Source: an uncultured Actinomycetota bacterium (lineage in GTDB: Bacteria; Actinomycetota; Actinomycetes; Mycobacteriales; SCTD01). From it: a stretch of DNA of 64,000 bases. Position 1 is the first letter of the stretch; each line of letters opens with the position of its first letter. The notes below the pieces were generated by a model, which saw nothing but the letters and a program-made list of their open reading frames with translations, made no database searches and was not told the origin of the DNA. Positions 1 through 64,000 of the stretch are shown here, piece after piece. Both the position numbers and the translations under genes were made by a program. The stretch spans positions 129,613-193,612 of the forward strand of contig CAVXBV010000007.1 of NCBI GenBank assembly GCA_963760125.1, in the 5' to 3' direction.

Positions 1-1898
1 CCGGGGCCGAGCGTCCGGTGACCGAGGACGCCGTCCGGGCCGTGCTGACTGCCCTCGGGGTGGCCGCGGAGACCGAGGAGCAGGTGGCCTCGGCCCTGCT
101 CGAGGTCGAACGCCGTCCCTGGGCGCGGGTCGCCCCCGCTGTCGAGGTCGTCGTCGCGGACGCGCCGGCTGCCACCTCCTGCGTGACGTCGGCGGTGCCG
201 ACGCTGCGGCTGGTCCTGGAGGACGGACAGGCGCACGACCTCGAGCCCGGCCGTGAGCTCGACCGTCGGGGGGACCAGGTGCGGCGCGAGGTCCCGCTGC
301 CGCCGCTGCCACTGGGCTACCACCGGCTCGAGGTCGTCGACGGGCCCACGACCGCGTCCACCACCGTGATCGCCGTGCCGGCCAGGCTGCCCCGGATCGA
401 AGGTCGGGTCTGGGGCTGGCAGGCCCAGCTCTACGCGCTCCGCAGCGTCGGGTCGTGGGGGGTCGGGGACTACGCCGACCTCCGGGTGCTGGCCGAGGCG
501 GCCGCCGGGGACGGCGCGGGAGTGCTGCTCGTCAACCCGCTGCACGCGGAGACACCGGTGCTGCCGCTCCTCGACTCGCCGTACAGCCCGTCCTCGCGAC
601 TGTTCCGCTCCGCGCTGCACCTGCGGCTCGAGGACTGCCCCGAGTGGGACGACGCGCTGGCGGCGCTGCGACCGGAGACCGACCCCGAGCGGGTCGACCG
701 GCAGGCCTGCTGGGCCGCCAAGCTGGCGGCCTTGGAGCAGATGTGGCCGCGCCACCGGGCCGGAGTGCTGGCGGAGTTCCGGGCCGAACGGGGCGAACCC
801 CTCGAGCGGTTCGCGCAGTTCTGCGCCCTTGCCGAGGTGCACGGCCGCGACCACCGGCTCTGGCCCGAGCCGGTCGGGGTGCCGGACACGGCCCGGGTGG
901 CCTTCTGGTGCTGGGTGCAGCTGCTCGTGGACGAGCAGCTGCGCGGGATCGGCGAGGGCATGGCCGTCGGCGTGTTGCACGACCTGGCCGTCGGAGTCGA
1001 CGGGGGCGGCGCAGACGCCTGGGCGATGCAGGACGTCCTGGCCTCCGGAGCGACCATCGGCGCGCCGCCGGACGAGCTGGCCCAGAGGGGCCAGGACTGG
1101 GGGCTGCCGCCGTGGCACCCCGACCGCCTTCGCGACCAGGCCTACGTCCCGTATCGCGATCTGGTCCGCGGAGTGCTCCGGCACGCGGGCGGCATCCGGA
1201 TCGACCACGTGCTCGGGCTGTCCCGGCTGTGGTGGGTACCCGAGGGAAGGCCGTCCTCCGACGGCAGCTACGTCGGGTACGACGCCGAGGCGCTGCTCGG
1301 GATCCTGGCCCTGGAGGCCACCCGGGCCGGGGCGATCGTGGTGGGGGAGGACCTGGGCACGGTCGAGGCCACGATGCGCGCGCGGCTGGACCGCGTGGGC
1401 GTGCTGGGCAGCGACGTGCTGTGGTTCGCGAGGGCGGACGACGGCTCGTTCGTCCCTCCGGCGCAGTGGCGCGCGGAGGCGGCGGCGTCGGTGACGACGC
1501 ACGACCTCCCGACGGTCGCCGGCTGGGCCAGCGGCGCGTCCGTGCGGCTCCGGGCCGAGGTCGGCCAGCTGGCCCGTCCGGTCGAGGAGGAGGAGCAGGC
1601 TCAGGCGCGCGAGCGGGCGAGCCTGCTCACGATGCTCGCGGACGAGGGGCTGCTCGACGAGGACGTCTGCCTGTCCCTGCACCGTGCGCTCGTGGCGTCG
1701 CCTTGCCGCGTCGTGCTCGCGGCGTACGGCGACGCGGTCGGAGACCTCCGACAGCCCAACCTGCCGGGCACGGTGGACCAGTACCCCAACTGGCGCCTGC
1801 CCGTCGCGGACGGGGCCGGGACCGCACTGACGCTGGAGCAGGTCCTCGAGCACCCGGGCGTGGCGCGGCTCACGGCCCTGCTGCAGCACGTGCGATGA
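1..1898 (+). CDS. malQ: 4-alpha-glucanotransferase (amylomaltase), probably 5'-truncated by the window edge
   Basis: ORF 18..1898 stays open in frame back to base 3. GH77-type motifs are present: GWQAQLYALRS..WGVGDYADL, LVNPLH, IRIDHVLGL, VGEDLGTV. Confidence 0.85.
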   Translation, partial: GAERPVTEDAVRAVLTALGVAAETEEQVASALLEVERRPWARVAPAVEVVVADAPAATSCVTSAVPTLRLVLEDGQAHDLEPGRELDRRGDQVRREVPLPPLPLGYHRLEVVDGPTTASTTVIAVPARLPRIEGRVWGWQAQLYALRSVGSWGVGDYADLRVLAEAAAGDGAGVLLVNPLHAETPVLPLLDSPYSPSSRLFRSALHLRLEDCPEWDDALAALRPETDPERVDRQACWAAKLAALEQMWPRHRAGVLAEFRAERGEPLERFAQFCALAEVHGRDHRLWPEPVGVPDTARVAFWCWVQLLVDEQLRGIGEGMAVGVLHDLAVGVDGGGADAWAMQDVLASGATIGAPPDELAQRGQDWGLPPWHPDRLRDQAYVPYRDLVRGVLRHAGGIRIDHVLGLSRLWWVPEGRPSSDGSYVGYDAEALLGILALEATRAGAIVVGEDLGTVEATMRARLDRVGVLGSDVLWFARADDGSFVPPAQWRAEAAASVTTHDLPTVAGWASGASVRLRAEVGQLARPVEEEEQAQARERASLLTMLADEGLLDEDVCLSLHRALVASPCRVVLAAYGDAVGDLRQPNLPGTVDQYPNWRLPVADGAGTALTLEQVLEHPGVARLTALLQHVR

Positions 1899-1971
1899 GC
1901 CCGTTCGCTACCGTGTCGACGGGTCGTCACGAGGTGGCCCGGAACGCTGGACCGACAGGACGAGGGAGCAC

Positions 1972-2355
1972 GTGAGTCGCGCCGTGACCCGGGTCGCCAC
2001 CACCGGCATCGCCCTCGTGGCGACGTCGGGGGCCACCCTGCTGACCGCACTGCTGACCGCAGGACCGGCCCTGGCGGCCGACTACCCGATCGGGCCGTCC
2101 GAGGGCGAGGAGCGGGAGGCGAGCCTCGGCACGCTGACGACGCTCGGGCTGTACGTCGGTGTGCCGCTGCTGTTCGCGGGCCTGATCTTCGCCCTCACCT
2201 GGCTCCCCGGCGCCCTCAGCGCCAACCGCTACCGACCCGCCAAGGGCTGGGCTGCCGAGCCCGTGTGGTTCGCCGGGCCGCCCGAGCCGGTGGCTGCTGT
2301 CCAGAGCGCCGAGGTCGGCGACGTCGTGAGAGGTGGAGCACGTGGCAGTTGGTGA
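1972..2355 (+). CDS. small secreted/membrane protein (signal-like N-terminus, one central TM helix)
   Basis: 127-aa ORF with high GC3. N-terminal hydrophobic stretch ends in ALAAD, TM segment is LGLYVGVPLLFAGLIFALTWL, C-terminal motif is RYRPAKGW..EPVWF. It lies directly upstream of the DUF5130 gene. Confidence 0.5.
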   Translation: MSRAVTRVATTGIALVATSGATLLTALLTAGPALAADYPIGPSEGEEREASLGTLTTLGLYVGVPLLFAGLIFALTWLPGALSANRYRPAKGWAAEPVWFAGPPEPVAAVQSAEVGDVVRGGARGSW

Positions 2356-2818
2356 GCAGCAGACGCCCGCGCAGTTCGGCACCAAGGCACCGGACGGCCT
2401 GACGGTCAGCCAGCAGGAGCGCATCGAGCACGCCGTCTCGGTGTGCCGCCGGCAGAACGGCCTGGACGTCTCGGTGTTCGTCGGTGACCTCATCCTGGAC
2501 GGCACCGAGTTCCGCGCGGGCGCCGAGCGGCTGCACGCGGCCCTCGGCGCCGAGCGCAGCAACGCCGCCGTCCTGCTCGTCGTGGCGCCGGGGCAGCGGC
2601 AGGTGGAGGTCGTCACCGGCCCCGCTGCGCGTCGTCGTGTGCCGGACCGCGTCGCTGCGCTCGCCGTGCTGGCGATGACGACCGCGTTCGGCGGGGGTGA
2701 CCTCACCGGCGGCATCCTCGACGCGCTGCGCCAGATCGCCGACGCGGCCGGACGCCGCCCGGCCATCGAGGCGCCGCCGGAGTCCGCTCCCGGCAGCGAC
2801 CTCGCCACGCACCACTAG
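2333..2818 (+). CDS. DUF5130 / TPM-like domain protein
   Basis: 161-aa ORF with the pattern LSxxERxxIEHAV..GLDVSVFVG..AVLLVVAPGQRQVEVVTG, typical of the pepN-adjacent DUF5130 family. An alternative GTG start exists at 2342. The stop shares a CTAG with the pepN stop. Confidence 0.7.
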   Translation: MEHVAVGEQQTPAQFGTKAPDGLTVSQQERIEHAVSVCRRQNGLDVSVFVGDLILDGTEFRAGAERLHAALGAERSNAAVLLVVAPGQRQVEVVTGPAARRRVPDRVAALAVLAMTTAFGGGDLTGGILDALRQIADAAGRRPAIEAPPESAPGSDLATHH

Positions 2819-5358
2819 TCGGCGGCGGCGTCCCTCGCGCGAGCGCGCAGGGCACGGACCACACCGTCTCGTCCCTCGCGCAGCAGGCGCACGAGGGCCT
2901 GCGGCGCCGTGCCGGCCTCGAGGTAGGCGTCGGTGCGCTCCACCACGGCCGGTGACACGAGCAGGGTCGGGTACAGCCCGATGACGAGGTTCTGTGCCAT
3001 CTCGTTGGTGCGTTCGGCCCAGAGGCGGTCGAGCGACGCGAAGTAGGGCTCGACCCACGGCTCGAGCAGGGCGACCTGCTCGGCGTTCGCGAAGCCGCTG
3101 ATGACGGCCGCCTGGACGGCGTTGGGCAGGTCGTCCGTGTCGACGACGGACGCCCAGGCCTCGGCCTTCGCCTCGGCGGTCGGTCGAGCCGCACGGCAGG
3201 CGGCGGCGTGCCGCTGGCCGGCCGCGGTGGGGTCGTGGCCGACCTCGGCCTCGATCGCGCCGTCGCCGGCGCGGCCGACCGCGACCAGGCGGTGGAGCAG
3301 CAGCCAGCGCAGCTCAGCGTCGATCGCGAGGCCGGGGACCTGCGCCGATCCGTCGAGCAGACCCGCCAGCAGGTCCAGGGCTTCGTCGGTCGCGGCCAGC
3401 GAGCCCAGGCTGCGGGCCCACGCGAGCTGCAGGTCGCTGCCCGGTTCGGCGGCGAGCAGCTGCTCGTGGGCGGCGGACGCCAGCGAGGCTCGCCCGGTCG
3501 GCGCCCAGCTGGGGTCGGCGAACAGCGTCACGGCGGACTGCGCCTGGCGCAGCAGCGACTGGACCACGCCGATGTCGGTCTCGCCGGCGATGCCGCGCAG
3601 CACCAGCGCGACGTAGTCGCGTGCCGCCATCTCCGCGTCGCGGGTCATGTCCCACGCGGCCGCCCAGCACAGGGCGCGGGGCAGGGAGTCAGCGAAGTCG
3701 CCCACGTGGTCGACGAGCGTGGCCAGCGACGTCTCGTCGAGACGGATCTTGGCGAACGTCAGGTCGTCGTCGTTCACGAGGACGAGGGCCGGCTGCGCGC
3801 GCCCGAGCAGGCCGGGGACGTCGGTCTTGGCGCCGAGGACGTCGAGCTCCTCGCGGTGGGTGCGGACGAGCGTGCCGTCCACCAGGTCGTACAGCCCGAC
3901 CGCCACGCGGTGGGACCGCAGGGTCGGCCACTCGGCCGGCGCCTCCTGCACGATCGAGAAGGCCGTGAACGTCCCGTCGGGGTCGGTCTCGAACGCGGCG
4001 CGCAGGGTGTTGCAGCCCGCCGTCTCGAGCCACTCCGAGGAGAAGTTCGACAGGTCGCGGCCGCTGGCCGCAGCCAGCTCGACGAGCAGGTCCGGCAGCT
4101 CGGTGTTGGCGTACTCGTGCTTGACGAAGTACGTCTTCAGGCCGTCGAGGAAGGCGTCCTGCCCGACCCACGCCACGAGCTGCTTGAGCACGGAGGCGCC
4201 CTTCGCGTACGTGATGCCGTCGAAGTTGACCTTCACGTCCTCCATGTCCTGGATGTCCGCGGCGATCGGGTGCGTGGTCGGGAGCTGGTCCTGGCGGTAG
4301 GCCCAGGTCTTCTCGGTGTTGGCGAACGTGGTCCACGCGTTGGTCCAGCGGGTCGCGTCGGCCTGGCAGAGCACCGACATGTACGTCGCAAAGCTCTCGT
4401 TCAGCCACAGGTCGTTCCACCAGCGCATGGTGACGAGGTCACCGAACCACATGTGCGCCATCTCGTGCAGGACGGTCTCGGCACGGCGCTCGTACGCCGC
4501 ATCGGTGACCTTCGACCGGAAGACGTAGTCCTCCAGGAAGGTGACCGCTCCCGCGTTCTCCATGGCGCCGGCGTTGAACTCCGGCACGAACAGCTGGTCG
4601 TACTTGCCGAAGGGGTAGCGGTAGTCGAACACCCGGTGGAAGTAGTCGAAGCCCTGCTTGGTGATGTGGAACAGCTCCTCGGCGTCGAGGTGCTGCGCCA
4701 GCGAGCCGCGGCAGTACAGACCGAGGTCGATCCCGTCGTGGGAGTCGTGGACGTGGTGGTACGGACCCGCGATCAGCGCCGTGATGTAGGTCGACATGCG
4801 GGGCGTGTCCGTGAAGGACCACGTGCCGGGCTCTCCCTCGGCGGGCTGCTCGGTCACCGCAGCGTTCGTGATGACGACCCAGTCGCGCGGTGCCCGCACG
4901 GTGAGGCGGAAGACGGCCTTGAGGTCGGGCTGGTCGAAGCAGGCGTACATCCGGTGCGCGTCGAACGTCTCGAACTGCGAGTAGAGGTAGACCCCGCCGT
5001 CGACCGGGTCGACGAAACGGTGCAGGCCCTCGCCCGTGCGCATGTAGGCGCAGTCGGCCTCGACGACGAGCTCGTTCTCCGCGGCCAGGCCGGGCAGCTG
5101 CAGGCGGTTGCCGTCGAAGTCCGTGACCGGCGTGCCGTTCAGCGTGGCCGACAGCAGCGTCGGGGCGGTGAGGTCGATGTACGTCGACGCTCCGGGCTCG
5201 GTCGCGGTGAAGCGCACGACGGTGCGCGAGCGGAACGTCGTCTCTCCGGGCTTCTCGCCTGCCCCGTCGGTCAGGTCGAGGGTGACGTCGTACGACTCCA
5301 CCGCGAGCAGGGCGGCCCGGGTGCGGGCCTCGTCGCGGTGCAGGTTGTTCTCGCTCAC
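2815..5358 (-). CDS. pepN: aminopeptidase N (M1 family)
   Basis: GAMENAG exopeptidase motif and HEMAHMWFGD..WLNESFA zinc site. Start set at GTG 5358 (VSENNLHRDEA), preceded by an AAGGA Shine-Dalgarno; the ORF-track start at 5391 is 11 codons longer. Confidence 0.95.
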   Translation of the reverse strand: MSENNLHRDEARTRAALLAVESYDVTLDLTDGAGEKPGETTFRSRTVVRFTATEPGASTYIDLTAPTLLSATLNGTPVTDFDGNRLQLPGLAAENELVVEADCAYMRTGEGLHRFVDPVDGGVYLYSQFETFDAHRMYACFDQPDLKAVFRLTVRAPRDWVVITNAAVTEQPAEGEPGTWSFTDTPRMSTYITALIAGPYHHVHDSHDGIDLGLYCRGSLAQHLDAEELFHITKQGFDYFHRVFDYRYPFGKYDQLFVPEFNAGAMENAGAVTFLEDYVFRSKVTDAAYERRAETVLHEMAHMWFGDLVTMRWWNDLWLNESFATYMSVLCQADATRWTNAWTTFANTEKTWAYRQDQLPTTHPIAADIQDMEDVKVNFDGITYAKGASVLKQLVAWVGQDAFLDGLKTYFVKHEYANTELPDLLVELAAASGRDLSNFSSEWLETAGCNTLRAAFETDPDGTFTAFSIVQEAPAEWPTLRSHRVAVGLYDLVDGTLVRTHREELDVLGAKTDVPGLLGRAQPALVLVNDDDLTFAKIRLDETSLATLVDHVGDFADSLPRALCWAAAWDMTRDAEMAARDYVALVLRGIAGETDIGVVQSLLRQAQSAVTLFADPSWAPTGRASLASAAHEQLLAAEPGSDLQLAWARSLGSLAATDEALDLLAGLLDGSAQVPGLAIDAELRWLLLHRLVAVGRAGDGAIEAEVGHDPTAAGQRHAAACRAARPTAEAKAEAWASVVDTDDLPNAVQAAVISGFANAEQVALLEPWVEPYFASLDRLWAERTNEMAQNLVIGLYPTLLVSPAVVERTDAYLEAGTAPQALVRLLREGRDGVVRALRARARDAAAD

Positions 5359-5454
5359 GGCTGTCCTTCGGTCGTCGGTTCCGACCGGCATCCTCCCACG
5401 TCACGACGCCGGCCGAACGGAGGATCAGCAACCTGGACCACGGGTGTGACCCGC

Positions 5455-6099
5455 TCAGACGACGATGCGGGACAGTCGACCGCCGAGCACCTCCTCGCCC
5501 AGGACCTCTGCCTCGCCGCGGTGCCACCGCGCTGCCGTCCAGGCGCAGGCCAGGGCGTCGAGGCAGTCGTCCACGCGAGCGCCCGCCGGTCGGGGGACCG
5601 GGAGGTCGAAGGCCACCCACTGCCGCAGCAGCGCTGTGCGCTGCTCCCTGCCGGCGGGGGTCTTCTTGCCTGCCGTCACCGGTCCCATGGCCCGGAAGCT
5701 GAGCTCGGGATGGACCTCCAGCAGGCCGGGCACGTCCAGCGCCTCCCGGATCTTGGGCACGATGTTCCAGGTCTGGACCGAGACCCCCACGGAGCCCGCC
5801 GCCCGCGACCGGGCGGACGCGTCAGCGTGGTCGCCGGCGGACAGCACCGCGTGGGGAGGGGCGAAGAACACTGAGGACCGCTGCGGCCCGAGCCGCGCGC
5901 GAGCCTCGACCTCGCACGTCCTCCGCCGACCGTCCAGGGGCAGCGCCAGCGGGATGTCCACGGCTGTGACGCAGGCGTCGAGCGCCGCCAGCAAGGGCAG
6001 CGTCCCGCCGTACCAGCGGACGGTGGAGGCCTCGACGAGGGCCCCGACCCAGCCCCGGGGCGCACCGTCGATCCCGAGGACGGCATCATCTGCGCTCAT
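5455..6099 (-). CDS. DUF429 domain protein (RNase H-like fold, unknown function)
   Basis: The N-terminus VLGIDGAPRGWVGALV is typical of DUF429. The only start upstream of that motif is ATG 6099. A GAGGTGG Shine-Dalgarno lies 6 nt upstream, inside the first codons of rpiB. Confidence 0.7.
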   Translation of the reverse strand: MSADDAVLGIDGAPRGWVGALVEASTVRWYGGTLPLLAALDACVTAVDIPLALPLDGRRRTCEVEARARLGPQRSSVFFAPPHAVLSAGDHADASARSRAAGSVGVSVQTWNIVPKIREALDVPGLLEVHPELSFRAMGPVTAGKKTPAGREQRTALLRQWVAFDLPVPRPAGARVDDCLDALACAWTAARWHRGEAEVLGEEVLGGRLSRIVV

Positions 6100-6547
6100 G
6101 CGCGTCCACCTCGGTTCCGACCATGCCGGCTACGAGCTCAAGGAGGCAGTGAAGTCCCACCTGCTGGCCCTGGGTCACGAGCCGGTCGACCACGGGCCGG
6201 AAGAGTACGTCGCGACCGACGACTACCCGCCGTTCTGCTTCGCCGCCGCGGAGGCCGTCGTCGGTGACCCCGGCAGCCTCGGGGTCGTGATCGGAGGCTC
6301 GGGCAACGGCGAGCAGATGGCGGCCAACAAGGTCCGGGGCGCCCGGTGCGCGCTCGCCCACAGCGTCGAGACGGCCGAGCTCGCGCGCCAGCACAACGAC
6401 GCCAACCTGGTCAGCGTCGGGGCGCGGATGCACACCGAGGGCGAGGCGCTCCGTCTCGTCGAGGCGTTCGTCACGACGCCGTTCAGCGACGATCCCCGCC
6501 ACGTCCGGCGGATCGCGATGCTGACCGACTACGAGACACGTGCCTGA
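6098..6547 (+). CDS. rpiB: ribose-5-phosphate isomerase B
   Basis: MRVHLGSDHAGYELK...GGSGNGEQMAANKVRGARCAL is the classical RpiB/LacAB signature. The upstream part of ORF 5465..6547 was trimmed. Confidence 0.9.
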   Translation: MRVHLGSDHAGYELKEAVKSHLLALGHEPVDHGPEEYVATDDYPPFCFAAAEAVVGDPGSLGVVIGGSGNGEQMAANKVRGARCALAHSVETAELARQHNDANLVSVGARMHTEGEALRLVEAFVTTPFSDDPRHVRRIAMLTDYETRA

Positions 6548-7334
6548 GGGTCACACGATCCACCGGCTGGCCCGTGACCAGGGTCGGCTGCTCACGGGTC
6601 ATCGCGTGTCGATGGCCAGCCCGCAGGGGCGCTTCAGCGAGGGTGCCGCGCTGCTCAGCGGGCGCACCTGCACCGGGCTGACTCCGTACGGCAAGCACCT
6701 CTGGTACGACCTCGACGGCGGGCTGTCCCTGCACGTGCACCTCGGGCTCTACGGGACGTGGACGACCGGGACCGGGCCGCCTCCCGAGCCCCGCGGCCAG
6801 CTGCGGCTGCGGATGGTCGCCGGCGACCACTGGTGGGACCTGCGCGGGCCGACCGCCTGCGAGGTGCACACCCCCGCCGACCGTCAGCGGGTCCTCGCCC
6901 GACTCGGGCCCGACCCGCTGAGCACGCAGGACCGCGGAGCAGACGCCTTCGCACGCGTCTCCCGCAGCCGCGCAGCCCTCGGCCAGCTGCTCATGGACCA
7001 GACGGTCCTGGCCGGCGTGGGGAACGTCTACCGCGCCGAGGTGCTCTACCGGGCGGGCCTGTCCCCGTTCACGGCCGGTCGCGACGTGCCCCGGGCGGTG
7101 TGGGACGGCCTCTGGCAGGACACGCGCGTCCTCATGCGGGCAGGGGTGCGAGCCGGCCGCATCGTCACGACGGCACCCCGAGACCGTGCGCGCCGGTCCG
7201 GCGTGGTGAGCCGGGACGACGCGCACTACGTCTACCGGCGGGCGGGTCTGCCGTGCCGCCGCTGCGGGGCCGAGGTGCGGACCCAGGTGATGGCCGGCCG
7301 GAACCTGTTCTGGTGCCCGCACGAGCAGTCCTGA
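6540..7334 (+). CDS. nei: Fpg/Nei family DNA glycosylase (endonuclease VIII-like)
   Basis: N-terminal MPEGHT (catalytic Pro2/Glu3) and a C-terminal zinc finger CRRCG...WCPHEQ. It overlaps the rpiB stop by 8 nt. Confidence 0.9.
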   Translation: MPEGHTIHRLARDQGRLLTGHRVSMASPQGRFSEGAALLSGRTCTGLTPYGKHLWYDLDGGLSLHVHLGLYGTWTTGTGPPPEPRGQLRLRMVAGDHWWDLRGPTACEVHTPADRQRVLARLGPDPLSTQDRGADAFARVSRSRAALGQLLMDQTVLAGVGNVYRAEVLYRAGLSPFTAGRDVPRAVWDGLWQDTRVLMRAGVRAGRIVTTAPRDRARRSGVVSRDDAHYVYRRAGLPCRRCGAEVRTQVMAGRNLFWCPHEQS

Positions 7335-7360
7335 GCCGCCCCGCCGGTACTCTCGGGGCG

Positions 7361-8446
7361 GTGGGCGAGTCGAGGGTCGAGGGCGTGCGCGGGACCTCGC
7401 GCGTCCTGGAGCGGCTCCGTCGCGACCCCCTTCCCCCGCGTGCCACGCTCGTGGCGCTGCTCGCCATGGCCATCGCGCTCTACCTGATCTCCCGCGGGAT
7501 CGGCCCTCGCTGGGCCCCCCCAGGGCTGCAGGCCCTCCCGCTGCTGCTGGGCGGGCTGCTCTTGGAGCGCGCCCCGTTCCGCCGGCTGGCCGTGCTCTCG
7601 TTCGGCATCCTGGTGATCCAGCTCGTGACGCAGTCCGGGGCGCCGCCCGGCTCGGTCGTCGTCGTGCTGTTCACCGCCGCCGTCTCCTACGAGTTCGCGC
7701 GCTCCCGCGAGGAGACCGGGCTCGGCGGGCTGCGTAGCGACTCGGTCCTGCTGGAGCTGCAGGACCGCCTCACCCAGCAGGGTCGACTGCCCGGCCTCCC
7801 CGTCGGCTGGGAGGGCGACGCCCTCGTGCTCCCCGCCGGGGGCGCGCCGTTCGCCGGTGACTTCGTGGTCTCGGCGCTGCTGCCCGACCGCCTGGAGGTC
7901 GCCCTCGTCGACGTGAGCGGCAAGGGCGTGGAGGCGGGGACCCGCGCGCTGCTGCTCTCCGGCGCGCTCGGCGGGCTGCTCGGCGCGCACCAGGACCGCG
8001 AGTTCCTCAGCGAGGGCAACGACTACCTGCTGCGTCAGGACTGGGAAGAGGGGTTCGCCACGGCGGTCCACTGCACCCTGCACCTGCACGACGGTCGCTT
8101 CTCCGTGGCGTCCGCCGGGCACCCACCGGTGGCGCACTTCGACGCCGGCAGCGGCCGGTGGTCGCTTCTCGACGCAGGTGGCCCGGCGCTCGGGCTCCTG
8201 CCCGGTGCCGCCTACGAGCCCTGCACCGGGATCCTGCGACCGGGCGACGCCCTGCTGCTCTACACCGACGGGCTGGTCGAGGTGGCGGGGCGCGACCTGT
8301 CCCTCGGCATCGACAAGCTGCTCGGTGAGGCCGAGCGCCTGGTCACGCGCGGGTTCGTCGGCGGGACGCGCTACCTCGCCGAGCGGGTGGCAGCGAGCGG
8401 CTCGGACGACCGCGGCCTGGTGCTGCTCTGGCGCTCAGCGCACTGA
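7361..8446 (+). CDS. membrane-anchored PP2C/SpoIIE-family protein phosphatase
   Basis: N-terminal TM helices followed by the PP2C motifs ALVDVSGKGVEAG and LLLYTDGLVE. Start placed at GTG 7361, after the nei stop; the track ORF beginning at 6758 is an over-extension. Confidence 0.8.
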   Translation: MGESRVEGVRGTSRVLERLRRDPLPPRATLVALLAMAIALYLISRGIGPRWAPPGLQALPLLLGGLLLERAPFRRLAVLSFGILVIQLVTQSGAPPGSVVVVLFTAAVSYEFARSREETGLGGLRSDSVLLELQDRLTQQGRLPGLPVGWEGDALVLPAGGAPFAGDFVVSALLPDRLEVALVDVSGKGVEAGTRALLLSGALGGLLGAHQDREFLSEGNDYLLRQDWEEGFATAVHCTLHLHDGRFSVASAGHPPVAHFDAGSGRWSLLDAGGPALGLLPGAAYEPCTGILRPGDALLLYTDGLVEVAGRDLSLGIDKLLGEAERLVTRGFVGGTRYLAERVAASGSDDRGLVLLWRSAH

Positions 8447-9184
8447 GGAGCTGACCGGCCGGCGCTCGACCGGCAGCGGCGTCGCGTGCTCCCGCCCGGC
8501 CCGCACGAACGCGACGAACTCCCCGCGGTCGACCAGCACCTGCCCCATCGCGTGCAGGTGAGCTGACTCCTGCTGCGTGTCGAGCACCTCCACGCCGGCC
8601 TCCACCAGGCGCGCGCCCAGGTCGACCACCGCCACCTTGGACGCTCCGCTCTCGGTGAAGAACATCGACTCCCCGGAGAACACGCGCCCGCTGCGGACGC
8701 CGTACAGCCCGCCCACCAGCCGGCCCCCGTCCCACACCTCCAGGGAGTGGGCATGGCCCGCGCGGTGCAGCGCGGCGTACCCCTCCTGCATCTGCGCGGT
8801 GATCCACGTCCCCTCGCCCCGGTCTGCGCACCGCGCCACGACCTCCGGGAAGCACGTGTCCATCGTCGTCTCCCAGCCGGTCCGCCGGAGCAGCTGGCGC
8901 ACCGTCCGGGGGACGGACAGCTGCGCGGTGAGGACGACGGCGCGCGGCTGCGGAGAGACCCAGGGGACGAGGGTGCCCGGCGGGGTCCCGGGCAGGACGG
9001 GCACGGCGCCGCGGCGGGCCAGTCGACGCGCAGCTCGTTCGTGCGCCACGGCCTGGTCGGGGGAGGGGGGCCAGGGGAAGACCCCGTTGCGGTACGCCGA
9101 GCGCAGCGTCACGGCGTCCAGCGCACCGCCGAGCGCCACCAGCTCGCGCGGAGCGGCGGCGACGTCCAGGTCGTCGAAGAGCAC
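8435..9184 (-). CDS. aat: leucyl/phenylalanyl-tRNA--protein transferase
   Basis: YRNGVFPWP..., GGLYGVRSGRVFSGESMFF and GARLVEAGVEVLD match the L/F-transferase family. It overlaps the phosphatase gene convergently by 12 nt. Confidence 0.85.
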   Translation of the reverse strand: MLFDDLDVAAAPRELVALGGALDAVTLRSAYRNGVFPWPPSPDQAVAHERAARRLARRGAVPVLPGTPPGTLVPWVSPQPRAVVLTAQLSVPRTVRQLLRRTGWETTMDTCFPEVVARCADRGEGTWITAQMQEGYAALHRAGHAHSLEVWDGGRLVGGLYGVRSGRVFSGESMFFTESGASKVAVVDLGARLVEAGVEVLDTQQESAHLHAMGQVLVDRGEFVAFVRAGREHATPLPVERRPVSSSVR

Positions 9185-9207
9185 GACCCAGTGTGGGGCT
9201 TGCCAGG

Positions 9208-9281
9208 TGGAGCGGGCGACGGGAATCGAACCCGCGTAGTCAGTTTGGAAGACTGGGGCTCTACCATTGAGCTACGCCCGC
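9208..9281 (-). tRNA. tRNA-Gly (anticodon UCC), CCA encoded
   Basis: The reverse complement GCGGGCGTAGCTCAATGGTAGAGCCCCAGTCTTCCAAACTGACTACGCGGGTTCGATTCCCGTCGCCCGCTCCA folds as a cloverleaf. Anticodon loop is CTTCCAA and the T-loop is TTCGATT. Confidence 0.9.
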
Positions 9282-9295
9282 GAGACGGTGACAGC

Positions 9296-9997
9296 CTACC
9301 CGCCCAGCGCGTCCAACCCGAGCGAGAGCACCAGGCCGACGGCGGCCGCGACGCCTGCCGTGTAGCTGTCCTCGCGAAAGGCCGTGGGGAAGACCTCGGT
9401 GGCCAGCGAGGCCACGACGGCCCCGGCGGCGAACGCCTGCAGCAGTCCGGTGACGGCCCCCGGCGCGCCCGACAGCAGCACGTTGCCCGATAGGGCGGCG
9501 AGCGACAGCAGGACGGCGGTGGCCGTCCACAGTCCCAGCACGGCCCGGTTGCTCCGGTCGCCGCCGGCCATGGCCCTGGCTCCGCTGGAGGCCTCCGGGA
9601 GGTTCGACAGCAGGATCGAGCCGGACAGCGCCGCCACCCCGAGCGGACCGGTGGACAGCAGCGCCACGCCCAGGGCCAGGTTCTCCGGGATGCCGTCGAG
9701 CGTGATGGCGGCGAGCAGGCCGCCGCCCTGGTCCGGGCCCCACCGCTCGTCCACCAGGTGGTCCAGGGCGCTGAACGTCACGGCACCGAGCAGCACCACC
9801 CCCAGCACCGCAGCCAGGGGCGCCTGGTCCCGGGCCGGCTCGACGAGCTCCAGCACCACCGCGACCAGCAGCGCGCCTCCGGCGACCGCCACGAGGAAGC
9901 CCTCGGTACGGGGCGGGAGGTGACCGTAGATCCCGAGCGCAGCACCCACGACCAGGGACCCGGAGACGACGACGATGACGAGCAGGGTGACCAGCAC
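9296..9997 (-). CDS. ZIP family metal (zinc) transporter
   Basis: Polytopic 233-aa membrane protein with the ZIP signature ITLDGIPENLALGVAL. Confidence 0.8.
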   Translation of the reverse strand: MLVTLLVIVVVSGSLVVGAALGIYGHLPPRTEGFLVAVAGGALLVAVVLELVEPARDQAPLAAVLGVVLLGAVTFSALDHLVDERWGPDQGGGLLAAITLDGIPENLALGVALLSTGPLGVAALSGSILLSNLPEASSGARAMAGGDRSNRAVLGLWTATAVLLSLAALSGNVLLSGAPGAVTGLLQAFAAGAVVASLATEVFPTAFREDSYTAGVAAAVGLVLSLGLDALGG

Positions 9998-10074
9998 GTC
10001 GTGCTGGTGCCCACCTCCGCCGGCCCGAACCGCTGGCCCGGGGCGGCACTGGCCCTACAGTGGGCCCACGCACG

Positions 10075-10150
10075 CGGGGCGTAGCGTAGTGGCTAGCGCG
10101 CCTGCTTTGGGAGCAGGAGACCGCGGGTTCGAGTCCCGCCGCCCCGACCA
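10075..10150 (+). tRNA. tRNA-Pro (anticodon UGG), CCA encoded
   Basis: CGGGGCGTAGCGTAGTGGCTAGCGCGCCTGCTTTGGGAGCAGGAGACCGCGGGTTCGAGTCCCGCCGCCCCGACCA. The anticodon stem is CCTGC/GCAGG and the loop is TTTGGGA. Confidence 0.9.
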
Positions 10151-10175
10151 CCTGTTCTTCGAAGGGAACACCGCT

Positions 10176-11600
10176 GTGCAGAGCTCTGTCGAGACCTTGA
10201 GCCCCACCCGGGTCAAGCTGACGATCGAGGCCGGTTTCGACGAGCTCAAGCCCGAGCTCGACAAGGCCTACAAGACCATCGGTCAGCAGGTCAAGGTGCA
10301 GGGCTTCCGGCCCGGCAAGGTCCCGCCGCGCATCCTCGACCAGCGCGTCGGTCGTGGCGTGGTGCTCGAGGAGGCCGTCAACGAGGCCATCCCGCGCCTG
10401 TACGGCGAGGCCGTCGAGTCCTCCAAGGTCAGCCCGGTCAGCCGGCCGGACGTCGAGGTCACGGAGCTCGACGACAAGGTGAAGCTGGCCTTCACCGCTG
10501 AGGTCGACGTCCGACCGGACTTCGAGCTGCCGGCCTACGACTCCCTGTCGGTCACCGTGGACGACGTGGTCGTCAGCGACGACGACATCGAGGAGCAGCT
10601 GACGGCACTCCGCGAGCGCTTTGCCTCCCTCTCCCCGGTCGAGCGCGCGGCGGTCGACGGCGACTTCGTCGCGCTGGACCTCGTCGCGACCGTCGACGGC
10701 GAGGAGGTGCCCGGCGGCACCGCCCAGGGCCTGTCCTACGAGGTCGGTTCCGGCCAGCTGCTCGACGGCATCGACGAGGCCGTCCGCGGCGCGTCGGCCG
10801 GTGACGCCCGGACCTTCCAGACCGCGCTCGTCGCTGGTGACCTCGCCGGTCAGACCGCCGACGTCGCCGTCACCGTGCGCACCGTCAGCGAGCGCACGCT
10901 GCCCGACGCCGACGACGCGTGGGCCGAGCAGGCCGCCGGCTTCGAGAGCCTCGAGGCGCTCAAGGGCGACGTCCGCACCCGCATCGACCGCGTCAAGCGG
11001 CTCCAGCAGGGCGTCGAGGCGCGCGACAAGGTCCTCGACGCGCTGCTCGCCGCGATCGACATCCCGCTCCCGGAGTCCGTGCTCGAGGCCGAGGTGAACT
11101 GGCGCACCCAGACCACCGAGGACCAGCTCACGCGCGCCGGGCAGACCCGCGAGGCGTTCCTCGAGGAGCAGGGCAAGACCGCGGAGGAGTGGGACGCGGA
11201 GCTGCAGGACGGCGCCGAGCAGGCCGTGAAGGCCCAGCTGGTCCTCGATGCGGTGGCCGACGCCGAGGAGCTCCAGATCACCGACGCCGAGCTGAACGAC
11301 CAGCTCATCCGCCGGGCGGCGCGGGCCGGCCTTGCTCCGCAGGACTTCGCGAACCGGCTCGTCCAGAGCGGCCAGCTGGCCGGCCTGGTGGCCGAGGTGC
11401 GCCGCGGCAAGGCGCTCGCCACCGTCATGGAGGCGGCGGCGATCACCGACGCGTCCGGAGCGGCCATCGACCTGGAGCAGCTCCGGGACGACATGGACAG
11501 TCCCGAGGCGGAGGTCGAGGAGGACGAGGACGGTCGCCCGTACCACGTCCACGGCGACGGGACGATCCACTACCTGGACGAGGACGAGCACCAGCACTGA
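10176..11600 (+). CDS. tig: trigger factor
   Basis: [18 protein letters not shown]... with the ribosome-binding signature GFRPGKVP. The GTG start at 10176 is preceded by GAAGGG. The protein has an acidic C-terminal tail. Confidence 0.95.
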
Positions 11601-11615
11601 CGCTCCCCGAACCGC

Positions 11616-11652
11616 CGAAGGCCGCTGCTCCCTCCCGGGACGGCGGCCTTCG
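11616..11652 (+). terminator. stem-loop downstream of tig (no U-tract)
   Basis: CGAAGGCCGC (11616-11625) pairs perfectly with GCGGCCTTCG (11643-11652). The 17-nt loop can extend the stem through TCCC/GGGA. It starts 16 nt after the tig stop. Confidence 0.4.
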
Positions 11653-11677
11653 CCGTACCCCCTCCTGCCGACCCCGG

Positions 11678-11695
11678 CTTTCGCCTACGGCGTAC
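11678..11695 (+). promoter_or_regulatory. candidate ClgR-type operator upstream of clpP1P2
   Basis: CTTTCGCCTACGGCGTAC matches 17 of 18 positions of the actinobacterial ClgR consensus as I recall it (WNNWCGCYNANRGCGWWS). It lies about 105 nt upstream of the clpP1 start. Confidence 0.35.
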
Positions 11696-11797
11696 TCGCC
11701 TCCGAACCGGAGTGTCCTGACCGATGTCAGGGTTAGGGTCCGTGACAGACGCGGGCCGCACCAGGACCCACGTGACTCCGAGGGAAGGGCTTACGCC

Positions 11798-12436
11798 GTG
11801 ACCCGCACCGACTCCGGCCTTCATGTAGCGGCCCCCAGCGCGCGCGTGCCGATGGGCTCCAACGGGCTCGACGACCAGGTCTTCAACCGCCTGCTCAAGG
11901 AGCGCATCATCTTCATGGGCACGCAGGTGGAGGACTCGATGGCCAACGCCATCTGCGCCCAGCTGCTGCTGCTCGCCGCCGAGGACCCCGACCGCGACAT
12001 CTTCCTGTACATCAACAGCCCCGGCGGTTCGATCAGTGCCGGCATGGCGATCTACGACACGATGCAGTTCGTGGCGAACGACGTCGCGACCGTCGGGCTC
12101 GGCCTCGCGGCCAGCATGGGGCAGTTCCTGCTCTGCGCCGGCGCCAAGGGCAAGCGCTACGCCACGCCCCACGCGCGGATCATGATGCACCAGCCCTCGG
12201 GAGGCATCGGCGGCACCGCGGCCGACATCGCCATCCAGGCCGAGCAGATGCTGTTCGTGAAGAAGCAGATGGCCGAGCGCATCGCCTTCCACACCGGGCA
12301 GACCGAGGAGCAGATCGAGAAGGACTCCGACCGCGACCGCTGGTTCTCGGCGGCGGAGGCCAAGGAGTACGGCTTCATCGACCACGTCATCGCTGCTGCC
12401 AAGGACGTCCCGTCCGGCGCCGGCACCCGGGCCTAG
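11798..12436 (+). CDS. clpP: ATP-dependent Clp protease proteolytic subunit ClpP1
   Basis: [10 protein letters not shown]...[21 protein letters not shown], catalytic Ser in AASMGQFLL and His in MMHQPSGG. The GTG start at 11798 is preceded by GAGGGAAGGG; an alternative ATG lies at 11852. Confidence 0.9.
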
Positions 12437-12460
12437 TTACCAGCAACGGAGGACGCCACC

Positions 12461-13084
12461 ATGTTCGAGACCCCCACGAACTACACGATCCCGATCGTCA
12501 TCGAGCAGACCTCCCGCGGGGAGCGCTCCTTCGACATCTACAGCCGCCTGCTCAAGGAGCGCATCATCTTCCTGGGCACGCCGATCGACGACGGCGTCGC
12601 CAACGTCGTCATGGCGCAGATGCTGCACCTGGAGTCCGAGGACCCCGACCGCGACATCTCGATCTACATCAACAGCCCCGGCGGCTCGTTCACCGCGCTG
12701 ACGGCGATCTACGACACGATGCAGTTCGTCAAGCCGGAGATCCAGACCATCTGCATGGGCCAGGCCGCCTCCGCGGCTGCGGTGCTGCTGGCCGCGGGGA
12801 CCAAGGGCAAGCGCCTGGCGTTGCAGCACGCGCGGGTGCTCATCCACCAGCCCAGTGGTGGTGGCGAGGGCCAGTCCTCCGACATCGAGATCCAGGCTCG
12901 CGAGATCATGCGGATGCGGGACCTGCTCGAGAAGATGCTGTCCGACCACACCGGCCGGCCCGCGGCCGACGTCCGCAAGGACATCGAGCGCGACAAGATC
13001 CTCACGGCCGCCGAGGCGGTCGAGTACGGCCTCATCGACGAGGTCGTCAGCACCCGCAAGACGGCGGTGCTCAGCTCGACCTGA
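12461..13084 (+). CDS. clpP: ATP-dependent Clp protease proteolytic subunit ClpP2
   Basis: Second ClpP paralogue: [43 protein letters not shown]. Confidence 0.95.
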
Positions 13085-13236
13085 TCGTGCGGCGCCGGGC
13101 GGCCCGAGCGGCCTCCTGGTGACCGCGTGTCGGTCGATAGAGGTACGGATGGGCCGTCCCAGGCGGTACCGTCGGGGGAGGACCGGGCTCATGAGCAAGA
13201 TCACACGCACATCCAACGATCGGGGACGAGGTAGCG

Positions 13237-14526
13237 GTGGCACGCATCGGTGACGGCGGCGACCTGCTGAAGTGCTCGTTCTGCGGGAAGAGCCAGAAGC
13301 AGGTCAAGAAGCTCATCGCGGGCCCCGGGGTCTACATCTGCGACGAGTGCATCGACCTGTGCAACGAGATCATCGAGGAAGAGCTCAGCGAGTCCTCCGA
13401 GCTCAAGTTCGACGAGCTGCCCAAGCCCAAGGAGATCTTCGAGTTCCTGGACGGATACGTCATCGGCCAGGACGTCGCGAAGCGCACGCTCGCCGTCGCG
13501 GTCTACAACCACTACAAGCGCGTCCAAGCCGGTGCCGCCGAGGGCCACAAGGGCTCCGACCCGGTCGAGCTGCAGAAGTCCAACATCCTCCTGCTGGGCC
13601 CCACCGGCTGCGGCAAGACGCTGCTCGCGCAGACGCTCGCCAAGATGCTCAACGTCCCCTTCGCCATCGCCGACGCCACCGCGCTCACCGAGGCCGGCTA
13701 TGTCGGGGAGGACGTCGAGAACATCCTGCTCAAGCTCATCCAGGCGGCGGACTACGACGTCAAGAAGGCCGAGACCGGGATCATCTACATCGACGAGGTC
13801 GACAAGATCGCCCGGAAGTCGGAGAACCCCTCGATCACCCGGGACGTGTCCGGTGAGGGCGTGCAGCAGGCGCTGCTGAAGATCCTCGAGGGCACGACGG
13901 CCTCGGTGCCGCCGCAGGGCGGGCGCAAGCACCCGCACCAGGAGTTCATCCAGATCGACACCACCAACGTGCTGTTCATCGTGGGTGGCGCCTTCGCCGG
14001 CCTGGACAAGGTCATCGAGCAGCGCATCGGCCGCAAGAGCATCGGGTTCGGCGCGGACCTGCACTCCAAGCACGAGATCGACGCCAACAACGTCTTCGGT
14101 GACGCGATGCCCGAGGACCTGCTCAAGTACGGCATGATCCCCGAGTTCATCGGGCGCCTACCCGTGCTGACCAGCGTCGCCAACCTCGACCGCGAGGCGC
14201 TCATCCGGATCCTCACCGAGCCCAAGAACGCGCTCGTGAAGCAGTACGCCCGGCTGTTCGAGCTCGACGGGGTGGATCTCGAGTTCACCGACGACGCGCT
14301 CGAGGCCATCGCCGACCAGGCCATCAAGCGCGGCACCGGTGCCCGCGGCCTGCGCGCGATCATGGAGGAGGTGCTCCTGTCCGTGATGTACGAGATCCCG
14401 TCCCAGGGCGACATCGCCACCTGTGTGGTCACCCGCGAGGTCGTGCTCGAGCACGTCAACCCGACGCTGGTGCCGCGCGACGCCTCCACGCCCGCGCGCC
14501 GCGAGCGCCGCGAGAAGTCCGCCTAG
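13237..14526 (+). CDS. clpX: ATP-dependent Clp protease ATP-binding subunit ClpX
   Basis: N-terminal zinc finger [18 protein letters not shown] and Walker [16 protein letters not shown]. The IGF-loop region is not identified; no GF tripeptide is visible by eye. Confidence 0.97.
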
Positions 14527-14554
14527 CCCTAGCCCTAGCCCTCGCCTCGTTCGG

Positions 14555-15358
14555 TCAGGGAGCGCGGTAGCCGGCGAGCTGCCGGGCCTGGCAGACCACC
14601 CGGCCTCGGCTGTCCCACAGGGTGCAGGTCTCGTCCATCCAGCCGCCCTCGAGCAGCTCGGTGTGCTGCTCCGCGATCAGCCACCCGGGCGCCGGCAGGC
14701 TCCGGACCATCACCGTGAGCTCGACGGTCGGCGCCCAGCCGGCCAGCCCGAGGTCCATGGTCAACGGCGGCAGCGCGTCGGCCAGCACCAGCAGGTCGAG
14801 CACGCTCGTCTCCCCGTCCACCATGCGCATCCAGGTGGTGAACCGCCCCGTCGCGGTCTCCACCGAGCCGGCCGGCTGGGTGCCCCAGCGCACGTCGACG
14901 AAGTCGAGGTGACCCACCCGGAACCCGGGGATCCGGTCAGCCGTCGAGCGCTCGCAGTCCTCGACCGCAGGGAGGACCGGCACCGCAGGCCGGGACCAGA
15001 ACGGCTCGGCGCTGGGGTCCAGTGCCCCTGTCGTCACCAGCGCCTCCACCACGGTCTGGTCGTGCTGCACCAGCCGTCCGCGGTGCTGGCTCACCGACCG
15101 ACCCGTGCGCAGGGTCTCGGTCTCCACCAGGGCCGCCCCGGCGTCGGGGGAGCGCAGGAACAGCGCGCTGACCGTCAGCGGGTGCGGGTGCTGCTCGGTC
15201 AGCAGCGGCCGGACGACCTCGCGCAGCAGGTACCCGCCGTGCGGGTGCCCGAGGATCGACCACTGGTCGTCGAGGTCCACCTGCACGCTGTCGGTCACGG
15301 CGGAGACGATAAGCCAGTGGAGCAGGCTCCCTAGACTCGACCGGGTGACCACCAACAT
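14555..15358 (-). CDS. thioesterase family protein (double hot-dog, TesB-like)
   Basis: The WSILGHPHGGYLL motif and overall layout resemble acyl-CoA thioesterase-like proteins. The start is ambiguous. ATG 15358 has a GGGAGGGG Shine-Dalgarno but overlaps the valS ATG; a GTG at 15298 is the alternative. Confidence 0.6.
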   Translation of the reverse strand: MLVVTRSSLGSLLHWLIVSAVTDSVQVDLDDQWSILGHPHGGYLLREVVRPLLTEQHPHPLTVSALFLRSPDAGAALVETETLRTGRSVSQHRGRLVQHDQTVVEALVTTGALDPSAEPFWSRPAVPVLPAVEDCERSTADRIPGFRVGHLDFVDVRWGTQPAGSVETATGRFTTWMRMVDGETSVLDLLVLADALPPLTMDLGLAGWAPTVELTVMVRSLPAPGWLIAEQHTELLEGGWMDETCTLWDSRGRVVCQARQLAGYRAP

Positions 15359-17867
15359 GCCGGACCGCCCCTCCCTCGACGGCCTCGAGGCGAAGTGGGA
15401 CCAGGTCTGGGAGGCGCACCAGACCTACGCCTTCGACCGGACCGCGCTGCGGGCGGACGTCTACTCGATCGACACCCCGCCGCCGACGGTCAGCGGGTCG
15501 CTGCACGTGGGTCACGTGTTCAGCTACACCGCGACCGACGTCCTCGCGCGCTTCCAGCGGATGACCGGCAAGTCGGTGTTCTACCCGATGGGCTGGGACG
15601 ACAACGGCCTGCCGACCGAGCGCCGGGTGCAGAACTACTACGGCGTGCGGTGCGAGCCGTCGCTCCCGTACGACGCGAGCTTCGTGCCGCCCGCGGAGCC
15701 GGCCAAGGAGCAGGTGGCGATCAGCCGCCGCAACTTCGTGGACCTGTGCCACGTGCTCACCGCCCAGGACGAGCAGGTCTTCGAGAAGGTGTTCCGCCAG
15801 CTCGGTCTGAGCGTCGACTGGAAGCAGACCTACACCACCATCGACGACCGGAGCCGTCGCGCCGCGCAGCGCGGGTTCCTGCGCAACCTCGCGCGCGGCG
15901 AGGCGTACGCCCAGGAGGCGCCGACCCTCTGGGACGTCGACTTCCGCACCGCGGTCGCGCAGGCCGAGCTCGAGGACCGCGAGCTGCCCGGCGCCTACCA
16001 CCGGATCGGCTTCACCAAGCCGGACGGCGAGCCGGTGCACATCGAGACCACCCGCCCCGAGCTGCTCCCGGCCTGCGTGGCGCTGGTCGCCCACCCTGAC
16101 GACGAGCGCTACCAGCCGCTGTTCGGCACCACCGTGACGACGCCGCTGTTCGGCGTCGACGTGCCTGTCCTGGCGCACCACCTGGCCCAGCCCGACAAGG
16201 GCTCCGGCATCGCGATGATCTGCACGTTCGGCGACACCACCGACGTGACGTGGTGGCGCGAGCTCGACCTACCGGTGCGCTCGGTCGTGGGTCGCGACGG
16301 CCGGTTCCTCATGACCGCCCCCGACGGCGTCGCCGCCGAGCCGTACGCCGAGCTGGCCGGCAAGACCGCCAAGCAGGCGCAGAAGCGGATCGTGGAGCTG
16401 CTCGCCGAGAGCGGGGACCTGGTGGGGGAGCCGAAGGCGATCACCCACCCGGTGAAGTTCTACGAGAAGGGCGACCGGCCGCTGGAGATCGTGACCAGCC
16501 GGCAGTGGTACGTCCGCAACGGCGGCCGCGACGGCGCGCTGCGCGAGCGACTGCTCGAGCGCGGCGCGGAGCTGGTGTGGCACCCGTCGTACATGAAGGC
16601 GCGCTACGACAACTGGGTCGGCGGGCTGAACGGTGACTGGCTCATCAGCCGCCAGCGCTTCTTCGGGGTGCCGTTCCCGCTCTGGTACCCGCTCGACGAG
16701 CACGGTGAGCCGAGGTACGACGCCGCGATCGTCCCGGAGGAGGCGCAGCTGCCCGTCGACCCGAGCAGCGAGGCGCCGGCGGGCTACACCGAGGATCAGC
16801 GCGGCGTGCCGGGCGGCTTCACCGGTGACCCGGACGTCATGGACACCTGGGCCACGTCCTCGCTGAGCCCGCAGATCGCCGGCCAGTGGGAGGACGACCC
16901 CGACCTGTTCGACCGGCTGTTCCCGTTCGACCTGCGACCGCAGGCGCACGAGATCATCCGCACCTGGCTGTTCGCGACCGTCGTCCGGGCGCATCACGAG
17001 CACGGCACGCTGCCCTGGACCGACACCCAGATCAGCGGCTGGGTGCTCGATCCCGACCGCAAGAAGATGAGCAAGTCCAAGGGCAACGTCGTCACCCCGC
17101 TCGAACATCTCGACGCCCACGGCTCCGACGCCGTGCGGTACTGGGCGGCCAGCGCGCGGACCGGCACCGACACCACCTTCGACGTCAACCAGATCAAGGT
17201 CGGCCGGCGCCTCGCGACCAAGCTGCTCAACGCCTCCAAGTTCGCCCTCGGCATGCCGGAGGCGACCGCCGGGGAGGTCACCGAGGCGATCGACCGGGCG
17301 CTGCTCACGGCGCTGGCCACCGTCGTGGAGGAGGCCACCAGGGCTTTCGCCGACTACGAGCCGTCCCGTGCCCTCGAGCGGATCGAGGCCTTCTTCTGGA
17401 CGTTCTGCGACGACTACATCGAGCTCGTCAAGGGCCGGGCGTACGGCGAGGGGCCGGCCGCCGACTCCGCCCGACGCGCCCTGCGGACCGCCCTGGACGT
17501 GCTGCTGCGCCTGTTCGCGCCGGTCCTGCCGTTCGCCTCCGAGGAGGTCTGGTCGTGGTGGCGCGAGGGCTCGGTGCACCGCGCCCCGTGGCCGACGACG
17601 AAGGGGCTCGAGCTCGGCGGGGACCCGCTGGTCCTGGCGGCCGCGGGGGAGGTGCTCGGTCAGGTCCGCAAGGCCAAGAGCGAGGCGAAGGTGACCATGA
17701 AGACGCCCGTGACCAGGCTCGTCGTCACGGGCAGCCCGGAGCGACAGGCCCTCGTCACGCTGGCCCAGGCCGACGTCGTGAACGCCGGGCTGGTGCAGGA
17801 GCTGCTCCTCGTCGACGGCGAGCCTGCGGTCGACGTGACCCTCGGCGACCCGCCCCCGAAGGCGTGA
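15357..17867 (+). CDS. valS: valine--tRNA ligase
   Basis: MPDRPSLDGLEAKWDQVW, class I HIGH-type motif SGSLHVGH and KMSKS motif KMSKSKGN. The upstream 84 codons of the track ORF were trimmed. Confidence 0.95.
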   Translation: MPDRPSLDGLEAKWDQVWEAHQTYAFDRTALRADVYSIDTPPPTVSGSLHVGHVFSYTATDVLARFQRMTGKSVFYPMGWDDNGLPTERRVQNYYGVRCEPSLPYDASFVPPAEPAKEQVAISRRNFVDLCHVLTAQDEQVFEKVFRQLGLSVDWKQTYTTIDDRSRRAAQRGFLRNLARGEAYAQEAPTLWDVDFRTAVAQAELEDRELPGAYHRIGFTKPDGEPVHIETTRPELLPACVALVAHPDDERYQPLFGTTVTTPLFGVDVPVLAHHLAQPDKGSGIAMICTFGDTTDVTWWRELDLPVRSVVGRDGRFLMTAPDGVAAEPYAELAGKTAKQAQKRIVELLAESGDLVGEPKAITHPVKFYEKGDRPLEIVTSRQWYVRNGGRDGALRERLLERGAELVWHPSYMKARYDNWVGGLNGDWLISRQRFFGVPFPLWYPLDEHGEPRYDAAIVPEEAQLPVDPSSEAPAGYTEDQRGVPGGFTGDPDVMDTWATSSLSPQIAGQWEDDPDLFDRLFPFDLRPQAHEIIRTWLFATVVRAHHEHGTLPWTDTQISGWVLDPDRKKMSKSKGNVVTPLEHLDAHGSDAVRYWAASARTGTDTTFDVNQIKVGRRLATKLLNASKFALGMPEATAGEVTEAIDRALLTALATVVEEATRAFADYEPSRALERIEAFFWTFCDDYIELVKGRAYGEGPAADSARRALRTALDVLLRLFAPVLPFASEEVWSWWREGSVHRAPWPTTKGLELGGDPLVLAAAGEVLGQVRKAKSEAKVTMKTPVTRLVVTGSPERQALVTLAQADVVNAGLVQELLLVDGEPAVDVTLGDPPPKA

Positions 17868-19183
17868 CGCTCCAGCGGGTCCTCGCGGACCTCGCCACGC
17901 GCTACCCCAGCGAGGACACGATGGTGCCCGACCTGGAGCGCATCACCGCGCTGTGCGACCTGCTCGGCTCGCCGCAGCGGTCCTACCAGGCGGTCCACCT
18001 CACGGGCACCAACGGCAAGACCTCCACGGCCCGGATGGTGGACGCGCTGCTGCGCGGGTTCGACCTGCGCACCGGGCGCTACACCAGCCCGCACCTCGAC
18101 TCCGTCACCGAGCGGATCTGCGTGGACGGTGCCCCGCTGGACGAGGAGCGCTTCACCGAGGTCTACGACGAGCTCGCGCCGTACGTCGGGATGGTCGACG
18201 CGCGACTCGGCACGCCGATGACGTTCTTCGAGGTGCTGACCGGGATGGCGTTCGCGGCGTTCGCGGACGCGCCGATCGACGTCGCGGTCCTCGAGGTCGG
18301 GCTCGGCGGTCTCTGGGACGCCACCAACGTGGTCGAGGCCGCGACGTGCGCGGTGCTGCCGATCGGGCTGGACCACGTTCCGCTGCTGGGCACGACCCTC
18401 GCGCAGATCGCCACCGAGAAGGCCGGGATCATCCACCACGGCGCGACCGTGGTGCTTGCGGCGCAGGAGCCCGAGGCCGCGGAGGTGCTGCTGGCCCGCT
18501 GCGCGACGGTGGGCGCCACGATCGCCCGCGAGGGCCTGGAGTTCGGGGTGCTGGACCGCCGTACCGCCGTCGGGGGTCAGCTCCTCACGCTGCAGGGGCT
18601 CGCCGGGGTCTACGAGGACGTGTTCCTCCCGCTGCACGGGGAGCACCAGGCGCAGAACGCGGCGGTCGCGCTCGCCTGCGTGGAGGCGTTCTTCGGGGCG
18701 TCCGGCGGGCTGGACGCCGACGTGATCCGGGCCGGCTTCGGGTCGGCGTCGTCCCCCGGCCGCCTCGAGGTGGTCCGCTCGTCGCCGACCGTCATCGTCG
18801 ACGCCGCCCACAACCCGGCCGGCATGGCCGCCACGGTCGCCGCGCTCGGCGACGGGTTCGCCTTCACCCACTTGGTCGCGGTGATCGCCTGCCTCGCCGA
18901 CAAGGACGTCCGCACCATGCTCGAGGTCCTCGAGCCCGCCGTGTCCGCCGTCGTCGTCACGGTCAACACCTCACCGAGGGCCCTGCCGATCGACGAGCTG
19001 CACGAGCTGGCGCTCGAGGTGTTCGGTGAGGACCGGGTGCACGTCGAGGACCGCCTCGACGACGCCCTCGACCGCGCGGTCGGTCTGGCCGACGCCGAGT
19101 CCGAGTACGGCGGCGCCGGCGTCATCGTCACGGGCTCGGTCGTCACCGCCGGCGAGGCCCGCACCCTGCTGCGCGTGCGGTGA
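17864..19183 (+). CDS. folC: bifunctional folylpolyglutamate synthase/dihydrofolate synthase
   Basis: P-loop HLTGTNGKTST of the Mur-ligase family. The GTG start overlaps the valS stop (GTGA). Confidence 0.9.
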   Translation: MTLQRVLADLATRYPSEDTMVPDLERITALCDLLGSPQRSYQAVHLTGTNGKTSTARMVDALLRGFDLRTGRYTSPHLDSVTERICVDGAPLDEERFTEVYDELAPYVGMVDARLGTPMTFFEVLTGMAFAAFADAPIDVAVLEVGLGGLWDATNVVEAATCAVLPIGLDHVPLLGTTLAQIATEKAGIIHHGATVVLAAQEPEAAEVLLARCATVGATIAREGLEFGVLDRRTAVGGQLLTLQGLAGVYEDVFLPLHGEHQAQNAAVALACVEAFFGASGGLDADVIRAGFGSASSPGRLEVVRSSPTVIVDAAHNPAGMAATVAALGDGFAFTHLVAVIACLADKDVRTMLEVLEPAVSAVVVTVNTSPRALPIDELHELALEVFGEDRVHVEDRLDDALDRAVGLADAESEYGGAGVIVTGSVVTAGEARTLLRVR

Positions 19184-19266
19184 TTCCCGGCGTACCGCAC
19201 CGGTAGCCTGGCTTCACCGCGGCAGCGTTGCCGCCCTCGTCCCCAGAGCAACATGGAGAATCTGCA

Positions 19267-19677
19267 GTGGCCACCGAGCGCACCCTCGTCCTCGTCAAGC
19301 CCGACGGCGTCCGCCGCGGCCTCGCCGGCGAGGTCATCAGCCGGCTCGAGCAGAAGGGCCTGACCCTGATCGCGATGGAGCTCCGGACCCTGGACCGCGC
19401 GACCGCCGAGGAGCACTACGGCGAGCACAAGGAGCGCCCGTTCTTCGGCGAGCTCGTCGACTTCATCACCAGCGCGCCGCTCGTCGCGCTGGTCGTCGAG
19501 GGCCCGAACGCCGTCGCCGGCACCCGCCGCCTCATGGGCGTGACCAACCCGGTCGAGGCCACCCCGGGGTCGATCCGCGGTGACTTCGCGCTCGAGATCG
19601 GCGAGAACCTCGTGCACGGCAGCGACTCGACGGACTCCTCCGCCCGAGAGATTACGATCTTCTTCCCGAACCTCTAG
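19267..19677 (+). CDS. ndk: nucleoside-diphosphate kinase
   Basis: [12 protein letters not shown]... with active-site NLVHGSDS. The GTG start at 19267 is preceded by GGAGA. Confidence 0.95.
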
Positions 19678-19917
19678 CCCGCCCGCACGCAGTGAGGCGG
19701 GTCACCCGGCTCACGTGAGGCGCGTCACCGACGGCCCGTCGGTTCCCGCTCAGGGAGCCTCGGGCCGTCGGCGTGTCGGGCCCTCGACCTCTACCGGAGC
19801 CTCACCGGAGGGTTCGGTAGACGGCCTTCTCCCCGTTACAGTGGTGACCTGACGCCGGACCCGACCCCCCGCCGGCCCCTTGTCTTCCCGCATTCTTCCG
19901 AAGGGCACCTCCCGCGC

Positions 19918-20949
19918 ATGGGCAACAACGCCTCGTTCCTGGGCCGCGACATGGCCGTCGACCTCGGCACTGCCAACACCCTCGTGTACGTGCGAGGACG
20001 CGGCGTGGTCCTCAACGAGCCGAGCGTGGTGGCGATCAACACCAACACCTCCGGCATCCTGGCCGTCGGCACCGAGGCCAAGCGGATGATCGGCCGCACG
20101 CCCGGCAACATCGTGGCGATCCGGCCCCTGAAGGACGGCGTCATCGCCGACTTCGACACCACCGAGCGCATGCTGCGCTACTTCATCCAGAAGGTGCACC
20201 GCCGCCGTCACTTCGCCAAGCCGCGCGTCGTCATCTGCGTGCCCAGCGGCATCACCGGTGTCGAGCAGCGGGCCGTCAAGGAGGCCGCGTACAGCGCCGG
20301 CGCCCGCAAGGTCTACATCATCGAGGAGCCGATGGCTGCGGCCATCGGCGCGGGCCTGCCCGTCCACGAGCCCACCGGCAACATGGTCGTCGACATCGGC
20401 GGTGGCACGACCGAGGTCGCCGTGATCTCGCTCGGCGGCATCGTCACCAGCCAGTCGATCCGCACCGGCGGCGACGAGCTCGACAGCGCGATCATCTCCT
20501 ACGTGAAGAAGGAGTACTCCCTCATGCTCGGGGAGCGCACCGCCGAGGAGATCAAGATGGCCATCGGGAGCGCCTTCCCGATGCCCGACGAGCCGCACGC
20601 CGAGATCCGCGGCCGCGACCTCGTCTCCGGTCTCCCGAAGACGATCGTTGTCAGCGCCGAGGAGATCCGCAAGGCCATCGAGGAGCCGGTCAACGCGATC
20701 GTCGATGCGGTGAAGAACACCCTCGACAAGTGCCCGCCGGAGCTCTCCGGCGACGTCATGGACCGCGGCATCGTCCTCACCGGTGGCGGCGCCCTGCTGC
20801 GCGGACTCGACGAGCGGCTCAAGCACGAGACGGGCATGCCGGTGCACATCACCGACAACCCGCTGCACTCCGTCGCCATCGGTTCCGGCAAGTGCGTCGA
20901 GGAGTTCGAGGCCCTCCAGCAGGTCCTCATCTCCGAGCCCCGGCGCTAG
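19918..20949 (+). CDS. mreB: rod shape-determining protein MreB
   Basis: Actin-like ATPase motifs [23 protein letters not shown] and [15 protein letters not shown]. Confidence 0.95.
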
Positions 20950-20961
20950 CCCCCGCTCCCG

Positions 20962-21942
20962 GTGCGCGACTCGCGCCGGGTGCGGCTCACGCTCGTCCTG
21001 CTGCTGCTGACGGCGTTCACCCTGACCGCGCTCGACTACAACACCGCCCGCACCGGGCCGCTCGCTGCGCTGCGCCGCGGCATCGACACGGTCTTCGGCC
21101 CGGTCACGAGCACCCTGGGCTCGGCGGCGAGCAGCGTCGGCAACGCCCTCGGAGGTCTCCCGCGGCTCGGGTCGTACCAGAGAGACAACCGCAGGCTGCA
21201 GAGCGAGGTCGATGCCCTGCGCGGCGAGCTGTCGGCGCGCGCCGGTGACTCCTGCCGACTGGCGCAGTACGACCGGCTGCTGGACTTCACCGCGTACGGT
21301 GCCTACCGGCCGGTCCCCGCCCGGGTGGTCGCCATGGGCCCGACCGCGGACTTCGAGTGGACGGCGACCATCGATGCGGGCACCCAGGACGGCCTGCAGC
21401 CCGGCATGTCGGTCGTGACCGGCGCAGGGCTGGTGGGTCGCACCACCGAGGTCGGCGTCCGGACCGCTCGCGTGCTGCTGCTCGCTGACCCCAACTTCCA
21501 GGTCGGCGGGACCCTCATCGGCCAGACGTCGCTCGGCATCGCCAGTGGCAACGGCAGCCAGCCCATGACCTACAGCCTGGCCAGCACCCGGTCGGTGGTG
21601 CGCAAGGGCGCGGTCCTGCTCACCACGGGCTCCGACACCTACGCCCCGGGGATCCCGATCGGCACGGTCGAGAGCGTCACGCCGGACACCAACGCCATCA
21701 GCCGGACCGCGATCATCATGCCGTTCGTCGACGTCGCGAGCCTGGACCTGGTCGGGGTCATCAAGGACGCGAACGTCCGTGCACCGCGCGTCCCGCTGCG
21801 GCCGGTCCTCCCGACCGAGACGCCGTGCCCGGCCGCCATCCCGCAGGGCCCGGTGCCGACCGCGACGCCCACGCCGGCCCCTGTCGTCCCTGCACCTGCG
21901 GTCACGGGAACCCCCCTCCCCACCGCCACACCGACCCCGTGA
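20962..21942 (+). CDS. mreC: rod shape-determining protein MreC
   Basis: N-terminal TM anchor, a coiled-coil segment (RRLQSEVDALRGEL), beta-barrel domains and a Pro/Thr-rich tail. It sits between mreB and mreD. Confidence 0.85.
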   Translation: MRDSRRVRLTLVLLLLTAFTLTALDYNTARTGPLAALRRGIDTVFGPVTSTLGSAASSVGNALGGLPRLGSYQRDNRRLQSEVDALRGELSARAGDSCRLAQYDRLLDFTAYGAYRPVPARVVAMGPTADFEWTATIDAGTQDGLQPGMSVVTGAGLVGRTTEVGVRTARVLLLADPNFQVGGTLIGQTSLGIASGNGSQPMTYSLASTRSVVRKGAVLLTTGSDTYAPGIPIGTVESVTPDTNAISRTAIIMPFVDVASLDLVGVIKDANVRAPRVPLRPVLPTETPCPAAIPQGPVPTATPTPAPVVPAPAVTGTPLPTATPTP

Positions 21943-22445
21943 CCGGCCGGCGCCTGCTGCTGGGTGCGGTCACGGTCGTCACGGCACTGCTGCTCCAGCT
22001 CACCGTCGTCTCGCGACTGCCCCTGCCCGGCGCCACCCCCGACCTGCTCCTGGTCCTCGTGCTGGCGTTCGCCCTCGCCGAGGGCTCGATGGCCGGGATG
22101 GTCACCGGCTTCCTCGCGGGCCTGCTCGCGGACGGCCTTGCCGACCACGAGATCGGCCGGCTCGCCCTCGCGTACGCCCTCGCGGGCTACGTCGTGGGCA
22201 CCCTGCAGGACGACGACCGCTCGCCGTATTTGCCCTTCGGGGCGGTCCTGCTGGGCGCGCTGACGGCCCTCGGCGCGTTCACCGCCGAGGGCATCCTGCT
22301 GGGCGACGTGCGCATCTCGCTGTGGTCGGTGACACGCGCCGCGATCAGCGCGGTCCCGTACGATGTGGTCCTGACGCCGTTCGTCGTTCCCCTCGTCGGG
22401 GCCCTCGTGCGCCGCCTCGACGACGACCCCCTGCGCCGTATCTAG
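21939..22445 (+). CDS. mreD: rod shape-determining protein MreD
   Basis: 168-aa polytopic membrane protein. The GTG start overlaps the mreC stop (GTGA), in the canonical mreBCD position. Confidence 0.75.
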   Translation: MTGRRLLLGAVTVVTALLLQLTVVSRLPLPGATPDLLLVLVLAFALAEGSMAGMVTGFLAGLLADGLADHEIGRLALAYALAGYVVGTLQDDDRSPYLPFGAVLLGALTALGAFTAEGILLGDVRISLWSVTRAAISAVPYDVVLTPFVVPLVGALVRRLDDDPLRRI

Positions 22446-22466
22446 GCCGCCCGTGAGGACTCCTTC

Positions 22467-24752
22467 GTGACCGACAGCTCCCGGCTTCGCCTGGTGGTGC
22501 TGCGCGTCGTGGTGGTCTCCATCCTCCTGACCCTGCTCGGTCGCCTGGCCTACCTCCAGCTGGCCGAGGGCGCGACCTACAGCGCAAAGGCCGGCGACAA
22601 CCGGATCCGTCAGGTCATCACCCCGGCGGCGCGCGGGCAGATCCTCGACGACCGAGGCGTGCCCTTGGTGAGCAACCGGACGGCGCTGGTCGTCTCGGTG
22701 ACCCGCTCGATCGTGCGCAGCCAGCCGAAGAAGGGCGCGGCCGTGCTGGAGCGACTCGCAGCCGTGGTCGGCATTCCCGCCCTGCAGATCGCCCGGACCA
22801 TCACCCCGTGCGGGGAGAAGCAGCCGGACGGCACGATCGCCAACAAGGACAGCGGCTGCTGGAACGGCTCGCCACTTCAGGCCGTCCCGATCGTCTCCTA
22901 CCGCGCCGACGACAGCACTCAGGTCCGCAAGGTCCTCGCGATCGAGGAGCACGCCGAAGACTTCCCAGGCATCCAGGCGAAGTACGCCGCCGTTCGCGAG
23001 TACCCGCAGGGCGCCATCGCCGCGCACAGCCTCGGCTACATCGGCTCGCTGACGGGCGACGACCTGTTGAGCGACCCGAGCCTGAAGGCCCTCGCCTCCG
23101 GCTCGCTGATCGGCAAGAGCGGCGTCGAGCAGGTGTACGACGCCCAGCTGCGCGGTGTCGACGGGGTGCAGCGACTGCTGGTCGACAAGGACGCGACGGT
23201 GACGGGCACGCTCGGCACCGTGGAGGCGCAAGCGGGCGACAACCTGGTGCTCAGCCTCGACTCGAGCCTGCAGCGGGTGGCCGAGAAGGCCCTCGCCGAC
23301 GGCGTCGCGGCGGCCCGCGCGCGCTACGACAAGGGGCGCGGCAAGAACTTCACGGCCCCCAACGGCGCGGCGATCGTCGTGGACGTCCGCAACGGTCAGG
23401 TGGTCGCGCTGGCCAACTTCCCGTCGTACGACCCGGCGCTGTTCGTCCCCCGCATCTCCACCGCGGACTACACGGCGCTGCTCAACGCACCGGGCAAGCC
23501 GCTGCTCGCGACCGCGACGCAGGGGCAGTACGCCCCGGGCTCGACCTTCAAGATCTCCTCGACCGCTGCCGCCGTCGCTGCCGGCAACCCGCTCTACGGG
23601 ACCTATCCCTGCACGTCGTCGTTCACCGCCGGACGGACGTTCCGGAACTTCGAGGGGGAGACGTTCGGCAACATCGACCTGCGCAAGACCCTCGTGAAGT
23701 CCTGCGACACGGTCTACTACCGGCTGGCGTTCAACGAGTGGAAGAACGACGGCGGGACGAAGAACACCGGGCGGGCGAGGGAGATCTTCGCCAAGACCGC
23801 GCGCGCCTTCGGCTTCGGTACCGACACCGGGATCGACCTGCCGAGCGAGTCGAACGGGTCGGTCACCGACCGCGCGTCCAAGACCAAGGACTACGAGAGC
23901 CTGAAGAAGGCCAAGTGCGATCGGGCCAAGAACGGCTACCCGGAGGAGCCGGACCCGGGCCGCGCCGCCTACCTGAAGGCCCTCGCCGTGGAGTACTGCG
24001 CGGACGGCTTCACCTACAAGGGTGGTGACGCGATCTTGTTCTCCATCGGACAGGGCGATGTGCTGTCGACCCCGATGCAGCTCACCATGGCGTACGCCGC
24101 GCTCGCCAACGGCGGCACCGTCTTCGAGCCGCGGGTGGCCAAGGGCTTCCTGTCCGCGGACGGGACGACCTTCAGCAAGGTGGCTCCTGCGGTGAAGGGC
24201 ACGTTGGGGGTTCCGGCCGAGGTCCTCGACTACATGCGCTCCTCGCTGGTCGGCGTCCCGCAGCCCGGAGGAACGGCGCAGACGGCCTTCCGCGGGTTCC
24301 CCTTCGGGCAGCTGTCGGTCGCGGGCAAGACCGGGACGGCCGACGTCGACCCGGTCCGCAAGGCCCCGACGTCCTGGTTCGCCTCGTTCGCACCGGCCAG
24401 CGCCCCCAAGTACGCCGTGGTGGTCATGGTCGCCGAGGCCGGCACCGGTGGCACGACGGCAGCGCCGATCACCCGCAAGATCTACGACGCGATGTACGGC
24501 TTCAGCGGCCAGAAGCGCCTGCTCGACGCCAACGGCGACCTGCCCTCGGCGCTGCCCGTCGTCCAGCCGGACGGGACGATCGGCCGCCCCGGCACCCCGA
24601 CCAAGGCCGTCGAGGTCCCCCTCGGAGGCACAGCGTCCGCCGCTCCTGCTCCCACGTCCTCCTCGGGCTCGGCGCTCGGTGGACCTCCGGGGCTCCCGTG
24701 GGGTGAGCCGGTCCGGCCGACCAGCTTCCGTCGTACGGTCGGGGCACCATGA
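22467..24752 (+). CDS. mrdA: penicillin-binding protein 2 (elongation-specific class B transpeptidase)
   Basis: N-terminal TM anchor and the active-site SxxK motif (STFKISS). It lies between mreD and rodA. Confidence 0.9.
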   Translation: MTDSSRLRLVVLRVVVVSILLTLLGRLAYLQLAEGATYSAKAGDNRIRQVITPAARGQILDDRGVPLVSNRTALVVSVTRSIVRSQPKKGAAVLERLAAVVGIPALQIARTITPCGEKQPDGTIANKDSGCWNGSPLQAVPIVSYRADDSTQVRKVLAIEEHAEDFPGIQAKYAAVREYPQGAIAAHSLGYIGSLTGDDLLSDPSLKALASGSLIGKSGVEQVYDAQLRGVDGVQRLLVDKDATVTGTLGTVEAQAGDNLVLSLDSSLQRVAEKALADGVAAARARYDKGRGKNFTAPNGAAIVVDVRNGQVVALANFPSYDPALFVPRISTADYTALLNAPGKPLLATATQGQYAPGSTFKISSTAAAVAAGNPLYGTYPCTSSFTAGRTFRNFEGETFGNIDLRKTLVKSCDTVYYRLAFNEWKNDGGTKNTGRAREIFAKTARAFGFGTDTGIDLPSESNGSVTDRASKTKDYESLKKAKCDRAKNGYPEEPDPGRAAYLKALAVEYCADGFTYKGGDAILFSIGQGDVLSTPMQLTMAYAALANGGTVFEPRVAKGFLSADGTTFSKVAPAVKGTLGVPAEVLDYMRSSLVGVPQPGGTAQTAFRGFPFGQLSVAGKTGTADVDPVRKAPTSWFASFAPASAPKYAVVVMVAEAGTGGTTAAPITRKIYDAMYGFSGQKRLLDANGDLPSALPVVQPDGTIGRPGTPTKAVEVPLGGTASAAPAPTSSSGSALGGPPGLPWGEPVRPTSFRRTVGAP

Positions 24753-25957
24753 GCAGCAACGACATCGACTGGAGCACCCCCCGGGTGTCGCCCGTGCGGC
24801 TGCGACCGCGCGAGGTCTCGATGCGGGAGCGCGCGTTCGACAAGGCCTCACCGCTTCGTCAGCTCGACTGGCTGCTGATGCTCGCCGTCACCGGCCTGGT
24901 GGTCGTTGGCGGTCTGCTGATCTGGTCCGCGACGCGGGAGAAGGAGATCGCGCTCGGCGCGGACCCGCAGACCTTCCTGAAGAAGCACATCCTCAACGCC
25001 GCGATCGGGCTGGTGCTCGGAACGGCCGCAGCGCTGGTGGACTACCGCGCGCTGCGGGCGTACGCCCCTGTGGTGTACGTCGCGTCGTGCTTCGGGCTGA
25101 TCGCTGTCCTGTCCCCGCTGGGCGCGACGATCAACGGCGCCCACTCCTGGATCGTGCTGCCGGCCGGCTTCCAGATCCAGCCGTCAGAGTTCGCCAAGCT
25201 CGCGATCGTCGTCGGCATCGCCATGCTGCTGGGGGAGAAGCGCGACGGCGAGGACCGACCGCGGGACATGGACGTCCTGCAGGTGCTGGCGTTGTGCGCC
25301 ATCCCGATGGGGCTGATCATGCTGCAGCCCGACTTCGGGACGACGATGGTGTTCATCTTCGTCATCCTCGGCACCCTGGCCGTCGCCGGAGCACCGGCCC
25401 GGTGGGTCGGGGGCCTGCTTCTGGCAGGCGTGCTGGTCGGGACGTTCGTGGCACCGCTGGTGCTCAAGGACTACCAGCTCAACCGCTTCAAGGTCGTGGC
25501 CGACATCGGGGCCGACCCGCGCGGCGTCGGCTTCAACGTGAACCAGGCGCTCATCGCCAACGGCTCGGGCGGGCTGTTCGGCAAGGGGCTGTTCCACGGG
25601 TCGCAGACCCAGGGCCGCTTCATCCCGGAGCAGCAGACCGACTTCGTGTTCACCGTCGCGGGGGAGGAGCTCGGCCTGGTCGGCGCCGGCGGGATCATCC
25701 TGGCGCTCGGACTGGTGCTCTGGCGGGGGCTGCGGATCGCGTCCCGGGCGACCGACCCGTTCGGGCGGCTGGTGGCCGCGGGGGTCGTGTCGTGGTTCGC
25801 CTTCCAGAGCTTCGTCAACATCGGGATGACGCTGGGGATCATGCCGGTGACCGGGCTGCCGCTGCCGTTCGTGTCGTACGGCGGGTCGTCGATGTTCGCC
25901 AACCTCATGGCCATCGGCCTGCTCCAGAACGTCCACATGACCTCCAACGAGACCTGA
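24749..25957 (+). CDS. rodA: SEDS-family peptidoglycan polymerase RodA
   Basis: FtsW/RodA/SpoVE-type polytopic membrane protein (GSGGLFGKGL, PLPFVSYGGSSM). There is an ATGA overlap with pbp2. Confidence 0.9.
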   Translation: MSSNDIDWSTPRVSPVRLRPREVSMRERAFDKASPLRQLDWLLMLAVTGLVVVGGLLIWSATREKEIALGADPQTFLKKHILNAAIGLVLGTAAALVDYRALRAYAPVVYVASCFGLIAVLSPLGATINGAHSWIVLPAGFQIQPSEFAKLAIVVGIAMLLGEKRDGEDRPRDMDVLQVLALCAIPMGLIMLQPDFGTTMVFIFVILGTLAVAGAPARWVGGLLLAGVLVGTFVAPLVLKDYQLNRFKVVADIGADPRGVGFNVNQALIANGSGGLFGKGLFHGSQTQGRFIPEQQTDFVFTVAGEELGLVGAGGIILALGLVLWRGLRIASRATDPFGRLVAAGVVSWFAFQSFVNIGMTLGIMPVTGLPLPFVSYGGSSMFANLMAIGLLQNVHMTSNET

Positions 25958-25988
25958 CCCCGCCGTACCCAGCCCGCCGCCCGCCGTC

Positions 25989-26084
25989 GGTCGCCCGCGC
26001 GCCGCCGTACCCCGCCCGGCGATCGCCCGCGCGCCGCCGTACCCCGCCCGGCGATCGCCCGCGCACCCCGCCGTACCCAGCCTC
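25989..26084. repeat. 32-bp tandem repeat, about 3 copies (plus a degenerate lead-in from 25958)
   Basis: Units at 25989-26020 and 26021-26052 are 31/32 identical (GATCGCCCGCGCGCCGCCGTACCCCGCCCGGC). A third, degenerate unit spans 26053-26084. The 10-bp palindrome GGCGATCGCC recurs at 26018 and 26050. Confidence 0.8.
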
Positions 26085-26133
26085 GCTCCCGCCGCACCCC
26101 TTGCCCGCTCCTCCGCCCCCGCCTCGCCGCGAG

Positions 26134-26184
26134 TGGCCAGTTGGTGTCGTGACACGCGCGTGTCCGTGACACCAGGCCGCCACC
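26134..26184. repeat. 51-bp dispersed repeat, copy A (nested palindromes)
   Basis: TGGCCAGTTGGTGTCGTGACACGCGCGTGTCCGTGACACCAGGCCGCCACC is 48/51 identical to 27306-27356. It contains the perfect 14-bp palindrome GACACGCGCGTGTC within GGTGTC/GACACC arms. Confidence 0.85.
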
Positions 26185-26243
26185 GGCAGCGCCACCGCCC
26201 CGCCCCGCCCCCCGCCACCGCCCCCGCCACCGCCGGGCCCCGA

Positions 26244-27149
26244 TCAGGCCGCCTGTCGGGACCAGGCGGCATGGCGGGCGCTGACCCGCGCGACGAACTC
26301 GGTCTGTCGGCGACGGACGTCGTACCAAGTGCCCCGCTCGACCCACCACCGCTGCGTGCCCGACACCCAGTCGCGTCGCTGGTCCCGCGCGAGCATGAGG
26401 TCGCCGCTGTGCCCCGCCTTCCCGTCCATCTCCACGGCGAAGCGCACCGGGCCGTCACCGAGGTCGTGGCGGGCCGTGACGCGCCCGAGGTGGTCTCGCA
26501 CCTCGACCTGCGGGACCAGGGACGGCAGCACGGGCAGGAGCAGCAGCCGGGCCAGGGTCTCGTTGGCGGACTCGGCTCTTCCGTCGGTGCGCACGAGCGC
26601 CTGCGCCAGTCTCCTGCTCCGGCGCGTCGCGGCGAGCTCGGTCAGCTCGGCGACGGTGAACAGCCGTTCGCGCACGCCTGCGTCGAGCAGGCAGACGAGC
26701 GCGTCGGCGGACAGCAGTCGCGCGCAGTCGTACGCCGTGCGTGCTGCCGACGTCGCCCAGATCCCGCTCTCGAACCGCCCGACCTCGCCGTCCGCCAGCG
26801 TGAGGCGACGACGGCGGACCAGGTGCTCGGTGCCGCGCAGCGGCCCGTGACCGTGCGGGGTGTGGATGTCGTGCTCGTACCGCTGACGAGCACCTGTCGC
26901 CGGGTCCTCGTCATCGATCAGCGGGAGGTTCCAGAGCCTGGCGGCGGACCGGCCGACCGCCACCGCATCGGTCGGCCGGGTCGAGCCACCCGCTGCCAGC
27001 GCAGCGGCGAACGTCAGCTGGCGCGGGGTCAGGACCTGACCGGCATCGGCGTACACCCCGGGAAAGGGCGCCTGCCACGCCCCGGTGCGCAGCTCCTGCC
27101 GGAGGACGGCGCGACTGCACACGGCCAGCGCTGCCCTGCGGGTCCACAC
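26244..27149 (-). CDS. DUF559/Vsr-like endonuclease-fold protein with an N-terminal AbiEi-like wHTH region (function unknown)
   Basis: 301-aa ORF with high GC3. The N-terminal pattern RAVLRQELRTGAWQAPFPGVYA is typical of this actinobacterial family. The C-terminal PQVEV..RHDLGDGPVRFAVEMDGKAGH resembles the D..(E)xDG..H core of DUF559/Vsr-like nucleases. Confidence 0.65.
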   Translation of the reverse strand: MWTRRAALAVCSRAVLRQELRTGAWQAPFPGVYADAGQVLTPRQLTFAAALAAGGSTRPTDAVAVGRSAARLWNLPLIDDEDPATGARQRYEHDIHTPHGHGPLRGTEHLVRRRRLTLADGEVGRFESGIWATSAARTAYDCARLLSADALVCLLDAGVRERLFTVAELTELAATRRSRRLAQALVRTDGRAESANETLARLLLLPVLPSLVPQVEVRDHLGRVTARHDLGDGPVRFAVEMDGKAGHSGDLMLARDQRRDWVSGTQRWWVERGTWYDVRRRQTEFVARVSARHAAWSRQAA

Positions 27150-27305
27150 GCCGTCCGTGCCCTGGCCGAGGGCGCTGAGGCCAGGTCGGGTCTCTCACCG
27201 GTGCAGGGTGACCGATCCACGGCCTTCGCGGGCCGGTCGCTGTGGACATCCGGGCGTCGCGCACCTGCCAGCCGGTCCGCGCCCGCGTCTCAGGCCCGTG
27301 CCCGT

Positions 27306-27356
27306 TGGCCGGTTGGTGTCGTAACACGCGCGTGTCCGTGACACCAAGCCGCCACC
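27306..27356. repeat. 51-bp dispersed repeat, copy B
   Basis: TGGCCGGTTGGTGTCGTAACACGCGCGTGTCCGTGACACCAAGCCGCCACC is in the same orientation as copy A, 1172 bp away. The three substitutions fall at repeat positions 6, 18 and 42. Confidence 0.85.
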
Positions 27357-27462
27357 CGACCGGACCACCAGACCTACGGCCAGACCGCCAGACCAGCCCG
27401 GGCCCGGACGGGGCGCCACGCGCAGCACGGTGGACAAGGCTGGGCGCCCGTACCCTGGAGTC

Positions 27463-29366
<1,904 letters not shown>

Positions 29367-29367
<1 letters not shown>

Positions 29368-30158
29368 TGGCCAAGCAGCCCCCCGGTGCGCCCCCGCCGC
29401 CGCCGGTGCAGCGGATCCGGCTGCGCTACACCAAGCGCGGCCGCCTGCGCTTCACCAGCCACCGCGACATCGCGCGCGTGTTCGAGCGCGCACTGCGCCG
29501 CGCCGAGGTCCCCATGGCGTACAGCGCCGGCTTCAGCCCCCACCCCAAGGTCAGCTGGGTCGGCGCGGCTGCGACCGGCGTCGCGAGCGAGGCGGAGTAC
29601 GTCGAGATCGCGCTCGCCGTGGTGAGCGACGTCGAGGCCATCCGGGCCGCACTGGACGCCTCGCTGCCGGACGGGATCGACCTGGTCGACGCCGTCGAGG
29701 CCGCGCCAGGCAGCAGCCTGCCCGAGCAGGTCCAGGCCAGCCGCTGGGAGATCGCCCTGCCCGGCGTGGCGACCCCGGACCTCGAGCGGGCCGTGAGCCT
29801 GTTCCTCGCGCAGGAGGCGGTCGAGGTCGAGCGGATGACCAAGAACGGCAAGCGCGTGTTCGACGCGCGCGCGGCCGTGGTGAGCATGAGCGGAGGGCCG
29901 CCGCCGACACCCCGCGGGTCCGGCAGCGCAACAGATGGTGACGACTGTGCGATACTCAGCATGGTCGTGCAGCACGTGACGCCTGCCGTACGCCCCGACG
30001 ACGTCCTCACCGGACTCCGTCTGGTGAGTGACCTCGCGCCACCGGTGCCGCCCTCGGCGACCCGGCTCGCGCAGGGCCCGCTCACCGCGGAAGGTGAGGT
30101 CGCCGACCCGCTCGCACCCGACCGCGTCGCCGCCGGAACCCTCCGCGCGTCGACCTGA
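29367..30158 (+). CDS. TIGR03936-type radical SAM-associated protein (DUF2344)
   Basis: IRLRYTKRGRLRFTSHRDIARVFERALRRA..PMAYSAGFSPHPK is the hallmark N-terminus of DUF2344. The start overlaps the upstream stop (TGATG). Confidence 0.8.
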
Positions 30159-30313
30159 CGGGGCAACGCGACAGGTCAGCGAAGCCGCCGGCTCTCGGTC
30201 CGCCGGGAGCACCCCACGACTTTCCTCACCCCGCGTCGGCCGACCCGGCCGGCACGGGACAGCGACCACTGGTCGCCGCGGCAGCGTCACGCGAGCGGCC
30301 GGACCGGAGCACC

Positions 30314-33300
30314 GTGCTCGACAACGAGCCCAGCACCCCCGCCACGACCACCCCCGCCACGACGACCCCGCCACGACCACCCCGGGCGACGGGATCCCGC
30401 CGAGCGCGGTGGCCGCCGAGCCCAGCACGACCCCGGACGCTGTCACCGAGGCGCCGAAGAAGGCCGTGCGCCGCCGGGCCACGAAGGCCACCGCTGCGCC
30501 CAAGGCCGAGGCGACCGACGAGAGCGCCGCCGCCCCCGAGGCGCAGACGCCGGCTGCCGAGGCCGAGTCTCCGGCTGAGGACGCGGCGCCGAAGAAGGCC
30601 GCGAAGAAGGCTCCCGCCAAGAAGGCAGCCCCGCGCAAGCGGGCGGCCGCCAAGCCCGACAGCCCCACCGACAGCCCCACCGACAGCCCCACCGACAGCC
30701 CCACCGGCAGCCCTGCCGACAGCACGGACGTCGCTGCCGAGGACGAGGACGCCGCCGACCCGGGCCGAGCGACCGAGGCACCCGACGCGTCCCCCACGGA
30801 CATGCCCTCGGACACGCCCTCGGACCCGCCCGCCGACGCGACCGCCGGGTACGGCGACGAGGCCACCCCCCGCCGCCGTACCCGCGCCCCGGCCGTCGTC
30901 CTGACCTTCCAGCCGCCCGTCCCGACCGAGGACGCTCCCGCCCCGCGCCAGCGCCGTCGTGCCGGCACCGCCGGCGCGGTGAACCCGGCCGACGTCGTGA
31001 GCACCCAGGCCGCCGACGAGCAGGCCAAGGACGCCACCGCCGACGAGGACACCGAGGACGACGACACCGAGGGCGGTGCCCGCCCCCGCCGCCGTCGCGG
31101 CCGTCGTGGTCGGGGTGGTTCGGGCACCCGGACGGCCCAGGGCACAGACGACGCCGACGAGGACGACGACACCACCGGTGACAGCGCGGACAGCCCCGGC
31201 ACCCGCTCCAGCGGATCCCCCCGCAAGGCCGCCGGCACGAGCGCCGACGCCAGCGAGGACGACGAGGACGAGGACGACGAGGACGGTCCCGCGGGCACCG
31301 GCACGCGTCGCCGTCGGCGGCGCCGCCGCAGTGGCGGAGGCGGCGGAGGCGGCGGTCAGAGCGGCGACGGCGACAACGACGCCGACGGCGATGTCCCGAC
31401 CGTCGTGCACGTCCGCGAGCCAGGCTCCCGCAGCTCCGGCAGTGGCGGCGGTGGCAGCCGCAACCGCAGCAGCCGCGACCGCGACGGCGGCGGCGCCGCT
31501 GACGAGGACGGCGTGCGCGGCATCAGCGGCAGCACCCGTATGGCCGCCAAGCGCGTCCGGCGCCAGGAGGGTCGCGACAGCGGCCGCAAGCGCGCCCCCA
31601 TCGTGTCCGAGGCAGAGTTCCTCGCTCGCCGCGAGGCCGTCGAGCGCCAGATGGTCGTCCGTCAGAAGGGCGACCGCACCCAGATCGCGGTCCTCGAGGA
31701 CGGCATCCTGGTCGAGCACTACGTCACGAAGGCCAGCGCCACGTCGTACGCCGGGAACGTCTACCTCGGGCGCGTGCAGAACGTCCTGCCGAGCATGGAG
31801 GCGGCGTTCGTCGACATCGGCAAGGGCCGCAACGCCGTGCTGTACGCCGGCGAGGTCAACTGGGAGGGCGTGTCGGGCGGCTCGCGCAAGATCGAGCAGG
31901 CGCTGAAGTCCGGCCAGGAGGTCCTGGTCCAGGTCAGCAAGGACCCGATCGGCCACAAGGGCGCCCGCCTCACCAGCCAGATCAGCCTGCCCGGCCGCTA
32001 CCTGGTCTACGTGCCCGAGAGCTCGATGACCGGGATCAGCCGCAAGCTGCCCGAGACCGAGCGCACCCGGCTGAAGAACATCCTCAAGAACGTCGTCCCG
32101 GACGGCGCCGGCGTGATCATCCGCACGGCCGCCGAGGGGGTGTCGGAGGAGGAGATCGCCAAGGACGTCCGCCGGCTGCAGGCGCAGTGGGAGGTCATCC
32201 AGAGCAAGACCTCGCAGGGTGGCGCGCCCAAGCAGCTGCACGCCGAGCCCGACCTGGTCATCAAGGTCGTCCGCGACATCTTCAACGAGGACTTCACGAG
32301 CCTGGTGGTCCAGGGCGACTCCGAGTGGGACACCATCCGTGAGTACGTCGAGTTCGTGGCCCCCGACCTCGCGCCGCGCCTGAGCCGCTTCGCCGGCAAC
32401 GGTGACGTGTTCAGCGAGCACCGGGTGGACGAGCAGCTGCTTAAGGCGCTCGACCGCAAGGTGCACCTGCCCTCGGGCGGCTCGCTGGTCATCGACCGCA
32501 CCGAGGCGATGGTCGTCGTCGACGTCAACACCGGCAAGTACGTCGGCAAGGGCGGCAACCTCGAGGAGACGGTCACCCGCAACAACCTCGAGGCCGCGGA
32601 GGAGATCGCCCGCCAGCTGCGCCTGCGCGACCTCGGCGGCATCATCGTCGTCGACTTCATCGACATGGTCCTCGAGAGCAACCGCGACCTCGTGGTCCGT
32701 CGACTGGTCGAGTGCCTCGGTCGTGACCGCACCAAGCACCAGGTCGCCGAGGTCACCTCGCTGGGCCTGGTCCAGATGACTCGCAAGCGGGTGGGTCAGG
32801 GTCTGCTCGAGAGCTTCAGCGAGACCTGCGAGTCCTGCAACGGCCGCGGCGTGAAGGTCCACCTCGACCCGGTCGACCCCAAGCCGCACCGCGACGACCG
32901 TGACCGCGCCCCGCGGGTCGGTCCGAAGCCGCCCCTGCCGGCAGGCGCTCCCGCGCCGGCCGAGAACAAGGAGCCGGCTGAGGGCGGTGGCTCGCGCAAC
33001 CGCCGTCGCCGCGGAGGCCGTGGGCAGGGCGCCGGATCGCTGCCGCTCGAGAGCACCGTCGACCCGTCGAACGAGCTCGCCGAGATCCTCGACGCCGGCA
33101 AGGCGCTCGCCGCGCAGACCCCCGTGGCCGACGCCGTCGAGCAGGCGACGCCCGTCGTGGCTGTCCCGGCGCCGGTCGAGGTCGAGATCGCGGCGGACGT
33201 CCCCGTCGCCGATGCGGTCGAGCAGGCCACCGAGGTCGTGCTCGAGCCCGAAGCGGTGCCCGTGCTGCAGGACCCGCCCGTCGAGGAGCCCGACCTGGTC

Positions 33301-33399
33301 GCGACGCCTGTGAGTGACGCGCCTGCCGAGCCGGCTGCGGAGCCGGTGAAGAAGCGCCGCCGCGCCGCCAGCCGCCCGGCCGGCAGTCCCACCGACTGA
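30314..33399 (+). CDS. rne: ribonuclease E/G family protein (RNase E) with an apparent 1-nt frame break near 30366-30370
   Basis: S1 domain GNVYLGRVQNVLPSMEAAFVDIG, catalytic core VVVDFIDM, Zn-link CESCNGRG, and long Arg/Asp/Pro-rich disordered N- and C-terminal regions. The catalytic frame is open from 30028, but its first in-frame start after the upstream gene is GTG 30409. GC3 and a GGAG Shine-Dalgarno support an upstream start at GTG 30314 in another frame (see finding). Confidence 0.85.
30341..30384 (+). repeat. 15-bp tandem repeat x3 (encodes ATTTP); the middle unit is 1 nt short
   Basis: The units are gccacgaccaccccc, gccacgacgacccc and gccacgaccaccccg. The second unit has a C4 run where C5 would keep the frame. 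Confidence 0.7.
30658..30717 (+). repeat. 12-bp in-frame tandem repeat x4, plus one degenerate unit (DSPT repeats) in the rne N-terminal region
   Basis: gacagccccacc is repeated perfectly 4 times (30658-30705), followed by ggcagccctgcc. Confidence 0.8.
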
Positions 33400-33406
33400 C
33401 GCGCGC

Positions 33407-33436
33407 TTGAGGGCCGGGCGACCGGTCCGGTAGAGT
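33407..33436 (+). promoter_or_regulatory. possible sigma-70-type promoter for rplU-rpmA
   Basis: TTGAGG (33407-33412), 18 nt, then TAGAGT (33431-33436), about 85 nt upstream of the rplU start. Pattern match only. Confidence 0.3.
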
Positions 33437-33521
33437 CTGCAGGTCCCGCGTGCGCGCGAGACCGCCCTGCGCCGCCCTCCATGGGCCGGCCAGGTCCCAC
33501 CTCCGTTCGAAGGGCTCCTCC

Positions 33522-33836
33522 GTGTACGCCATCGTCAAGACCGGCGGCAAGCAGTACAAGGTCGCTGTCGGCGACACCGTCGAGATCGAGAAGCTCGCCG
33601 GTGCAGCCGGTGCGAGCATCACGCTCCCGGCGCTCCTCGTCGTCGACGGCACCGACGTCACCAGCGACGCCAAGGCGCTCGCCGGCGTCACGGTGTCCGC
33701 CGAGGTGCTCGCCCAGACCAAGGGCCCCAAGATCAGCATCATGAAGTACAAGAACAAGACCGGCTACAAGAAGCGCATGGGTCACCGCCAGCAGCTGACC
33801 CAGGTGCGCGTCACCGACATCACCGTGAAGGGCTGA
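33522..33836 (+). CDS. rplU: 50S ribosomal protein L21
   Basis: [14 protein letters not shown]...[16 protein letters not shown]. The GTG start is at 33522. Confidence 0.95.
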
Positions 33837-33840
33837 CGAG

Positions 33841-34095
33841 ATGGCTCACAAGAAGGGTGCATCGAGCTCCCGTAACGGCCGCGACAGCAACGCGCAGTAC
33901 CTCGGCGTGAAGCGCTTCGGTGGCCAGGTCGTCAAGGCCGGCGAGATCATCGTCCGCCAGCGCGGCACCCACTTCCACCCGGGTGACAACGTCGGTCGCG
34001 GTGGCGACGACACGCTGTTCGCGCTGGAGCCCGGCGCCGTCGAGTTCGGCCGCAAGCGCAACCGCAAGGTCGTCAGCATCGTGCCGGTCGGCTAG
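33841..34095 (+). CDS. rpmA: 50S ribosomal protein L27
   Basis: [29 protein letters not shown] is the canonical L27 N-terminus. Confidence 0.97.
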
Positions 34096-34117
34096 AGCAC
34101 ACACCAAGCATCCGAGA

Positions 34118-34151
34118 GGGCGGGCCGGGATTCCGGTCCGCCCTTCTCGTT
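34118..34151 (+). terminator. intrinsic terminator/attenuator after rpmA
   Basis: 11-bp stem GGGCGGGCCGG / CCGGTCCGCCC (one G-U pair) with a GATT loop, followed by TTCTCGTT. It lies between rpmA and obg. Confidence 0.6.
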
Positions 34152-34165
34152 GAGAGGACCTCGCT

Positions 34166-35605
34166 GTGACCACGTTCGTCGATCGCGTCGTGCTGCACGT
34201 CGCTGCCGGCGACGGCGGCCACGGCTGCGCCTCTGTCCGTCGGGAGAAGTTCAAGCCACTCGGTGGCCCCGATGGCGCCGACGGTGGGCACGGCGGAGAC
34301 GTCGTCCTCGTCGTCGACCACAACGTCACGACGCTGCTGGACTACCACTTCCACCCGCACCAGAAGGCGACCTCGGGCAAGGCCGGCGGCGGCGACATGC
34401 GGACCGGCGCCCAGGGCCACACCCTGGAGCTGCCGGTCCCCAACGGCACCGTCGTGCTCGGCCCGGACGGAGAGGTCCTCGCTGACCTCGTCGGGGAGGG
34501 CACCCGCTACATCGTGGCGCGCGGGGGCCGCGGGGGGCTCGGGAACGCCGCGCTCGCCTCGGTCAAGCGCAAGGCCCCCGGTTTCGCGCTGTTCGGTGAG
34601 CCCGGCGAGAGCGCCGACGTCGTGCTCGAGCTCAAGTCGGTCGCCGACGCCGCCCTCGTGGGCTTCCCGAGCGCCGGCAAGTCCAGCCTGATCGCCGCCC
34701 TGTCTTCGGCCCGGCCCAAGATCGCGGACTACCCGTTCACCACGCTGGTCCCGAACCTGGGCGTGGTGCAGTCGGCGGGCACCACCTTCACCATCGCCGA
34801 CGTCCCCGGGCTCATCCCCGGCGCTTCGCAGGGCAAGGGGCTGGGCCTGGAGTTCCTGCGCCACGTCGAGCGGTGCAGCGTGCTGGTCCACGTCCTGGAC
34901 TGCGGCACGCTCGACCCCGGCCGCGACCCGCTCACCGATCTCGACCTCATCGAGACCGAGCTCGAGCAGTACAAGACGTCGCTGTCCGACCGCCCGCGCC
35001 TGGTGGTCCTCAACAAGGCCGACCTGCCCGAGGGTCACGACCTCGCCGACATCGTCACGCCGGACCTCGAGGCGCGCGGCTACCGGGTCCTGACCGTGTC
35101 GGCGGTCTCGCGCCTGGGCCTGCAGGAGCTCACCTACGCCCTCGCCGACATCATCAAGGCCCACCGGGCGGCCCAGCCCGTCGAGGTGGCCACGCGCATC
35201 GTGCTGCGCCCCACGGCCGTCGACGACCTCGGCTTCACCGTCGACCTCGAGGACGACGTGTACGTCGTGCGCGGCGCGAAGCCCGAGCGCTGGATCCTGC
35301 AGACCGACTTCAACAACGAGGAGGCCACCGGCTACCTCGCGGACCGGCTCGCGCGCCTCGGGGTGGAGAAGAAGCTGGCCGAGATGGGCGCGCAGCCGGA
35401 CGACGCCGTACAGATCGGTGAGGTCGTCTTCGACTGGCAGCCCACGCTCATGGAGGAGTTCGCCTCCGGGATGCGCGGGGTCGACTCCCGTTTCGAGGAC
35501 CAGTCCCGGCCGCGGGCCGGTCAGCGCCGCATGGAGAAGGACATCCGCCGCGCCGAGCGCCTCGGCATTCACGTCGAGGTCCCCGACGAGGACGACGAGT
35601 CCTAG
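34166..35605 (+). CDS. obg: GTPase ObgE/CgtA
   Basis: Obg fold [17 protein letters not shown]1 motif [11 protein letters not shown] and a C-terminal TIGR03595-like domain. Confidence 0.95.
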
Positions 35606-35614
35606 GCTCCTGCC

Positions 35615-36694
35615 GTGATCGCTGACCGCTCGACCGTGGCGCAGGCGCGCCGCATCGTCGTCAAGGTCGGCTCGTCCTCCCTGACCACCGCCTCGGGCGG
35701 TCTGGACTTGGCCCGCCTCGACGCCCTCGTGTCGTCGCTCGCGGACCGGCCTGGGCTGGTCCTGGTGTCCAGCGGGGCCATCGCCGCAGGGCTCGCCCCC
35801 CTGGGGCTGGCCAAGCGCCCCCGCGACCTCGCCACCCAGCAGGCTGCCGCCTCCGTCGGGCAGGCCGAGCTCATCCACGCCTACTCGTTGTCGTTCGCGC
35901 GGCACGGCCGCACGGTGGGTCAGGTCCTCCTGACGGCCGACGACGTCGTACGCCGGGCGCACTACCGCAACGCGCAGACCACGCTGGACCGGCTGCTCGC
36001 CCTCGGCGTGACGCCGGTCGTCAACGAGAACGACGCCGTGGCCACCGACGAGATCCGCTTCGGCGACAACGACCGGCTCGCGGCGCTGGTCGCCCACCTG
36101 GTCCGGGCCGACGCCCTGGTGCTGCTGTCGGACGTCGACGGGCTGTACGACGGGGACCCACGCCGTAGCGGCTCACAGCTGCTCACCGAGGTGCGGTCCG
36201 CCGCCGATCTCGACGGCGTGTCCGTGACCGGCACCGGCTCGGGGCTCGGGACCGGTGGGATGGCCTCGAAAGTGGACGCCGCGCGCGTCGCGACCTCCGC
36301 CGGGATCCCGGTGCTGCTCGGGGGGGCGGCCCGCGTGCTGGACCTGCTGGCGGGGGAGGGCGGCACCTTCTTCGCCCCGACCGGCTCGCGCATGTCCGCG
36401 CGCCTGCTCTGGCTGGCCCACGCCTCCACGCCGCGTGGCCGGTTGATCCTCGACGCGGGCGCGGTGGCGGCGGTCTGCGAGCGCCGCCTGTCCCTGCTCC
36501 CCGCCGGCATCACGTCGATCGAGGGCGAGTTCGTGGCGGGGGACCCGGTGGAGCTCCTCGGCCCCACCGGCATCCTCGTCGCGCGGGGCCTGGTCGGGTA
36601 CGACGCTGCCGAGCTGCCAGGGCTGCTTGGCCGCTCGACGCGCGAGACCGGTCGGCGCGAGGTCGTCCACCGCGACGACCTCGTCCTCGTCTAG
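35615..36694 (+). CDS. proB: glutamate 5-kinase
   Basis: RIVVKVGSSSLT, NENDAVATDEIRFGDND and a C-terminal PUA domain. Confidence 0.95.
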   Translation: MIADRSTVAQARRIVVKVGSSSLTTASGGLDLARLDALVSSLADRPGLVLVSSGAIAAGLAPLGLAKRPRDLATQQAAASVGQAELIHAYSLSFARHGRTVGQVLLTADDVVRRAHYRNAQTTLDRLLALGVTPVVNENDAVATDEIRFGDNDRLAALVAHLVRADALVLLSDVDGLYDGDPRRSGSQLLTEVRSAADLDGVSVTGTGSGLGTGGMASKVDAARVATSAGIPVLLGGAARVLDLLAGEGGTFFAPTGSRMSARLLWLAHASTPRGRLILDAGAVAAVCERRLSLLPAGITSIEGEFVAGDPVELLGPTGILVARGLVGYDAAELPGLLGRSTRETGRREVVHRDDLVLV

Positions 36695-36757
36695 CCACCC
36701 CCGTCCTCGCCTAACGTCCGAGCGAGGGAGGGCCGCCGCGGTCGTACGCTGAGGCGC

Positions 36758-38005
36758 ATGACGACCTCCCCGGTGCTGGACGCCGCCCGCCGCGCCAAGA
36801 CCGCCGCGGCGGCGCTGGCCCCGCTGAACCGGAGCACCAAGGACGCTGCCCTGCACGCGATGGCGGACGCCCTGGTCGCCCAGACCTCGCGCATCCTGGC
36901 GGCCAACGCCCTCGACGTCGACGCCGGCCGCGACGCCGGGACCAGCGACGCGATGCTCGACCGGCTGGCGCTCACGGAGGGCCGGGTCGCGGCGATGGCC
37001 GACGGTCTGCGGCACGTGGCCGGCCTGCCCGACCCGGTCGGTGAGGTGATGCGCGGCTCGACGCTCCCCAACGGGCTCGAGCTCCGCCAGGTGCGGGTGC
37101 CGCTCGGGGTCGTCGGCATCGTCTACGAGGCACGCCCCAACGTCACGGCGGACGCAGCCGGCCTCTGCGTGAAGAGCGGCAACGCCGTACTGCTGCGGGG
37201 TTCTGCCTCGGCGTACCGCTCCAACACGGTCATCGTGGAGGTGCTGTCCGGCGCGGCGACGATGCTGCCTGAGCACACGGTCCAGCTCGTTCCCGGGACG
37301 GACCGCTCCTCGGTCCAGGAGCTCATGACGGCCCGTGGGCTGGTCGACGTGCTCATCCCGCGCGGTGGCGCGTCCCTCATCGCCTCGGTGGTCGAGGGGG
37401 CGACGGTGCCCGTCATCGAGACCGGGGTCGGCAACTGCACGGTGTACGTCGACGCGTCGGCCGACCTGGAGAAGGCCGTCGCGATCGTGGTGGACGGCAA
37501 GACGACCCGCCCGTCGGTGTGCAACGCCACCGAGACCCTGCTCGTGCACGCCTCGGTCGCCGAGGCGTTCCTCCCGCTGGTTGTGAAGGCCCTGCAGGAC
37601 AAGGGGGTCACGCTGCACGCCGACGACCGGGCGCGAGCCTACGACCCGTCCTCGGTCGCCGTCACCGATGAGGACTGGGCCGCGGAGTACCTGTCCCTCG
37701 ACCTCGCGGTCGGCGTCGTGGACTCGTTGGAGGACGCGGTGGCGCACATCCGCCGCTGGGGGAGCGGCCACACCGAGGCCATCGTGACGCGGGACGTCGA
37801 CGAGGCGCGTCGGTTCGTGAGGTCGCTCGACAGCGCGGCCGTGATGATCAACGCTTCGACCCGCTTCACCGACGGCGGCGAGTTCGGCTTCGGGGCCGAG
37901 ATCGGGATCTCCACGCAGAAGCTGCACGCCCGCGGACCGATGGGACTGCCGGAGCTGACCAGCACGACGTACGTCGTGACCGGCGACGGGCACGTCCGCG
38001 GCTGA
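36758..38005 (+). CDS. proA: glutamate-5-semialdehyde dehydrogenase
   Basis: [14 protein letters not shown], catalytic Cys in [13 protein letters not shown], and [13 protein letters not shown]. Confidence 0.95.
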
Positions 38006-38131
38006 TCCCGCAGGACCTCGCTGCCTCCCGTGCGTCCTCAGGAGTCAGGGGGCGCCGAGCGTGCAGGTGATGACGTCCGGGAGGTGAGGGGACGGCGGGA
38101 ACTCCTCGGGCGGGTGGGTCGTCGGACGAGG

Positions 38132-38503
38132 GTGATCTCCCTCAACCGACGACAGGTCCTCGCCGTGGGCGGCCTGGCCGGCGCCACGGCGTGCAGCGGT
38201 GGCGGCCGCAAGGCCCTTCCGCCCCCGGGCGCTGAGCTCGCGCAGCTCGCGGACCTCCCCCTGAACGAGCTGGTCGTCCGCGACAAGGTGGTGCTGCGGC
38301 GCGTCTCGGACACCGAGGTGACGGCCTTCACGGCGGTGTGCACGCACACGGGGTGCACGGTCGGGGCCTCGGGTCAGGCGCTGGTGTGCCCCTGCCACGG
38401 CAGTGAGTTCGACCAGACAGGCGCGGTGACGCAGGGCCCGGCCCAGGAGGCCCTGGCGCCGGTCGCCGTGGTCGTGGTCGACGGCGTGGTCCGCACGGCC
38501 TGA
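38132..38503 (+). CDS. Rieske (2Fe-2S) domain protein, probable Tat-exported lipoprotein
   Basis: Rieske motifs CTHTGCTV and CPCHGSEF. With the GTG 38132 start, the N-terminus is NRRQVLAVGGLAGATAC (twin-Arg plus lipobox-like Cys). Confidence 0.75.
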   Translation: MISLNRRQVLAVGGLAGATACSGGGRKALPPPGAELAQLADLPLNELVVRDKVVLRRVSDTEVTAFTAVCTHTGCTVGASGQALVCPCHGSEFDQTGAVTQGPAQEALAPVAVVVVDGVVRTA

Positions 38504-38517
38504 GCCGCCGGGGGTGC

Positions 38518-39384
38518 TCAGTGGCCGCTGGCGGCGCCCTCCTCGGCGAGGTGGCCGGTGAGGGCGGCGTAGTCCTCGCCGCTGTGCCCGGCAGCCAGCG
38601 CGCGCTTGGCCTGGTCCAGGCAGGCTCGGGTCACCTCGAGGTCGCTGTCCGCCGACGTCACCGCGAGGTCGAGGTCCTTGGCCATGAGGTCGAGCGAGAA
38701 GGTGGTCGCGCTGTAGTCACCGCTCTGGACCATCGGCGCCTTCTGGCCGAGATACCACCCGTAGGCGGTCTGCCCCAGGACCCCGAGCAGCAGGTCGCGG
38801 TCGAGCCCGAGGTCGTGGCCGAGTCGCAGTGACTCCCCGACGCCGGCGGCCATCACACCGAGCCCTTGGTTGACGCAGAGCTTCAGGCCGCTGGCCGACC
38901 CGACGCCGCCCACGTGCAGGACCCGGTCCGGGTCGCCCCAGAGCTCGGCAAGCGGGCGGGCCACCGCCACGTCGTCCGACGCCCCGCCGAGGAAGACGCC
39001 CAGGGTCCCCTCGGCGGCGGGCTTCAGCGACCCGGCGATCGGCGCATCGACGTACCGCAACCCACCGGCGGCGCAGGCCGTGCCGAACTCGTGCGCGGCG
39101 GCTGGCCCGATCGTCGTGGCGTCCAGCACGAGGGCGCCCGGTGCTCCCGCGATGACGTCGGCCAGCACCGCGCGCACCGAGTCCGGGCCGAAGAGCACCA
39201 GAACCACCACGTCGGCGCCCTGGACCGCAGCCGTGACGGACGTGGCCTCGCGGGCACCCAGGTCGACGAGGTCACCGGCCTTGCCGGACGTGCGGTTCCA
39301 GACCGTGAGGTCGTGCCCGGACCGCGCGACGTGCGCGGCCATGAGCGAGCCGATGCGACCGAGTCCGAGCCAGGCGACCTTCAT
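38518..39384 (-). CDS. NAD(P)-dependent oxidoreductase (3-hydroxyisobutyrate / 6-phosphogluconate dehydrogenase-like)
   Basis: N-terminal Rossmann motif MKVAWLGLGRIGSLMA, and a fold-typical GGASDDV...GSASGLKLCVN segment. Confidence 0.8.
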   Translation of the reverse strand: MKVAWLGLGRIGSLMAAHVARSGHDLTVWNRTSGKAGDLVDLGAREATSVTAAVQGADVVVLVLFGPDSVRAVLADVIAGAPGALVLDATTIGPAAAHEFGTACAAGGLRYVDAPIAGSLKPAAEGTLGVFLGGASDDVAVARPLAELWGDPDRVLHVGGVGSASGLKLCVNQGLGVMAAGVGESLRLGHDLGLDRDLLLGVLGQTAYGWYLGQKAPMVQSGDYSATTFSLDLMAKDLDLAVTSADSDLEVTRACLDQAKRALAAGHSGEDYAALTGHLAEEGAASGH

Positions 39385-39412
39385 GGTGGCGACCCTAGCC
39401 CCGCACCGCTGG

Positions 39413-40183
39413 TCAGCCGCCGGTGAGGTTCAGCAGGCCGAAGGTGGAGCCGTGCGGGTCCTGCACGACCGCGAACGTGCCCCCGCCGAACTCCATGAAC
39501 GGCACCATCACCGTCGCGCCCAGGGCCGCAGCCTGCTCAGCCTTCGCCTTCGGGTCCGAGGCGGCGAAGTAGGGCATCCAGTACGACGGGACCTCGGCCG
39601 GCACGGCCTCGGGCATGTCCATGCACCCGGCCACCGACCTGTCCCCGACCCGGAACTCGGTGTAGTCCGGCGAGACCTGCGTGCCCCAGCCGAACACGGA
39701 GGCGTAGAAGGGCAGGATCGCGGTCTGGTCACGGGTGGCGGTCTCGGTCCACGTGAAGGTGCCCTCCTCGTGGACGACCTGCGCGCCAGTCATCGTGCCG
39801 GGCTGCCAGATGCCGATGGCCGCGCCCGCGGGGTCGGCGAAAACGGCCATCCGGCCGAGGTCGGCGATGTCCATGGGCGGGACGAGCACCACGCCTCCGC
39901 CGTCGGTGACCAGGGCGGCGGTCTTGTCGGCGTCGTCCGTGGCGACGTAGCAGGTCCACACGGGCGGCTGCTCGGCAGACATCAGGGGGGCCGCGCCGCA
40001 CACGCTCCGCCCGTCCGAGAAGAACATGCCGTAGCCGCCGAACTCCTCGGCGCCGCCGCCCCAGGTCCAGCCGAACAGGCCGGTGTAAAAGCCGATCGTG
40101 CGGTCCATGTCGGGCGTGCCGAGGTCGAGCCAGAGCGGCTCGCCGGGGGAGAAGCTGGTGGTGTCAGTCATGTGGGGCTCCAA
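39413..40183 (-). CDS. VOC (glyoxalase/bleomycin-resistance) family protein, two-domain
   Basis: Two repeats of the VOC pattern (FYTGLFGWTW... and FYASVFGWG...) and a terminal FAVVQDPHGSTFGL. Confidence 0.75.
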   Translation of the reverse strand: MEPHMTDTTSFSPGEPLWLDLGTPDMDRTIGFYTGLFGWTWGGGAEEFGGYGMFFSDGRSVCGAAPLMSAEQPPVWTCYVATDDADKTAALVTDGGGVVLVPPMDIADLGRMAVFADPAGAAIGIWQPGTMTGAQVVHEEGTFTWTETATRDQTAILPFYASVFGWGTQVSPDYTEFRVGDRSVAGCMDMPEAVPAEVPSYWMPYFAASDPKAKAEQAAALGATVMVPFMEFGGGTFAVVQDPHGSTFGLLNLTGG

Positions 40184-40307
40184 GGGGTGAGGGTCTGCAC
40201 GGGTGACGTCCGCGGACGGTAGACCTCATCGGTGACAGTCCCCCTGTCGCCGCCGTGATCCGAAGGTAGGACAGAATGGCGCTCGGTACCCCACTTGAGG
40301 AGAGCTC

Positions 40308-41174
40308 GTGCTGCAGCCCCAGTTCGCGTCCGTCGACGACGTCCAGCAGCGCTTGGGGGCTGCGGGCTACCTCACCGACCACGCGATCGCGACGACCGTC
40401 TTCCTCGCCGACCGGCTCGGCAAGCCGCTCCTCATCGAGGGCCCGGCAGGAGTGGGCAAGACCGAGCTCGCCAAGTCGGTGGCCACTGCGACGAACAGCG
40501 AGCTGATCCGCCTCCAGTGCTACGAAGGCCTCGACGAGGCCCGGGCGCTGTACGAGTGGAACTACAAGAAGCAGCTGCTGCGCATCCAGGCGAGCAAGGA
40601 CGACGACAGCTGGGACGAGATCCACGACGACGTGTTCGCCGAGGAGTTCCTCATGAGCAGGCCGCTGCTCACGGCGATCCGCAACCCGAACCCGACGGTC
40701 CTGCTCATCGACGAGACCGACAAGGCGGACGTCGAGGTCGAGGGCCTGCTGCTCGAGGTGCTGAGCGACTTCCAGGTGACGATCCCCGAGCTCGGCACCA
40801 TCGTCGCGACGCGCCGCCCGTTGGTGTTCCTGACCTCCAACGCCACGCGTGAGCTGTCCGAGGCACTGAAGCGACGCTGCCTCTACCTGCACCTCGACTA
40901 CCCGGCGGCGGACCGCGAGAAGGCCATCGTGCTCAGCCGCGTGCCGGAGGTCGCCGAGCAGCTCGCCGACTCCCTGGTCCGCACGGTGCGCGCTCTTCGC
41001 GCGCTGGAGCTGAAGAAGTCGCCGAGCATCGCGGAGACGATCGACTGGGCGCAGACCCTCGTGGCCCTCGGGCTCAACACCCTGGACGAGGAGGCCGTAC
41101 GCAGCACGCTCGGCGTCGTCCTCAAGCACGCCAGCGACCACACGCGGGCCATCGAGCAGCTGAAGCTGAACTGA
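40308..41174 (+). CDS. MoxR-like AAA+ ATPase (CoxD-like)
   Basis: Walker A GPAGVGKTELAK, Walker B VLLIDETDKA, and a size and layout typical of MoxR/CoxD. Confidence 0.85.
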   Translation: MLQPQFASVDDVQQRLGAAGYLTDHAIATTVFLADRLGKPLLIEGPAGVGKTELAKSVATATNSELIRLQCYEGLDEARALYEWNYKKQLLRIQASKDDDSWDEIHDDVFAEEFLMSRPLLTAIRNPNPTVLLIDETDKADVEVEGLLLEVLSDFQVTIPELGTIVATRRPLVFLTSNATRELSEALKRRCLYLHLDYPAADREKAIVLSRVPEVAEQLADSLVRTVRALRALELKKSPSIAETIDWAQTLVALGLNTLDEEAVRSTLGVVLKHASDHTRAIEQLKLN

Positions 41175-41220
41175 TGAGCGCCGGAGCGAGGTCGCGCAGC
41201 GACCGAGGACAGAACCAGCC

Positions 41221-42612
41221 GTGAGCGAGGGCCTGCTCGACCGGGAGATCGCCTTCCTCGACGCGCTCCGCCACGCCGGTCTGACCGTCTCGCTCGCCGA
41301 GGTTCTCGACAGCACTCGGGCGATGGGTGCGATCGACCTGCTCGACCGCGAGGCCCTGCGCGCCGCCTTCGCAGCGTGCGTGCTGAAGCGGCCGGCGCAC
41401 CGCACGACCTTCGACACGCTGTTCGACCTGTGGTTCCCGCCGGTGATCGGCGACCAGTCCCGCTTCGACGAGGACCCGCTCGACGGGCTCGACGGCGAGG
41501 GAGGGGAGCCGCCGGACAACGACGCCTACCGCGAGATGCTCCGCCAGCTGCTGCTCGACGGCGACGAGGAGCTGATGAAGCGCTTCGCCCGCCAGGTGGT
41601 TCAGGGCCTCGGGCGTGCGGACACCGCTCCTGGGCGGCAGTCGTGGTTCTCCTACCGCGTCCTGCGGCAGCTCTCGCCGGAGACGTTGATGGCCTCGTTG
41701 CTCGACGCGATGCTGCAGGGCCAGGACCGGGGCGGGATGGCGGAGAAGGTCGCCCGCCAGACGATCCAGGAGCGCACCAAGAAGTTTCAGGAGCTCGTCG
41801 AGGCGGAGGTACGCCGCAGGCTGGCCGAGGACCGCGGGGCCGAGCAGATCTCCAAGACCGCGGTGCAGCCGCTGGCCGAGCAGGTCGACTTCCTGCGCGC
41901 GTCCCGTAACGACATGGCCGAGCTGCGCCGCCAGGTGTTCCCGCTGGCCCGTCGGCTGGCGACGCGGCTCACCGCGCGCAGGCGCTTGGGGAAGACCGGG
42001 AAGCTGGACTTCCGCCGTACCGTCCGGGCCTCGCTCGCGACGGGTGGGGTGCCGATCGTGACGCACCACAAGCCGCACAAGCCGCACAAGCCCGAGCTCG
42101 TCGTGCTGTGCGACGTCAGCGGATCGGTCGCCGGGTTCGCCCACTTCACGCTGATGCTGGCCTATGCGCTGTCCGAGCAGTTCACCAAGGTGCGGGCGTT
42201 CGCCTTCATCGACACCTGCGACGAGGTGACGCGCTTCTTCACGCCGGGCGGCGACGTCGCGGACGCGTTGGCGCGGATGAGTGCCGAGGCCAACCTCGTC
42301 TGGTTCGACGGGCACAGCGACTACGGCCACTCGATCGAGAAGTTCGCCGAGGAGTACCCGGACGCCGTCGGGCCGCGGACGTCGTTGCTGATCCTGGGCG
42401 ACGCGCGCAACAACTACCGGGCCACCGGCGCCCAGACCCTCAAGCAGCTCGTGCAGCGCTCCCGGCACGCGTACTGGCTCAACCCTGAGCCAGCGGCGTA
42501 CTGGGGGAGCGGGGACTCCGCGACGAACGCCTACGCCGAGCTCATCGAGATGGTCGAGGTGCGCAACGCCGTTCAGCTCGAGGAGTTCGTGCAGCGGTTG
42601 CTTCCCGTCTAG
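41221..42612 (+). CDS. VWA domain protein (CoxE-like)
   Basis: The C-terminal VWA/MIDAS region begins VVLCDVSGSV, and the overall architecture is CoxE-like. It lies immediately downstream of the MoxR ATPase. Confidence 0.8.
   Translation: MSEGLLDREIAFLDALRHAGLTVSLAEVLDSTRAMGAIDLLDREALRAAFAACVLKRPAHRTTFDTLFDLWFPPVIGDQSRFDEDPLDGLDGEGGEPPDNDAYREMLRQLLLDGDEELMKRFARQVVQGLGRADTAPGRQSWFSYRVLRQLSPETLMASLLDAMLQGQDRGGMAEKVARQTIQERTKKFQELVEAEVRRRLAEDRGAEQISKTAVQPLAEQVDFLRASRNDMAELRRQVFPLARRLATRLTARRRLGKTGKLDFRRTVRASLATGGVPIVTHHKPHKPHKPELVVLCDVSGSVAGFAHFTLMLAYALSEQFTKVRAFAFIDTCDEVTRFFTPGGDVADALARMSAEANLVWFDGHSDYGHSIEKFAEEYPDAVGPRTSLLILGDARNNYRATGAQTLKQLVQRSRHAYWLNPEPAAYWGSGDSATNAYAELIEMVEVRNAVQLEEFVQRLLPV
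42067..42093 (+). repeat. 9-bp in-frame tandem repeat x3 (HKP)3 inside the VWA gene
   Basis: The units are cacaagccg, cacaagccg and cacaagccc. Confidence 0.8.
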
Positions 42613-43553
42613 AGCAGGAAGCCGACCACGTCGAGCAGCACGTGGGTCGCTCCGCTGACGAAGATCTGCACGCTGCTGGCGGTGCCGACCGTCAGGGTGA
42701 AGCCGTTCGCGACCGTCTGCCCCGCCACGTAGTTCAGGGTGCTGGTCGTGGGTCGCTGCTTGCCGGTCGGGTAGAGGGTGGCGAACCCCGGCTTGGTGGG
42801 TCCGACGACCGTGAGGTTGCCGATGATGCCCACGGCCTCGGCCGGGATGGTCTGCCCCAGGTAGGTGAGGTTGCAGACCTGCAGCGCGTGGTCGCTGACG
42901 CTGGCGTACGCACCGGTGTTGGTCACGCGCGCCGGCTTGTCGCGCGTGTCCAGCAGCCGGATCGGGGACGACAGCAGGTGGGTCGCGCCACCGGCGTAGT
43001 TCGGGCGGACGGTGGCGACGCGCAGCCACTCCTTGTCGTTCCACAGGAACATCTCGCCGAAGGCGTCGCGGACCTGCTCGCCGGCGAACCCGTCGTACGG
43101 CGGGACCCCTGCCGCGTCGGCGAAGACCGCGCTGATCCGGCCGTTGCCCATCGCCGCGAGGTCGAGACCGGTGCCGAGGGCCTGACCCTCGACGCCGTTT
43201 CCGGTGCCGCCCAGAGCCTTGCCGATGACGCCGTTGTCGCCGGAGTCGGTCACGCCGTAGACGCCGGTGCGGGTGCTCGACCAGCCGGTCACCGCTCCGG
43301 GGTTGGTCGACTCCGGCGCCACGTGGGTGGTGTTGTCGTTGACGAACAGCACCTGGTCCGGCTCGCTGGTCGAGCGCAGGGTGGTCGTCGACGTCGCGTC
43401 GTTCGTTGCGCCGAGGACGAGGCTCCCGCCGTTGGCGGCGCTCGCCACCTGGGTGTCGAGCACGGTCAGGGCGGTCACGCCCGCCGCGACGGCACCCAGG
43501 GCGCGGAAGGCCCCTCGACGGTCGGTCACCTTGATCGGGTCGTTCTCGGACAT
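42609..43553 (-). CDS. Tat-signal secreted protein of unknown function
   Basis: Twin-arginine leader TDRRGAFRALGAVAAGVTAL, a Gly/Thr-rich middle, and a C-terminal RLLDTR...IIGNLTVV...ATLYP...STLNY domain seen in many actinobacterial secreted proteins. The stop shares a CTAG with the VWA gene stop. Confidence 0.6.
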   Translation of the reverse strand: MSENDPIKVTDRRGAFRALGAVAAGVTALTVLDTQVASAANGGSLVLGATNDATSTTTLRSTSEPDQVLFVNDNTTHVAPESTNPGAVTGWSSTRTGVYGVTDSGDNGVIGKALGGTGNGVEGQALGTGLDLAAMGNGRISAVFADAAGVPPYDGFAGEQVRDAFGEMFLWNDKEWLRVATVRPNYAGGATHLLSSPIRLLDTRDKPARVTNTGAYASVSDHALQVCNLTYLGQTIPAEAVGIIGNLTVVGPTKPGFATLYPTGKQRPTTSTLNYVAGQTVANGFTLTVGTASSVQIFVSGATHVLLDVVGFLL

Positions 43554-43619
43554 GCGGATCCTCCGAAGTCGTGGGCGTGCTTGTCGAACCCATCGGCATC
43601 CGCGTGCGTCCTATGAAGC

Positions 43620-44162
43620 ATGGATGCGGAAAAGGACGACCTCGAGGCCTGGCTCCGCCGCGACTACGCCGCGGCTTACCGCACCGCCTGCCTGGTCCTG
43701 AGGAACCCGGTCGACGCCCAGGACGCCGTCCAGGAGGCTTTCCTGCGGGTCTGGCGGTTCCGCGACGCCGTCCCCCCTGGCGAGGCGCGCAAGGCCTGGC
43801 TCTACCGCGTCGTGGTCAACGCCTGCCTGTCGCGCCTGCGGGCCGAGAAGAGCCGGACCGGCAAGGACTCCGGGGACCTGGGGCTCGAGAGGTTGCCCGA
43901 CCAGACGGCATCGCCGGCGGACCGGGCCGAGCAGTCCGGGCTTGCCGCCGACGTGCTGGCGGCGCTCGCCGACCTGCCCGAGACCCTGCGCGTCCCGCTC
44001 GTCCTGCGGTTCTACTCCGGCCTGTCGGAGAAGGAGATCGCCGTCGCCATCGACCGTCGCCCCGGCACCGTCAAGAGCCGCCTGTACGACGCCCGCCAGC
44101 GCCTGGCGCGCGATCCCCGGCTGTCCGCCTGGGTGACCCCTGAGACGGAGATGGCCCAGTGA
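43620..44162 (+). CDS. ECF-type RNA polymerase sigma factor
   Basis: Region 2 DAQDAVQEAFLRVWRF and region 4 HTH LSEKEIAVAIDRRPGTVKSRLYDARQRL. Confidence 0.85.
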   Translation: MDAEKDDLEAWLRRDYAAAYRTACLVLRNPVDAQDAVQEAFLRVWRFRDAVPPGEARKAWLYRVVVNACLSRLRAEKSRTGKDSGDLGLERLPDQTASPADRAEQSGLAADVLAALADLPETLRVPLVLRFYSGLSEKEIAVAIDRRPGTVKSRLYDARQRLARDPRLSAWVTPETEMAQ

Positions 44163-45307
44163 ACGCCATGATCAGCGATGCCGACCTGACCCGCCTGATG
44201 GAGGAGACGGGCTCGTCCTTCGCCGTCCCCGCCGAGGGGCCGTCGTGGGTGCTCGAGGAGCGCGGCGGCCCGTCGGCAAGGCCCTGGGTGCGGCGCCGCG
44301 CGCTTCCCCTGGGTGCCGCTGCGGCGGCGGTCGTTGCTCTCGTGCTGGTGCTGCAGTCGCTGGGTGGCAGCGGGTCCTCCCTGGACAGGCAGGAGATCCT
44401 CGGCTCCTCCGGTGGGAGCCAGGGTGCCGGGGGATCGACCGGTGGCTCGGTCGGTGGCTTCGCCAGCGCCCCGGAAGACCTGTCCTACGACGCGGGCGGG
44501 GTGGCCAGCGCGCCTGCTCCGGTCGCCGCCGCTGCCCTGCCCCCCGCGCCCGCACCGGCGACGCCGCAGAAGGGCGCCGTGTCGGGAGGGAAGGCCGGAC
44601 CAGGAGCCGGGTTCGCGGACGGCGCGCGGATCGTGCAGACCGGCAGCATCGGCCTTGTCGTCGAGAAGGGCAAGGTCACCCCGGTGGCCGTCAAGGTCCG
44701 GGCCCTCGCGGGCACCGTCGGGGGCTACGTCGCCGACGAGAAGAGCACCGAGATCGGCGACGATCCCACGTCGTCGCTCACCCTGCGCGTGCCGGTCGCG
44801 GCCTTCCCGAAGACCGTTGACGCCGTACGCAACACCGTGGGCGACGGGATCGGGAAGGTCGAGTCGTCGACGGCGAGCGGCGCGGACATCACCGTGCAGT
44901 ACGCCGACCTGGAGGCCCAGCTGGTGTCGCTGCGCGCCGCGCGCGACAGGTTCCTCGCGATCCTGGCCAAGGCGAACACGATCGGCGAGACCCTCAGCGT
45001 CCAGCAGCGGGTGGACGGCGTGCAGGGCCAGATCGACCAGCTCGAAGGCCGTCGGCGGGTGCTGGAGAAGCAGAGCGACCTGGCGACGCTGACCGTGACG
45101 GTGAGCGAGAAGCCCAAGGCCGTGGAGGACCTCAGGACCCGCAGTGGGCTGTCCCAGTCGTTCCACGATGCCGGGCACGGCTTCACCAGCGGCGTGCAGT
45201 GGCTCATCGCGCACAGCGGGCGCGCGCTGCTCGTGCTGATCGTCGGGGCGATCGCCCTGCTGATCGCTCGCCTGGGCTGGCGTCTCGCGCGGCGTCGCCT
45301 GGTCTGA
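44159..45307 (+). CDS. DUF4349 domain protein (candidate anti-sigma / sigma-linked membrane protein)
   Basis: GTGA overlap with the sigma gene. It has an N-terminal cytoplasmic segment, a TM helix, a Gly/Ser/Ala-rich linker, a DUF4349-like body ([11 protein letters not shown]...LTLRVP...[12 protein letters not shown]...[10 protein letters not shown]) and a C-terminal TM helix. Confidence 0.75.
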
Positions 45308-45332
45308 GGGCGGTCCCACTAGCCTTCCGGTC

Positions 45333-45938
45333 GTGGGCAGACGCATCGGGGTGATGGGCGGGACGTTCGACCCCGTGCACCACGGGCACCTGTCCGCGGC
45401 CAACGAGGTGCGGCACCGCTACGACCTGGACGAGGTCGTCTTCGTGCCGACCGGACAGCCCTGGCAGAAGGCGTCCCGCCAGGTGAGCCCGGCCGAGGAC
45501 CGCTACCTGATGACGGTCGTCGCCACGGCGTCGAACCCGTGCTTCTCGGTCAGCCGCATCGACGTGGACCGACCCGGTCCGACGTACACGATCGACACGC
45601 TGCGCGACCTGAAGGCGCTGCATGCCGACGCCGAGCTGTTCTTCATCACCGGCGCCGACGCGATGGCTCAGATCTTGGGCTGGCGTGACGCGTCCGAGCT
45701 GTTCGCCCTCGCCCACTTCGTGGGGGTCAGCCGTCCCGGGTACGCCGCCGCGGACCTGTCGCCCTTTCCCGTCGGCTCGGTGACGCTGCTGGAGGTCCCC
45801 GCCCTGGCCATCTCCTCCAGCGACTGCCGTCAGCGGGTCGCCGCGGGCGAGCCGGTCTGGTACCTCGTACCGGACGGCGTCGTGCAGTACATCGACAAGC
45901 GCGGGCTCTACCGCCACCACGCGAAGGACACCCCGTGA
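45333..45938 (+). CDS. nadD: nicotinate-nucleotide adenylyltransferase
   Basis: [15 protein letters not shown] (HxGH motif) and ISSSDCR near the C-terminus. Confidence 0.9.
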
Positions 45939-47128
45939 CCGCGACCGGCTCCCGCATGTCTCGTCGGGCCGAGGCCCAGGCCAAGCGCGCTCGGCTCCGC
46001 AAGCAGCTGCTCGTCGTGGGCGCTGCCGCCGTGGTGGCCCTCGCCGTGCTGGTGATCGTCCTCGCCGGCGGCGGGTCGAAGCAGGCCCCGAAGGTGGACG
46101 CGCAGAAGCGCACCCAGCGCACCGTGCTGATGCAGGTCACCGGCGCGGAGGGGCAAGCGGTCGCCTCAGCACTGCTGGCGCACGACAGTGCGAGCACGAC
46201 CGGTGCGGTGGTCCTGCTGCCGCCCCAGGTCCTGGTCACCGTCCCTGGCGGGGGCAGCAGCACGTTGGGAACGGTGCTGGTGAAGGGCGCCGCCGACCGC
46301 TCACGCACCGCCGTCGAGGACCTCATGGGGGTCACCATCGACAGCGGCTGGGTGCTGGACACCGCGTCGTTCCGGCGCCTCGTCGACGCCGAGGGCGGCG
46401 TGCAGGTCGCGGTCGACGTCCCGGTCCTGCAGGGACGCACCGTGCTGCTCCCGGCCGGTGGGGCGAGGCTGTCGGGCACGCAGGCGCTGCAGTTCGCGAC
46501 CTACCTCGCACCGGATGAGCAGGAGCAGACCCGCCTCGCCCGGTTGCAGGCCGTGCTGGACGCCGTGATCAACGCTCTGCCTGCCGACCTCACGCCGCTG
46601 CTGAGCTCGCTCGGCGGCGGCTCGGTGGTCACCGGGACGTCGGGGCTGCTCCCCGGGGTGCTGGCAGGACTGAAGAAGGACAACGCAGAAGCCGACCTGC
46701 AGTACCGCTCGCTCCCGGTCATCAAGGTCGAGGCCGGCAACGACGACATCAGGTTCCGGCTCGACCAGGACGCCAACACCCAGCTGGTCGACGAGCTGCT
46801 CGCGCAGTCCGTACCCGCCGGGGTGCGGGCCGAGGGGAACCGGGTGCTCGTCCTCAACGGCGTCGGCACCCCCGGCCTGGGGGAACAGGTGCGCGCCAAG
46901 CTCGTCCCCGCCGGCTTCGTGTACGTCGGTTCGCGCAACGCCGACCGGTTCAACCAGTGCTGCACGCAGGTGCTCGTCAAGGACGCCACCACCGAGGGTG
47001 GCGCGCTGGGTGCTCGCGTCGCCAAGGCACTGGGCGTTCCCGCCTCCAGCGTGAAGTCGAGCGACCAGATCGGGACGATCGCGGACGTCGTCGTCATCGT
47101 GGGCAAGGACTTCGCCGCCGGCAAGTAG
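45935..47128 (+). CDS. LCP (LytR-CpsA-Psr) family protein with a LytR_C domain
   Basis: N-terminal TM anchor, an LCP-like core and a C-terminal [13 protein letters not shown]...VGSRNAD (LytR_C). GTGA overlap with nadD. Confidence 0.75.
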
Positions 47129-47166
47129 CCTGAGGGCTCATCGTCACCTCCTGGAAGAAGACCCCT

Positions 47167-47553
47167 GTGCCCGCCTCTGAGCGCGCGACCGAGCTGGCCC
47201 TGGCCGCTGCCCAGGCCGCTGCCGACAAGCTCGCGAGCGACGTCCTGCTGCTGGACGTCTCCGAGCAGCTGGTCATCACCGACGTGTTCCTGCTCGCGTC
47301 CGCCCCCAACGACCGCCAGGTCGTCGCCGTCGTCGACCACATCGAGGAGAAGCTGCGCGAGCTCGGCGCGAAGCCCCTGCGCCGGGAGGGCGAGAAGGAG
47401 GGCCGCTGGGTGCTGCTCGACTTCGGCGACATCGTCATCCACGTGCAGCACCAGGAGGAGCGGGTCTTCTACGCCCTCGAGCGGCTGTGGAAGGACTGCC
47501 CGGTGATCCCCTTCGTGGACGCCGACCTCGAGCGCTCGGCCGGTCGGCCCTGA
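47167..47553 (+). CDS. rsfS: ribosome silencing factor RsfS
   Basis: DKLASDVLLLDVSE...FLLASAPNDRQV...WVLLDFGDIVIHVQ...FYALERLW. Confidence 0.9.
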   Translation: MPASERATELALAAAQAAADKLASDVLLLDVSEQLVITDVFLLASAPNDRQVVAVVDHIEEKLRELGAKPLRREGEKEGRWVLLDFGDIVIHVQHQEERVFYALERLWKDCPVIPFVDADLERSAGRP

Positions 47554-48170
47554 GACGCGTCGTCCTGCTCCGCCACGGACGGACGGCGCACAACGCCGAC
47601 GGCCGGATCCAAGGGCAGCTCGACACCCCGCTCGACGAGGTAGGGCTGGTCCAGGCCGAAGCCCTCGGGACGGTCTTCGCCACCGATCCGCCGGCTGTCG
47701 TCGTGAGCTCGGACCTGATGCGGGCGCGGTCGACGGCCCAGGCCGTGTGCGACCACGTCGGCCTCCCGCTGCTGCTCGACCAGCGGCTCCGCGAGACCTT
47801 CTTCGGCCAGTGGCAGGGGATGACCGGCGTCGAGGTGTCCGCCCAGTGGCCGGAGGAGTACGTCGCCTGGCGGGCCTTCCGGGGCGGTCCCGTCGGCGGC
47901 GAGAGCCACGTGCAGGTGGGGGAGCGCGCAGCGGCGGCCGTGCTCGAGCACGCGCCTGCTGCGGGCACCCTGCTCGCCGTTACCCACGGAGGTACGGCCC
48001 GAGCAATCGCCGGCCGGCTGATGGAGCTCGACCCGTCCACCTGGTGGCGCCTGGCCGCGCTCGGCAACACCTGCTGGACCACGCTGGTGGAGTCCGAGAG
48101 AGGGTGGCGCCTCGAGCGGCACAACACCGGCCTCGGGCCTCTGCTCGGCGACGCCACCGGCGCCCGCTGA
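47487..48170 (+). CDS. histidine phosphatase family protein (phosphoglycerate mutase-like)
   Basis: RHG motif in VVLLRHGRTAHN and a second His in LAVTHGG. The start is uncertain: GTG 47487 overlaps rsfS by 67 nt, and the conserved part begins at about 47550. Confidence 0.8.
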   Translation: MEGLPGDPLRGRRPRALGRSALRRVVLLRHGRTAHNADGRIQGQLDTPLDEVGLVQAEALGTVFATDPPAVVVSSDLMRARSTAQAVCDHVGLPLLLDQRLRETFFGQWQGMTGVEVSAQWPEEYVAWRAFRGGPVGGESHVQVGERAAAAVLEHAPAAGTLLAVTHGGTARAIAGRLMELDPSTWWRLAALGNTCWTTLVESERGWRLERHNTGLGPLLGDATGAR

Positions 48171-48213
48171 GCACGGCCGACGGCGACGTCTTGTAGGCTG
48201 CTCCGAGCACCAC

Positions 48214-48286
48214 GGGGCTGTGGCGCAGCTGGTAGCGCACCACACTGGCAGTGTGGGGGTCAGGGGTTCGAGTCCCCTCAGCTCCA
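48214..48286 (+). tRNA. tRNA-Ala (anticodon GGC), CCA not encoded
   Basis: GGGGCTGTGGCGCAGCTGGTAGCGCACCACACTGGCAGTGTGGGGGTCAGGGGTTCGAGTCCCCTCAGCTCCA. The anticodon loop is CTGGCAG and the G3:U70 Ala identity pair is present. Confidence 0.9.
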
Positions 48287-48305
48287 CCCGGAAAGTGCAG
48301 GTCAG

Positions 48306-48328
48306 GGCCTTGATCATCGATCAGGGCC
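48306..48328. terminator. hairpin between tRNA-Ala and the convergent TetR gene (possible bidirectional terminator)
   Basis: GGCCTTGATC-ATC-GATCAGGGCC forms a 10-bp stem (one G-U pair) with a 3-nt loop. It is followed on the plus strand by CTTACTGCTGTCTG. Confidence 0.35.
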
Positions 48329-48387
48329 CTTACTGCTGTCTGCGCCCGGCCACGCACCGGCCGCGGCCGCTGGTGATCGACCCCGAG

Positions 48388-48987
48388 TCAGGACAGGCCG
48401 GGGATCAGGAACTCCTGGAGATAGGCCTGCAGGGAGGCGGGGTCGTCGGCGTCCACGGTGTCGCCGGTGACGGTGGCCAGCGACAGCACGGCGCGCAGAA
48501 CCCACTCCGCCGCGCGAGGCACGTCGAGGTCGACCCGCACCTCACCCGTCGAGCGGGCGGCGATCAGGTAGCCGTGCCAGAAGTCCGCCACGCCGGGGAC
48601 GATCTCGCGCACCCCGGTGCCGAGCACGGCGGCGAACGCCGCAGGTTCGCGTTCGCGCAGCTCAAGCAGCAGTGGGCGAGGTTCGAGGGAGCGGGCCAGC
48701 AGGACGGCCTCGGCGACCTTGGCGGCCAGGCCGTCGACGGCGTGCAGCCGGGCGTGGGCCGCTGCCCAGAAGGACTCGTCGAGGCGGACCAGGGCGGCGC
48801 CGACCAACGAGGGCTTGTCCGGGAAGTGCCGGTAGAGCCAGGCGCGGGAGACGCCGGCCTCCTCAGCCACGCCCGCCACCGTCGTACGACGGATGCCGTC
48901 GCGGCGCAGGCAGACCTCGGTGGCGTCGAGCAGTCGGTCGCGCACCGTCGGTGCCGTAGTGGGCGTCACAGTTCGGCCTGGCCCCAT
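48388..48987 (-). CDS. TetR/AcrR family transcriptional regulator
   Basis: HTH TTVAGVAEEAGVSRAWLYRHFPDK. ATG 48987 overlaps the stop of the upstream monooxygenase (TGATG). The track ORF extending to 49371 was trimmed. Confidence 0.8.
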   Translation of the reverse strand: MGPGRTVTPTTAPTVRDRLLDATEVCLRRDGIRRTTVAGVAEEAGVSRAWLYRHFPDKPSLVGAALVRLDESFWAAAHARLHAVDGLAAKVAEAVLLARSLEPRPLLLELREREPAAFAAVLGTGVREIVPGVADFWHGYLIAARSTGEVRVDLDVPRAAEWVLRAVLSLATVTGDTVDADDPASLQAYLQEFLIPGLS

Positions 48988-50891
48988 CAGGTGAGGACGA
49001 AGTCGTCGAGGTCGGGGGAGCGGGTCCAGGTCCAGAAGTCGATGAGCCGCCAGGGGCTCAGGCCGTGCACCTCGCCCTGATCGTTCTGGTAGAAGGAGTG
49101 CTCGATGTGGGGGGACGCCCACACGAGGGTCCTCATCTCGGCCTGGGTGCGGGCGTACCAGTCGTCGTGCTTGTCCTGACGGGGCTCCATGGCCCGGTGG
49201 CCGCCGGCCAGCAACTGCTGCAGGCACTGGACGACGTACCGGACCTCGCACTCCGAGTGGAAGATCAGCGAGCCGCCGCTGGCGAGGTTCGTCCCCGGCC
49301 CGTACAGGCAGAAGAAGTTGGGGAAGCCAGGGACCGTCATGCCCAGGTACGCCGAGGGGCGCGTCCCCCACTGCTCCCTGAGGTCCTGACCGTCACGACC
49401 CAGCACCGTCAGTGGCAGCAGCATCTCGTTCGGCCGGAAGCCGGTCGCGTAGACGAGGACGTCGGCGGGGTAGCGCTGACCGTCGGCGCCGACGACCGCG
49501 TCCGGCTCGAGGTGGGCGACGCCGTCCCGCACGAGCGTCACGTCGTCGCGCGTGAGGGTGCGCAGCCAGCTCCCGTTGTCCTGCAGGGTCCTCTTGCCGG
49601 TCGGCGGGTAGGTCGGGACGACCTTCGTGAGCAAGTCAGGGTCATCCCCGACCTGGCTGGCGATCCAGTCGGTGAACATCACGCGCGTCAGGTCGTTGAT
49701 CTCACTCACCGCGTGCTGCTGGTCCTGCCACGCCGGATCGACCCGCGCGGCCACGAAGCCGCTGTCACAGCCTGGCCAGAAGATGAGGAAGCGGTACCAC
49801 CGGGCGTAGAAGGGCAGGTGCCGCAGGGCCCAGGTGACCCCCGGTCCGACCTCGTCGTGATAGCTCGGGTTCGGGAACATCCACTGCGCGCTGCGTTGGA
49901 AGATCGTGAGGCTCTTCACCCGGTCGGCGATGGTCGGAGCGATCTGGAAGCCGGTGGCCCCGGCGCCGATCATCACGACGTCCTTGCCGGTCAGGTCGAC
50001 CTCGTGGTCCCAGCGGGCGGTGTGAAAAGCCGGGCCGTCGAAGCTCCCCTCGAGAGCAGGCACGAACGGTCGGTTGAGCTGACCCACGGCGCTGATGACG
50101 GCCCTGGCGGTCAGGGCCTCGCCGTTGTCCAGCCGCACCGACCAGGTCGCGGCGGCCTCGTCCCAGGTCGCGCCGAGGACCTCGGTGCTGAAGCGCACGT
50201 GCTGCTGGACCGCGTGCTTCTCCATGACCTGCTGGAAGTACGCCTGCAGCTCCGGCTGCTGGGCGAAGAACTCCGTCCAGTGGTCGGAGGGCTCGAAGCT
50301 GTAGCAGTAGAAGTGGTTGCCGACGTCGACGCGGGCGCCCGGGTAGCTGTTCTCCCACCAGGTCCCACCCACCCCGGCGTTCTTCTCCACGACGGTGTAC
50401 TGGATGCCCGCCTCCTGCAGCCGGATCGCGGCGAGCAGGCCCGACATGCCGAGGCCGATGACGACGACCGGGAAGTCCGAGGGGTTCACAGATGGGTGAG
50501 TGGCCGCACGGGCATCCGCACCGTCGAGCTCCATCTCCTCCAGCATCATCGGGACGTACTCGTCAGGGACCTGCTCGCAGACCAGCCAGCTCATCATCCG
50601 CTGCAGCGTCGAGGCGTCCATCGGTGCCGGCTCCGGGCACCCCCGGTCCCGGTAGTCCTGGATGACCCCGAGGGCGAAGCGGCGCGCCGCCGCCTTGTCC
50701 GGCTCGGACATGTAGCCCTGGACCTCGTTGAGGAACAGGCCCTGGGGTCGGAGCGGCCCGTCGAGCAGGGAGAGGTCACCCGTCATGTGCACGCACGACA
50801 GCAGCAGGGTGGGGATCGACACGTCCTCCAGCGCGGCGGCGATGTCCGCGTCGGTCGTCGTGAACGGCAGGCCCGCGTGCTGGTTGCGCAT
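48987..50891 (-). CDS. flavin-dependent Baeyer-Villiger-type monooxygenase (class B) with an N-terminal extension of about 150 aa
   Basis: FAD GxGxxG motif VVVIGLGMSGL, BVMO fingerprint FDGPAFHTARWD (FxGxxxHxxxWD) and a second dinucleotide motif VVMIGAGATG. Confidence 0.85.
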   Translation of the reverse strand: MRNQHAGLPFTTTDADIAAALEDVSIPTLLLSCVHMTGDLSLLDGPLRPQGLFLNEVQGYMSEPDKAAARRFALGVIQDYRDRGCPEPAPMDASTLQRMMSWLVCEQVPDEYVPMMLEEMELDGADARAATHPSVNPSDFPVVVIGLGMSGLLAAIRLQEAGIQYTVVEKNAGVGGTWWENSYPGARVDVGNHFYCYSFEPSDHWTEFFAQQPELQAYFQQVMEKHAVQQHVRFSTEVLGATWDEAAATWSVRLDNGEALTARAVISAVGQLNRPFVPALEGSFDGPAFHTARWDHEVDLTGKDVVMIGAGATGFQIAPTIADRVKSLTIFQRSAQWMFPNPSYHDEVGPGVTWALRHLPFYARWYRFLIFWPGCDSGFVAARVDPAWQDQQHAVSEINDLTRVMFTDWIASQVGDDPDLLTKVVPTYPPTGKRTLQDNGSWLRTLTRDDVTLVRDGVAHLEPDAVVGADGQRYPADVLVYATGFRPNEMLLPLTVLGRDGQDLREQWGTRPSAYLGMTVPGFPNFFCLYGPGTNLASGGSLIFHSECEVRYVVQCLQQLLAGGHRAMEPRQDKHDDWYARTQAEMRTLVWASPHIEHSFYQNDQGEVHGLSPWRLIDFWTWTRSPDLDDFVLT

Positions 50892-50945
50892 GTCCCGGGA
50901 AGGTACACAGTTGTGCGGAAGTGTCTACCCGCCTAGGTTGCGCCG

Positions 50946-51968
50946 ATGCGAAGCGTCGTCGTCACCGGTCAGCACTCGGTCGAGGTGCAGACCCTGCCGG
51001 ACCCCGAGCTGCCCGGCCCCCGCGGCGCTGTCGTGAAGGTGGAGGCCACTGCGATCTGCGGTTCGGACCTGCACTTCTACGACGGGGACCTGGCGTTCTA
51101 CCCCGTGGCGGTGGGCCATGAGGTCGTCGGCACGGTGGTCGAGGTCGGGGCGGAGGTCCGACGTGTTCGGGTCGGGCAGCGGGTCCTGGTGGCGTCTGTC
51201 GCGGGCTGTGGCGACTGCCCCGGCTGCGCCACCGGCGACCCGGTCACCTGCCGGGCAGGAGCGAAGGTCTTCGGCGCAGGGGAGCTCGGCGGCGGGCAGG
51301 CGGAGCTGCTGGCCGTCCCCGCGGCGGACTTCCAGCTCCTGGCGATCCCCGACGGCGTCAGCGACGAGGCAGCCTTGCTGCTCACCGACAACCTGGCCAC
51401 GGGCTGGGCGGGTGCGCAGCGCGCCGACATCCCCCCGGGCGGCACGGTCGTGGTGCTCGGGCTCGGCGCGGTCGGGCTGTGCGCGGTCCGGTCGGCGCTG
51501 CGGCAAGGAGCCGGTCAGGTCCTGGCGGTCGACCCCGTCGCCGGCCGGCGGGCCAGGGCCGAGGCGTGCGGAGCTGTCGCTGTCGCGGGTCCGACGGTGG
51601 AGGGTGTTCTCGCGGCCACCGACGGCCGCGGCGCCGACGCGGTCATCGACGCGGTCGCCCTCGACCAGACGCTCGACGACGCCCTCGGCAGCGTCCGAGC
51701 CGGCGGGACGGTGTCGGTCATCGGCGTACACGGGCTCGACCCCTACCCGCTGGCCGCGCTCGACGGGTTGTTCCGCAGCCTGACGCTGCGGTTGACCACC
51801 GCCCCGGTGCAGCGCACCTGGGCGGAGCTGCTGCCCCTGGTCCAGCACGGCAGGTTGGACACCACGGGGATCTTCACCCACTCCTTCGGCCTCGAACAGG
51901 CCGCGGCCGCCTACGCCGCGGTCGCCGAGCGCAGTGCCGACTGCCTCAAGGTGGTGCTGAGGCCATGA
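50946..51968 (+). CDS. zinc-dependent alcohol dehydrogenase family protein
   Basis: Catalytic zinc motif AICGSDLH, structural-zinc Cys cluster CGDCPGCATGDPVTC and Rossmann motif VLGLGAVGL. Confidence 0.85.
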   Translation: MRSVVVTGQHSVEVQTLPDPELPGPRGAVVKVEATAICGSDLHFYDGDLAFYPVAVGHEVVGTVVEVGAEVRRVRVGQRVLVASVAGCGDCPGCATGDPVTCRAGAKVFGAGELGGGQAELLAVPAADFQLLAIPDGVSDEAALLLTDNLATGWAGAQRADIPPGGTVVVLGLGAVGLCAVRSALRQGAGQVLAVDPVAGRRARAEACGAVAVAGPTVEGVLAATDGRGADAVIDAVALDQTLDDALGSVRAGGTVSVIGVHGLDPYPLAALDGLFRSLTLRLTTAPVQRTWAELLPLVQHGRLDTTGIFTHSFGLEQAAAAYAAVAERSADCLKVVLRP

Positions 51969-52759
51969 ACGAGAACCCGTTGGGTGGCCGCCTCACCGGC
52001 AAGGTCGCGATCGTCACCGGCGCAGGTAGCGCCGGTACCGGCCTGGGCAACGGGCAGGCCGTCGCTCGGCGGCTCGCGGAGCAGGGGGCGCGGGTCGTCT
52101 GCGCGGACCTCGACCTGGCCCGGGCCGAGCAGACGGTCGAGCTCGCGGTGGCTGCGGGCGGGACAGCGATCGCCGTACAGGCAGACGCCACCGATCCCGA
52201 GAGCAACGCCGCCCTGGTCGCGGCAGCGACCGGCGCCTTCGGCCGGCTGGACGTGCTCGTCAACAACGTCGGCGCCGGATCGGCGACGGATCTCGCGGGC
52301 GTCACGCCGGAGGCGTGGGAGCAGGCGCTCCGCCTGAACGTCACCAGCGCGATGCTGTGCAGCCAGGCGGCTGCGCCTGCTCTTCGTGCGGCCGGTGGCG
52401 GATCGATCGTCAACATCGGCTCGACCGTGGCCGCGCGCTACGGCGGCCCGTGGAGCATGGCGTACGCCACCGCGAAGGCGGCGCTCGCCGGCCTGACCGT
52501 CAGCCTCGCCGGCCAGCTGGGCGCGGACCGGATCCGGGTGAACCTCCTGGTCGTGGGCTTCGTGTGGTCGTCCATGATCGAGCAGGCGGCGATCTTCCAG
52601 GGGCCCGACTGGCGGGAGGAACGCCGGCTGGCCGGGCTCCTGCCCGAGGAGGGCACGCCCTGGCACGTCGCGGATGCCGTGGCGTTCCTCGTCTCGGAGG
52701 AGTCGTGCTGGATCACCGGGCAGAGCCTGGTCCTGGACGGCGGCGCCTCCGCCCGCTGA
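51965..52759 (+). CDS. SDR family oxidoreductase
   Basis: TGAGSAGTGLG cofactor motif and YATAKAAL (YxxxK). ATGA overlap with the upstream ADH. Confidence 0.85.
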   Translation: MNENPLGGRLTGKVAIVTGAGSAGTGLGNGQAVARRLAEQGARVVCADLDLARAEQTVELAVAAGGTAIAVQADATDPESNAALVAAATGAFGRLDVLVNNVGAGSATDLAGVTPEAWEQALRLNVTSAMLCSQAAAPALRAAGGGSIVNIGSTVAARYGGPWSMAYATAKAALAGLTVSLAGQLGADRIRVNLLVVGFVWSSMIEQAAIFQGPDWREERRLAGLLPEEGTPWHVADAVAFLVSEESCWITGQSLVLDGGASAR

Positions 52760-52854
52760 CACCGGCGCGGTCGGTCCCGGGGCCGAGGTTCCCCAGGTGC
52801 GGGGACGTGCGGGAGCGGGTAGGAGCCAGTGATGACCACTCTGAGAGCACGTTG

Positions 52855-53067
52855 ATGGCGGGCCGCTACGCCCCTGGCGGCGACACCTTCCGGACGGCGC
52901 TGGTCGCGCTGGTCGTGGCCCTGCTCGTGGGTGTCGGCCTCGGCGTCCTCGCCGACGTCGGAGTCACCGCGGCCGTCGTGGCCGGGACCGTGACGGGAGC
53001 GCTGTCCACGGTTCTTGTCGGGCCTGCGAGAGACCGGCGGCCCGCCCGGAGCAACCGCTCCTCCTGA
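52855..53067 (+). CDS. hypothetical small membrane protein (70 aa)
   Basis: High GC3 in this frame and a hydrophobic core TALVALVVALLVGVGLGVLADVGVTAAVVAGTVTGALSTVLVG. No recognisable family. Confidence 0.4.
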   Translation: MAGRYAPGGDTFRTALVALVVALLVGVGLGVLADVGVTAAVVAGTVTGALSTVLVGPARDRRPARSNRSS

Positions 53068-53111
53068 CGTCGGCCCCTCCGCCACAGGGACCATCCGGCC
53101 AGGCGCGGCCA

Positions 53112-53750
53112 TCAGTCCCTGAGCAGTCCCGCCACCACGCGGGCCAGGAAGCGCTCCTCTGAGGGCGTCGTGCGGTCGGGTGGCAGTGCTGCGTCTCGGG
53201 GGTGGTAGAGGAAGTGGCTCAGCGTGGCTCCGGCGAGCACCTCCATGGCGGCGCCCGGTGTCGTGGTGGACGCCAGGTCCCCGCGCGCTGCCGCCCGGCG
53301 CAGCACGGTCAGGGCCGTGTCACGGCGCTGGCTGTGAAGGACCGACTCGAAGGACTCTGCCAGCTGCGTGTTGGTCCGCGCGTCCAGCATGAGGCGAAGG
53401 CCGACCATGCCGGACGGCACGAAGTACTCCAGCAGGAAGCGACGTGCGAGCGCCAGCAGGTCCTCGTGGCTGGAGCCGGTGTCGATCGGGTCCAGGCTTC
53501 TGGTGTTCGCCTGCACCGCCTGCGTCAGCAGGTCCTCCTTGGAGGTCCAGCGCCGGTAGATGGCCGCGTTACCGACGCCGGCGGTCCTGGCCACGGCATC
53601 CAGGGTGAAACCTGACCAGCCGCGCTCCGAGTACACGGCGATCGCGGCGTCGAAGACCCGCACCTCCATGTCCGGATCACGAGGACGACCTCGCGTCGCG
53701 AGCACGTCGCTCGTCATCCGCTTCATCCTGCCACGACTTACGGTGATCAT
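53112..53750 (-). CDS. TetR/AcrR family transcriptional regulator
   Basis: HTH FTLDAVARTAGVGNAAIYRRWTSKEDLL. It is divergent from the SDR-ADH-ALDH operon. The start may lie a few codons downstream of 53750. Confidence 0.85.
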   Translation of the reverse strand: MITVSRGRMKRMTSDVLATRGRPRDPDMEVRVFDAAIAVYSERGWSGFTLDAVARTAGVGNAAIYRRWTSKEDLLTQAVQANTRSLDPIDTGSSHEDLLALARRFLLEYFVPSGMVGLRLMLDARTNTQLAESFESVLHSQRRDTALTVLRRAAARGDLASTTTPGAAMEVLAGATLSHFLYHPRDAALPPDRTTPSEERFLARVVAGLLRD

Positions 53751-53760
53751 CCATCCGTAA
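53738..53760. promoter_or_regulatory. candidate TetR operator (inverted repeat) in the divergent promoter region
   Basis: TTACGG-N11-CCGTAA (TTACGGTGATCATCCATCCGTAA) is unusually AT-rich for this DNA. It sits between the 53750 TetR gene and the 53773 SDR gene. Confidence 0.3.
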
Positions 53761-53772
53761 TAGGGTCACGTC

Positions 53773-54600
53773 ATGCAGGACACCTCGCTGCCCCCGGCCG
53801 TGACCCAGGACCTTCTTGAGAAGTACGGCCCCTGGGCGGTGATCGCCGGTGGCTCCGAGGGAACGGGTCTGAGCTTTGCGCACGAGCTCGTGGCCGCAGG
53901 GATCCATGTCCTGCTGGTCTCCCGATCGGCGGAGGGACTGGCCTCCGCGGCGGCCGACCTCACCTCCCGGCACTCAGGCGCCGAGGTGCGGACGCTCGCG
54001 GCCGATCTCACCGATCCTGACGTGGCCGATCGGGTCGCCGAGGCCACGCACGACCTCGATGTCGGCCTGCTCATCGTCAACGCCGGAGCGAACACCCTGC
54101 GAGGCGACTTCCTCGACACGAGCCCCGACGAGGTCGCTCGGTTGCTGGCCCTGAGCATCACCACTCCTCTTGAGCTCATCCGACGCTTCGCGCCCGCGAT
54201 GCGGGACCGCGGCCGCGGCGGCGTGCTGCTGGTCGGGTCCCTCGCCGGCTACATCGGGCACAGCGACATGACGATCTACTCCGGCGCGAAGGCGTTCGGC
54301 CGGGTCTTCGCCGAGGGGCTCTGGCTCGAGCTGAAGGCGGTCGGTGTGGACGTCCTGCACCTGGTCCTCGGGGTGACGCGGACGCCGGCGATGGAGCGGG
54401 GCGGTCTACGGCTCGACCTGCCCGGTCTCGTCGTGGCGGACCCCGCCGAGGTCGCGCGTGAGGGCCTCGCCCACCTCGCGGACGGTCCGGTTTGGGTGAT
54501 GAGCGGCAACGACCAGATCGTCGCTCACCACTCCGGGACCGATCGCGCAGCCCTGGTCTCTCGGCAGGACCGGGTGACCCGCAAGCTCACGGGCCGATGA
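53773..54600 (+). CDS. SDR family NAD(P)-dependent oxidoreductase
   Basis: VIAGGSEGTGLSFA cofactor motif and YSGAKAF (YxxxK). Confidence 0.85.
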   Translation: MQDTSLPPAVTQDLLEKYGPWAVIAGGSEGTGLSFAHELVAAGIHVLLVSRSAEGLASAAADLTSRHSGAEVRTLAADLTDPDVADRVAEATHDLDVGLLIVNAGANTLRGDFLDTSPDEVARLLALSITTPLELIRRFAPAMRDRGRGGVLLVGSLAGYIGHSDMTIYSGAKAFGRVFAEGLWLELKAVGVDVLHLVLGVTRTPAMERGGLRLDLPGLVVADPAEVAREGLAHLADGPVWVMSGNDQIVAHHSGTDRAALVSRQDRVTRKLTGR

Positions 54601-54723
54601 CGGCGCCCTAGGAGTTGACGACGGGCCAGGGCCGGGACACGGTCATGGGAGCACGGTGAGAACGGCGGGGCGCTGTGCCGCCCGGTTCGGCTCTCCTCGT
54701 CCCGCCACGGCTGAAGGGGATGG

Positions 54724-55848
54724 ATGAAGACCAAGGGCGCGGTCCTGTGGGGCGTGAAGGAGGAGTGGTCGGTCGAGGAGATCGATCTCGGTGACCCGGT
54801 CGCGGGGGAGGTGCAGGTGCGCCTTGCGGCGTCGGGCCTCTGCCACTCCGATGAGCACCTCGTGACGGGTGCGAGCCCCTCTGGCTTCCCGGTCCTGGGT
54901 GGCCACGAGGGTGCGGGGATCGTCACCAAGGTCGGGCGCGGTGTCACGTCCCTCCAGGAAGGTGATCATGTCGTCCTGGCCTTCATCCCGGCCTGCGGGA
55001 CGTGCCCGCCGTGCTCGAACGGGCACCAGAACCTCTGTGACCTCGGTGCCTTCTTGATGACCGGTACGGCGATCGCGGACGGTACGCATCGCGCGTCCGC
55101 CAAGGGGCAGGGTCTGACGCCGATGTGCCTGCTCGGCGCGTTCTCGCCGTACGTCACGGTGCACGAGTCGTCCGCGGTGAAGATCGAGGACGACATCCCG
55201 CTGGACAAGGCCGCCCTGGTGGGCTGTGGCGTCACGACCGGCTGGGGTTCCGCCACCAAGGTCGCGGACGTCCGTCCGGGGGAAACGGTCGTGGTGATCG
55301 GTGTCGGCGGCGTCGGGATCAACGCCGTGCAGGGCGCGGTGGCCGCCGGGGCCAAGCGCGTCATCGCGATCGACCCCGTCGGCTTCAAGCGCGACCAGGC
55401 GATCGCCTTCGGCGCCACCGACGCCTACGCCGGCGCCGAGGAGGCCAAGGAGCCGATCGGTGCGCTCACCTGGGGACGGATGGCGGAGAAGGCCATCCTC
55501 ACCGTGGGTCACCTACGGGGCGAGCAGGTTGAGGAAGCGATGGGCCTCATCGGCAAGGGCGGCCGCGTGGTCGTGACCGGCATGGGCAACGCGCTGGACA
55601 TGGACGTGAAGCTCAACCTGTTCCTCTTCACCCTGCTGCAAAAGGACCTGCAGGGCGCCATCTTCGGCGGCTGCAACCCCCGGTTCGACATACCGTGGCT
55701 GCTGTCGATGTACCGCGAAGGTCGACTGAAACTCGACGAGCTCATCACCACCACCTACGCCCTGGAAGACATCAACCAGGGGTACTCCGACCTGCGTGCC
55801 GGTAAGAACCTGCGCGGCATGATCCTCTTCGACGAGAAGGACTACTGA
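54724..55848 (+). CDS. NDMA-dependent-type (class III-like) zinc alcohol dehydrogenase
   Basis: [25 protein letters not shown]...GLCHSDEH and [12 protein letters not shown] resemble the actinobacterial nicotinoprotein/NDMA-dependent ADH group. Confidence 0.85.
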
Positions 55849-57266
55849 TGACCCTGGACCGCAGCATGCTCTATGTCGACGGAGCCTGGATCGCCTCCAC
55901 CGACGCCGCGACCATCGACGTGATCAACCCGGCGACCGAGCAGCTCATCGGTCAGGTCGCGAAGGGAAGCGTCGAGGACGTCGACAAGGCCGTGACCGCC
56001 GCCCGCAAGGCCTTCGACGGCTGGGCAGCCACCCCGCCGGCCGAGCGTGCCGACATCCTGCAGCGGGCGTCCGAGCTGATGACCAAGCGCACCGAGGAGA
56101 TCGGTCAGCTCATCGCCGATGACATGGGGATGCCGCTCGGTTTCGCGAAGATGATCCAGGTGGGGTTGCCGACCTTCAACCTCGGCAACTTCGCCGCGCT
56201 GGCGCGGGAGTTCGCTTTCGACTCCGAGGAGATCGGCAACTCGCTCATCGTCCGCGAGCCGGTCGGTGTCGTCGCCTGCATCACGCCCTGGAACTACCCG
56301 CTGCACCAGGTGGTCCTCAAGGTCGGTGCTGCGCTCGCGGCCGGCTGCACGGTGGTCGTCAAGCCGTCCGAGGTCGCGCCGCTGGCGATCTACGCCCTGG
56401 CCGAGATCCTCGACGAGGCGGGTCTTCCGGCGGGTGTCTTCAACCTGGTCAGCGGCTACGGTGACCCCGTCGGCGAGGCGCTCGTGACGCACCCCGAGGT
56501 GGACATGGTGTCCTTCACCGGCTCCACCCGGGCCGGGACGCGGATCGCCGAGCTGGCCGGCAAGCAGGTCAAGCGCGTCGCCCTCGAGCTCGGTGGCAAG
56601 TCCGCCAACGTCATCCTGGACGACGCTGACCTGGCCAAGGCGGTCAGCGACGGCGTGGGGATGTGCTACCTCAACTCCGGACAGACCTGCTCAGCGCTCA
56701 CCCGGATGCTGGTCCCCGCCGACAAGCTGGCCGAGGCCGAGCAGATCGCCACAGCCACCGCCGCAGCGTTCCTGGTCGGCGACCCGAACGACCCGACGTC
56801 AAAGCTCGGACCGCTGGTCAGCAGCGCCCAGCTGGACCGGGTGCGCGCCTACATCGCCAAGGGCATCGAGGAAGGCGCGACGCTCGTCACCGGCGGTGCC
56901 GACAAGGTCGGTGACACCGGCTACTACGTCGCGCCCACGATCTTCTCGGGCGTCACGACCGAGATGACGATCGCGCAGGAGGAGATCTTCGGCCCGGTGC
57001 TCGTCATGATGCCGTACGCCGACGAGGACGAGGCGATCCGCATCGCCAACGACAGCGAGTACGGCCTCGCGGGTGCGGTGTGGTCCGGCGATCCCGACCG
57101 CGCGCTACGCGTGGCGAAGCGGCTCCGGACCGGGCAGGTCGCCGTCAACGGTGGCGCCTTCAACCCGGCGGCGCCCTTCGGCGGGTACAAGAAGTCGGGC
57201 ATCGGGCGCGAAGGTGGCACGTTCGGCCTCGAGGAGTTCCTCGAGACCAAGTCCATCCAGCGGTAG
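55848..57266 (+). CDS. aldehyde dehydrogenase family protein
   Basis: ELGGKSA glutamate motif and catalytic Cys in GQTCSA. TGATG overlap with the ADH. Confidence 0.9.
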
Positions 57267-57267
57267 C

Positions 57268-57307
57268 GCTGACGGGCCGCACCGTGGGCCGACGCGGTGC
57301 CGTCAGC
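57268..57307 (+). terminator. stem-loop after the aldehyde dehydrogenase gene
   Basis: GCTGACGG (57268-57275) pairs with CCGTCAGC (57300-57307), with an inner CACCG/CGGTG stem. It starts 2 nt after the stop and has no U-tract. Confidence 0.35.
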
Positions 57308-57442
57308 TCACGGTGCGGGCTTGGCAGTCTTCGCGGACGAGAAGATTGCGGAGGAGTTGCATCCGTAATACTCTCAAAGAGTGAATCCGTCAGGCGAGGC
57401 GCAGCGACCACGCGCAGCCCGAGCACCGGATGAGGCGGGTTC

Positions 57443-59056
57443 GTGTACCCAAACCGAGCGTTGCTGACGACCGGCCGCCGGCTGCTGGTGATCGGCGCCC
57501 TGCTCGCGACCGCCGCAGCCCCGCTCGCCGGTAGCTCGCGTGCCGCGACGGAGCCCTCGCTGGCAGCCACCCCGAAGGCCTCCTGCGGACCCGGATCGCT
57601 TCCGGAGACAGCGGCGCAGGGGCGCGCACCAGCAGCGGACTTCGCGAGCGGGCGGGCGGCCAAGGGTTACACCTGCAATACCCGAGAGGTCAGCCACGTC
57701 GGCGAGACCGCAGGGTTCAAGGTGTTCCGCTACGCCGACACCACCGGTCACGTCTGCGCCTACTACGACTCGACGGGAACGTTCCCGACGGACGTGCCGG
57801 GCAACGCGGGCAAGGACGGGCTCGGCGTGATCGTGCTCGACATGTCGAACCCGGCCGCGCCGCGCAGGGTCGCCAACCTCACGACGCCCGCGATGCTCAC
57901 GCCGCACGAGTCGCTGCAGCTCAACGACCGGCGTGGCCTGCTCGCCGCCGTCGCGGGGAACGCGTTGAGCTACCCGGGCGTCGTCGACGTGTACGACCTC
58001 ACCCAGGACTGCCGGGCGCCGCGGTTGCTCTCCAGTACCCCCTTCGGCGTCTTGGGGCACGAGAGCGCCATGTCGCCGGACGGACTGACGTTCTACGTCT
58101 CGTCAGCGGCAGCGCACACCGTGGCCGCCGTCGACCTGACCGACCCCGAGGTGCCCGGCCTGCTCTGGTTCAAGACCGGGCCGTTCTACCACGGGATGTC
58201 GGTCAGCGACGACGGTCGCCGCCTCTACGCCGCCAACGACGAGTTCACGAACCCCACCTCGGGCGTCGACATCCTGGACGTCAGCCAGATCCAGGAACGC
58301 GTGCTCAACCCGCAGGTACCGATCATCAGCTCGGTGACGTGGTCGAGCAAGTCGATCCCTCAGGTGCCCATCCCCATCACCGTCGGGAAGCACAAGTACC
58401 TCATCGAGGTGGACGAGTTCAGCAGCACCGCTGACCTGGTCGGCGCGGCACGCATCATCAACATCGACGACGAGCGTAAGGCCCGCGTCGTCGCCAACCT
58501 CCGCCTGCAGGTCAACCAGCCCGCAGACCGCGCCGGGCAGAAGGGCGACCCCGGCGCGTCGAACAGCCAGTTCGGCGGGTACGCCGCGCACTACTGCGCC
58601 GTGCCGCGTCGCAACGATCCGGGGCTTGTGGCCTGCACGTTCATCCTCTCGGGACTGCGCGTCTTCGACATCCGCGACCCCGAGCGCCCGCGCGAGGTCG
58701 CCTACTTCAACAAGCCCCCGCCCGGGGGCAGTGGTGCCCTGGCCGCCCCCGCGTGGGACGTGGCCCGTCGCCAGGTCTGGTTCAGCGACACGAAGTCCGG
58801 CTTCCGCGCCGTGCAGCTCACCAACGACGTCGGCGGCCTGCTCGACCTGCCACGCACCGGCGCGCCCGCCAAGCCCGCAGGCAGCCGTCCCGAACGCGCT
58901 CCGGTGACCGCCACGCCACCCGCAGCCCCGAGCTCGCCTGGCCTTCCCGTCACGGGGATGTCGGCCATCCTCGCCGCGGGGGCGCTTCTGCTGCTCGGTG
59001 CTTCCCTGCTCGCCCAGCGCCGCCGCACCACTGCTCAGCTCCGCCGCCGTTCCTGA
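57443..59056 (+). CDS. LPXTG cell-wall-anchored protein with a beta-propeller (LVIVD-repeat-like) body
   Basis: N-terminal signal peptide. The C-terminal sorting signal is LPVTG, then a hydrophobic helix, then RRRTTAQLRRRS. Internal GLGVIVLDMSNP / VVDVYDL repeats are typical of LVIVD propellers. Confidence 0.75.
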   Translation: MYPNRALLTTGRRLLVIGALLATAAAPLAGSSRAATEPSLAATPKASCGPGSLPETAAQGRAPAADFASGRAAKGYTCNTREVSHVGETAGFKVFRYADTTGHVCAYYDSTGTFPTDVPGNAGKDGLGVIVLDMSNPAAPRRVANLTTPAMLTPHESLQLNDRRGLLAAVAGNALSYPGVVDVYDLTQDCRAPRLLSSTPFGVLGHESAMSPDGLTFYVSSAAAHTVAAVDLTDPEVPGLLWFKTGPFYHGMSVSDDGRRLYAANDEFTNPTSGVDILDVSQIQERVLNPQVPIISSVTWSSKSIPQVPIPITVGKHKYLIEVDEFSSTADLVGAARIINIDDERKARVVANLRLQVNQPADRAGQKGDPGASNSQFGGYAAHYCAVPRRNDPGLVACTFILSGLRVFDIRDPERPREVAYFNKPPPGGSGALAAPAWDVARRQVWFSDTKSGFRAVQLTNDVGGLLDLPRTGAPAKPAGSRPERAPVTATPPAAPSSPGLPVTGMSAILAAGALLLLGASLLAQRRRTTAQLRRRS

Positions 59057-59079
59057 TCGCCACCCTGCAGGAGAACTTC

Positions 59080-60837
59080 GTGATCCGTCGTCTCGCTCTC
59101 GGCCTGGTCGTCCTCGTGTCGACCGCGGTCGCGATGCCCAGTGGTGCGGCGCAGGCCTGGACCCCGCGCCCAGCGACCTTCGAGGTCTCCGTGACCAAGG
59201 ACGTGCCGATCACCGTCAGCGATGGCACGACGCTGACCGCCGACGTCTACCGCCCTGCGGGCAGGGACGGACGCCCGGCGGCGGGTCGCTTCCCGACCCT
59301 GGTGGTGCAGACGCCGTACAACAAGGACCAGCAGAAGGTGCACAGCGAGTACCTCGTGCGGCGCGGGTACGTCGACGTCGTCGTCGACGTGCGGGGGACC
59401 GGTGGCTCGGGTGGCACGTTCAACAGCTTCGATGCGCCGCAGCAGCAGGACGGCAAGGACGTCGTCGGTTGGGCCGCAGCGCAACCGTGGTCCACCGGCC
59501 GCGTGGGCCTGCACGGGACGTCGTACTACGGCATCAACCAGTTGCTCACTGCTGCGCTGCAACCGCCTGCGCTGAAGGCCATCTTCCCCGTCGTACCGAC
59601 CGGGGACAACTACCGCACCACCGTCCCGGGCGGGCGGCTGACGAGCCTCGCAGCCTTCTCGCTGCTGTATGCCACCAACGGGGCGACCCCGCCGGGGTAC
59701 ACCGGCAGCGACCCCGTGCGCGCCGCCGGAACCGTCGGAACGCGGCCGGGCAACGTGCTGGGCGCAGTGAACTACAACGTCACGACCGCGGCAGGTGGCG
59801 TCGGCGCCTACGACGGCCCGTACTACCGCAACATGTCGCCGCTGTGGAAGATCGACCGGATCAAGACCCCCACGTTCCTCGTCGGTGGTTGGTACGACGC
59901 CCTGAGCCAGCGGGACGCGCCCTTGCTCTTCCGGGAGCTGCAGCGTCGCAACGTTCCGGTGAAGCTCGTGATGGGTCCCTGGTACCACACGACTCCGGGT
60001 AAGGGCCTGCCGGCGCAGGGCGTGCCGGTGCTCGACGAGCTGCAGCTGCGGTGGTTCGACCGCTACGTGCGCGGCAATGCAGATCCGGGGCTGGCTGCCT
60101 TTCCTGCCGTGAACTACCACCGGGTGGGCGAGGGCCGCTTCCACGCCGTTGGCACCTGGCCGGCGCCTGGGATCGCGTGGACCAAGCTGGCGCTCAGCAG
60201 TGGGGGAGCGCTCACCACCGGCACCGGGTCAGGTCCCGCGGACTCCCTGGTGGCACAACCGCTGTCGGGGGCGTGCACCCGTTCGACCGCCATCGGCACC
60301 TTCGGCCTCGCGCCGTCCACGCCGTGCGAAACCGACAACTCCAGCAACGACCGCACGGGGGTCACCTACGACCTCCCGTTGAAGGCACCGCTGGATCTCA
60401 CCGGACCGCTCAGCGCTCGGCTGTTCGTCTCCACCACAGGTGCCGACGCGTTCGTGACCTTGCGGGTCGAGGACGTCGACCCCGCCACCGGCGCGGCCAA
60501 CGAGATCACCGCCGGCTGGGACACGCTGTCCTTCAGGGCGCTCGACCCCCAGCGCACCGAGCGACTGGGGACGGCCGGCCAGCTTCCGTTTCACCCGTAC
60601 ACCAAGGATTCCGTCCAAGAGGTGAAGGCGGGCGCTGTCTACGACTGGTCGGTGGAGCTGCGACCGATCGCCGCGCGGGTGGCCGCTGGCCACGTGCTTC
60701 GGCTGTCGATCCAGACCTCTGACGTGGTGCGGTTCGTCCCGAACGGTCCGGCGCTGGCCCGGACGACGGGATCGGTCGTGAGCATCCATCACGATGATCA
60801 GCGCCCTTCGGCGCTGATCATCCCCGTCACGCGGTAG
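59080..60837 (+). CDS. CocE/NonD family hydrolase (X-Pro dipeptidyl-peptidase S15-like), secreted
   Basis: Signal peptide VIRRLALGLVVLVSTAVAMPSGAAQA, the motif QTPYNK...DVRGTGGSGG and the nucleophile motif HGTSYYG. The GTG start at 59080 is preceded by CAGGAGA. Confidence 0.85.
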   Translation: MIRRLALGLVVLVSTAVAMPSGAAQAWTPRPATFEVSVTKDVPITVSDGTTLTADVYRPAGRDGRPAAGRFPTLVVQTPYNKDQQKVHSEYLVRRGYVDVVVDVRGTGGSGGTFNSFDAPQQQDGKDVVGWAAAQPWSTGRVGLHGTSYYGINQLLTAALQPPALKAIFPVVPTGDNYRTTVPGGRLTSLAAFSLLYATNGATPPGYTGSDPVRAAGTVGTRPGNVLGAVNYNVTTAAGGVGAYDGPYYRNMSPLWKIDRIKTPTFLVGGWYDALSQRDAPLLFRELQRRNVPVKLVMGPWYHTTPGKGLPAQGVPVLDELQLRWFDRYVRGNADPGLAAFPAVNYHRVGEGRFHAVGTWPAPGIAWTKLALSSGGALTTGTGSGPADSLVAQPLSGACTRSTAIGTFGLAPSTPCETDNSSNDRTGVTYDLPLKAPLDLTGPLSARLFVSTTGADAFVTLRVEDVDPATGAANEITAGWDTLSFRALDPQRTERLGTAGQLPFHPYTKDSVQEVKAGAVYDWSVELRPIAARVAAGHVLRLSIQTSDVVRFVPNGPALARTTGSVVSIHHDDQRPSALIIPVTR

Positions 60838-60893
60838 GCGTTCTGGCACCGCACGGTCGACGGCTTCTCGCGGCGGTTCAGCCAGCTGAGCGC

Positions 60894-61142
60894 TCACGTC
60901 TGCGGGGACGAGGGCGTCGCGCTCCGTGCGGTCCGAAACGCCTTGCCGTTCAAGGACTCTCCGACGAGGGGGCCGAGGACGCAGACGTCCCCGAGCCCAG
61001 CGGCGAGTGGGACGACCCCGAGCGCGGCCAAGCCCTTGCCCTTGGCATCCCCGCGGCGCAGGCCGCCCACGAGGAGGCCGGTACCGGCGACGACGCGCAG
61101 CACCCGTCCCGCCTGGCTCCCCAGTAGGTCGACAGGGCTCAT
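60894..61142 (-). CDS. small membrane protein, DUF2892 (YgaP-like)-like
   Basis: With ATG 61142 (ATGA overlap with the upstream gene) the product is 82 aa: GRVLRVVAGTGLLVGGL...LGVVPLAAGLGDVCVLGPLVG resembles the DUF2892 pattern. Confidence 0.5.
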   Translation of the reverse strand: MSPVDLLGSQAGRVLRVVAGTGLLVGGLRRGDAKGKGLAALGVVPLAAGLGDVCVLGPLVGESLNGKAFRTARSATPSSPQT

Positions 61143-61504
61143 GCGGCCCTCCTCGTGGTGGTGTGGTTTCGCAGAACGACGTACCCACCGAGGGCGACGA
61201 CGAACAGCGACCACCACAGGGCGTCAGGTGACCGCAGCGGCCAGTCCGGCTCGAGCAGGAGCACGACGCCGATCAGCGCGAGGCACAGGAGCGCCTCGTG
61301 GATCAGCCGTCGCCCGGTTGCCGCGGCGACCGCCGACAGCAGCCCGAGCCCCACGAGGTCGCCGACGACGCCCCTGGCCAGGTAGGCGTGCTGACCCAGC
61401 GCGTAACCGGTCGAGGAGATCAGCACGGCGAGCGCGCTGGTGACCAACTCCGGCCGTGACAGCCTCGACCGGTCGGTCAGCCAGGTGCCGGAGGCCCTGT
61501 TCAT
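61139..61504 (-). CDS. integral membrane protein (unknown family)
   Basis: 121 aa with 3-4 predicted TM helices. It is translationally coupled on both sides by ATGA overlaps at 61501-61504 and 61139-61142. Confidence 0.5.
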   Translation of the reverse strand: MNRASGTWLTDRSRLSRPELVTSALAVLISSTGYALGQHAYLARGVVGDLVGLGLLSAVAAATGRRLIHEALLCLALIGVVLLLEPDWPLRSPDALWWSLFVVALGGYVVLRNHTTTRRAA

Positions 61505-63177
61505 CGAGCCGCCCGGTTGCGGCGCGCCGTACGGGCGATGCGCCGGTCGGCCAGGACGACCGAGAGAAGCAGTGCCACGCCACCCGCAGCGGCCAGAGCG
61601 AAGCAGATGATGGCCACGCTCGGGTAGCCCAGGAGCCGAGACCTGGTCGGGACCTGCATCATCAGGGCCGCCCCCACGATCAGGGCGGCGATGACCAGGC
61701 CGCTGGCCAACCGGTTGGCCAGGCGCTGCAGGACCGTCAGCAACTGCGGCTCGTCGATGGCGTCGACCTTGAGCTGGAAGCTGCCCTCACCGACGGCGTC
61801 CATCAGCTTGTTGATGCGCCCCGGCAGCTGGGCGGCGAAGTCGCGCGCTTCCATGGCCGCGCCGAGCATGCCGCCGGTCGAGGTCGACATGCGGGCCTGC
61901 AGGATCGAGGTGCTGTTGCGCCGGATCGCCTCCGCGGGGGCGAAGCTCGGATCCAGGCTCAGGGCGACCTGGTCCAGGTTGAGCAGCGCCTTGCCGACCA
62001 GGGCGACCTGCGGCGCCGGCCGGAGCTCGCACCGGGCCGCGATGCGCGTCATCTCCAGCACCACGGCACCGGCGCGCAGCTGCGAGCCCATCTCGATGCT
62101 CTGCAGCACCAGGTCCGACACCTCGGCACGGAAGCGCGGGCGGTCGAAGAGCTCACCCGGCGTCCCGAGAGCCGCGAACGCGTCGGCAGCCGCTTCGCCG
62201 TTCCCGTCGCTGACGGCCAGCAGCAGCCGCACGATGCTGTCGCGGGCCCCCGTGGACAACCGGGCGACCATGCCGAGGTCGATGAGCGCGAGCCGTCCGT
62301 CGGGGGTCAGCAGCACGTTGCCCGGGTGCGGGTCGGCGTGGAAGAACCCCTCGGCCATGATTTGCTGGAGGTACGCCGAGAACAGGTCGTCCACCAGCGG
62401 CCCGCCGTCCAGATCGGTCCTGGCCAGGGGCGTGAGATCGGTGACCTTGCGACCGGGCACGAAGTCCATGGTGAGCACCCGCCCGGTGCTGTAGTCCGCC
62501 ACGGCGCGTGGGACGACGAGCCGCGGCCAGGGGGCGACGATCCTGGCGAGGCTGGCGAGGTTGGTGGCCTCGCGGGTGTAGTCGAGCTCCGCGATCAGTG
62601 CCTTGCGGAACTGCTCGAGCAGGTCCGCGAAGCCGAAACGACGGCCCAGTTCGGTGTGGGCGTCAGCGAAGGCGGCCAGCTCGCCCAGGGCGGCCATGTC
62701 CTCGGCGATGCGCTTCCTGATCCCGGGACGCTGGACCTTGACCGCCACCTCCCGGCCGTTGCGCAGCACCGCCCGGTGGACCTGCGCGAGCGAGGCTGCT
62801 GCGAGCGGCTCCTCGTCGAAGGAGGCGAAGGCGTGGGCGAGGTCGACACCGAGCTCGTCGGTGACGATCTGCTCGACCTCGGCGAAGGCGAAGGGGGCGA
62901 CGTCGTCCTGCAGGCGGGCGAGCGCTTGGGTGTACGGCTCGGGGAGGAGGTCGACCCGCGTGGACAGCAGCTGGCCCAGCTTGATGTACGTCGGGCCGAG
63001 GGCCTCCAGGTCAGCCGCCAGCTGCGTGGCGTCCTCGCACACGGGCGCAGAGCGGTCGTCGGGGCCGATGCCGTCGAGGTCGAGGTCGGCGAGCAGGTCG
63101 GAGCGGCCGTACCGGATCAGCAGCCGGGCGATGTCGCGGTAGCGGCCCACGTGCCGGGGGTTCAGGGTCAGGGCCAT
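61501..63177 (-). CDS. ABC1/UbiB (AarF) family atypical kinase
   Basis: MALTLNPRHVGRYRDIARLLIRYGRSDLL, GPTYIKLGQLLSTR, AAASLAQVHRAVLRNGREVAVKVQRPG, FFHADPHPGNVLL and C-terminal TM helices. The 150-codon upstream extension in the track was trimmed. Confidence 0.85.
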   Translation of the reverse strand: MALTLNPRHVGRYRDIARLLIRYGRSDLLADLDLDGIGPDDRSAPVCEDATQLAADLEALGPTYIKLGQLLSTRVDLLPEPYTQALARLQDDVAPFAFAEVEQIVTDELGVDLAHAFASFDEEPLAAASLAQVHRAVLRNGREVAVKVQRPGIRKRIAEDMAALGELAAFADAHTELGRRFGFADLLEQFRKALIAELDYTREATNLASLARIVAPWPRLVVPRAVADYSTGRVLTMDFVPGRKVTDLTPLARTDLDGGPLVDDLFSAYLQQIMAEGFFHADPHPGNVLLTPDGRLALIDLGMVARLSTGARDSIVRLLLAVSDGNGEAAADAFAALGTPGELFDRPRFRAEVSDLVLQSIEMGSQLRAGAVVLEMTRIAARCELRPAPQVALVGKALLNLDQVALSLDPSFAPAEAIRRNSTSILQARMSTSTGGMLGAAMEARDFAAQLPGRINKLMDAVGEGSFQLKVDAIDEPQLLTVLQRLANRLASGLVIAALIVGAALMMQVPTRSRLLGYPSVAIICFALAAAGGVALLLSVVLADRRIARTARRNRAAR

Positions 63178-63266
63178 CAGCGTCTCCCTCGAAGGCGCAC
63201 AGCGAAGCGGTTGAGAGCCCCCTTCCCCCACTGCGGGTCGGCACGCCTGCCGCGCCCCTCCGCTCG

Positions 63267-63764
63267 CTAGCCGGGACCGGTCTCGCTGTCGGTGGGGAGA
63301 CGGAGCAGTTCTCGGGCCACCGCGCTGCCGTCGAGGACGCGCGAGGTGCGGCGCACCACCTTCCAGTTTCGCCCGTGGCGTGCCAGCTCCCAGCGGTGGG
63401 CCGTGGCGCGCGCGACGCGGTAGCCCCGGTCGCTCAGCACGACCAGCTGCGAATGACCCACGGCGACGGCAGTGTCGCCGTCGACCGTCACGTGGGGGGC
63501 GGTCAGCAGATGGGCGCACCCGCGGGCGAGCAGGCCCCGGTGCGCGTCGGAGGCCACCATGGCGCCGATGCCCTCGTGTCCGTCGTACACGCCGGTGTCG
63601 ACGTCGTACACCCCGGTCGGCTCCCACAGCGCCGCCACGCTGTCGGGCTCGCCGAGGTCGATCAGCGGCCCGTACGACGTCACGACGCGTACGACGGCCA
63701 GCTCGTCCTCGACGGCACGCAGGCGGGTCTCCAACGCGGAGAGCCGCTCGTCGGTGGTGCTCAT
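63267..63764 (-). CDS. NTF2-like (SnoaL-type) family protein
   Basis: 165 aa. The N-terminal helix RLSALETRLRAVEDELAVVRV and the fold-typical pattern ...HLLTAPHVTVDGDTAV... are present. ATGA overlap with the upstream gene. Confidence 0.65.
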   Translation of the reverse strand: MSTTDERLSALETRLRAVEDELAVVRVVTSYGPLIDLGEPDSVAALWEPTGVYDVDTGVYDGHEGIGAMVASDAHRGLLARGCAHLLTAPHVTVDGDTAVAVGHSQLVVLSDRGYRVARATAHRWELARHGRNWKVVRRTSRVLDGSAVARELLRLPTDSETGPG

Positions 63765-64000
63765 GCGACCAGCCTGCCCAAGGCCCCCACCTGCTCGACG
63801 AGGTGGTCGGCGGACGTGCTCGTCAGGGAGGCGGTGACGCGGGTGGCGCCGGCCTGCTGGAGCCGGTCGAGCCGCGTGCGGGTCCCGTCGGCATCGCCGA
63901 GCGGATCGAGCGGCCCGCTGCCCAGGACCACCTCGAAGCCTGCGGGCAGGGCTTGCGCGGCGAGCAGGTCACCGACCTCGCTCAGGCGCAGGCCGAACGG
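63761..64000 (-). CDS. 3' end of a gene running off the window (possibly a luciferase-like/LLM-class oxidoreductase)
   Basis: My hand translation of the minus strand gives ...PFGLRLSEVGDLLAAQALPAGFEVVLGSGPLDPLGDADGTRTRLDRLQQAGATRVTASL...GRLVA*. GC3 is high. The family assignment is weak. Confidence 0.35.
   Translation of the reverse strand, partial: PFGLRLSEVGDLLAAQALPAGFEVVLGSGPLDPLGDADGTRTRLDRLQQAGATRVTASLTSTSADHLVEQVGALGRLVA

What the first reader, a model, noticed from the sequence alone, without database searches (positions are those of the whole stretch)
26134..27356. Nuclease-like gene bracketed by 51-bp direct repeats with nested palindromes, inserted in a conserved core block
Sequences 26134-26184 and 27306-27356 are 48/51 identical (TGGCCRGTTGGTGTCGTRACACGCGCGTGTCCGTGACACCARGCCGCCACC), in the same orientation and 1172 bp apart.

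They are the only sizeable dispersed repeat I can find in the window. They bracket exactly one gene, the minus-strand 301-aa Vsr/DUF559-like ORF. That gene sits between rodA and the radical-SAM/rne block, which is otherwise tightly packed and widely syntenic in Actinomycetota.

Each copy has a 31-bp core, GGTGTC-GT-GACACGC|GCGTGTC-CGT-GACACC. This is a perfect 14-bp palindrome nested inside GGTGTC/GACACC arms, giving four GTGTC/GACAC half-sites. As ssDNA or RNA it could fold into an imperfect hairpin of about 16 bp. The three substitutions between copies are not compensatory, which favours DNA-level duplication over a conserved structured RNA.

Possible readings:
- (a) A duplicated target or att-like site left by insertion of a 1.17-kb cassette into a pre-existing palindromic intergenic element.
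- (b) A REPtron-like arrangement in which a nuclease gene is flanked by the hairpin elements it acts on.
- (c) Paired operators.

No integrase or transposase is present, so any mobility would be unconventional.
Basis: partly seen in the sequence, partly recalled or inferred. Interest (0 to 1): 0.7.

Follow-up and report, generated by a model that had tools for sequence, protein, structure and literature searches.

The report
Hairpin-bracketed nuclease gene module
A fast-evolving DNA-binding nuclease gene wedged between two core operons is bracketed by two copies of its own long DNA hairpin, and the same gene-plus-two-repeats layout recurs in relatives from many Actinomycetota, pointing to an undescribed nuclease/repeat partnership that resembles REP-RAYT systems but uses an unrelated enzyme.

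Summary
In detail: two 51-nt copies (48/51 identical, 1172 bp apart) bracket a 301-aa minus-strand ORF between rodA and a radical SAM gene. The ORF is an AbiEi-like wHTH fused to a Vsr/DUF559/MTES_1575-type nuclease.

It is not a one-off insertion. In at least 20 metagenomic or MAG loci the orthologue (40-71% identity) sits at the same position. In 21 of 29 loci it is flanked on both sides by a 50-75-nt near-perfect hairpin. The hairpin base (TGATCA) and apex (GACACGCC/GGCGTGTC) are conserved. The stem between them differs between lineages but stays complementary (15 of 25 pairs compensatory). The stop codon is often the TGA of TGATCA.

The hairpins travel with the gene to other loci and occur as rare solo copies. 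They are absent from clean empty sites in close relatives. Distant superfamily members, including three of four paralogues in Tsukamurella tyrosinosolvens, each have their own flanking repeat pair.

Best reading: the repeats are cognate cis-elements of the encoded protein (REPtron-like architecture). They probably combine autoregulation and insulation with recombination or mobilisation. Pure operator/terminator roles remain a serious rival. No biochemical function was tested.

The parts
27306..27356 (.). Upstream hairpin copy, on the promoter side of the minus-strand gene. It is an imperfect palindrome, TGGCCGGTTGGTGTC-GT-AACACGC|GCGTGTC-CGT-GACACCAAGCCGCCA. It lies 57 nt upstream of the ancestral ATG (27249) and 106 nt upstream of the radical SAM ATG (27463).
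   Evidence: 75% conserved against the orthologous copy in L001, compared with 30-47% for the flanking intergenic DNA
26134..26184 (.). Downstream hairpin copy, in the same orientation. It lies 59 nt past the gene's stop codon and 176 nt past the rodA stop, between two convergent genes.
   Evidence: 86% conserved against L001, compared with 44-49% for adjacent intergenic DNA
26244..27149 (-). 301-aa ORF: an AbiEi-like N-terminal wHTH region fused to a C-terminal Vsr/DUF559/MTES_1575-type PD-(D/E)xK nuclease domain. The stop codon lies within cTGATCg, a relic of the TGATCA hairpin base seen in relatives.
   Evidence: invariant E193, E197, P213-Q214, D229, D242-G243, H247, D256, E271-R272 retained; AF2 pLDDT 91.6; 3r3p, 3hrl; AbiEi; dN/dS 0.28 against L001
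27150..27249 (-). Disrupted ancestral N-terminal extension. The conserved ATG ('MST', 27249-27247) is out of frame with the body. An in-frame TGA at 27197-27195 precedes the still-recognisable 'LSALGQGTDG' family motif. Translation can only start at GTG 27149.
   Evidence: L001 orthologue has an intact 331-aa ORF starting MST...
26185..26243 (.). GC-rich low-complexity filler (CGCCCC/CGCCACCGCCCCC tandem repeats) that separates the stop codon from the downstream hairpin. In most relatives the hairpin begins at the stop codon.
25958..26133 (.). Spacer between rodA and the hairpin. It contains a 32-nt tandem repeat (25980-26082, 3.2 copies, 90%) carrying CCGCCGTAC. That motif resembles the CCCGTACCCTGG immediately upstream of the radical SAM start, and in empty-site relative L041 it directly follows the rodA stop.
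27440..27465 (+). Conserved CGTAsCCTGG motif (TACCCT at 27451-27456) 6 nt before the radical SAM ATG (27463-27465). It is present in occupied and empty loci alike and marks the radical-SAM-side boundary of the module.
   Evidence: motif in every locus; a -10-like role is inference only; no sigma-70 consensus promoter was found

Best explanation
The two repeats are the cognate cis-elements of the gene they enclose. Together they form a discrete three-part module: hairpin, AbiEi-like wHTH plus Vsr-like nuclease ORF, hairpin.

Shown:
- The layout is conserved across a clade of Frankiales/Mycobacteriales-type Actinomycetota at the rodA|radical-SAM junction. It recurs in paralogues elsewhere and in distant superfamily members.
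- The hairpins are under constraint for both sequence (base and apex motifs) and pairing.
- The two copies in a genome stay more alike than orthologous copies do.
- Solo hairpins and clean empty sites both exist.

Inferred:
- The wHTH recognises the CGTGTC-type apex motifs.
- The upstream copy acts as operator for a potentially toxic nuclease.
- The downstream copy, which in most relatives starts at the stop codon, ends the transcript and insulates the antisense gene from rodA.
- The nuclease acts on the extruded or duplex hairpins. This would drive homogenisation of the two copies and occasional excision, loss and re-insertion of the module, or of the hairpin alone.

In this respect it would work like a RAYT with its REP/REPIN sequences, or like the hairpin ends of IS200/IS605, but with an unrelated enzyme. 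The window's copy looks mildly degenerate: shortened hairpins without the TGATCA base, a displaced downstream hairpin and a truncated N-terminus.
For: - Same locus and same two repeats in the nearest relative.
- Orthologues at 40-50% identity occupy the same position in at least 20 loci.
- Flank-to-flank direct-repeat scores are 44-124 in 21 of 29 loci. Mismatched-locus controls give a mean of 24 and a 95th percentile of 31.
- The elements are 50-75-nt near-perfect hairpins with a conserved base and apex. 15 of 25 pairs show compensatory changes.
- A covariance-model search of 290 kb finds every strong hit within a few hundred bp of a family gene, and none elsewhere in the 64-kb window.
- The stop codon overlaps the first bases of the downstream hairpin in 10 loci.
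- Non-syntenic paralogues L006, L022, L023, L024 and L035 carry hairpins too, sometimes in arrays of 2-4 per side.
- Copies within a genome share derived states (CGTGACACC in both window copies, CGCAGCACC in both L001 copies). They differ by 6-11%, against 14-25% between orthologous copies.
- Hairpins are conserved where the surrounding intergenic DNA is not.
- Two solo copies lie next to unrelated genes in the relative's genome. One has an insertion-like footprint.
- Empty sites without any hairpin nest inside the occupied clade.
- Three of three distant superfamily members, and three of four paralogues in Tsukamurella tyrosinosolvens, each have their own private flanking repeat pair.
- The gene is under purifying selection but evolves fast (dN/dS 0.28).
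- The nuclease motifs are intact. The fold matches a Vsr-like homing endonuclease domain.
- The N-terminal region matches AbiEi models, a family shown to bind inverted repeats (PMC7319586).
Against: - No binding or cleavage was tested, so the protein-hairpin link is inferred from co-occurrence only.
- Dispersal is very low. Only 4 copies matched a strict pattern in the one complete-ish relative genome. This is unlike the tens to hundreds of REPINs per genome.
- The flanking copies are in direct, not inverted, orientation.
- The family was not found on plasmids and gave one weak phage hit.
- Within loci, many differences between the two copies break pairs (38 breaking against 8 compensated). 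Maintenance of the hairpin is therefore imperfect.
- Palindromes can also self-correct by template switching without selection.
- The gene tree is nearly star-like, so vertical descent with loss cannot be separated from repeated insertion.
- Two of the Tsukamurella repeat pairs are complex direct repeats rather than long hairpins.
Confidence: 0.5

Rival explanations
1. Regulation and insulation only. The upstream palindrome is the autoregulatory operator of the AbiEi-like wHTH. The downstream one is a factor-bound or structural terminator and insulator for an antisense, potentially toxic gene sitting between two essential operons. The two look alike because the same protein binds both (possibly looping the 1.1 kb between them) and because gene conversion homogenises them. 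There is no mobility and no nuclease action on the hairpins.
For: AbiEi antitoxins autoregulate through inverted repeats in their promoters (PMC7319586, PMC3985639). The upstream hairpin lies about 60-120 nt before the start codon, in the divergent promoter region. The downstream hairpin starts at or near the stop codon between convergent genes. There is no strand asymmetry in folding, as expected for a bidirectional or DNA-level element. Synteny is deep and there are no plasmid or phage carriers.
Against: This reading does not explain the lineage-specific but complementary 20-30-bp stems. It does not explain arrays of 2-4 hairpins on each side or solo copies at unrelated loci with an insertion-like footprint. 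It does not explain why the hairpins accompany the gene to new loci, or why empty sites are clean. There is no U-tract terminator signature. A terminator and an operator also have no need to be the same 65-nt sequence.
Confidence: 0.27
2. Free-standing homing endonuclease gene. The Vsr-like nuclease cuts the unoccupied rodA|radical-SAM junction, or a solo hairpin, in other cells or alleles. The gene is then copied in by recombinational repair. The flanking hairpins would be insulators, or short homology arms that let the cassette home into solo hairpins.
For: The best solved-structure match is the catalytic domain of homing endonuclease I-Bth0305I (3r3p, prob 1.0). Presence and absence are patchy, with clean empty sites nested among occupied relatives. 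Synonymous divergence of the gene (dS 0.85) is 2-3 times that of the flanking genes (0.25-0.42). The gene tree is incongruent with RodA. The window copy shows an N-terminal lesion, consistent with an invasion-decay cycle. A possible duplication of the CCGTACCC target motif bounds the module in the window, L001 and L017.
Against: Classical homing does not create or need 50-75-nt hairpins on both sides. The target-motif duplication is seen only in one subclade. The gene tree is saturated, so the incongruence is weak evidence. Elevated dS could instead reflect weak codon constraint or local mutation. No cleavage data exist.
Confidence: 0.15
3. att-like or target duplication made by an external recombinase. 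This would be an integron-cassette, Xer or phage-type insertion into a pre-existing palindrome, with the hairpins as duplicated host sequence.
For: A direct-repeat pair bracketing exactly one gene, with a hairpin at the 3' end of the ORF, resembles a cassette with attC. Each Tsukamurella paralogue has a private repeat, as target duplications would.
Against: Empty sites carry no hairpin. Paralogues at unrelated loci share the same base and apex motifs with the syntenic ones, so the repeats are not local host sequence. No integrase or transposase is seen in any flank. The hairpin base is TGATCA, not an integron core site. Duplications of 50-117 bp are far longer than known target-site duplications.
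Confidence: 0.05

Closest known systems
REPtrons: RAYT genes with their REP/REPIN sequences (PMC3116915, PMC3337134)
   Same: A single nuclease-type gene is flanked by copies of a palindromic, hairpin-forming repeat. Repeat sequence is specific to the associated gene. The system is largely chromosomal with syntenic persistence. Occasional extra copies of the repeat occur elsewhere. REPINs are likewise long hairpins.
   Different: The enzyme here is a wHTH plus Vsr-like PD-(D/E)xK nuclease, not an HUH/Y1 IS200-like transposase. The flanking copies are direct, not inverted. Genome copy number is very low (4 by a strict pattern in one MAG) rather than tens to hundreds. There is no GTAG-type REP head.
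IS200/IS605-family ends (subterminal imperfect palindromes recognised as hairpins by TnpA)
   Same: An ORF is bounded by two similar hairpins in the same orientation, abutting the coding sequence. A structure-plus-sequence signal is conserved.
   Different: There is no HUH transposase. There is no evidence of multiple identical copies. The hairpins are much longer (50-75 nt). Mobility is not demonstrated.
AbiEi antitoxins of type IV AbiE toxin-antitoxin systems (PMC3985639, PMC7319586)
   Same: The N-terminal ~200 residues match AbiEi models, and inverted repeats lie upstream of the gene. This is consistent with autoregulatory binding.
   Different: There is no AbiEii (DUF1814) toxin partner. 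The C-terminus is a fused nuclease. A second copy of the repeat lies downstream of the gene. The repeats are long extrudable hairpins rather than short operator half-sites.
Vsr-like nucleases: Vsr, DUF559, MTES_1575 REase (PMC3710099) and homing endonuclease I-Bth0305I (PDB 3r3p)
   Same: The C-terminal fold and motif residues match. There is presence/absence polymorphism at a conserved intergenic site, as for free-standing homing endonuclease genes.
   Different: None of these is known to be bracketed by cognate hairpin repeats. I-Bth0305I is phage- and intron-associated. Vsr acts in mismatch repair.
Integron gene cassettes (ORF plus attC hairpin)
   Same: A single promoter-poor ORF is followed immediately by an imperfect palindrome that folds as a hairpin. 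In an array a cassette is flanked by such sites in direct orientation.
   Different: There is no IntI integrase or attI nearby, no integron core-site motifs and no cassette array. The gene is always the same family rather than variable cargo.

Membership tests
Vsr / DUF559 / MTES_1575 PD-(D/E)xK nuclease superfamily | Sequence match to PF18741 or PF04480 | tested here: met
   The window protein alone gives no hit at E<=10. At family level, 26 of 33 aligned relatives hit PF18741 and 4 hit PF04480. The window protein aligns over its full length at 44-71% identity.
Vsr / DUF559 / MTES_1575 PD-(D/E)xK nuclease superfamily | Vsr-like fold and retention of the acidic/His motif residues | tested here: met
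   AF2 model pLDDT 91.6. Foldseek top hits are 3r3p (prob 1.0, TM-target 0.61-0.65) and 3hrl (TM-target 0.71). The invariant E..E, PQ, D, DG..H, D and ER columns are kept. Catalytic activity is not testable here.
AbiEi (type IV TA antitoxin) | N-terminal AbiEi-type wHTH / AbiEi domain | tested here: met
   PADLOC AbiEi models: P0025 2.8e-14, P0040 1.5e-12 and 1.2e-11, window 1e-3. Pfam AbiEi_4 or AbiEi_1 appears in a few members.
AbiEi (type IV TA antitoxin) | Adjacent AbiEii (DUF1814 nucleotidyltransferase) toxin gene in a bicistronic operon | tested here: not met
   The neighbours are rodA and radical SAM in the syntenic loci, and unrelated genes elsewhere. No DUF1814 is seen.
REPtron (RAYT + REP/REPIN) | Gene flanked by copies of a cognate palindromic repeat | tested here: met
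REPtron (RAYT + REP/REPIN) | Enzyme is an IS200-like HUH/Y1 tyrosine transposase | tested here: not met
   There is no Y1_Tnp/HUH match. The domain is a Vsr-like PD-(D/E)xK. PMC3337134 names the HUH and Y motifs as conserved in RAYTs.
REPtron (RAYT + REP/REPIN) | Repeat population of tens to hundreds of dispersed copies in the same genome | tested here: inconclusive
   A strict 20-base pattern found 4 copies in the one relative genome present in the collection, 2 of them solo. There are no extra strong hits in 290 kb of held sequence. A relaxed whole-genome scan was not possible.
REPtron (RAYT + REP/REPIN) | Flanking repeats in inverted orientation | tested here: not met
   Direct orientation in the window, L001 and most loci. 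Inverted in L022 and L046.
IS200/IS605 | TnpA (HUH) transposase and multiple near-identical element copies | tested here: not met
   There is no HUH domain. Paralogues within one genome have unrelated flanks and about 35-39% protein identity to the query used.
Free-standing homing endonuclease gene | Presence/absence polymorphism at one conserved site, with intact empty alleles | tested here: met
   L040 and L041 are empty (19-40 nt gaps). L042, L043 and about 20 others are occupied.
Free-standing homing endonuclease gene | Enzyme cleaves the empty allele | not testable with these tools
   Needs purified protein and L040/L041-type junction DNA.
Integron gene cassette | attC with R''/R' core sites, and an IntI/attI platform nearby | tested here: not met
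   The hairpin base is TGATCA, or GTGGC in the window. No integrase appears in any flank.
Intrinsic (rho-independent) terminator | GC-rich stem-loop followed by a U-tract | tested here: not met
   No terminator-like site in 25850-27550. The hairpins lack a T-run. U-less terminators in Actinomycetota cannot be excluded.
Known structured RNA (Rfam 15) | Match to a curated covariance model | tested here: not met
   Nothing near gathering score in the window region or in 10 related loci. There is no strand bias in folding energy.

The most novel reading that the evidence does not exclude
AbiEi-wHTH/Vsr-nuclease genes, a superfamily with thousands of members mostly annotated 'DUF559' or 'AbiEi antitoxin domain' proteins, are the protein half of a previously unrecognised class of hairpin-bounded genetic elements. 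A PD-(D/E)xK nuclease, rather than an HUH transposase, would recognise, process and propagate its private hairpin repeats. This would be an independent, actinobacterial counterpart of the RAYT-REPIN partnership, ranging from mobile multi-copy forms to a domesticated, vertically inherited copy at the rodA/rne locus.
Probability: 0.3. Interest if true: 0.9.

Novelty: new variant of a known kind. Interest (0 to 1): 0.72.

Why it matters
If the encoded protein really acts on its flanking hairpins, this is a second, mechanistically independent solution to the nuclease-plus-hairpin-repeat lifestyle known from RAYT/REPIN and IS200/IS605. It would occur in a phylum where REP systems are barely described.

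It would also give a functional context to a very large, unannotated protein family. The profile search finds 6,510 50%-identity clusters at E<=1e-10, routinely labelled DUF559 or AbiEi-domain proteins.

It would explain why these genes sit as isolated, fast-evolving, often antisense ORFs between core genes. Finally, it offers a cultured test organism (Tsukamurella tyrosinosolvens NCTC13231, four paralogues with private repeats) in which binding, cleavage, excision and regulation can be tested directly.

Tried and rejected
- Rfam. An E-value-mode scan of the window region and a gathering-mode scan of 10 related loci found nothing.
- One-strand RNA function. Fold energies of 40 elements show no strand bias (18 against 21, p=0.28), so a sense-strand riboregulator is not favoured.
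- U-tract terminator and sigma-70 promoter scans found nothing.
- Generic high-copy REP-like repeat. Rejected: the strict pattern gives only 4 copies in the relative MAG, and the covariance model finds no strong hits away from family genes in 290 kb.
- Pre-existing palindrome as insertion target. Rejected for this locus because the empty sites have no hairpin.
- Plasmid or phage carriage. No plasmid hits for P0040 or P0297, and one weak phage hit. The Tsukamurella 'plasmid' records are chromosome fragments carrying tatB, mrp and pdxS.
- Gene tree against RodA tree to separate vertical descent from re-insertion. Uninformative, because family distances saturate near 0.5.
- A target-site duplication of the CCGTACCC motif is seen only in the window, L001 and L017.
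- I first read the motif before the radical SAM start as a -35/-10 pair with 17-nt spacing. On recounting, the spacer in the window is 14 nt, so only a -10-like TAsCCT box is claimed, and that as inference.
- PDB sequence searches gave nothing useful.
- The exact window protein is not on record for a context look-up.
Full report
**1. Observation.**
Positions 26134-26184 and 27306-27356 are 48/51 identical, in the same orientation and 1172 bp apart. The 31-nt core matches only these two places in the 64-kb window, even allowing three mismatches, against 0 expected from shuffles.

They bracket a single ORF, 26244-27149 on the minus strand (301 aa). This ORF lies between rodA (PF01098) and a Radical_SAM_N2/Radical_SAM gene.

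The only other sizeable repeat in the window is coding: the clpP1/clpP2 paralogue pair.

**2. The gene.**
The ORF has no Pfam or NCBIfam hit of its own. It does have 207 word-indexed homologues.

In a 33-sequence alignment, 26 members hit PF18741 (REase_MTES_1575) and 4 hit DUF559. PF18741 was defined as a novel Vsr-family restriction-endonuclease fold (PMC3710099). All invariant acidic, His and ER motif columns are kept in the window protein.

An AlphaFold model is confident (pLDDT 91.6). Its C-terminal domain best matches the catalytic domain of the Vsr-like homing endonuclease I-Bth0305I (3r3p) and the DUF559-like NGO0050 (3hrl).

The N-terminal ~200 residues match AbiEi models: 1e-12 to 1e-14 in members, 1e-3 for the window protein.

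Compared with its relatives the window copy has lost its N-terminal extension. The conserved ATG at 27249 is out of frame, and a TGA at 27197-27195 precedes the still-recognisable LSALG...G motif.

Against its closest orthologue the gene has dN/dS 0.28. It is therefore constrained, but it evolves faster than rodA (0.08) and the radical SAM gene (0.16). Its dS of 0.85 is two to three times that of the flanks.

**3. Not a recent insertion.**
The nearest relative is MAG MFD02581.bin.1.174, with RodA 95% and radical SAM 96% identical but this gene only 71% identical. It has the gene in the same place with the same two repeats.

Orthologues at 40-50% identity occupy the same rodA | gene (antisense) | radical SAM position. 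This holds in at least 20 independent metagenomic or MAG loci, including two loci sampled through RodA alone.

**4. The repeats are a general, structured feature of the gene.**
In 21 of 29 loci the best local alignment between the upstream and downstream flanks is a direct repeat scoring 44-124. Mismatched-locus controls give a mean of 24 and a 95th percentile of 31.

The elements are 50-75-nt near-perfect hairpins, with fold energies down to -69 kcal/mol over the 90-nt extracts. Their base (TGATCA...TGATCA) and apex (GACACGCC/GGCGTGTC) are conserved. The stem between them differs completely between lineages yet remains complementary. In a 14-sequence structural alignment, 15 of 25 pairs show compensatory double changes.

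Folding energy shows no strand preference, and Rfam has no matching family. This points to a DNA-level or both-strand element.

In 10 loci the gene's stop codon overlaps the first bases of the downstream hairpin, usually as the TGA of TGATCA. The upstream hairpin ends 100-180 nt before the conserved GVWT motif.

The window and its sister genome carry a shortened variant without the TGATCA base. In these two genomes the downstream hairpin is displaced by 45-59 nt of GC-rich filler, although the window's stop still lies in cTGATCg.

**5. The hairpins belong to the gene, not to the neighbours.**
- Paralogues in unrelated contexts (L006, L022, L023, L024, L035) also carry hairpins, sometimes 2-4 per side.
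- A covariance model searched over 290 kb finds every strong hit next to a family gene.
- Two relatives nested inside the occupied clade on a RodA tree have empty junctions of 19 and 40 nt, with neither gene nor hairpin.
- In the window/L001 comparison the hairpins are 75-86% conserved, whereas the adjacent intergenic DNA is 30-49%.

**6. Concerted evolution and dispersal.**
Both window copies read CGTGACACC where both L001 copies read CGCAGCACC. Within-genome copies differ by 6-11%, whereas orthologous copies differ by 14-25%.

Within loci, differences between the two copies are enriched in unpaired positions: 68 of 146 differences, although only about 22% of positions are unpaired. There are 8 compensated pairs but also 38 disruptive changes.

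The relative's genome holds two further copies with the same 33-nt core. One follows glnD. The other lies between a YkcB-like gene and an SDR gene. The second looks like a ~60-nt insertion into one copy of a duplicated promoter segment.

**7. Breadth.**
An exhaustive profile search separates a compact rodA-locus subfamily (75 representatives at E<=1e-30) from a very large superfamily of ~300-aa AbiEi-plus-Vsr proteins (6,510 at 1e-10; 19,283 at 1e-3).

Three arbitrarily chosen distant members are each flanked by their own palindromic repeat pair, all sharing a CGTGT core.

In the cultured Tsukamurella tyrosinosolvens NCTC13231, four paralogues lie between unrelated housekeeping genes. Three of them have private flanking pairs:
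- a 78-nt direct repeat;
- a 64-nt near-perfect hairpin whose upstream copy contains the start codon and whose downstream copy starts right after the stop codon;
- a 117-nt direct repeat.

There is no similarity between the repeats of different paralogues.

**8. Interpretation.**
The shown facts define a module: hairpin, wHTH-nuclease ORF, hairpin. The repeats co-vary with the gene.

The closest architectural analogues are REPtrons and IS200/IS605 ends. [quoted passage not shown] Membership of these families fails on the enzyme class and, so far, on copy number.

Known AbiEi biology is autoregulation through promoter inverted repeats (PMC7319586). This makes operator function of the upstream copy likely, and it keeps a purely regulatory/insulator reading alive. 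That reading does not account for several observations:
- the covarying long stems;
- the hairpin arrays;
- the solo copies;
- the clean empty sites;
- the fact that the repeats travel with the gene.

A homing-endonuclease reading draws support from the fold match, the patchy occupancy, the elevated dS and a possible target-motif duplication in one subclade. It does not explain the hairpins.

I therefore favour the view that the repeats are cognate cis-elements on which the encoded protein acts, for regulation plus recombination or mobilisation. I put this at about 0.5 confidence and mark every step beyond co-occurrence as inference.

**9. Novelty.**
Literature searches for DUF559, MTES_1575 or AbiEi together with palindromes or repeats, and for REPIN/RAYT in Actinobacteria, found no description of this arrangement. 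I rate it a new variant of a known kind: a nuclease gene with cognate hairpin repeats.

Noticed in passing
L005:7364-7575 (relative MAG MFD02581.bin.1.174, contig_17778): A promoter-like unit (TTyCTGCACGnnATGTGCAAGAATC + CCATCCCGCCrGTCAC) occurs twice upstream of an SDR gene. One copy equals the other plus a ~60-nt insertion carrying the left arm and apex of the hairpin, while the native CCATCCCGCC supplies the right outer arm. It looks like an insertion footprint of a solo hairpin.
   Followed up: partly
window:25958-26133: A 32-nt tandem repeat (25980-26082, 3.2 copies, 90%) carries CCGCCGTAC directly after rodA. The same motif (CCCGTACCCTGG) sits just before the radical SAM ATG and, in empty-site relative L041, directly follows the rodA stop. 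This may be a target duplication bounding the module, but it is seen only in the window, L001 and L017.
   Followed up: partly
window:27440-27465 and the equivalent position in all related loci: A strongly conserved CGTAsCCTkG lies 5-7 nt upstream of the radical SAM (TIGR03960-like) start codon in every locus, occupied or empty. It might be a -10-like box of a leaderless or near-leaderless transcript heading the radical SAM-DUF2344-rne block. The homologue-supported start is ATG 27463, not the GTG 27430 of the mechanical ORF list.
   Followed up: partly
window:26244-27149 versus 24749-25957 and 27463-29367: Synonymous divergence of the nuclease gene from its orthologue in L001 (dS 0.85) is 2-3 times that of the immediately adjacent genes (0.42, 0.25). 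Allelic replacement, local hypermutation and weak codon constraint are all possible explanations.
   Followed up: no
L006:5579-5646 and 7117-7180: The non-syntenic paralogue, with its 3+2 hairpin array, is itself bracketed by a ~68-nt inverted repeat (GGCACGCTCCGGGCCTGGGACTTCGTCCCTTGATGGCCC...). This could be an outer boundary of a composite element, or a split larger palindrome.
   Followed up: no
window:11880-12179 and 12537-12836: A 300-nt, 73%-identical direct repeat is the adjacent clpP1/clpP2 paralogue pair (both PF00574).
   Followed up: yes
window:30644-30723: A 12-nt tandem repeat (CCGACAGCCCCA, about 6 copies) lies inside the long ORF downstream of DUF2344. This is presumably a low-complexity region of the RNase E/G homologue. 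Further acidic GAC/GAG-rich repeats occur at 31017-31285.
   Followed up: no
L047-L050 (NZ_LR134451, LR134454, LR134463, LR134465): Records labelled 'plasmid 9/12/21/23' of Tsukamurella tyrosinosolvens NCTC13231 carry housekeeping genes (tatB, mrp, pdxS, a Ser/Thr kinase). They are evidently chromosome fragments, so the plasmid label should not be read as evidence of mobility.
   Followed up: partly
L030:5067-5139: A weak covariance-model hit (E about 5e-5) to the hairpin model lies inside the rodA coding region of one locus. It may be chance or a degenerate copy.
   Followed up: no

Follow-up and report, generated by a model that had tools for sequence, protein, structure and literature searches.

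The rne locus and its two reading frames

The window, by which we mean the whole 64-kb stretch of DNA analysed (71.7% G+C), carries the RNase E gene rne in the order radical-SAM (27430-29367), DUF2344 (ATG 29367 to TGA 30156-30158), rne, rplU, rpmA and obg, a synteny that is common to its relatives. The RNase E/G catalytic domain lies at about 31984-32793 and is recognised as PF10150 RNase_E_G (E = 5.4e-99), with a full-length match (1-270 of 270) to residues 526-795 of the 996-aa product read from GTG 30409. The regions on both sides of this domain are of low complexity, rich in Arg, Pro, Asp, Glu and Ala, and contain in-frame tandem repeats; the N-terminal disordered region is repeat-rich with about 75% G+C. 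A central PF10150 domain between long, disordered Arg/Pro/acidic flanks is also the architecture of actinomycete RNase E, as in RNase ES of S. coelicolor and the mycobacterial enzyme (PMC10126417). The position of rne upstream of rplU-rpmA-obg is likewise shared with the actinomycete genes. Unlike these, however, the deposited window sequence has its first 19 codons out of frame, and its N-terminal spacer carries a lineage-specific (ATTTP)x3 that is not seen in relatives. The features at the 5' end of the gene are as follows.

30159 to 30313, + strand: rne 5' leader, 155 nt from the DUF2344 stop to the rne start (seven-locus alignment; RNAalifold)
30306 to 30309, + strand: Shine-Dalgarno (SD) sequence GGAG, 4 nt 5' of GTG 30314, read from the sequence and part of the conserved block CCGGACCGGAGC
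30314 to 30369, + strand: opening 18 2/3 codons of rne, beginning with GTG (30314-30316), coordinate mod 3 = 2; conserved start
30370 to 30904, + strand: out-of-frame extension of the 30314 frame, Arg/Pro-rich and without homology, stop at 30902-30904 (ORF 30314 to 30904, 196 aa)
30370 to 33399, + strand: rest of rne, mod 3 = 1, comprising disordered N-terminal scaffold, catalytic domain and disordered C-terminal region, stop at 33397-33399
30409 to 30411, + strand: GTG, by frame reading the sole catalytic-frame start after the upstream gene, equivalent to an internal Val in the related locus L086

The catalytic frame (codon starts at coordinate mod 3 = 1) is open from 30028, and ATG, GTG, TTG and CTG are all absent from it between the upstream stop and GTG 30409. 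The frame of GTG 30314 (mod 3 = 2) reads VLDNEPSTPATTTPATTTP, that is V L D N E P S T P A T T T P A T T T P, and 30314-30369 translates as VLDNEPSTPATTTPATTT-P(CC). Each of these 19 codons ends in G or C, for which the chance in an off-frame with about 70% third-position G+C is approximately 0.7^19 = 0.001. Past 30369 the same frame becomes CCA CGA CCA CCC CGG ... GGA TCC CGC CGA, and its third-position G+C (GC3), which is 1.00 over 30295-30369, takes off-frame values of about 0.5-0.86 beyond the repeat. GC3 in the catalytic frame is 0.93-1.00 from about 30325 on. Inside the repeat that separates the two regimes GC3 is 1.00 for both frames, because A falls on codon position 1 in one frame and on position 2 in the other. 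GC3 alone therefore cannot locate the switch within 30331-30370, and we located the break by repeat unit lengths and homology instead.

These data agree with a sequence-only reading of the locus. Its claim that the catalytic frame lacks a start between 30158 and GTG 30409 is confirmed by the listing of start codons, and its description of a GTG 30314 frame behind GGAG 30306-30309, with all codons of the stretch ending in G or C, by direct reading. The reversal of frame quality that it placed after about 30370 is likewise apparent, the 30314 frame turning there to CCA/CGA-type codons next to a catalytic frame of high GC3. The two GTG codons also differ in predicted pairing with the anti-SD sequence: the duplex energy is -6.8 kcal/mol before GTG 30314 versus -4.1 kcal/mol before GTG 30409, the latter being close to the window-wide median for ATG/GTG triplets. 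Neither the window RNase E, under nine candidate starts, nor the 196-aa product from 30314 is present in the protein collection.

The leader between DUF2344 and rne has features of its own. It contains the conserved blocks GGGGCAACGCGACAGGTC..CGAAGCCG.CGG, GACTT and GGT.G..G.GGCAGCGTCACGC, and RNAalifold predicts for the seven loci a consensus structure of six helices and 50 pairs. Compensatory changes are found in 13 of these 50 pairs, whereas shuffles gave 5.4 +/- 1.7 and slid controls 2-5. The long 3' stem is predicted to extend to the first two G of the SD, and the last bases of the start codon, together with the opening codons, make up a small, invariant predicted hairpin, GCUCG-ACAA-CGAGC. 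The leader has no match in Rfam, and when a covariance model of the seven leader sequences was run against 79 more distant actinomycete rne loci, no convincing hit emerged. This stretch may be a clade-specific regulatory leader of rne. High third-position G+C in the third frame of the leader (30175-30310) was considered as a small ORF and rejected, as there is no start codon there.

The conserved N-terminus and the tandem repeat

We searched the protein collection with the repaired protein, in which one base is added after 30369, and tallied the N-termini of the 120 best matches. These are RNase E proteins of uncultured Frankiales and Mycobacteriales, the best ones at 63-89% local identity. 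An N-terminus of the (M/V/L)(L/P)(D/E) type stands at the start of 89 of the 120 (e.g. MLDNEP, MLDDES, MLDEPT), with exact LDNEP in 15 of those 89. Five more carry this cap motif a few residues inside an over-extended start, bringing the number with a cap at or near the start to 94 of 120, while the other 26 are contig-end fragments, truncated calls or proteins with different N-termini. About 94 of the 120 continue from the cap to the catalytic domain. The cap is followed by (I) a hypervariable spacer of about 10-45 residues, rich in Thr, Ser, Asp, Glu and Pro and often with its own lineage-specific short repeats, and (II) a nearly invariant basic motif, APKKA(P/V)RRRATKA(A/T)AAP. In the window as deposited, the clade-typical arrangement of cap, spacer and basic motif in one frame is split, with the cap at mod 3 = 2 and the motif at mod 3 = 1. 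Repair brings all three into one frame. The repaired product from GTG 30314 is about 1028 aa long, with approximately 557 residues before the catalytic domain and 200 after it, so that the domain is central.

Three further searches added no close relatives. The repaired N-terminal 240 aa, used alone as a protein query, gave no match at E <= 1e-5, probably due to low-complexity bias correction; a whole-protein scan of genome contigs returned only distant actinomycetes with a catalytic-domain identity of at most 73%; and scanning metagenome contigs with degenerate DNA patterns for LDNEPSTPATTT and GDG(I/V)PPSA(V/A)AAEP gave no match.

At the nucleotide level, seven related loci show hardly any difference in the SD, the start codon or the first six codons. 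The string GTG/ATG CTC GAC AAC GA does not vary among the seven, which are the window and six relatives, the sixth codon is CCC in five of seven, and the block CCGGACCGGAGC is found in six of seven, L084 being the one that deviates. Together with the anti-SD pairing and the N-termini of the homologues, this conserved start context identifies GTG 30314 as the ancestral, functional and conserved start of rne.

The closest relative allows the break to be examined base by base. A single protein clusters with the DUF2344 protein of the window at 90% identity or above, and it is encoded on L086 (contig JBKJQP010000437.1, assembly GCA_046593805.1, 4335 bp), which shares 88% nucleotide identity with the window over 4.3 kb. 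In L086 the annotated rne begins at the counterpart of GTG 30314 and remains open for 737 codons, to the contig end; its product begins VLDNEPSTP-DSTTSDSLSPDSVT-PGDGIPPSAVAADPSTAPDGVTEAPKKVVRRRATKATAAP, identical to the window through VLDNEPSTP. Pairwise DNA alignment reveals that the 61 nt up to ...AGCACCCCCG are identical in the two loci, as is the post-spacer block ACCCCGGGCGACGG. Between these identical flanks the window is shorter by exactly 1 nt: its spacer, between AGCACCCCC and GGCGACGG, measures 44 nt versus 45 nt in L086.

Aligned with the RNase E of L086, the repaired window protein is gap-free through residues 1-66 and shows 79% identity over 797 aligned columns. Global alignment with L086 reveals zero indels in the radical-SAM and DUF2344 genes and one 1-nt indel in the non-coding leader. 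Within rne, gap lengths are divisible by three, singly or summed over an adjacent pair, with the exception of the 1-nt gap at the break, which is the sole uncompensated non-multiple-of-three indel in rne across the 4.3 kb aligned. Directly downstream, 30385-30408 differs from L086 at one position, and this difference is synonymous in the catalytic frame. A more distant relative, L081, carries VLDNEPST...TAGDGVPPSAAAAEP in a single frame.

Tandem Repeats Finder reports at 30334-30383 a repeat with a period of 15 nt, 3.4 copies and 5% indels. Its units are resolved as follows.

30341 to 30384, + strand: three tandem units of 15, 14 and 15 nt (Tandem Repeats Finder; spacer length relative to L086)
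30341 to 30355, + strand: repeat unit 1, 15 nt, GCCACGACCACCCCC
30356 to 30369, + strand: repeat unit 2, 14 nt, GCCACGACGACCCC, ending in C4
30370 to 30384, + strand: repeat unit 3, 15 nt, GCCACGACCACCCCG
30366 to 30369, + strand: C4 run closing the middle unit (unit comparison; 1-nt gap relative to L086 within the spacer; insertion restores collinearity with L086)

Were the middle unit 15 nt long, the repeat would encode (ATTTP)x3. Read against the homologues and L086, the break is a deficit of one base somewhere in 30341-30384, and the likeliest site of the missing base is the C4 run at 30366-30369, where a CCC or CCG proline codon would have been cut to CC. It is the only frame break that we found in the 64-kb window. 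Across all 64 kb, a scan for coding signal revealed no further gene in which that signal sets in ahead of a usable start codon, and Pfam searches on segments with long low-signal tails returned separate, complete domains.

The earlier proposal of a switch within the repeat, with a C4 in the middle unit, is thus supported by the unit lengths of 15, 14 and 15 nt, and that of a real start at GTG 30314 with one base missing from the middle ATTTP unit by the N-termini of the homologues and by the spacer of L086. It had also asked whether orthologues start (M/V)LDNEP and carry ATTTP-like repeats: the former holds, whereas the repeats are not shared, their place being taken by the hypervariable Thr/Ser/Asp/Pro-rich spacer. 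A start of the orthologues at the equivalent of GTG 30409, named there as an observation that would count against the break, is not what we find.

Frame breaks in relatives and possible biological functions

Frame breaks in this region are not confined to the window. In L081, on a contig of 671 kb, and in L085, on one of 82 kb, rne is broken twice within the same N-terminal disordered region, the breaks having been placed by three-frame reading (tblastn alignments ran through the frame changes). Each of the four has its own position, within or next to a short tandem repeat or low-complexity run, and the genes flanking rne are intact in both loci. Both are long contigs named 'contig_N' from the ENA assembly ERZ25039498. 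In L080, L082, L083, L084 and L086, rne is intact and in a single frame, and L080, L082, L083 and L084 look like short-read assemblies.

One possible function of the break is recoding, by programmed -1 frameshifting or by transcriptional slippage in the C-rich repeat, which might tune the dosage of RNase E. The shift that would be required is indeed -1, the break falls within Pro and Thr codons with C runs (ACC CCC, ACC CCG) on which slippage of a single tRNA is conceivable, and rne is autoregulated in other bacteria. Overlapping frames whose products are joined by a -1 shift also characterise the programmed sites of dnaX and of IS element transposases. Unlike these, however, the break in rne has neither a slippery heptamer nor a stimulatory structure nor a conserved two-frame arrangement. 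The X XXY YYZ heptamer is absent from 30314-30385, and none appears in the codon listing of 30314-30420; the 91 nt downstream (30370-30460) fold with a minimum free energy of -33 kcal/mol, compared with a shuffle mean of -35.7 (z = +0.84), in a test of pseudoknot-free folds. A run of four C is far too short for polymerase slippage. Furthermore, relatives with an intact rne, including the sister genome at 88% identity, need no shift, and the breaks in L081 and L085 lie at unrelated positions. The missing conservation largely refutes recoding, which we regard as very improbable. Programmed frameshifting had been ranked as the least likely option from the sequence, a ranking with which the lack of heptamer, stimulatory structure and conservation is in line.

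Equally improbable, in our estimate, is a phase-variable N-terminus, in which RNase E would be turned on and off by the C run or the repeat serving as a contingency tract. In its favour are the position of the break, in a homopolymer that is part of a tandem repeat, and the hypervariability of the spacer among lineages. Against it, copy-number slippage of a 15-nt unit, being divisible by three, keeps the frame, and the homopolymer is only 4-5 bases long (C4/C5). Phase-variation tracts are typically of at least seven bases, and 4-5 bases is well below the lengths that slip usefully. RNase E is moreover a housekeeping enzyme, and we know of no precedent for its phase variation.

Origin of the missing base and consequences for annotation

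The base could also have been lost from the genome itself. A genuine, very recent 1-nt deletion would agree with the sequence as deposited; the cell would then make a 196-aa junk peptide from 30314 and RNase E through the weak GTG 30409, or rne would be an incipient pseudogene. RNase E would lose its first 32 residues, including the conserved MLDNEP cap, although the product from GTG 30409 retains the invariant APKKAVRRRATKATAAP motif and everything downstream. Such a loss could conceivably be tolerated, since the RNase E gene of Streptomyces coelicolor (RNase ES) is dispensable, and RNase ES derivatives shortened by about 800 residues at the N-terminus retain the ability to complement an E. 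coli rne null (PMC10126417).

Several observations nevertheless make a recent deletion unlikely. The SD pairing of GTG 30409 is no better than that of random ATG/GTG triplets, and termination-reinitiation coupling is not available to it, because the other frame would be translated through 30409 to 30904. The N-terminal cap and the start context are kept clade-wide, and there is no sequence decay on either side of the break: the coding signatures are perfect (GC3 1.00) on both sides, and this, together with the near-identity to L086, means that the decay expected of an old frameshift is lacking. Similar breaks occur elsewhere in the gene in the long-contig relatives, while the remaining relatives are free of them, a pattern that suggests a technical origin. 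A deletion that is real and fixed, with a cap-less RNase E made from GTG 30409 or a full-length one made by low-level -1 slippage of tRNA-Pro/tRNA-Thr, we consider quite improbable. Were it true, a central enzyme of RNA decay would carry a natural lesion that lowers its dosage, and a real deletion would provide a natural test of the need for the conserved N-terminal cap.

The missing base is most probably a consensus indel error, and we infer a technical cause rather than a mutation. Seven proteins of the window lie on one 669,816-bp contig in NCBI and ENA, which indicates a metagenome-assembled genome, and contig size and source labels suggest that the assembly was made from long reads. The 'contig_N' style of naming seen for L081 and L085 is also used for soil metagenome-assembled genomes built from nanopore reads only with Flye and Medaka, where polishing is directed against residual indel errors (PMC12313526).

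The break resembles the indel errors of such nanopore-only assemblies in that a single base is lacking from a short homopolymer within a tandem repeat while the orthologues are intact, that the coding signal is kept on both sides, and that sister long-contig assemblies are broken elsewhere in the region. It has in addition the marks of an artefact: coding signal and homology resume in the shifted frame, and the closest independent genome, L086, is intact at the site. There are also differences from typical nanopore errors, in that the homopolymer of the window is short (4-5 C), there is a single break per 64 kb, and the platform is undocumented. These points count against an error. With one break in 64 kb, the assembly is not generally error-ridden, and a change from C5 to C4 concerns a homopolymer that is short for current chemistries. 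The assembly as a whole is good, with the error confined to a difficult repeat. An error had been listed among the options when the sequence was first read, and it is the one that the evidence favours.

If the base was lost in the consensus, the organism's rne would be a normal, intact gene of the actinomycete type, of about 1028 codons, starting at GTG 30314 behind the conserved GGAG and a conserved leader with its predicted structure. The deposited sequence would lack one base in the middle unit of (ATTTP)x3, in the simplest case through C5 having been read as C4 at 30366-30369, and this loss would artificially shift the first 19 codons away from the frame of the remainder. Its most likely cause would be an indel error at the consensus or polishing step of a metagenome-assembled genome from long reads. 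Errors of this kind would concentrate in the short tandem repeats of a hypervariable, very G+C-rich disordered region, where strain-level heterogeneity of the repeat may have confused the consensus.

We suggest that rne be annotated from GTG 30314 with a suspected frameshift or sequencing error at 30366-30369, and that neither GTG 30409 be taken as its start nor the gene be labelled a pseudogene. In the long-contig assemblies of the clade that we examined, frame breaks recur in the N-terminal disordered region of rne, and truncated RNase E calls in such genomes (e.g. P0030, P0008) should not be taken as biology.

Repeats and frame breaks in the N-terminal region of rne

Besides the repeat at the frame break, the disordered N-terminal region of rne holds three more tandem repeats, none of which (0 of 3) disrupts the reading frame.

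Further tandem repeats in the rne N-terminal region (window coordinates)
30536-30577, 21 nt x 2
30656-30723, 12 nt x 5.7, encoding DSPT repeats
30793-30831, 12 nt x 3.2

Most of this repeat stretch is absent from L086, the locus of the sister genome, where alignment with the window leaves gaps at 30672-30764. We therefore find that the region evolves by both repeat expansion and contraction. L086 also lacks, relative to the window, 27 nt encoding nine residues (NLEETVTRN) within the conserved catalytic domain of RNase E (L086 about 4240-4255, corresponding to window about 32556-32582). This gap is flanked by two NLE-coding direct repeats and could be either a genuine deletion that preserves the frame or a collapse in that assembly.

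In the related long-contig loci L081 and L085 (ENA ERZ25039498; contig_17778 and contig_79231, respectively), the disordered region carries two frame breaks each, all in or beside short repeats.

Frame breaks in rne of the long-contig relatives (locus coordinates)
L081, about 3060-3070 and about 3900-3930
L085, about 1893-1912 and about 2340-2375

As a result of these breaks, RNase E is called as truncated proteins of 645 aa in L081 (P0030) and 674 aa in L085 (P0008), and the truncated calls in turn leave approximately 1.2 kb of apparently gene-free DNA.

Protein records and neighboring genes

The window RNase E (30028-33399) was absent from the protein collection for all nine candidate starts checked, as was the 196-aa product encoded in the 30314 frame. 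Proteins neighboring rne on the same 669,816-bp contig are present in the collection. Upstream, the mechanical ORF of the DUF2344 gene (window 29043-30158) runs too long: the recorded start is ATG 29367, which yields 263 aa and lies in a TGATG overlap with the radical-SAM stop codon. The coding signal of this gene is weak over its final ~270 nt, yet the C-terminal peptide of its product is kept in both L081 and L085. Across the whole window, the only Rfam matches at the gathering threshold are three tRNA genes.

Rfam-matched tRNA genes (window coordinates)
9211-9281, minus strand
10075-10147, plus strand
48214-48286, plus strand

A conserved leader and start-codon hairpin

The window shares with six related loci a conserved and apparently structured rne 5′ leader (30159-30313 in the window, with an extension to 30331), whose consensus has 50 pairs in six helices. 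Compensatory changes occur in 13 of these pairs, compared with 5.4 ± 1.7 in shuffles and 2-5 in slid controls. The long 3′ stem of the predicted structure reaches the first Gs of the Shine-Dalgarno sequence. No family was matched in an Rfam search of the leader, and its covariance model detects it only within this clade, with no convincing match among 79 more distant actinomycete rne loci.

At the start codon itself, an invariant hairpin, GCUCG-ACAA-CGAGC (window 30316-30329), spans the last start-codon base and the four and a third codons that follow it, those for Leu-Asp-Asn-Glu plus the first base of the Pro codon. Since every column is invariant, this hairpin offers no covariation. Constraint acting on the RNA may help to conserve synonymous sites in the LDNE(P) cap, and the modeled leader is a candidate autoregulatory element of rne.
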